A DNA stretch of 27,542 nucleotides from Promethearchaeota archaeon (GTDB lineage: Archaea > Asgardarchaeota > Lokiarchaeia > Sigyniarchaeales > SOKP01). Below are positions 1 through 27,542 of this stretch, one piece after another. The DNA lies in the NCBI GenBank assembly GCA_019058015.1, contig JAHLWH010000089.1:1-27542 (forward strand). Direction: 5' to 3'. The position numbers and the translations under genes are program-made. Below the pieces are notes generated by a model. That model was not told the origin of the DNA. It saw nothing but the letters and a program-made list of their open reading frames with translations, and did no database searches. Every line of letters starts with the position of its first letter. Position 1 is the stretch's first letter.

Positions 1-2
1 AG

Positions 3-392
3 TTATTTAAAAAAATTTTAGTGCTTGGTGGATTACAACCGGGTCAATCTACTACTTCAGTTGCATTAGAAGTCTCAGAGTTTTTAAATGCAGATGAGCT
101 TTTAATTATGACAGATGTTGAAGGCATTTTTAATAAAGATCCAAAGAAATTCCCAGATGCTACAAAGTTTGATGAATTAACAAAAACTGAACTTCAAAAT
201 CTTATTCTCGAATCATCTAGCAATAATCAAGCAGCAGCTGGTGAATATCGCATATTTGATGCTGTATCCTTGCAAATATTAAAAAGAAGTAATTTAAATG
301 TAAGAATTTTTTCGGGGAAGGATTTAACCCAGCTAAAAAACATTTTAGATGGAAATCCATCTGGAATTGGTACGGTTATTAAACCAAGTTAA
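3..392 (+). CDS. pyrH: Uridylate kinase (archaeal type), C-terminal part; 5' end lies outside the window
   Basis: Frame is open from base 3. Motifs GGLQPGQST, TDVEGIFNKDP, AGEYRIFD and terminal GTVI match archaeal UMP kinases. Confidence 0.9.
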   Translation, partial: LFKKILVLGGLQPGQSTTSVALEVSEFLNADELLIMTDVEGIFNKDPKKFPDATKFDELTKTELQNLILESSSNNQAAAGEYRIFDAVSLQILKRSNLNVRIFSGKDLTQLKNILDGNPSGIGTVIKPS

Positions 393-458
393 AATTGAAC
401 AAAACTTTTTAATTGTATTTTATTATTTATCTATAATTATTATTAGGAGTCTAAGTTA

Positions 459-680
459 TTGTCAAGTTGGAAAGAAAAAATACAAAAAAAATACGGTCCC
501 CATGAACATTGTATTGTCTGTGGAAGGGCTATACCAGAAGGTAAGCAATATTGTGGTCAAGGATGTAAGGATTCTGCAATATCTTATGAGAAAAAAAAGA
601 AAAAAAAATCCAAAATTCAGATGTATTTTTTAATTGGTATGATGGTCGTAATCTTCATTGTCATGTTCCTTTTACAATAG
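459..680 (+). CDS. DUF2116-like Zn-ribbon membrane protein (tail-anchored)
   Basis: PHEHCIVCGRAIP...YCGQGC motif, poly-Lys stretch, then one C-terminal hydrophobic helix. Confidence 0.8.
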   Translation: MSSWKEKIQKKYGPHEHCIVCGRAIPEGKQYCGQGCKDSAISYEKKKKKKSKIQMYFLIGMMVVIFIVMFLLQ

Positions 681-712
681 TTCTAAATCAAAAGAAAAGA
701 TTATTTAAAAGA

Positions 713-783
713 GGCAAGATGAGGGATTCTAACCCCCGTAGGCGTACGCCACAGGATATCTTCTTTTTTCGATTGATCTTGAA
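713..783 (-). pseudogene. Degenerate 3' half of a tRNA-Leu(CAA) with a remnant 37/38 intron
   Basis: Minus strand reads TTCAAG | ATCAATCGAAAAAAGAAGAT | A TCCTG, variable arm TGGCGTACGCCTAC, T-arm GGGGG-TTAGAAT-CCCTC, then ATCTTGC C. T-loop has A at C56, discriminator is C, and no 5' half is found upstream on this strand. Confidence 0.7.
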
Positions 784-856
784 TTTAAAACTATGTCAAA
801 CTAATAATTATTCGTAAGAATTTATAATGACAATAAATTATATTATTTAAAAAAGT

Positions 857-913
857 GCAGAGATAACCAAGCCTAGTCAATATAACTCCTATGAATAAGG
901 TGTTATGACTAAG
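857..913 (+). pseudogene. 5' fragment of a tRNA-Leu followed by a BHB-like D-loop intron
   Basis: GCAGAGATAACCAAGCCTAGTCAA matches the first 15 nt of the tRNA at 981 at 14 positions. It is followed by an AGTC/GACT helix, AA|T bulge and ATAAC/GTTAT hairpin. tRNA sequence does not resume after ~913. Confidence 0.6.
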
Positions 914-980
914 TCTGATTAAAGTGATTATAAAATAATTTTTATTTATTGAAATATTATTTTATTTAAAAATTCTTCAA

Positions 981-1145
981 GCAGGGATAACCAAGTTGGT
1001 CAACGGTGCCGGACTCTTTTGGGAAAAAAGCTTTCTCATTAGCTGGACTCAAGATCTAATTAATATGATTTCCGTTGATCTTACTAATTTCAGATGGGAT
1101 ATCCGGTGAGATAGCTCTTCGTGGGTTCGAATCCCACTCCCTGCA
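981..1145 (+). tRNA. trnL: tRNA-Leu(CAA) with two introns (1015-1048 at 32/33; 1054-1100 at 37/38)
   Basis: Acceptor stem GCAGGGA/TCCCTGC with A73, anticodon stem CCGGA/TCCGG, long variable arm, T-arm GTGGG-TTCGAAT-CCCAC. Both inserts fold into bulge-helix-bulge motifs, and the spliced loop is CU-CAA-GA. Confidence 0.88.
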
Positions 1146-1161
1146 TTTAAAAAATAAATAT

Positions 1162-1470
1162 TTATTTAAAGGCTCGGATTTTCCGGTAAAAAAAGATTAG
1201 CTCGTTAACGATTTTATTGTCTAAATTTAATCGAATACTTCTTTTTGGATTTTTTGCATGAGTTTTAATAGGTAATTCATCGACAATATTAGATTCTATG
1301 AGTGAATCAATAACCCGCTTTGAAGATGAAGTAGATATTCTGGCTTCTTTAGCAATTTTAGAGATATACTCCCATTCAACTTCTTTTTTTAAAATATTAT
1401 CGAGAAGAAGTTCAAGGATTTTAATTCGAACCGTATTTCCAAAGATATTTGTAAGAATGAATTTTTTCAA
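1162..1470 (-). CDS. Winged-helix DNA-binding protein (putative transcriptional regulator)
   Basis: IFGNTVRIKILELLL...ISKIAKEARISTSSSKRVIDSLIESNIV is a typical small archaeal wHTH pattern. Confidence 0.75.
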   Translation of the reverse strand: MKKFILTNIFGNTVRIKILELLLDNILKKEVEWEYISKIAKEARISTSSSKRVIDSLIESNIVDELPIKTHAKNPKRSIRLNLDNKIVNELIFFYRKIRAFK

Positions 1471-1501
1471 TTCAGGAAATCCTCGTAATATAATAAAATT
1501 A

Positions 1502-1870
1502 TTAATTTTTTTTTTTCCTTTTGTATTCCTCTAAAATTTGATTCAACAATGTTATAATTGGCTTAATGAGTTCCTTCTCCTTTTCTTTTTCCTTTAAAAA
1601 AAATAATAATATAACTGGTTCTTTTAAATTACTCGCTGCTTTTTCTACAATCATTTTAGATAATAAGCTATGTTCCATTCCAAAAAGTTGATACGAAACA
1701 GATGTTGATTTTAGAACATCATTTAAAGGTGGTGAGCTTAAAGTAATAGAACCTAATCCAAAATTTACTTGATCAGATATAAAAAGAACATAACCTCGAT
1801 ATAATTTTACTAAAGTAAGGTATATGGTGATATTATCTATTTGTACATTCTTTTCAGCAATTATGTTCAT
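1502..1870 (-). CDS. Proteasome assembly chaperone 4 (PAC4/PSMG4)-like protein
   Basis: About 120 aa with N-terminal beta strands, LGSITLSSP, S..LFG...SLLSKMIVEKAASNLKEPVILL and a C-terminal helix, recalling the PAC4 family. Pattern recognition only. Confidence 0.6.
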   Translation of the reverse strand: MNIIAEKNVQIDNITIYLTLVKLYRGYVLFISDQVNFGLGSITLSSPPLNDVLKSTSVSYQLFGMEHSLLSKMIVEKAASNLKEPVILLFFLKEKEKEKELIKPIITLLNQILEEYKRKKKN

Positions 1871-1907
1871 TTTTTTTATTCTCTATTCATTTCGTTTCTA
1901 TTTAAAT

Positions 1908-2729
1908 TTATACTGAAAGATTTGTTTCTCTTACCGCTTCTTCCACCTCGTACCCTTGATGGACGATCAGGGCTAATACTTTTACAACTGCCGTTGGATC
2001 ATCTGCTTGAAAAACGTTCCTACCATAAGCAACACCTGAACCCCCCGCGTCTATTGATGCTTTAGTTATTTCTAAAATCCCCCAAAGTCCTCGCTTTTCA
2101 CCCCCAGCAATAATCACGGGAGCCATACATCCTTTCACAACCTCTTTAAAAGAATCAATATCACCAGTCCAATTTGTTTTTACAATATCTACACCGAGTT
2201 CAGCAGCAACTCTTGCGGCAATTTTAACAACATCAACATCATATTCATCTTTGCCATCTTTTACTATTTTTTCACCTCTAGGATACATCATTGCTAAAAG
2301 TGGCATTCCCCATTCTCTGCATTCTCTTGAGAGAGTCCCCAAAGTTTGAAGCATCTCTGGATCTGTATCTGTTCCCAAATTAATATGAATTGAAACACAA
2401 TCAGCACCCATTTTCATGGCATCTTGAACATTATTGGTCAAAACCTTATAATTCGGATTAGGGCTTAAATTAGTTGACCCTGATAAATGAAGTATTAGAC
2501 CAATATCTTGACCATATTTTCTGTGGGCATATAATGGTATGCCAATATGACCCAAAACAGCATTAGCACCCCCTTCAGCAATTTTATTCACAATTTCTCC
2601 TAAATTACTCTCTAATCCTTTAATAGGTCCCACAGTTAAACCGTGATCTAAGGGTATAATAATTGTTTTTCTGGTATTTCTATCCATGATTCTTTCAAGT
2701 CTAATTGATTTACCAATATAACCAGACAT
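1908..2729 (-). CDS. aroA': 2-amino-3,7-dideoxy-D-threo-hept-6-ulosonate synthase (DhnA-type class I aldolase family)
   Basis: [50 protein letters not shown] (Schiff-base Lys), GRNVFQ. ATG at 2729 preferred over the upstream TTG. Confidence 0.8.
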
Positions 2730-2823
2730 TATTAACAACTAAATTTTTTATATAAAATATTTTATTCCAATAATATAAGTATTAATGTTTATTGGTTTTA
2801 ATTAATATTCTATAAAATTAAGA

Positions 2824-3039
2824 TTGTTTTCATTGAAAAAAGAAGAAGATTTTAAAAAGACTCTTTGTTGGAATTGTAAATTAGAAATTATTAATAAGAG
2901 TATTCAGCGATGCCCAGAATGTAACGCAATTTTATATCCAAATTGTTTTATTAAATGGAGCAAGAGTTGGTTATTATTTCTTTTTTTTTTATGTATTGTT
3001 CCAATTTCAATTGCATTAATATTCATTTACTTTTTATAA
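2824..3039 (+). CDS. Small Zn-ribbon protein with C-terminal membrane anchor
   Basis: CWNC...CPEC pair followed by a C-terminal hydrophobic helix; TTG start. Confidence 0.6.
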   Translation: MFSLKKEEDFKKTLCWNCKLEIINKSIQRCPECNAILYPNCFIKWSKSWLLFLFFLCIVPISIALIFIYFL

Positions 3040-3074
3040 AGAAAGAATTAATAGGTATAAAATGTAATCTATTA

Positions 3075-4208
3075 TTACTCCAATTCTTCAAATACAACAT
3101 CGGAAACCCGCCGTCGTCTAACATCAAAATCGTGATCAATATGCGCAGTTAAGCAGTGTCTTTTTTTTCCCTTTCCATGAATATATGAAATGGGAACAAC
3201 AGGTAATTTTGATTCAAGAACTTTTTTCTTTAGAATAGGAAATGCAATTATTTCATTACATCTATCACATTTAACAAGTACAAATTTTATTTCTTTAGTT
3301 TCTCCTTTAGTTATTTTATTTAAGAGTTCGGGAGAAACTTCGGGGGAATCGAGTTTAATTATTTGTTTTGGAGGAGCTATTGGGACTTCTGGAATTTCTA
3401 GATCAATTTTTTCATCTCCAAGAGATTCTAAAGATTTTTCTTTTACTTTTTTTTTTTTCCCCTTTTCATTTTTTTTGGAAGGAGCAATAGATTTAATTAA
3501 AGATTGAAGTTTTGATGATTCTTCTGATTTTTGCTCTGAAGGTAAGATAGGGACAGATGGTTTAAGAAGTTCTTTAATGACCTTTTTTTCTTCATTTTTT
3601 TTTATATGGACTTCTTCCTCTTCATATTCCTTATCTTCTAAATTAATTATTTTTTTTATAACTCCAGGAAATCTCATTGGAAATAAAACGAATATCAAAT
3701 TAACTATAGTTAAAGCTAATAAAATAAAAAAAATGATCCAAAAGGAAAAAACTCCATCATATAATTGTAAAATTCCTATATTGTAAATTAAGATTAATGC
3801 AACAAACATAATTAATATATTTGTAATTGATAATTTACTAAGATTTGCTAAATTTAATAAGTCTCTACGCCATTTCCATGAACTTTCATATGTGCGAAAT
3901 TCTCCTATTTTGGCTCTAATTTTTTTGGATGCAAATACTGATGAAATTTTTCTTTTAAATTTCCAAAGGGTCTTATTTGGTAATCTTTTTAATATTTCAA
4001 TTTTTAACATTTTGTTATTATTATCTTTTTCATTTTTTGGATCTATTGTATCGAAAATCCTAAAATCTAATTCACCAAATTTCTTAATTATCTTTTCTAT
4101 AAGTTCCTTAGCAAAAATTTCATCAAATTTTTCAGCAAATTCACCTTTCCAAAAACCCCCAATTCTATTTTGAGCGTCAAATATAAATATAAAATTATCA
4201 TAAGACAT
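3075..4208 (-). CDS. Hypothetical membrane protein: two TM helices, charged/Pro-rich linker, C-terminal Cys/His domain
   Basis: 377-aa ORF with two hydrophobic helices around aa 128-178 and C-terminal CDRC...YIHG...HCLTAHIDHDFDVR. Confidence 0.75.
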   Translation of the reverse strand: MSYDNFIFIFDAQNRIGGFWKGEFAEKFDEIFAKELIEKIIKKFGELDFRIFDTIDPKNEKDNNNKMLKIEILKRLPNKTLWKFKRKISSVFASKKIRAKIGEFRTYESSWKWRRDLLNLANLSKLSITNILIMFVALILIYNIGILQLYDGVFSFWIIFFILLALTIVNLIFVLFPMRFPGVIKKIINLEDKEYEEEEVHIKKNEEKKVIKELLKPSVPILPSEQKSEESSKLQSLIKSIAPSKKNEKGKKKKVKEKSLESLGDEKIDLEIPEVPIAPPKQIIKLDSPEVSPELLNKITKGETKEIKFVLVKCDRCNEIIAFPILKKKVLESKLPVVPISYIHGKGKKRHCLTAHIDHDFDVRRRRVSDVVFEELE

Positions 4209-4433
4209 TTTTTTAGAAGATATGATTTTATTATCTTGAATTAAATATATCTTTATTTGATTTCACCACTTAATTAGTTTTCATTACTATTTAATTAATT
4301 TAAGAAACATTGAGATTAAAATAATTTTTTATTTTCATAGTTAAAATTTAAAATTAGAATTTGTTAAAAAATAATTTTAGAGGAAAAAAGAAAATATAAG
4401 TATATTCAATTAAAAAATTGTGCTAAATACCAA

Positions 4434-5039
4434 TTATTGACAAATATTGCGTAAATCACTATAAATTTTTCCTAATTCACTCATTATATTTGCATTATTT
4501 TGTTGAAGATAATAACTTAGATATCCCGAAAGCCCATCTTCGGCTTTTATCCAATCAAGAAAGGCCGTAATTTCACTTTTTAGTTGAGGATCAATAGTTG
4601 TTCCTCCAGAAACGGGAGCTACTGGTTGGGAAGTTCCTAATTGGGCATTGTCATCCAAATAGGGGGTTTTTGAACTTAGTCTTGATAAGGTTCGAGCTGT
4701 ATCCATATAAGCACCATTTATATCCGCTTCGGGTTCAACATATGCAATAATCTTATGCTCGTCATCCTTAGCCCCAATAATGTGTCCCTGCCCTTTTATG
4801 TTAGTAGATACCATTCTTTCAAGAGTACATTGTAACATAGAGTATTTTACACCAGAAATCATTATAAACTGAGCATTCATTGAACTCCATGCAGATGAAA
4901 CCTTACTAATATCTGAGCTAATATCCCAATTATCTGTTGAATAAACAATATCTCGAGCTCCTCTTATAACTGCAACGGCAATTATAGATGGATCCCTTTG
5001 CATCAATTCATATATTTTTCCTTCATATTCAATAGACAT
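4434..5039 (-). CDS. Profilin (Lokiarchaeal type) with ~80-aa C-terminal extension
   Basis: AVAVI...IVYSTDNWDI...ISGVKYSMLQCTLERMVSTNIKGQGHII...IIAYVEP parallels the Loki profilin motifs as recalled (QTENWNI, IQGIKY, ERKIGTNITGKGH, TYVNP). ATG at 5039. Confidence 0.8.
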   Translation of the reverse strand: MSIEYEGKIYELMQRDPSIIAVAVIRGARDIVYSTDNWDISSDISKVSSAWSSMNAQFIMISGVKYSMLQCTLERMVSTNIKGQGHIIGAKDDEHKIIAYVEPEADINGAYMDTARTLSRLSSKTPYLDDNAQLGTSQPVAPVSGGTTIDPQLKSEITAFLDWIKAEDGLSGYLSYYLQQNNANIMSELGKIYSDLRNICQ

Positions 5040-5129
5040 AAAAATCAATAATTGTTTTTTTATTTATATTAAAAATAAATTTGTTAAAATATATTAAATT
5101 TTTAATTTTTTAATATAATTATTTTTATA

Positions 5130-5618
5130 TTAACTTGATTTTTTATTGATAATTGTAATCTTACCGAAAGTCGGTTTGTAATGATTTTTATTCTCATTTT
5201 CATTTAAATTTTTAGTTAAATTATAATTGAATATTTCTGAATCCGTCTTAAAATTAAGTTTATTATTATAGAAGCTATGATGAGCTTCATCACTTTTTTT
5301 TAACTGTTTTATGTGATCAACAAGTCGATTTTTTTTATTAAAAATTTTTCCGCAAATTGGGCAACCAAAATTATCTTTTTCTATAAATAAAGAAATTTTT
5401 ACCTTAATATGATTTTTTTTTTTTAAGTTTTCTTTAGTTAAGTGTTTTTTACATTTATGTCGGATTAATCGCCCATATATTGGATATTCAAAAAATACCT
5501 TAGATCCATGAGAACATTCCCAATAGAACACATCATTTTTACATCTAGGACAAACAGTTTTAAAAGCTCTTAATAAACAATGCTTTCCATGAATACGATT
5601 AAAAAAATTTAATGTCAT
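5130..5618 (-). CDS. Zinc-finger protein (Cys/His cluster plus C2H2-like finger)
   Basis: CPRC...ECSHG...HKC and CPICGKIF...L..HIK...H. Confidence 0.65.
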   Translation of the reverse strand: MTLNFFNRIHGKHCLLRAFKTVCPRCKNDVFYWECSHGSKVFFEYPIYGRLIRHKCKKHLTKENLKKKNHIKVKISLFIEKDNFGCPICGKIFNKKNRLVDHIKQLKKSDEAHHSFYNNKLNFKTDSEIFNYNLTKNLNENENKNHYKPTFGKITIINKKSS

Positions 5619-5789
5619 TTAATATTTAAAAACTATAAAAGTTATTTAAATTTTTTGTCGATATTAAATCTTGAAAATCTTTAAAGAAAATTATTAATCT
5701 ACACAATAACAAAACCCAAACATTTAAAAGTGTTAATTTCTTTTTTTTGTAATAATAGGTTGATTTCTTGGTTTGAGGGTTAACTTTTT

Positions 5790-6725
5790 GTGACTACTAA
5801 AGATGAAAACGAGATAAATTTTGAGAAATGCCCGGAATGTGGTAATTTCTCGGTTATTTCAGATTTATCTAGAGGGGAAATCATTTGCAACACTTGTGGA
5901 TTAGTAATTAATCAAAGAATTATTGATTCTGGACCAGATTGGAGAGCGTTTTCATCAGAAGAGAAAGCTAAAAAAATTCGAGTTGGAGCTCCTTCAACAT
6001 TTACACTACACGATAAAGGATTAAGCACAACAATTGATTGGAAAGATAAAGATGCACATGGTAAAAAAATTAGTCCAAAAATGAAAGCAGAAGTTCATAG
6101 ATTAAGAAAATGGCATACTCGATCACGGATACATAAATCAATTGATAGAAATTTGGCAAATGCTATGAATGAGCTAGATAGATATTGTTCTCAATTAAAT
6201 CTACCGAGTACTATTAAAGAATCGGCAGCAATAATATATAGAAAGATGGTATATAAGAATTTAATAAGGGGTCGATCAATTGAAGCTATGTTAGCAGCTT
6301 CCTTATTCACAACTTGTAGATTAAAGGGTTTACCTAAGACTTTGGACGATTTTATCGAATTTTCTTCCATTACAAAAAAAGAGTTGGGGCGTTGCTATAG
6401 ATTAATATTAAAAGAATTAAATATAAGAAATATAAGAGTATCATCACCAATCGACTTTATTCCAAGATTTTGTTCGGATTTGAGTTTATCAGGTAGAACT
6501 CAAAATAAAGCCGCAAAAATCCTACAGTTAGCTCAAAAACATTATATTACTGCAGGAAAAGCACCTACAGGTTTAGCTGCAGCTTCACTTTACATCGCTG
6601 CAATTCAAACTGATGAACGTCGCACCCAAAAAGCGATTGCAGATATTGCTGGAATAACAGAAGCAACCGTAAGAACTCGGTATAAAGAGCTAATATTAAA
6701 ATTAAATTTTAATATAGAACATTAA
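5790..6725 (+). CDS. tfb: Transcription initiation factor IIB (TFB)
   Basis: Zn ribbon CPECG...CNTCG, B-reader IDSGPDWRAF, LHDKGLSTTI, and two cyclin repeats (GRSIEA, GKAPTGLAAA, ITEATVRTRYKEL). Confidence 0.97.
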   Translation: MTTKDENEINFEKCPECGNFSVISDLSRGEIICNTCGLVINQRIIDSGPDWRAFSSEEKAKKIRVGAPSTFTLHDKGLSTTIDWKDKDAHGKKISPKMKAEVHRLRKWHTRSRIHKSIDRNLANAMNELDRYCSQLNLPSTIKESAAIIYRKMVYKNLIRGRSIEAMLAASLFTTCRLKGLPKTLDDFIEFSSITKKELGRCYRLILKELNIRNIRVSSPIDFIPRFCSDLSLSGRTQNKAAKILQLAQKHYITAGKAPTGLAAASLYIAAIQTDERRTQKAIADIAGITEATVRTRYKELILKLNFNIEH

Positions 6726-6740
6726 ATTATCCTAATATTT

Positions 6741-6887
6741 TTAATTAGCCTTGATTCGTTTAATTACCCCTGGTCTTTTTTTATAAAGGATTCTATAACC
6801 ACAGTGAGAACATTTAATACCAGGCAATGCCTTTAATTCATCAGGAGTAACTTCCTTATTGCACCCTTTCCTTGCGCAATAGTACAT
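6741..6887 (-). CDS. rpoP: DNA-directed RNA polymerase subunit P (Rpo12); absent from the ORF track
   Basis: Manual translation gives MYYCARKGCNKEVTPDELKALPGIKCSHCGYRILYKKRPGVIKRIKAN* (48 aa) with the hallmark CxxCGYRILYKxRP. Confidence 0.93.
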   Translation of the reverse strand: MYYCARKGCNKEVTPDELKALPGIKCSHCGYRILYKKRPGVIKRIKAN

Positions 6888-7001
6888 TCGAATTCACGTA
6901 AAGATTTTGATTTTTTTAATATAAGATCTAAATTCAATAATAATTTATAGTTAAAAAATTTTGCTCTATTGGATTTAGAAATAAGAAATTCTATAAATAT
7001 T

Positions 7002-7808
7002 TTAAATATATAATGATTTCCTTTTTTCTTCGGAATTTTTATCCATTAGGTGGAAATTATCCAAATCGCGCTCCAATTTCTCTTTCTTGATTTGTAGATT
7101 TTTAGTTATCTCATCAATTTTTTCTAATGTATATTTTCTTTCAATTGGTAAATTAAAGTTATCTTTTAATAAATTAATTAAGGATATTGATGCCTTTAGA
7201 TCTGTGATTTCGTCATTAATTACAGCAATATTATCGGTTTCTGCTAAAAATACAATTCCATCAATATTAAATCTGGCTTTTACTAATGTGGGAATTAAAC
7301 CATTCGCTCCAACGATAACTCCTTTATTAATCCTTTTACATATTCCGTCCTTGATAAATTGATCAATAAAATCTTTATTTGTTGTACTAAAAAATATCGA
7401 AGGAGATTTTGATGGACTATTAGTTGGAAAAGCTCCGAGAGAAATTATTAATTTTATTCTAAATTTATGCATTAGACTTGCTATAAAATCTGATATTTTA
7501 TAAATTCCCTTGGGATTAAGTGCTTGAGAATCTGCTGTTACTAAGAAAAGATCTCTTATCTTGTTTGGATCCTTCCAAAACATTATTTCTGCCTTAGGTG
7601 CAGACAATAAACTATCATCAACTATTGCTCCAGCTGGATAATCATTAAATATAATTTCTAAATATGGTTTTGCTTTTAGGAGACCAATGATTTGATCGAT
7701 TGCGAATTTGCCTACATCGGCTATACCGGGCATACCAAGGAGACAAATTGGATTATTTATCGAGTCCAGTGAGAGGTTGATATGCTGAATTATTCTAAAA
7801 TCTCTCAT
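7002..7808 (-). CDS. PAC2-family proteasome assembly chaperone (PbaA/PbaB-like)
   Basis: GMPGIADVGKFA, DLFLVTADSQ, IISLGAF, IVGANGLI, LAET, and a C-terminal HbYX motif (L-Y-I). Confidence 0.88.
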   Translation of the reverse strand: MRDFRIIQHINLSLDSINNPICLLGMPGIADVGKFAIDQIIGLLKAKPYLEIIFNDYPAGAIVDDSLLSAPKAEIMFWKDPNKIRDLFLVTADSQALNPKGIYKISDFIASLMHKFRIKLIISLGAFPTNSPSKSPSIFFSTTNKDFIDQFIKDGICKRINKGVIVGANGLIPTLVKARFNIDGIVFLAETDNIAVINDEITDLKASISLINLLKDNFNLPIERKYTLEKIDEITKNLQIKKEKLERDLDNFHLMDKNSEEKRKSLYI

Positions 7809-7978
7809 ATTTTTTTTTACCTTTAAAAAATCGGTTTTATCTAAAATTAATGCTAAAAATATTCTTATTTAAATGATGTAATATCGAAGAGAGTATTCAG
7901 ATAAGATTTAAAATATCTTTACAACAATACCAACATAATATTTAAGTATGCAAAATAATGTTTCTAAGATGATATTTA

Positions 7979-8584
7979 ATGAAAGAGTTAAAATATAGAT
8001 GCAAAAATTGCGGTACTTGTTGTTCAGAGGTGCCTGGGACAATCGAATATCCTACTTATAAAAGGATTCCACTTTATCCTAATGAAGCAGATAGATTAAT
8101 TGAAATTGCAAAAAAGAGTAATGTTCCTTTTAAAATAATTGAAGATTTAGTTTTTCCAGATGAAAAAAATCAAAAAATTTTAGTGGTTACATGGAGAATT
8201 AGATTAGATAATAATAATAAGCAGTGCGCCTTTCATATTAAAAATAGTTGCCAAGTGCATGATATGAAACCACTCGCATGTAGAGCTTATCCATTGGCAA
8301 TAAAGCAAGAGGATGCTTTTAATTTTAAAATTAGCATAGATCCTTTATGTAAATGGGTCATTGAAAATTATAATAATTTATGCAATATTGATTTTGAGCA
8401 AATTAAAAAAATCTTTCCACATGAATATATATATGCACAAGAACATCTAAATAGAAACAAGAGTATTATGTTAAAATTAAGAGAATTAGAGAAAGCAAAC
8501 AAGATTAAAATATTTAGGAAAATTTCAAACATAAATTTCAATAAATATCTAAAACAATGGGAAAGGGTTGAAATTAGAGTATGA
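7979..8584 (+). CDS. YkgJ / CxxCxxCC cysteine-cluster protein
   Basis: CKNCGTCC...CAF....CQVHDMKPLACRAYP. Confidence 0.88.
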   Translation: MKELKYRCKNCGTCCSEVPGTIEYPTYKRIPLYPNEADRLIEIAKKSNVPFKIIEDLVFPDEKNQKILVVTWRIRLDNNNKQCAFHIKNSCQVHDMKPLACRAYPLAIKQEDAFNFKISIDPLCKWVIENYNNLCNIDFEQIKKIFPHEYIYAQEHLNRNKSIMLKLRELEKANKIKIFRKISNINFNKYLKQWERVEIRV

Positions 8585-9219
8585 AGAAAATAATTAGTTT
8601 GCTTTCTGAAGGATTTGATAGCCCTATTGCCACTTATTTGATGATAAAACAAGGTTTTCTCCCAGTTTGCGTCACATTTATCACAAATAATGAAAATATT
8701 GATAAATTTAAAAGTAAAATCATTAAGATTGTTAAAATTCTCTCATCTTTTATTCAAAATGAAAAGATAAAGATACTCTTCATTAATCATACCAATAATT
8801 TAACATTTTTAAAAGAAAATTGTGAGAGGAAATTAACTTGTATTTTATGTAAGAGATTTATGATAAGAATTGCAAAAAAAATTGGGGAATTGGAAGGGAC
8901 AAATTTAATTTTAACAGGTGATATTTTAGGAGAACAAGCAAGTCAAACATTGGATAATCTATATACATATCAGCAAATTGCAGAGAATGCAATTATAATA
9001 AGACCACTAATAGGTTTCAATAAATTGGATGTTTTTAATATAAGCAGAAAAATTGGTCTATATGAGGTTTGCTCAGAGAAATCAGATTTTTGCACAAATT
9101 TTCCAGAATACCCCGAAACCCATGCTAAAGTTCCAATAATTGAGGAATCAGAAAAAAATATTCCAATTTTGTCATTAATTGACCAATCAATAAAGGAAGC
9201 GGAGATAATTGAGATTTAA
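8581..9219 (+). CDS. Stand-alone ThiI-like PP-loop domain protein (no THUMP domain)
   Basis: LLSEGFDSPIA, CILCKRFMIRIA, TGDILGEQASQTLDNL, RPLIGFNK, IG.YE. Overlaps the upstream gene by ATGA. Confidence 0.85.
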   Translation: MKKIISLLSEGFDSPIATYLMIKQGFLPVCVTFITNNENIDKFKSKIIKIVKILSSFIQNEKIKILFINHTNNLTFLKENCERKLTCILCKRFMIRIAKKIGELEGTNLILTGDILGEQASQTLDNLYTYQQIAENAIIIRPLIGFNKLDVFNISRKIGLYEVCSEKSDFCTNFPEYPETHAKVPIIEESEKNIPILSLIDQSIKEAEIIEI

Positions 9220-9614
9220 ATTTTTAATATATTATTTTTGTAAATTTCGATAAATTCCTCATCGTTTAGTGTAATTTTTTTAAAATTCTTCAATCCTAAA
9301 GATAATATTTGAGCCAATAAATGCTTACAGATGCTATTTTTTTTATTAATTACTACATTTTTATAAAAATCAAGACAGTCACAATATAATCCAGGGTAAA
9401 GGATATGTTCTCTCTCATCACCTATTGCAGTCCATAAAATTCGTTTTGATGGAGTAAAAGTGTATTGAATAATTCCCCTTTCCATAGTTTCTAAAGCTCT
9501 TTCAATTTTATCCGCAAAAGTAGTTTTCAATTTCTTAATTAATTCCTTGTTAATTTCTCCTGCTTCTTTGAATTTTTCTAAAAAAGATTTAATAATATTA
9601 TTTTCAGAAAACAC
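9216..9614 (-). CDS. SWIM zinc-finger protein
   Basis: YCDCLDF...CKHLLA (CxC-xn-CxH). Confidence 0.85.
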   Translation of the reverse strand: MFSENNIIKSFLEKFKEAGEINKELIKKLKTTFADKIERALETMERGIIQYTFTPSKRILWTAIGDEREHILYPGLYCDCLDFYKNVVINKKNSICKHLLAQILSLGLKNFKKITLNDEEFIEIYKNNILKI

Positions 9615-9695
9615 ATTTATTTAATTATCAATCGGATTATTAAAAATTGTGGATATAATACTGATAGTTTTAATTAAAGAAATAGGAAAAAAAAA

Positions 9696-10982
9696 GTGAG
9701 AATTTTACATTTTCCAACAAGATATTTCCCAGCAATCTCAGGTGCAGAGCTTTATTTTCAAAGAATATCTGAGATTATATCCGAAACTTATCATTATGAA
9801 ATTGAAATATATTGTTCAGATGCTCTTGATTTTTCAGCTTTAACCTCTCAAAAAGGAAAAAAAATTACTTCGGAAAATAAATATTTTAAGAAAGTGAATA
9901 ATTTAACGATTAATCGGATTCCTATAAAATATAATCAAACATTAGATGAACAGATATCATTTATTAAAAAATATTCAAGTTATGAAAGTTTAAGCATTTC
10001 TCGTGAGATTTTAGAGTTATTCCTTAAAAATGGTCCAAATATTTCTGAAATTTTAAATTATTTTAAAAAAGAAAATGAAATGAGATATGATTTAATTCAT
10101 TCCACATACCTACCTTATTTTAATAATTTAATCAGTTTGGTTTTAGGTAAAATGTATAATATTCCAACGGTTTGTACTCCTTTTTTCCATTTTGCAAACC
10201 AAAGGTATCAAAATCCGTGTTATATTGAACTTCTAAAGAAATTTAACATGATAATATGCTGTACATCTTTAGAGAAAAAATATTTAATTAAAAATGGGGT
10301 AAATTCGGAAAAAATTAAAATTGTTCCTATGGGTATAGATTTGGAATATTATGAAAAGTGCAAAAAAATGAATTTTAAAAAGACTTTTTTTGGTGAAAAA
10401 CAACAAAATTTCCCGATGATTTTTTTTTGCGGTAATAAAAATTTTGAAAAAGGAGCAATATCTCTTCTTAAAACAATTCCATTAATTTTAAAAGAAAAAA
10501 AAAAGATAATTTTTACATTTATAGGTTCCAGCACTGAGGCTTTTAATAGAGAGTTAAAAAAGGTTAAAAAAATCAAAAATAAATATATAGTTAATTTATC
10601 ACCTTCCAATTTGAAAGGTTATTTCGATATAAAAAAAATATCTGCATTTAGAGAATGTGAGATCTATGTTATGCCTTCCCGCTCAGATGCTTTTGGTATA
10701 TCATTCTTAGAAGCATGGGTATTTAAGAAACCTGTTATAGGCGCTAATATTGGAAGTACCCCAGAGGTTATTGATAATGGAAAAAATGGATTAGTAGTAG
10801 AATTTGATAATACTGAAGATATTTGCAGTAAAATTGTGTATCTTTTGAAAAACAAAAAATATGCTAAACAAATTGGCACTGCAGGATATCAGAAAATAAA
10901 GGATAAGAATTATTTATGGAGTCATATATCTGAAAAAATATTTAAAATCTATAATAAATTAATCGAAGGAGATAATTTTTAA
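9696..10982 (+). CDS. Glycosyltransferase family 4 (GT-B)
   Basis: RYFPAISGAE, VPMGID, KG, YVMPSRSDAFGISFLEAW, PEVIDNGKNG. Confidence 0.92.
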   Translation: MRILHFPTRYFPAISGAELYFQRISEIISETYHYEIEIYCSDALDFSALTSQKGKKITSENKYFKKVNNLTINRIPIKYNQTLDEQISFIKKYSSYESLSISREILELFLKNGPNISEILNYFKKENEMRYDLIHSTYLPYFNNLISLVLGKMYNIPTVCTPFFHFANQRYQNPCYIELLKKFNMIICCTSLEKKYLIKNGVNSEKIKIVPMGIDLEYYEKCKKMNFKKTFFGEKQQNFPMIFFCGNKNFEKGAISLLKTIPLILKEKKKIIFTFIGSSTEAFNRELKKVKKIKNKYIVNLSPSNLKGYFDIKKISAFRECEIYVMPSRSDAFGISFLEAWVFKKPVIGANIGSTPEVIDNGKNGLVVEFDNTEDICSKIVYLLKNKKYAKQIGTAGYQKIKDKNYLWSHISEKIFKIYNKLIEGDNF

Positions 10983-10989
10983 TTAATAT

Positions 10990-12216
10990 ATGATTATGAA
11001 AACTATAGCCGGAAATCCGTATCTAAAGAAAGATCAAGGAAAATTTTATTTTGATGAATTAGAATACTCTATTTTGGAAAAGGATTTTAGTACGCCTTAT
11101 TTTGTGTTTTTAGAAAACCGGATTAAAGATAATATAAATAGTTTTAATGATGCATTTTCTTCACATTTTGAAAGATATGAAGGATTTTATTCTTTTAAAG
11201 CAAATTACTTGCATGAAATTTGTAGAATTGTTAAAGAGGGGAATTTTGGCGCTGAAATTATTAGTCTACCTGAATTAGAATTAGCATTAAATCTTAATTT
11301 TTCTCCCAATAAAATAATTGTAGGGGGGATATATTTAACCGATCAGTTAATTTTAAAATGTCTAGACAATAATATAAAAGAAATTATAGCCTACAGTCTC
11401 TCAGATATAAAAAAAATCAATGATCTTGCAAAAAATTATAATAAAACTCAAAAAATATGTTTAAGAATCAATTCGGGGAAATATAATGCACGTTTAGGTG
11501 TTGAAATTAATGAAAATACAATAGAAAAATTACAATTAATTTTATCTGAGTGCAAAAATATAGAATTAACTACAATTCTTTCCCATTTTAGTACTCAGAT
11601 GAATAGTATCGATCTCTTAAAAAAAAATTGTATTTCTTTATTAGCAAGTTTAAAGAAATTACAAAAAAAATTGCATATTGATATAAAAAATATAAATTTT
11701 GGTGGAGGGTTTCCTGAAGCTGTCGTATTTAAAAAGGAAAGACTTGAAGATTTTGCACTAAGTGTAAAGAAATTGATACAAGAATATAATTTTTCTCATT
11801 TAAACGTTTATTTTGAGCCAGGACGCTTTCTAGTTGGTGATGCAGGTATTTTAATTTCAAAAATAATAAATGTTACTGATAATAGATGGATATTTCTAAA
11901 TATTGGAAATCATATAGTTCCTAAATTTGCGCGTTGTAATTTAAGGTTTTATAATTTGAATAATTTAAACGAATCTTATAATACTAAAACATCTTTTGTG
12001 GGTATAATTCCTTCTGATCAAGACGTTTTGGCAAAGGATTATTATTTTACTCCTACTTTAAAAATTGGAGATAGAGTTCTTATTTCCAATGTTGGTGCTT
12101 ATTGTTTAACGTTTTCTAATAGATTTCCATATAGGCTACCAGCTATTTTGCTAGTTAAAAGTAAAGAATATAAAACAATATTTAATCCCACAAAACATCA
12201 AGACTTTTCACTTTAA
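10990..12216 (+). CDS. Fold-type III PLP decarboxylase (LysA/ornithine decarboxylase family), divergent
   Basis: TPYFV, YSFKAN (PLP Lys), NFGGGF, FEPGRFLVGDAG, NVGAYC. Confidence 0.85.
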   Translation: MIMKTIAGNPYLKKDQGKFYFDELEYSILEKDFSTPYFVFLENRIKDNINSFNDAFSSHFERYEGFYSFKANYLHEICRIVKEGNFGAEIISLPELELALNLNFSPNKIIVGGIYLTDQLILKCLDNNIKEIIAYSLSDIKKINDLAKNYNKTQKICLRINSGKYNARLGVEINENTIEKLQLILSECKNIELTTILSHFSTQMNSIDLLKKNCISLLASLKKLQKKLHIDIKNINFGGGFPEAVVFKKERLEDFALSVKKLIQEYNFSHLNVYFEPGRFLVGDAGILISKIINVTDNRWIFLNIGNHIVPKFARCNLRFYNLNNLNESYNTKTSFVGIIPSDQDVLAKDYYFTPTLKIGDRVLISNVGAYCLTFSNRFPYRLPAILLVKSKEYKTIFNPTKHQDFSL

Positions 12217-12305
12217 TTCTGGTATCATCCACGTAATATATTATTTCAAATTTTTGTTTTTTGATTTTTTTTATAACCAGATATATATTATTAAGTGAAT
12301 TTTTT

Positions 12306-13412
12306 ATGGAAAGTTTCATTAAAGCAGCAAAAAAGAGAGAATTGGTTAAACGTAAAGCTCAAACACTATGTTCAGCCAATATAAAAATTATTGGGACTGG
12401 AGGAGCCGGAAATAATACAATACATCGTCTTATGAAAATAGGAATTAGAGGTGCAACTTGTATTGGAATAAATACAGATAAACAACATCTAGATGCAATA
12501 GATTCTCATCAAAAAATATTAATTGGCAGAAATTTAACGAGGGGGTTGGGTGCCGGTGGAAATCCGTCAATTGGAAAAGCAGCTGCGGAGGAATCAAGAA
12601 AAGAATTAACTCATGCATTAAGAGATTCAGATCTCGTTTTTATTGCCTGTGGGGAGGGTGGTGGAACAGGAACTGGAAGTGCTCCTGTAATTGCAGAAAT
12701 TGCAAAGTTAGAAGGAGCAATTGTAGTTAGTGTTGTCACTTTACCATTTAAATCTGAAAAAGGAAGAATGGAAAAAGCCCTAAAGGGGCTTAACATATTA
12801 AGACAATATGTAGATACTTTAATCGTTATTGATAATAATAATTTATTAGAAATCGCCCCAGATTTACCTTTATTAGAGGCATTTAGCGTTGCGGATGAGG
12901 TTTTGGCTACAATCGTAAAAGGAATTACGGAAACCATTTCATTACCGTCATTGATTAATCTAGATTTCGCAGATGTGAGAACTATATTATGTGCTGGCGG
13001 TGTGACCATAGTGGGCGTAGGAGAATCAAATAATCCTGAAAATCGAGTTGAGGAAGCGATTAACGATGCGTTGAATTCCCCCTTATTAGATTTGGATATT
13101 CAGGGTGCAAAAGGGGCATTAATACATGTAAGCGGTGGTCCCGATATGACATTGGGGGAAGTCAATAAGGTTGCTGAAATAATTTCAGAGAAAATGGATT
13201 CAAAAGATGCGCTGGTAATTTGGGGAGCGAGGATTGCAGATGATCTTGAAGGATTTATTCGAGTTATGTTATTACTTACTGGTATTAAATCTCCTCAAAT
13301 AACAGGAACTGGTTATAATCCAAGACCAGCTATATTGGATCCTAAAATTCCCAGATCACGACCTACACTAAGTGATGCAATGTTTAAATTAAATGAAGTT
13401 TCTACTGAATAA
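12306..13412 (+). CDS. ftsZ: Cell division protein FtsZ (probably archaeal FtsZ2 type)
   Basis: GTGGAGNN, INTD, GLGAGGNP, GGGTGTGSAPV, T7 loop LINLDFAD. TETISLPSLINLD resembles the FtsZ2 subfamily. ATG at 12306. Confidence 0.95.
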   Translation: MESFIKAAKKRELVKRKAQTLCSANIKIIGTGGAGNNTIHRLMKIGIRGATCIGINTDKQHLDAIDSHQKILIGRNLTRGLGAGGNPSIGKAAAEESRKELTHALRDSDLVFIACGEGGGTGTGSAPVIAEIAKLEGAIVVSVVTLPFKSEKGRMEKALKGLNILRQYVDTLIVIDNNNLLEIAPDLPLLEAFSVADEVLATIVKGITETISLPSLINLDFADVRTILCAGGVTIVGVGESNNPENRVEEAINDALNSPLLDLDIQGAKGALIHVSGGPDMTLGEVNKVAEIISEKMDSKDALVIWGARIADDLEGFIRVMLLLTGIKSPQITGTGYNPRPAILDPKIPRSRPTLSDAMFKLNEVSTE

Positions 13413-13512
13413 ATTCATCAATTTTTTATTTAATAACTCTTAAAAAGAAGAATTAGTTTTTCTAAAATATTATTGTTGAGTTTAAATATTGTTCTTTTTA
13501 TATTTCTAATGT

Positions 13513-13884
13513 ATGGATATAGAAAGTAGTGATGATATTCAAACTGAAATTGAATATATCATATTTAATCTAAGTATTTGGAATTACATTTTCAAAATAA
13601 AAAAAGAATATTTTCTAGAGGGATATACATTATTTTTAGAAGAGCAAGATAAAATTTATCCCCGTTTAATTGTTATTCACAAAAAATATGATAATAATAA
13701 TTTCTCAATTTATTCTTATGAAAGAACATTTGATATTAGGGCGGGTAAAGAAAAATTTATTGAAATTTATTCAATCAAAGAAATTGAGAACAGAGAGGAT
13801 TTGTTAAAAAATTTAAAGAAAGTATTCTGTGGTGTTGATATATTAAGTTATGCATCTCAAAAAGATTTAAAAGGATTTTTATAA
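13513..13884 (+). CDS. Hypothetical protein
   Basis: 123-aa ORF filling the space between ftsZ and the convergent operon; no recognisable motif. Confidence 0.6.
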   Translation: MDIESSDDIQTEIEYIIFNLSIWNYIFKIKKEYFLEGYTLFLEEQDKIYPRLIVIHKKYDNNNFSIYSYERTFDIRAGKEKFIEIYSIKEIENREDLLKNLKKVFCGVDILSYASQKDLKGFL

Positions 13885-13890
13885 AACTCA

Positions 13891-14454
13891 CTAAAATTCG
13901 GGTTTATAGATTTTCCGAAATTCTTCTTTTTTCATCTCTCTATATTTCTTTTCTAGAAAGCTTAACACCACATTTAGTGGAGCTCCAGAGATTATCATTG
14001 AGAGAGCTTTTCTAGCAATTTTAATTTCTTCAAATCCTCCAATAAAGCTCACAGTTCTCCCGTAAACGGACATTGATACACCAGAAAATTTTTCAATTGA
14101 TTTTCTCATTTCCCCATTTCGACCAATAATTCTACCTTTAATTCGTTTGATTTTTTTGTCAGATTTACCAATTTTTTCCTCCAACTTTATTACTTCTAAG
14201 AATATATCTTCTATTAGTAATTTTAAAGCTTTTTTAGGATTAAAACCTCGGCCTATTGCGGAGATTATTTTTTCAGTCAACAAAACATTATAAGGATTAT
14301 AATTTTCATTATTTGGTTCAAAATTTTGAACTATGTCAACTTCTCCCGTCTTACTATCAATATTTAATTTCGTACCTGTTAAATTTTCAATTTCCTTTTT
14401 AATTTCTCCATTATGTCCAATAAGGATGGGAATGCGAGCCTCAGAGATTTTCAT
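13891..14454 (-). CDS. KH-domain pre-rRNA processing protein (Dim2/Pno1 family)
   Basis: LIGHNG, AIGRGFNP, RIKGRIIGRNG; lies downstream of rio1. Confidence 0.92.
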   Translation of the reverse strand: MKISEARIPILIGHNGEIKKEIENLTGTKLNIDSKTGEVDIVQNFEPNNENYNPYNVLLTEKIISAIGRGFNPKKALKLLIEDIFLEVIKLEEKIGKSDKKIKRIKGRIIGRNGEMRKSIEKFSGVSMSVYGRTVSFIGGFEEIKIARKALSMIISGAPLNVVLSFLEKKYREMKKEEFRKIYKPEF

Positions 14455-14505
14455 ATTATATCAAATTGTATAAACATTAAAAATAGATTTCTTTTTTTAA
14501 AATTA

Positions 14506-15333
14506 TTAATTTTTAATAATATCATAAAATGCCTCTTTTACTGTTGGAGTCTCTATTCCAAATTTAGAGAAAAAATTTATTACATTTTTTATATCTCGAA
14601 TTAAATACTGATCAGATTTAGGGTGATCAATAGAGACGGCTTGCGAAATATCAATTATGATAGGCTTTTGATCCAACATAAGGATATTAAATTCGCTTAA
14701 ATCGCCATGGACTAATTTCGCTTTATATAAAACTTTTATAAATTGATACACTTCATCGAATAACTTCTCAGCATTTTCCAAACTCTTGACATTTTTTAAT
14801 ATAGGTGCTGGGGTAGGTCCATCTCCAATATATTCCATAATTAAAACATTATTTTTGACATATATTGGCTGAGGGACAGATAAACCCGCATGATATGCTT
14901 GTTTTAAATTTTTAAATTCTTTTTTAGCCCATAGAAAAATAATCTGGGAAGAATTTTTACCTACTTTCTTAAAGCGCGGATCTCCAATAATATAATTTTT
15001 CATCCACCGAGAAGTATTACTATCAATTTTATAGATTTTTATTGCAATTTCATTTCCTTCTTTATCGTAAGCTAAATAAACATTTGCCTCTTTACCTGCA
15101 TTAATAATTCCGATAAATTCCCCAATTATTTGTTTATCCAATAATTTTCTTAATAAAAAGATAGTTCTCTCATCAAAAACACTGTCCACCGCTAACCTAA
15201 TTGATGATTGGTCTTTCTTTTTAATTCGTCTTTTATCGATTTTTTTTATTTCCAAATCTCTCGATTCTTCCATATCATATTCTTCGATAAAATCTTCTTC
15301 TATTTCCTCAAAATCTGTATTATTTTCTTCCAT
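14506..15333 (-). CDS. rio1: RIO1-family serine kinase/ATPase
   Basis: AGKEANVY, AIKIY, YIIGDPRF, WAKKEFKNL, LVHGDLSEFNIL, IDISQAV, RDIKN. Confidence 0.95.
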   Translation of the reverse strand: MEENNTDFEEIEEDFIEEYDMEESRDLEIKKIDKRRIKKKDQSSIRLAVDSVFDERTIFLLRKLLDKQIIGEFIGIINAGKEANVYLAYDKEGNEIAIKIYKIDSNTSRWMKNYIIGDPRFKKVGKNSSQIIFLWAKKEFKNLKQAYHAGLSVPQPIYVKNNVLIMEYIGDGPTPAPILKNVKSLENAEKLFDEVYQFIKVLYKAKLVHGDLSEFNILMLDQKPIIIDISQAVSIDHPKSDQYLIRDIKNVINFFSKFGIETPTVKEAFYDIIKN

Positions 15334-16285
15334 CTCTAAAAATTTGTAAAATCTTTTTTTGTATTTTAACTTTTTTGCTGAAAAAAAATTGATAGTTCTT
15401 TATTATTCTATTTCCATGGGTATCTATTAAATGTATTTTATTTTTCCCTATTTTATCTACTATATATTTTATGTTTTTGGTAATTACTTCATCTTCCTTT
15501 TCAATAGGTAAAAATTTTATTAAAGTTTTTATTCTATATATGTTTTTACCGCGTTGAACATCTCTACTCATCAACTTTTTAGAAGATTTTATTAAAAAAT
15601 TATATTCTGGTTTTAATAATCGAATAATCTTATTGGTTTGATTTTGTGTGCTTAAAAAAATATCAATACCATTTTTAACATATTCGATTTTTGTAATATA
15701 TTCAGTAGAATCTTTTTTTGATACTTGTTCTATATAATTTTTTATCTTTTCTTTAACAATTTCAATTAAGTCCAATTGTTCGACGAAAATAACCCTTAAT
15801 TGAATAATTGCATTAATTTTTTTTTGTTTTATACTAATACAGTTGTCACAGTGACCATATTTTAATTTTACTTTGATTTCTTGAGTATAAATTAAATTTT
15901 TATCATATATATGAACTCCAGTGATTATAAGATAAATATCCTCGATAATTTTAGCACTTGGAGAAATTTTTTCTTCCAAAATTTTAATATTGAATTTAAT
16001 ATTTTCCTTTTTCCCATATGGCTCTAATAAAAAATATTTAATAGCTGATTTAACAATCTCTAATATATTTTCTGTAGAAGGAGTTAACCAAATTTTTACT
16101 TTAGATTCCTTAGAAAAACTACCGCACTCTAAACATATATTTAAATAAAATATATCTTGAAATTGAAATAATGGCTTATCTTTAAGATAACATCTTAGAC
16201 AAGTAAATTTTTCATAAATTTTTTCATTTGTAGAAAATTTTTTTCCACAAAGGGAGCAAAAACGGGTTGGATGGGTTTGTGGCAT
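15320..16285 (-). CDS. NMD3-family ribosome biogenesis protein
   Basis: Four CxxC pairs (CSLC, CLRC, CLEC, CDNC), AIIQLR, NGIDI, KL..RD..RGK..YR. Confidence 0.88.
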   Translation of the reverse strand: MPQTHPTRFCSLCGKKFSTNEKIYEKFTCLRCYLKDKPLFQFQDIFYLNICLECGSFSKESKVKIWLTPSTENILEIVKSAIKYFLLEPYGKKENIKFNIKILEEKISPSAKIIEDIYLIITGVHIYDKNLIYTQEIKVKLKYGHCDNCISIKQKKINAIIQLRVIFVEQLDLIEIVKEKIKNYIEQVSKKDSTEYITKIEYVKNGIDIFLSTQNQTNKIIRLLKPEYNFLIKSSKKLMSRDVQRGKNIYRIKTLIKFLPIEKEDEVITKNIKYIVDKIGKNKIHLIDTHGNRIIKNYQFFFSKKVKIQKKILQIFRDGRK

Positions 16286-16286
16286 A

Positions 16287-16583
16287 TTAAAATATCATCT
16301 TTAATGCCATAGGTATATTATTAATTTTTTTAATATTTGATTCAAGAACAATTCCACTTTTAATTGCTTTTCTAACGATATTATTACCAATAATATTAAA
16401 GTTCGAAGATATAGATAATATATTTATCGCTTCATCTATATCAATTAATTTTCCTCCATAGAAGTCATTAGAAATCTTTAATTTAAAATTAGCTTCATAT
16501 AACTCTTTATTAAGAAGATCATCGTCGCAAACTGCAACGATCTCAGTAGTTCCTTGAGCATGAACTTTAAGATAGACTTGCAA
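16287..16583 (-). CDS. DUF424 family protein
   Basis: VAVCDDDLL, FYGG, NIIGNNIV; usual position next to aIF2-beta. Confidence 0.9.
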   Translation of the reverse strand: MQVYLKVHAQGTTEIVAVCDDDLLNKELYEANFKLKISNDFYGGKLIDIDEAINILSISSNFNIIGNNIVRKAIKSGIVLESNIKKINNIPMALKMIF

Positions 16584-16600
16584 CGATAATACACCTTATT

Positions 16601-17011
16601 TTATTCAATAATTGGAGTTCGTGCTCCACATGCTTGGCAGAATAAATACAATTTCTTATCTTCTTTAGCTATACTAGTATCAGGTTTGTTACATATCTTG
16701 CATAAAACATATTTATTAACATATTCATTTATTTGACGATTTAGAACATCTTTTTTAGGTCGTCCTTTTAAAAACAATTGCCCTCCTCGATATTCGCCCA
16801 TCATACCAATATTTTTCAAAAAAATTGGTAGAAACTGTTTTGCATCTCTATTTATCTTTTGAATAATTTTAGAAAAATTTAAAATTATAGTATTTTTTCC
16901 TTCAGGCCTTATTTCAACATCTGGAATGATAAATCGCTCTTTTTGTTTAGCTCCTTCGGGAATTTGATCCATTGCTTGTTTTAAATATTTTTTATATTGT
17001 TCAAACTCCAA
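16601..17011 (-). CDS. Translation initiation factor aIF-2 subunit beta
   Basis: ERFIIP, EGKNTIILNF, YVLCKICNKPDT...CQACGA. Confidence 0.95.
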   Translation of the reverse strand: MEFEQYKKYLKQAMDQIPEGAKQKERFIIPDVEIRPEGKNTIILNFSKIIQKINRDAKQFLPIFLKNIGMMGEYRGGQLFLKGRPKKDVLNRQINEYVNKYVLCKICNKPDTSIAKEDKKLYLFCQACGARTPIIE

Positions 17012-17159
17012 CTTTATATTTCCCTTATACCTTATTTTTTTTGTTTAATTCTTTAAATACTCCTTAAATATTTTAATTCTCAGAAAAAAAAAAGTTTTTC
17101 GATTTGCTCTCAATCTTGTAGTTTTTTCAACTTGATATAAAATATGTCTAAAATATCCA

Positions 17160-17885
17160 TTATATCAATTGATAATAATTTTCTTCAACTTGATATATTC
17201 TTGATTCAATTTCCAATTCGTTAAGATATTTTTTTAAATCATTTTCATTAAAAGCTAATGATTTCTGTAATTCTTCAAACGGAATTCCTTTAATTTCACC
17301 GCCTAATTCTTTAATTTTTTCCAAAACTTGTTCTTTATCATCATCACTTTTAAATAAATGATTCATTTCATATTCTTCAGAAAGCTCATCAATAGGAAAA
17401 TTATCTTCAAATTTCCTTGGAATTTCCATTAGATCAGTGGTTTTAAGTTTTTTGATTATTTCTGCATCTCTTAACAGTACAAAATTGGGATTTTCAATAT
17501 GCTTAATCATTTCGGGAGAAATAGAAAAATAATTTTTCCACTGTCTTATAATGCCCATTACATCAACCAGATCTCCTTTCACAATATGGGAATATTGTTC
17601 AGCAACAACACCCCAAAGAATCGCCCTTATTATGCCAGTTCCATCATCTAAATCGAATTCTAACCTTGAATTAAAATCTGTTTTATCTAAATCTGATTTT
17701 TCTTCAATTTTTTGACTAATAATTTCCTTTTTATCCAAAACCGTTGCGTAGATCCTAACTCGTTTATATTTTCCAAAAATAGTAAATAGTATTTTCTCGT
17801 CGTGTAAGTATGTTCCTTCAAGAATATGTTTTATCCAGCATCTTAATGCCGGGTATCTTATTAATCTTTGAATATTATTACTCAT
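17160..17885 (-). CDS. RPA32/RPA2-like OB-fold protein with C-terminal winged helix
   Basis: RVRIYATV, LDDGTGIIRA.LW, GDLVDVMG.IR; C-terminal GIPFEEL...L.EL..E..IYQ. Confidence 0.85.
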   Translation of the reverse strand: MSNNIQRLIRYPALRCWIKHILEGTYLHDEKILFTIFGKYKRVRIYATVLDKKEIISQKIEEKSDLDKTDFNSRLEFDLDDGTGIIRAILWGVVAEQYSHIVKGDLVDVMGIIRQWKNYFSISPEMIKHIENPNFVLLRDAEIIKKLKTTDLMEIPRKFEDNFPIDELSEEYEMNHLFKSDDDKEQVLEKIKELGGEIKGIPFEELQKSLAFNENDLKKYLNELEIESRIYQVEENYYQLI

Positions 17886-18253
17886 CTTAATTCTTAAATT
17901 TATTAATTATTATTAATATTTAGGAAAAATCCTAATTTTTATTATTCTTTTTGGAAGTTTCAAATATATATTTTCCCCATTAATATCATAATATTTTACT
18001 TTAAAATTACTAATTTGAAAAAATTTTTCTTGATTCAATTTATTTCAATCATAAAAAAAACAAAAAGATTTCGATTTAACATGGATTTAAAATATACATT
18101 ACTCAATAGTGGGGTCTGCTTCAAGGAGATTATTTAAATAAAAAAGCGAATATTAAAATTAATATAATATTTATCTTTGTTAACATTTAATCATAAATTA
18201 ATATAATTTTTAATATAAATAAAATACGAGAATATTAGTAAAGAGTTAAGAAT

Positions 18254-18353
18254 AGAGGGGTAGGCTAGCCTGGTTTATGCTGCAGGGCTCATAATTGGTA
18301 TCTGCCATTAAGAAACCCTGAGATCGTTGGTTCAAATCCAACCCCCTCTACCA
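18254..18353 (+). tRNA. Initiator tRNA-Met(CAT) with a 21-nt intron at 37/38 (18294-18314); CCA encoded
   Basis: A1:U72 acceptor AGAGGGG/CCCCTCT, G11:C24, three consecutive G:C pairs in the anticodon stem (CAGGG/CCCTG), T-arm GTTGG-TTCAAAT-CCAAC, ends ACCA. Confidence 0.95.
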
Positions 18354-18476
18354 TTATTTTCAATTTTTCATGAAAAAAGAGAGAATTAAAAAATATTAAC
18401 AAAAGACTTTTTTTGAAATTAAAATTTAAATATACTAATTTAGTTTTTTCAACAGACTTTAAAATAAATTTAAACT

Positions 18477-20585
18477 ATGTCAATAAATTTAATTGAAATT
18501 TTATTAGAAATAGTGTTAAATCCTTTTTTTATAATATCCTCAATATTTTGGATAATTATGCTCATCATTATCATAGTATTCGGAAAAAAAAGAAAAGGAT
18601 TGATAAATATTTTTATTCCGTTATTTGCAATGATTGGAACAAAACGATTAAATAATTTCTTAAAAAAGATTTCTCGATGGCACCCCAAATTTTGGCGGAC
18701 TTTTTGGAGTATTGGTTTTTTTGTTTCTTTTTTTTTTATGATTTATGGAATTTGGTTTATATTTAATAATTTAATTTCTCTTATATTCAATCCATCAATT
18801 GAAAATGCTCTTATTCCATTGGTTCCTGGAATTACAGTTGATCTTCCGATATTTGCGTATTTAATAATTCCAATCTTGTTTGTCGTTACCATTCATGAAT
18901 TTTCTCATGCGATAGCTGCAGAGTCAGATAATATTGATGTTTTATCAACAGGAGTTTTTGCAGGAGGGTTATTTTATTTGTTAGGTTTTGGAGCCTATGT
19001 TGAAGTTGATGAACACACTTTAAATTCAAAACCAAGTTTATGGAAAACGCGTCTGAGAATAGCAGCAGCAGGCACATATTCAAATGCAATAATGGCTGGT
19101 ATTGGTATTTTACTCATATTAAATTTTACAACTCTGATTTCTCCTTTTTATGGACCTAGAGTGTTTCAAATTGATTATGTTTCTTATCCATATGAAGGAG
19201 GGTATAATTATAATAATTTAATCGAGGGAGATGTTGTGGTAGCGATAAATGAGACCTTAATTGATATTGACAATGGAATGTATTTAGACAATATATTAAC
19301 AAATAAAACTCAAATTAAATGTTCAGTTGGAGATTCTCTTAATTTTACCATTTATAATGTAGGTTCCAATTCATATTTATATAAGTCTGTTATTTTAGGG
19401 ATTTACAATTTTATTGGAATTTCTTATGAAAATATTTCAAATGGAGAATTAAGAATAAACCAAATATATTCCGTTCTTCAAGGAGGAAATAATTATGATA
19501 AAAATCTAACAGTTGGAACAATTATTACTAAGATTAATGGAACTCAAGCTGATGTATCCAATAATATAACAATAGATTATATTTTAACTCAAGTCCAACC
19601 GGGTGATTATCTTAATCTTACAGCAGATAACGGAGTATCCTATTTATTGGATGTTGATGCTGTACCTTTAGTTCCCGGGGCATTTATTTTTGAAAATTTG
19701 TATATGGGAATCCTTTATGAGGATCTAGGTAGTAATGATATTCATATTTCAAAGGTTTTTAATAATTTAACTGAATCTGGAATAAATGAGGGGATACTTA
19801 AGGAAGGTGATCAAATCCTTGAGGTAGAAGGGATTGATATACAATCGAACGAACATAGTTTTAAGAATATAATTGATAATTTGACTTTAAATCCTAGTGA
19901 ACCTATCAATTTTAAAATTAAACGAGACCAAGAAATTTTAGAAATTAATGCAAATACATTAGAAATTCCTACTAAGTCAGTTAAAATTGGCATATTTAGT
20001 AATGAGAATTATTGGATACCAAAAAATTTTTTATCTATTTGGTTTTCAGGCATATTTCCTTTTTATTTATTAAGACAACTTTTATGGTTTTTTGTTGTTT
20101 CTTTTAGTGTCACATTATTTAATATGTTGCCTCTTCCAATTTTTGATGGAGATCGAATAATTAAAGAGATTATTAATAAAATAATAGGTGAAAAATATGA
20201 TTCTACAGAAAATAAAACAGAAGAATTTTATTATAAACATGAGAAAAAAGAATATGCATTAAATAAATACAGAATAAACCAAATTAATTCATTAAAATTA
20301 AAAGTTGATGAAGGAGAAATAATTATTAGCCCAGATAAATATCATCTAACTGATGGAACTGGAGATGGATTTATTGATGCATTAACTCTAAATTTACCAG
20401 AAACATCTAAAATTAAAGAAAATTCCATTTTTGAAGTTAGTTATGAATATCAATTTGATAGTAAGAGTCCTACCAAGAAAAAATTAATAAATTCGATCAG
20501 GTTGATTATTACATTTGCTTTTTTGGCAAATATTATTTTATCATTTATGAGATTCGGGGATATTTTAAGTATATTTAATTTTTAA
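18477..20585 (+). CDS. Site-2 protease (M50 metalloprotease) with three PDZ-like repeats
   Basis: HEFSH zinc motif, GAYVE, RIAAAG..SN, FNMLPLPIFDG; repeated L..GD.I..IN/VEG segments. Confidence 0.92.
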   Translation: MSINLIEILLEIVLNPFFIISSIFWIIMLIIIIVFGKKRKGLINIFIPLFAMIGTKRLNNFLKKISRWHPKFWRTFWSIGFFVSFFFMIYGIWFIFNNLISLIFNPSIENALIPLVPGITVDLPIFAYLIIPILFVVTIHEFSHAIAAESDNIDVLSTGVFAGGLFYLLGFGAYVEVDEHTLNSKPSLWKTRLRIAAAGTYSNAIMAGIGILLILNFTTLISPFYGPRVFQIDYVSYPYEGGYNYNNLIEGDVVVAINETLIDIDNGMYLDNILTNKTQIKCSVGDSLNFTIYNVGSNSYLYKSVILGIYNFIGISYENISNGELRINQIYSVLQGGNNYDKNLTVGTIITKINGTQADVSNNITIDYILTQVQPGDYLNLTADNGVSYLLDVDAVPLVPGAFIFENLYMGILYEDLGSNDIHISKVFNNLTESGINEGILKEGDQILEVEGIDIQSNEHSFKNIIDNLTLNPSEPINFKIKRDQEILEINANTLEIPTKSVKIGIFSNENYWIPKNFLSIWFSGIFPFYLLRQLLWFFVVSFSVTLFNMLPLPIFDGDRIIKEIINKIIGEKYDSTENKTEEFYYKHEKKEYALNKYRINQINSLKLKVDEGEIIISPDKYHLTDGTGDGFIDALTLNLPETSKIKENSIFEVSYEYQFDSKSPTKKKLINSIRLIITFAFLANIILSFMRFGDILSIFNF

Positions 20586-20602
20586 TGTAAAATAAGTAAA
20601 AA

Positions 20603-21562
20603 ATGAAATGTAGCTATTGCGAAAATAACAGTATATATCACAGAAAACATTCTGGTGAAAATTTATGCGGTAATTGTTTTAATAAATCTATTGAGCACCA
20701 AATCTATAAAACGATTTCTAAATTTAAAATGTTGAAACCACAAGATAAAATAATCCTAGGTTTATCTGGTGGGAAGGATTCGATGGTACTTCTATGCAAT
20801 TTAATTACGATACAAAAAAAAATTCCTAATTCTCCTTCGATTATTGCATTAACAATTAATGAAGGTATTTCAGAATATAGAGAGAAGTGTATAATAAAAT
20901 CTAAAGAATATTGTAAAATAAACAAAGTCAAGCATAAAATTATTTCATTTAAAGAGAAATTAGGAAAAAGTATGTATGAAATTTTGGAAATTTATAAAAA
21001 TAATTATGGAAAAATTTATCCATGTAATATATGTGCAACAATTAGACGCCATTTGCTCAATGATGAAGGAAAAAAATTAGGTGGAACCGTTTTAGTTCTA
21101 GGACATAACTTGGATGATGTTTCTCAAACATTCTTAATGAATTTTTTACGAAAAGATTTTAACAAAATTTCAAGAATGAATCCATTTCTTGAAGAAAATA
21201 ATAAAATATACATGAAAAAGATAAAACCTTTAATGAAAATTCCCGAAAAAGAAATTCTTCTGTATGCTCAAAACAAAGAGTTAAATTTTGTTAATGTTCC
21301 TTGCCCTTATAAAATAAAATACCCGATTTTACGTAAAAGAGTGCAATCATTTCTAAATAATTGTGAAGAATATAGTCCTGAAATAAAATTTAACCTCTTC
21401 AAAGGCTTTGTGGAATTATCTGATATTTTATGGGAATATAATAAAAAATTAAGGGGAAAAAAAATTAACTTTAATACTTGTAAAATTTGTAATCAACTTT
21501 GCGGAAAAAATAGAGAAATCTGCCTTTTTTGTGAAATAAAGGAAAAAATAGCTCCTTATTGA
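20603..21562 (+). CDS. tRNA 2-thiolation protein (TtuA/Ncs6/CTU1 family)
   Basis: N- and C-terminal Zn fingers, SGGKDS, CNIC...RR, GHNLDD, CPY. Confidence 0.92.
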   Translation: MKCSYCENNSIYHRKHSGENLCGNCFNKSIEHQIYKTISKFKMLKPQDKIILGLSGGKDSMVLLCNLITIQKKIPNSPSIIALTINEGISEYREKCIIKSKEYCKINKVKHKIISFKEKLGKSMYEILEIYKNNYGKIYPCNICATIRRHLLNDEGKKLGGTVLVLGHNLDDVSQTFLMNFLRKDFNKISRMNPFLEENNKIYMKKIKPLMKIPEKEILLYAQNKELNFVNVPCPYKIKYPILRKRVQSFLNNCEEYSPEIKFNLFKGFVELSDILWEYNKKLRGKKINFNTCKICNQLCGKNREICLFCEIKEKIAPY

Positions 21563-22539
21563 AATAAATATTTACCCAACTTTTTTAGCTGTTCATAACC
21601 CCTTATCTCAGTATCAAATAGTGGAATTTCTATTAAATTAAAATCATCTTCGTAAAGATATCTAATTTCTTTTAAGTTCTTCAACTGCATATTGCGTCGA
21701 GATTGGCAAAATTTGCAATCAATAGATTCTGGGAAAATCTGGTTAACAATTATATTGGAAAAGGGGATTTCATATTGATAAAGGCCACTTAATAATCGCT
21801 CAGTTTCATAAAGAGCCATAGCCTCCGAGATCATAACAATAACAAAGGATGTTTTTGAAGGATCCTTTAATTCATCCCTAGCTTTTACTATTGAATTCTT
21901 TAATTTTTTAAACATTTCAAATGGATCTTCTCCTGCCACTTCTGTTTTTGAGAACATTTTTTTAAACATACCAAAAATTTTGCCTAATTTCAAACGCAGA
22001 GAGATTAGTTTGCCAATCCAGCCAGATAAAAGATCTGGTAGTGCAAGAAGGCGTAAAGTATGTCCTGTTGGAGCTGTATCAAAAATTACCAAATCATAAT
22101 CTGATTCTGTCTCAATAAATTCTAAAACTTTTCCAAAAGCTATTGCCTCATCTATTCCTGGAGGATTCATGCTCGCAAAACTTCCTATATCTTCCATAAA
22201 AGGCAGAGAATTTCCAAAAGGCATAGATTCAAGCGGATTTACATTCATAGCTGATTGATATTCATCCAGATTGATTTTAGGGTTTATTTCTAAGGCATAT
22301 AAATTACTAACATTTTCTACTTGAACTGTTTCTCCTTTTGGTAATTTTTGATCTAAAGAATCCCCTAAGGAATGTGCTGGATCAGTACTTATTATTAATG
22401 TTTTTCTGCCATGCTCTGCAGCCCAAATTGCTGAAGCAGACGAGATGGAGGTTTTCCCCACTCCGCCTTTTCCACCAAAAAGAATGAATTTATTTTGACT
22501 TAATAATGATTTTAAATTTTTTTTCAAAAAAAGAAACAC
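21556..22539 (-). CDS. Get3/TRC40/ArsA-family ATPase (Get3-like, single domain)
   Basis: GGKGGVGKT, STDPAHSL, PGIDEA, FDTAPTGHTLRLL, YETERL, NQ...CKFC..R..MQ. Confidence 0.92.
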   Translation of the reverse strand: MFLFLKKNLKSLLSQNKFILFGGKGGVGKTSISSASAIWAAEHGRKTLIISTDPAHSLGDSLDQKLPKGETVQVENVSNLYALEINPKINLDEYQSAMNVNPLESMPFGNSLPFMEDIGSFASMNPPGIDEAIAFGKVLEFIETESDYDLVIFDTAPTGHTLRLLALPDLLSGWIGKLISLRLKLGKIFGMFKKMFSKTEVAGEDPFEMFKKLKNSIVKARDELKDPSKTSFVIVMISEAMALYETERLLSGLYQYEIPFSNIIVNQIFPESIDCKFCQSRRNMQLKNLKEIRYLYEDDFNLIEIPLFDTEIRGYEQLKKLGKYLFQ

Positions 22540-22821
22540 CTTCTAAAATTATTAATTTAGAAATGGATTTTATATCCATTTATACTATATTTCTCAAATT
22601 TTAAGTATTTAAAGAGTACATTTTTATTTATTATTTGGCTTTTCCTCTCAAATGCCTTAAATCTGAATTTTACAATAAAGATATTGTAGATAAATTTAAT
22701 TATAATTTTCAAGAATTTATAAGCAGGAAAATCATAATAAAATTTAATTATTGTAAGAGAATTGATTAAATATATTATAAAAAAATAGATATGATAAACT
22801 CTTTTCAAATATTGAAATTTT

Positions 22822-24081
22822 ATGCCAAGTTCAAAAGAATTCATTGAAATGGATTTAAAATATGGTGCTCATAATTATCATCCCATCCCTGTAGTAATAT
22901 CAAAAGCAGAAGGGTGTTGGGTATATGATCCAGAAGGTAAAAAGTATCTTGACTGTTTATCAGCATATTCAAGTCAAAATACAGGTCATTGTCATCCTGA
23001 AATAATAAAAGCATTGAAAGAGCAAGCTGATAAAGTTACTCTAACTTCTCGAGCATTCCATAATGATATGATGGGACCGTATTTAAAGCAATTATGTGAT
23101 ATTGTCGGACCACATGTGGATGATCCAAAAAACTCAGGGATAATGGCTCTACCGATGAATACAGGTGCAGAAGCAGTGGAGACTGGTTTGAAAGTCGCAA
23201 GAGCATGGGGTTATATAAAGAAAAAGATACCAAGAGGAGAGGCGAAAATTATAGTATGCGGTGATAATTTTCATGGTAGAACAATTACAATTGTAGGATT
23301 AAGTACGGATATTCAATATGCAAGATATTTTGGGAATTTTGGTCCTTTTACGCCAGGATTTATAATTATTCCTTACGGAGTCGCACAAAAATTAGAAAAT
23401 ACAATCTTAGAAATTGGTCCCGAAAATGTAGCAGCATTTTTGGTTGAACCAATACAAGGAGAGGCGGGAGTAAAAATCCCTCCAGAGGGATATTTAAAAA
23501 AGATTAGAAGAATTTGCACTAAATATAATGTTTTATTAATGGTTGATGAAATACAGACTGGTTTATGTAGAACTGGTAAGTTTTTCGCGTGTGATCATGA
23601 AAATGTTAAACCAGATATGTTTCTACTAGGTAAAGCACTTGGAGGGGGAGTATATCCAGTTTCGGCAGTTGTAACAACAACTGAAATTATCGGTCCAGAT
23701 GTAATAACTCCAGGAACTCATGGAAGTACTTTTGGTGGTAATCCTTTAGCAGCTGCAGTTGCTATGAAATCATTGGATATTCATATTAATGAAAATCTCG
23801 CAGAACGAGCAAGAGAGGTTGGAGCTTATTTTATTAAGGAATTACGAAAGATTACAAATAAAAAAACCAAAGTCCCAGTTAAAGAAGTAAGAGGGAAGGG
23901 ATTATTAATCGCCATTGAGTTTAAGGGAGATGTAAGACATTTCGTAGAGAACCTAAAAGAAAAGGGAATTCTAGCGAAGGATACTCACTCAACAACTATT
24001 CGTTTCGCTCCACCTTTAATAATTACCAAGGAAGAAATTGATTGGGCATTGAAGATAATTGAAGATGTAATTGTTGAATGA
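22822..24081 (+). CDS. rocD: Ornithine--oxo-acid aminotransferase
   Basis: GAHNYHPIPVV, LSAYS, LTSRAF, PMNTGAEAVE, EPIQGEAGV, DEIQTGL, GKALGGG, HGSTFGGNPLA. Confidence 0.95.
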   Translation: MPSSKEFIEMDLKYGAHNYHPIPVVISKAEGCWVYDPEGKKYLDCLSAYSSQNTGHCHPEIIKALKEQADKVTLTSRAFHNDMMGPYLKQLCDIVGPHVDDPKNSGIMALPMNTGAEAVETGLKVARAWGYIKKKIPRGEAKIIVCGDNFHGRTITIVGLSTDIQYARYFGNFGPFTPGFIIIPYGVAQKLENTILEIGPENVAAFLVEPIQGEAGVKIPPEGYLKKIRRICTKYNVLLMVDEIQTGLCRTGKFFACDHENVKPDMFLLGKALGGGVYPVSAVVTTTEIIGPDVITPGTHGSTFGGNPLAAAVAMKSLDIHINENLAERAREVGAYFIKELRKITNKKTKVPVKEVRGKGLLIAIEFKGDVRHFVENLKEKGILAKDTHSTTIRFAPPLIITKEEIDWALKIIEDVIVE

Positions 24082-24154
24082 ATATCTCATAATCTAATTT
24101 TCTTTTCCTAACTATTTTTTCTATTTTCAAGGAGATATTAAACTAAAAAATAAG

Positions 24155-25060
24155 TTATTTGTATATATGTGTTCCTGCTTTTCCCTCCAATGCTGTTTTA
24201 ATATTTTCAATTGATGTTACAATTGCCCTTTCTCCACCAGATTCTATAAAGCTAATAACAGCTTCTATTTTTGGGCCCATACTTCCAGCTGGGAATTGAC
24301 CTTCCTTTAAATACTTTTTTGCTTCCGAAATTGAAAGCTTATGTAAATTCCTTTGATTTGATTTTTTATAATTTAAAGCAACATACTCAACATCAGTTGC
24401 AATTAATAGAATATCTGCTCCAACTTGTTCGCCCAGTTTTGCACTTGCAAGATCCTTATCAATAACGGCTTCTACTCCCTGCAATCGTTTACTCTCTTTT
24501 ATAACTGGAATTCCTCCGCCACCACAAGCGATTACAATAAAATTTTCTTGCATCAATTTTTTTATTTCACGCCATTGATAAATCTTAATTGGTTTCGGTG
24601 AAGGAACAACCCGTCGCCATCCTTTTGGAGTTTTTACAAACCCAGACCTTGGTTCTGAATAAACAGGTCCGATTGGTTTCGTTGGGTGCTTAAATGCTGG
24701 ATCTTCAGGATCAACTTGTACATATGTTAAGACGGTAAGAAATAGTTTTTCAACATCAATATTAAGGTGCATAAGTTCCTCGTCTAAGGTTGATTCGATC
24801 ATATAACCAATTTGTCCTTGGGTTTCAGCTACTAAAATCCCCAGGTGTCTTTTTATGACTTCACTAGTTCCCTCTTGTTGCAATAGAAGGTTTCCAACTT
24901 GAGGTCCATTTCCATGTGTGATAATGATATTATATTCCTTTGATAATTCTGCAATTTGTTTAATTGGAGTTCGTAGATTTCTAAACTGTTCTTCAGTAGT
25001 TCCTTCTTCTCCAAATCTTATTAGCGCATTTCCACCAAGCGCAACAATTAAAGTTTTCAT
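24155..25060 (-). CDS. arcC: Carbamate kinase
   Basis: ALGGNAL, THGNGPQVG, QGQIGY, PTKPIG, WRRVVPSP, GVEAVIDKD, GSMGPK. ATG at 25060. Confidence 0.96.
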   Translation of the reverse strand: MKTLIVALGGNALIRFGEEGTTEEQFRNLRTPIKQIAELSKEYNIIITHGNGPQVGNLLLQQEGTSEVIKRHLGILVAETQGQIGYMIESTLDEELMHLNIDVEKLFLTVLTYVQVDPEDPAFKHPTKPIGPVYSEPRSGFVKTPKGWRRVVPSPKPIKIYQWREIKKLMQENFIVIACGGGGIPVIKESKRLQGVEAVIDKDLASAKLGEQVGADILLIATDVEYVALNYKKSNQRNLHKLSISEAKKYLKEGQFPAGSMGPKIEAVISFIESGGERAIVTSIENIKTALEGKAGTHIYK

Positions 25061-25095
25061 AACAATTTTTCTCCAAAATGTATGCAATTCTTTTT

Positions 25096-26028
25096 TTAAA
25101 ATTTGTCTAGTAAAAATAATATTATTGCTTTTTGCGCATGCAAGCGATTTTCTGCCTGATCAAATACTATAGATTGAGAACCGTTAATAACATTGGTAGT
25201 CTGTTCATATCCTCGCATTGCGGGTAGACAATTCATGAAAATTGCATCTAATTTTGCTGCTGACATAACATTGGAGGTTACTTGATAAGGCATAAAAATT
25301 TTCTTTCTTTCTTCTTCTTGCTCTTCTGGAATTCCATAAGACATCCAGGAATCGGTATAAACAATATCAGATTCCTTTGCGGCTTCCATTGCATTATCAA
25401 TTATACTTACTTCGGCTCCAGTATTCCTTGAAAGTTCTGCAACCTCATCCAGAACTTCTTGTTCAGGGGAATATTCGACACTTTTGGGACAAGCAACATC
25501 CATTTTTAAACCAAACATTGCAGTCATCCTCATAAGGTCATAGGTAACATTATTATGAGCATCTCCAAAATATGAGAGTTTCAAGTCTTTAAGACGATTT
25601 TTTTTCTCTTTAATAGTTTGAAAATCGCTGAGGATTTGACAAGGGTGGGCGAAATCATCCAACATATTTATAACGGGAACATCTGAATGTTTTGCCAGAT
25701 CACGAATATCCTCCCTTTTAAAAACCCGGGCAGCAATTAAATCAACAAATCTTGAGGCAACTTTTGCTGTATCATGTATATTCTCTTTCTTTCCAAGAGG
25801 AGAATCTTTTATTGAATAAAAAATTGCATGGCCACCAAGTTGTTCCATTCCCGTTTCAAAAGAAATACGAGTTCTTAAAGATGGTTTCTCAAAAAGCATT
25901 AAAAGGGTTTTGTTTTTTAAAATAGTACTATAATTTTCCATATTTGCCTTGATTTCAATTGCTTTATTAATAATTTTCTCGGATTCCTCTTTTGTGAGAT
26001 CAGAGATCTTTAATAAATGTCGTGTCAT
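25096..26028 (-). CDS. arcB: Ornithine carbamoyltransferase (likely catabolic)
   Basis: FEKPSLRTRISF, HPCQ, GD..NNV, YTDSWMSY, NCLPA, QAENRLH; directly upstream of carbamate kinase. Confidence 0.93.
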   Translation of the reverse strand: MTRHLLKISDLTKEESEKIINKAIEIKANMENYSTILKNKTLLMLFEKPSLRTRISFETGMEQLGGHAIFYSIKDSPLGKKENIHDTAKVASRFVDLIAARVFKREDIRDLAKHSDVPVINMLDDFAHPCQILSDFQTIKEKKNRLKDLKLSYFGDAHNNVTYDLMRMTAMFGLKMDVACPKSVEYSPEQEVLDEVAELSRNTGAEVSIIDNAMEAAKESDIVYTDSWMSYGIPEEQEEERKKIFMPYQVTSNVMSAAKLDAIFMNCLPAMRGYEQTTNVINGSQSIVFDQAENRLHAQKAIILFLLDKF

Positions 26029-26129
26029 TTTTTCCACCACCAATTTCATTAATCTTGAATATTTATTATCATAATTTTTCCACTTTAATTATTAACTTGA
26101 GTTATACCATAATTTCTTTATTTAAATTT

Positions 26130-27320
26130 TTACTTTAAATCTTCTGCTTGATAAAAATTTCGATATAATGAAAGATCTTCAAGAATTTCATTATCTTGAG
26201 AATTAATTTTTCTAGTTAAAAGACGACTTAGAAGTTCTCCCACCCCAGGACCAAGCATAAAGCCTTGTCCACACATCCCAACAGCGTTAATATATCCTTT
26301 AAGGCCATTAACAGGTCCAATAATAGGATTTCCATCAAGAGTCATAGGGTATAATCCACGCCATGTTCTTCTTACTTTTATGTTACGCAAACGAGGTAAA
26401 AGTTTAACCATCCGCTTTGAGATTTGCGGTAAGAAGGAACTTGTTTCTCTTCGATCTGTGCCGAGTTTGCTTGGATCAGGAGTAAGGCAGAAAATAATTT
26501 GTCCTTCTTTATTCTGATAGAAATAATAATTTTTTGAATTTCCAAATTTAGGATCTATGCAGGGTTGTATATCAACAACCATAGGTGAAAAAAATTTTTT
26601 AATAGGTTCAGTAATTCCAGCTTCATGAGAATCAGGTTGCACGGGTATATCGATTCCAGTCATTTGGCCAATATTCTTTGCAAGTGCCCCAGCTGCGTTA
26701 ATAATGTTTTGTGTTTTATAGGTGCTCTTTGTAGTTTTAACAGTAGTTACTTTCTTATTATCTTTTAAAATATTAATAACTTTTTCTTTAAATTTATATA
26801 CTGCCCCCCAATTTATTGACTGCCGATAAAAGGAATGTAAGGCTAATAAAGGGGAAGCATTTCCATCTTTAGGGCTAAAAGTTCCTCCCAATAACCCTTG
26901 ATCATTAATACCAGGTATAAGTTCCTTAATTTTTTCCGCACCAACATATTCAATATTTAAGCCATATTTTTTTTGAAGATCAACAGTGTCTTTTAGCAAT
27001 TTCTCTTGTTCTTCTGTAAATGCTATAAAAACATAACCCCCTTCATCCCACCAAATATCATCCCCGTACTTCTTTTTCCAAGTAGAAAAGATTTCTATGG
27101 ATCTTTGGCAAATCCAGATTTTACTTTTTTGTGAATGAGTTGCTCGAATTCCACCAATTGCGTGTTTATTGTCGCCTTGAGCAACAGAAGGTAATACTTC
27201 AATAACGAGTGTTTTAAGTCCATCATGAGCTGTGGCTAATGCAGTTGGAACTCCAATACTCCCCGAACCGATTATAATTACATCATATTCTATATTTATC
27301 CTCCTCCTTTGTTCGAGCAA
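26130..27320 (-). CDS. FAD-dependent oxidoreductase, DAO/sarcosine oxidase beta/proline dehydrogenase beta family (start uncertain)
   Basis: YDVIIIGSGSIG, GGIR, INAAG, R.W.GLY..T.DG.PIIG, G.CGQGFMLGPGVG. Confidence 0.9.
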   Translation of the reverse strand: MLEQRRRINIEYDVIIIGSGSIGVPTALATAHDGLKTLVIEVLPSVAQGDNKHAIGGIRATHSQKSKIWICQRSIEIFSTWKKKYGDDIWWDEGGYVFIAFTEEQEKLLKDTVDLQKKYGLNIEYVGAEKIKELIPGINDQGLLGGTFSPKDGNASPLLALHSFYRQSINWGAVYKFKEKVINILKDNKKVTTVKTTKSTYKTQNIINAAGALAKNIGQMTGIDIPVQPDSHEAGITEPIKKFFSPMVVDIQPCIDPKFGNSKNYYFYQNKEGQIIFCLTPDPSKLGTDRRETSSFLPQISKRMVKLLPRLRNIKVRRTWRGLYPMTLDGNPIIGPVNGLKGYINAVGMCGQGFMLGPGVGELLSRLLTRKINSQDNEILEDLSLYRNFYQAEDLK

Positions 27321-27542
27321 AAAGACCCATGGGGACTTCTATTAATAAAGGACGTAATGTTCCCAGGGTAATTTCATCAAGAGATACTCCTTCTTCACTG
27401 AAGATGCGATAAATAAGAGGAGTGCATGTTTTGCCTCCACATGCTCCCATTCCAACTTGAGTTAAAGCTTTAAGCTCATTAAAATCAGTTATTCCTTTAT
27501 GTATCCATTTTCTGATTTCACCAACTGTTACTCGTTCACATC
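27283..27542 (-). CDS. C-terminal BFD-like [2Fe-2S] domain of a sarcosine oxidase/proline dehydrogenase alpha-type subunit (5' end outside the window)
   Basis: Manual translation gives ...CERVTVGEIRKWIHKGITDFNELKALTQVGMGACGGKTC...RPLLIEVPMGLFA...RI*. Confidence 0.88.
   Translation of the reverse strand, partial: CERVTVGEIRKWIHKGITDFNELKALTQVGMGACGGKTCTPLIYRIFSEEGVSLDEITLGTLRPLLIEVPMGLFARTKEEDKYRI

Follow-up and report, generated by a model that had tools for sequence, protein, structure and literature searches.

A tRNA-Leu(CAA) gene of a Promethearchaeia genome with two introns in the anticodon loop and a five-nucleotide middle exon: anatomy, conservation and proposed splicing pathway

Anatomy of the tRNA-Leu(CAA) gene

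The window, by which the whole analyzed stretch of 27,542 nt is meant (contig JAHLWH010000089.1 of assembly GCA_019058015.1), belongs to the genome of a member of the Promethearchaeia (Loki-type Asgard archaea), and nucleotides 981–1145 of its + strand constitute a class II tRNA-Leu(CAA) gene (Table 1). Within the 7-nt anticodon loop, C32 (1014) and A38 (1101) are separated by 86 nt (1015–1100), which comprise two introns and, between them, a middle exon that carries the anticodon. Removal of both introns in silico yields an 84-nt tRNA-Leu(CAA), for which ARAGORN reports a perfect cloverleaf with every stem intact, and if only one of the introns is removed, the product is again this tRNA, now interrupted once at the remaining site. 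A73 and a long variable arm are identity elements of archaeal tRNA-Leu, and both are present here, together with a Leu anticodon and a D stem of 3 bp. The gene is neither split nor permuted, all three exons being collinear within 165 nt. Position 32/33, to which intron 1 is assigned, was reportedly listed by Marck and Grosjean in 2003 among the tRNA intron sites.

Table 1. Features of the tRNA-Leu(CAA) locus, in positions of the window (anticodon stem, variable arm and T arm as read from the sequence)
Feature	Coordinates	Strand	Description
Exon 1	981–1014	+	Acceptor 5' strand, D arm, anticodon stem 5' strand, C32; (nearly) invariant in 46 aligned orthologues
Intron 1	1015–1048	+	34 nt, position 32/33; internal 7-bp hairpin 1020–1026/1032–1038
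Middle exon TCAAG	1049–1053	+	U33, anticodon C34 A35 A36, G37; identical in 46 of 46 aligned orthologues
Intron 2	1054–1100	+	47 nt, canonical position 37/38
Exon 3	1101–1145	+	A38, anticodon stem 3' strand, long variable arm, T arm, acceptor 3' strand, A73
Acceptor stem	981–987 with 1138–1144	+	Discriminator A at 1145
Anticodon stem	1009–1013 with 1102–1106	+	
Variable arm, long	1108–1110 with 1115–1117	+	
T arm	1121–1137	+	
BHB motif 1	1007–1051	+	h 1007–1008/1050–1051 (pairs 1007-1051, 1008-1050); H 1009–1012/1043–1046 (C-G, C-G, G-U, G-C); bulges 1013–1015 and 1047–1049; h' 1016–1017/1041–1042 (pairs 1016-1042, 1017-1041)
BHB motif 2	1043–1106	+	Outer helix of 5 bp, 1043–1047 (stand-in, intron 1 present) or 1009–1013 (afterwards) with 1102–1106; H 1048–1051/1095–1098 (one G-U), its 5' side being 1048, or C32 (1014) once intron 1 is gone, plus 1049–1051; bulges 1052–1054 and 1099–1101; h' 1055–1057/1092–1094
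Intron 2 core CCGTTGA(TC)	1072–1080	+	Reverse complement of the D-loop/D-stem letters 998–1006

Both introns are bounded by complete hBHBh' motifs, each of which has a central helix of 4 bp, two bulges of 3 nt and flanking helices of at least 2 bp (scored as H4, h2 and h'2). The predicted cuts of both introns fall between nucleotides 2 and 3 of the bulges, which is the rule for archaeal introns (PMC4307357), and each coordinate and each pairing that the original prediction had given is present in the sequence. Since GGACTC occurs twice (1011–1016 and 1045–1050), the register of intron 1 is ambiguous from the mature sequence, with all 34-nt windows starting at 1011–1017 leaving the same product, and it is solely the bulge rule that would place this intron at 32/33. 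In an exhaustive search every BHB-like candidate was removed and the product tested with ARAGORN, which gave 142 permissive solutions for the gene; among the five best-ranked of these, only the Leu(CAA) solution has both motifs complete. As a census over the 36 candidate tRNA genes of the genome, the same procedure is too permissive to provide intron maps, and it was used for the Leu(CAA) gene and the Leu set only.

Orthologues and conservation of the splicing motifs

Orthologues were surveyed by searching for the exact first 15 letters of the gene in 135 genomes of the family, which resulted in 79 matches in 78 genomes and no match in the other 57. The survey covers the orthologues that keep this exact 5' pattern, plus similarity matches to the 165-nt gene, and comprises 81 entries. 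Four of these were dropped, namely two other tRNAs (L029 and L032), a gene at a contig end (L085) and L090, which has an insert in the D loop only and an uninterrupted anticodon arm, so that 77 genes were parsed, one of them (L087) with a manual correction. Both the 32/33 and the 37/38 intron are present in 57 of the 77, eight of which have a third insert in the T loop; twelve genes, from a subgroup of one genus (g2), contain only the 32/33 intron, seven contain only the 37/38 intron (five in the family and two in a neighboring family), and one (L018) contains neither. Two types of gene body occur in genus g2. Intron 1 accordingly occurs in 69 of the 77 orthologues, and seven others run from C32 straight into TCAAG. 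Intron 2 is missing from 14 genes (the twelve with intron 1 only, L018 and L090), in which A38 and the stem come immediately after G37. Since each junction is uninterrupted in some relative and the introns occur separately, the two introns are independent units, and the locus represents a multiple-intron gene in the sense of two independent BHB introns in one tRNA gene.

Across six genera the exon letters are all conserved, while the interiors of the introns drift. The helix of the variable arm is paired in 100% of the 46 aligned sequences and has undergone a full three-pair compensatory exchange (32 vs. 14 sequences), which is another indication of a tRNA still in use. In motif 1, the central helix is paired in 238 of 248 cells (62 distinct sequences), as compared to 19–109 of 248 cells in a slid control with the partner shifted by 1–3 places. 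Its position 27:n-2 is C-G in 47 and G-C in 11 sequences, and position 28:n-3 is C-G in 43 and U-A in 16 sequences. The other ten of the 248 cells are mismatched, with one mismatch in some orthologues, so that some copies of the motif are imperfect. When pairs were counted independently, on 46 distinct double-intron genes aligned with MAFFT, the central helix of motif 1 was 96.2% paired, with CG in 39, UA in five and UG in one sequence at 28:n-3, and with UA in 24 and CG in 13 sequences at the first h' pair. As for the flanking helices of motif 1, the outer pair 25:35 is formed in 46 of 62 orthologues and the inner pairs in 50 and 44 of 62. The compensatory exchanges indicate that it is the complementarity that is kept, as opposed to the direct repeat found in the window, which arises only because CCGG is its own complement. 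In motif 2, pairing of the central helix is seen in 45–46 of the 46 sequences, and all 46 form the first h' pair; this represents conservation and not covariation, since the exon side is fixed by the anticodon.

Conservation together with compensatory change in the relatives shows that the gene and its motifs exceed what chance would produce. The original prediction had proposed a double-intron tRNA-Leu(CAA) gene with the anticodon on a 5-nt micro-exon and with two BHB motifs that use overlapping bases, and in silico splicing, the orthologues and the conserved motifs all agree with it, both motifs being complete in the sequence and their helices conserved in the relatives.

Overlapping motifs, the intron 2 core and alternative readings

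C34 and A35 (1050–1051) pair in the outer helix when motif 1 is formed and in the central helix when motif 2 is formed. Nucleotides 1043–1046 likewise serve twice, in motif 1's central helix and in the stand-in anticodon stem (1043–1047/1102–1106) that motif 2 uses in the primary transcript. Due to these shared nucleotides, one molecule can present only one of the motifs at a time. The end of intron 1 imitates a strand of the anticodon stem, so that both motifs can be formed in the primary transcript, and either motif is intact after removal of the other intron, indicating that no order of splicing is fixed. The earlier claim that splicing must be sequential thus holds insofar as the motifs cannot form together, but it does not extend to a particular order, since either would be possible. 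The free fold predicted by RNAfold (−52.0 kcal/mol) contains motif 2.

A strictly ordered pathway, with intron 1 leaving first, could arise from an element within intron 2. This core (CCGTTGA(T), 1072–1079) is shared by 54 of 56 distinct introns as well as by two 27-nt versions, with drifting flanks, and in 97.2% of its cells can pair with the letters of the D loop. When motif 1 is forced, RNAfold builds exactly a 9-bp helix between the core and the D loop, located beside the outer helix of motif 1, and such a pairing would lengthen this otherwise weak 2-bp helix. Furthermore, intron 1 ends in U or A, and not in C, in 20 of 59 distinct genes, in which the C32-G pair becomes available to motif 2 only upon removal of intron 1; this would lean weakly towards a removal of intron 1 first in those species. 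By contrast, no pair of the core/D-loop helix has changed on both sides among the aligned sequences, four sequences with C for U in the D loop have no matching change in the core, and the core is also kept in six orthologues that lack intron 1. In addition, when the window sequence was shuffled 300 times, a duplex of equal length arose in 38 cases, and it is the conformer with motif 2 that is predicted to be slightly more stable (−51.8 kcal/mol with motif 2 forced vs. −49.6 kcal/mol with motif 1 forced). A strict order is therefore unlikely, and splicing in either order is preferred. Among the 21 other interrupted tRNA genes of the genome, no complementarity to the D loop comparable to that of the intron 2 core was found.

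The exclusive motifs may also be viewed as a built-in switch that forces a succession of cut, join, cut and join, with the core pairing with the D loop and thereby steering the folding or holding the precursor inactive, an idea that we regard as doubtful. If true, switch and core would make up a folding guide that is carried by an intron and acts in archaeal tRNA splicing, a kind of guide of which no description was found in the literature searched.

The intron of tRNA-Trp in Euryarchaeota houses a C/D box guide RNA, and the core of intron 2 might by analogy be a guide or a box. It is a conserved internal element of an otherwise drifting intron and contains UGAU-like letters, and CUGAUGA-like letters are present at the 3' end in many orthologues. 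However, the letters at the 3' end are explained by the pairing of motif 2, neither a 5' box C nor a box D is conserved among the 56 aligned introns, which also lack a conserved set of C, D', C' and D with guides of 10–12 nt, and no Rfam family besides tRNA is significant on 900–1250 at E-values of up to 10. Since 47 nt is moreover short for a double-guide C/D sRNA, a guide RNA in intron 2 is highly improbable. A K-turn reading of the core was dropped by inspection, the partner strand being needed for motif 2.

Default gene finders miss the gene, which could point to a decaying pseudogene or an assembly artefact whose inserts are junk that is not spliced. ARAGORN in default mode reports no tRNA gene over the whole window, and the Rfam gathering run misses the tRNA-Leu(CAA) gene in the window, where it finds only another tRNA at 18254–18350, as well as in the whole genome; with lax filters on 900–1250, Rfam detects a tRNA at 981–1145 with 42.2 bits and an insert of 85 nt. 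Leu genes were also searched for by means of a T arm with matching acceptor strands, an approach that is blind to introns elsewhere, which gave 36 candidates in the genome (3.84 Mb, 29.4% G+C, 283 contigs, 94% complete). Each of the isoacceptors UAA, UAG, GAG, CAG and CAA is represented by one gene; that of Leu(CAG) is uninterrupted, and those of Leu(UAA), Leu(UAG) and Leu(GAG) all have inserts in the D loop and are all missed by ARAGORN and Rfam. Another Leu(CAA) gene, the presence of which the original prediction had considered worth checking, was not found among the 36 candidates of this 94% complete genome, and the reading as a pseudogene is at odds with this as well as with the conserved exons and with splicing helices that have been kept by compensatory changes. 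The same 165-nt gene, including the inserts, recurs at 98–99% identity in three other assemblies of the genus, which excludes the assembly artefact that had earlier been raised as an objection, and at 71–84% identity in other genera. A pseudogene or artefact is thus very unlikely.

The archaeal class II shape belongs to Leu and Ser and not to Lys, and the reading as a tRNA-Lys(CUU) gene whose single intron of 81 nt would lie at the canonical site, which is exactly the miscall expected beforehand and is returned by ARAGORN with the intron option for the unspliced gene in the genome as well as in the excised stretch (Lys(CTT), i(40,81)), is refuted by the class II body with its long variable arm and covarying 3-bp helix, by the U that would occupy position 37, by a central helix with only 3 of 4 pairs and no inner helix at those boundaries, and by the uninterrupted junctions of the seven and 14 orthologues described above.

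Splicing enzymes, proposed pathway and relation to known systems

Two homologues of EndA are encoded in the genome, C235 (200 aa) and C115 (206 aa). C235, the putative α-subunit, is most similar to the catalytic subunit of A. pernix, 3p1z_B (E-value 1.2e-34), has the residues Y, H and K, and contains a loop, GINKPR, of which KPR is placed opposite K44-P-R46 of A. pernix. In C115 the His at the catalytic place is replaced, suggesting that it is a structural β-subunit. A loop-bearing α-subunit and a separate, non-catalytic β-subunit would correspond to an (αβ)2 EndA with the Crenarchaea-specific loop (CSL, or L1), which represents a predicted assembly. An Asgard EndA of the (αβ)2 type with an L1/CSL insert has been published (PMC5829648), and the CSL and its Lys are described to give EndA a broad substrate range (PMC3241643). 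The original prediction had held that an endonuclease of relaxed specificity is needed; this is not strictly the case, since both motifs are complete hBHBh' motifs, but an enzyme of the broad-specificity α/β type with the Lys and Arg of the CSL is indeed encoded, as is RtcB.

The gene is very probably functional and twice interrupted, with two protein-spliced introns in complete BHB motifs that would be processed as follows. A precursor of at least 165 nt would be transcribed from 981–1145, and the two introns, each presented in its hBHBh' motif, would be excised from the anticodon loop. The heterotetramer-type EndA, composed of the catalytic α-subunit with the CSL and the β-subunit without the catalytic His, would cut the bulges between nucleotides 2 and 3, and the ends would be ligated by RtcB. 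Two rounds of cutting and joining, in free order, would amount to four cuts and two joins in total, and CCA would be added after splicing, since it is not encoded at the 3' end of the gene. The mutual exclusion of the motifs would keep the 5-nt exon covalently attached to a large exon, so that it would never be lost. A search for sequencing runs listed no RNA run containing the locus. In one DNA-type run and three metatranscriptome runs (Logan contigs), no read pieces over 990–1103 were found, and the only pieces, short matches to the T arm with 90–99% identity, probably stem from other tRNAs.

tRNA genes with multiple introns have been reported for Thermoproteales (Sugahara et al., 2007, 2008, as cited in PMC4033280 and PMC4090602) and linked to the αβ-type EndA (PMC4033280; PMC4090602). 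As far as the available text of these papers describes them, the Thermoproteales genes resemble the present one in having two to three BHB introns per gene, one of them at 37/38 and the others at non-canonical positions, in their cleavage, predicted for the present gene, by an αβ EndA with the CSL, and in being missed or miscalled by finders that allow a single intron. By contrast, the gene described here is from an Asgard phylum, both of its introns lie inside the 7-nt anticodon loop, and its middle exon has only 5 nt; furthermore, 32/33 is absent from the list of non-canonical positions in the available parts of this literature on multiple introns (PMC4090602; PMC4033280). The statement in the original prediction that multi-intron tRNAs are best known from Thermoproteales needs to be widened, since the feature is also typical of this Asgard family and, according to the available text of three sources, known for Asgard archaea (PMC5829648; PMC11291895; bioRxiv 10.64898/2026.10.13.758758).

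In some archaeal genes two to three introns are so close to each other that formation of the second BHB has to wait until one of them has been excised (tRNAscan-SE 2.0; PMC8450103). The overlapping motifs of closely spaced introns are common to these cases, as described in the available text, and the present gene; here, however, both motifs can form in the primary transcript, so that neither removal must precede the other and the motifs are exclusive only at any one moment. In Asgard genomes most tRNA genes are interrupted, often several times (PMC11291895; bioRxiv 10.64898/2026.10.13.758758), and the published cases, in the parts available, share with this one the non-canonical and multiple introns bounded by BHB motifs, the repeated gain and loss among relatives, the failure of annotators to find them and the (αβ)2 EndA with L1/CSL. 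These studies center on Atabeyarchaeia, Freyrarchaeaceae and Jordiarchaeaceae, whereas the present Leu(CAA) gene is from Promethearchaeia, and the available main text of bioRxiv 10.64898/2026.10.13.758758 does not contain the terms “lokiarch,” “promethearch” or “micro-exon.” A further parallel is found in eukaryotes, where the 37/38 intron of tRNA-Leu(CAA) is required for the modification of C34 by Trm4 (PMC4090602). Isoacceptor and canonical intron site are the same, and in both cases the intron has been retained over long evolutionary times, although the eukaryotic gene has one intron and uses a ruler mechanism, as opposed to two introns and archaeal BHB recognition here.

Multi-intron tRNAs, closely spaced introns that are removed iteratively and heavy interruption of Asgard tRNA genes have already been published, and the gene is an expected instance of these. 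Its contribution to what is known is a natural series that spans the family at a single locus of Promethearchaeia. No other source of tRNA-Leu(CAA) was found in the genome, and since standard finders overlook the gene or take it for Lys(CUU), Promethearchaeia genomes that are annotated automatically will seem to lack one Leu isoacceptor and to have a Lys isoacceptor that is not real. The members of the series have the two introns together, one of the two, none, or an additional insert in the T loop; they document the gain and loss of introns at this locus in the prokaryotes most closely related to eukaryotes, and the series could serve as a test bed for the action of the αβ EndA on overlapping substrates and very short exons.

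Other tRNA genes of the window and the genome

The window carries a second interrupted tRNA gene, tRNA-Met(CAT), with an insert of 23 nt 3' of the anticodon; when the cut is placed at 37/38, the central helix pairs at three of four positions, as counted by eye. The gene looks like one for an initiator tRNA, since it has two marks of that class: A1 pairs with U72, and the base of the anticodon stem consists of three G-C pairs. Elsewhere in the genome, ARAGORN called tRNA-Pyl(cta) with a 28-nt intron at two near-identical genes. A permissive in silico removal of bulge-helix-bulge introns from these genes instead yielded Ala(CGC) with a non-canonical insert. Both calls are probably wrong in the way that the Lys(CTT) call for the unspliced Leu(CAA) gene is. 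The genes for Leu(UAA), Leu(UAG) and Leu(GAG) were detected neither by ARAGORN with the intron option nor by the Rfam tRNA model, and were recovered only by acceptor-strand matching around the T arm. Among the neighbouring protein genes in the window are those for TFB/TFIIB, FtsZ and a TtuA-like PP-loop tRNA thiolase; they have no evident link to the tRNA-Leu(CAA) gene.

Coordinates of the features discussed (C-numbers are contigs of the same genome)
Feature	Location	Strand	Remark
Core of intron 2, CCGTTGA(T)	window 1072-1080		reverse complement of D-loop/D-stem letters 998-1006 of its own tRNA
tRNA-Met(CAT)	window 18254-18350	+	Rfam, 49.8 bits
Neighbouring protein genes	window 5790-6725, 12261-13412, 20603-21562
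tRNA-Leu(UAA)	C40:17098-17215		D-loop insert
tRNA-Leu(UAG)	C75:13432-13533		D-loop insert
tRNA-Leu(GAG)	C87:22196-22305		D-loop insert
Genes called tRNA-Pyl(cta)	C241:234-339, C245:126-231

Variable arm and intron 2 core of Leu(CAA)

In a MAFFT alignment of 46 distinct double-intron Leu(CAA) genes, the variable-arm helix (columns 131-133 with 138-140) is completely inverted between lineages, reading GAG/CUC in 32 sequences versus CUC/GAG in 13-14, which is a clean three-pair compensatory exchange. The core of intron 2 is conserved in 54 of 56 distinct introns across six genera, and is also found in orthologues that lack intron 1. No covariation between the core and its D-loop/D-stem complement was found among the orthologues, and comparison of the 56 distinct introns revealed no conserved C/D boxes.

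Architecture of the Leu(CAA) orthologues

Eight entries of the orthologue set (L014, L038, L045, L046, L048, L053, L058 and L071) carry, on top of both anticodon-loop introns, a third insert of ~30 nt within the T loop. In one genus of the family (g2), the gene occurs as two body types; L018 and L090 were also set beside this comparison. The first type (L072, L076-L080, L082-L084, L088, L089 and L091) has the stem GTGGA/TCCAT, a different variable arm and T stem, and the 32/33 intron only, while the second (L073-L075, L081 and L086) resembles the window gene and contains both introns. The coexistence of two body types in this genus may be due to gene replacement.
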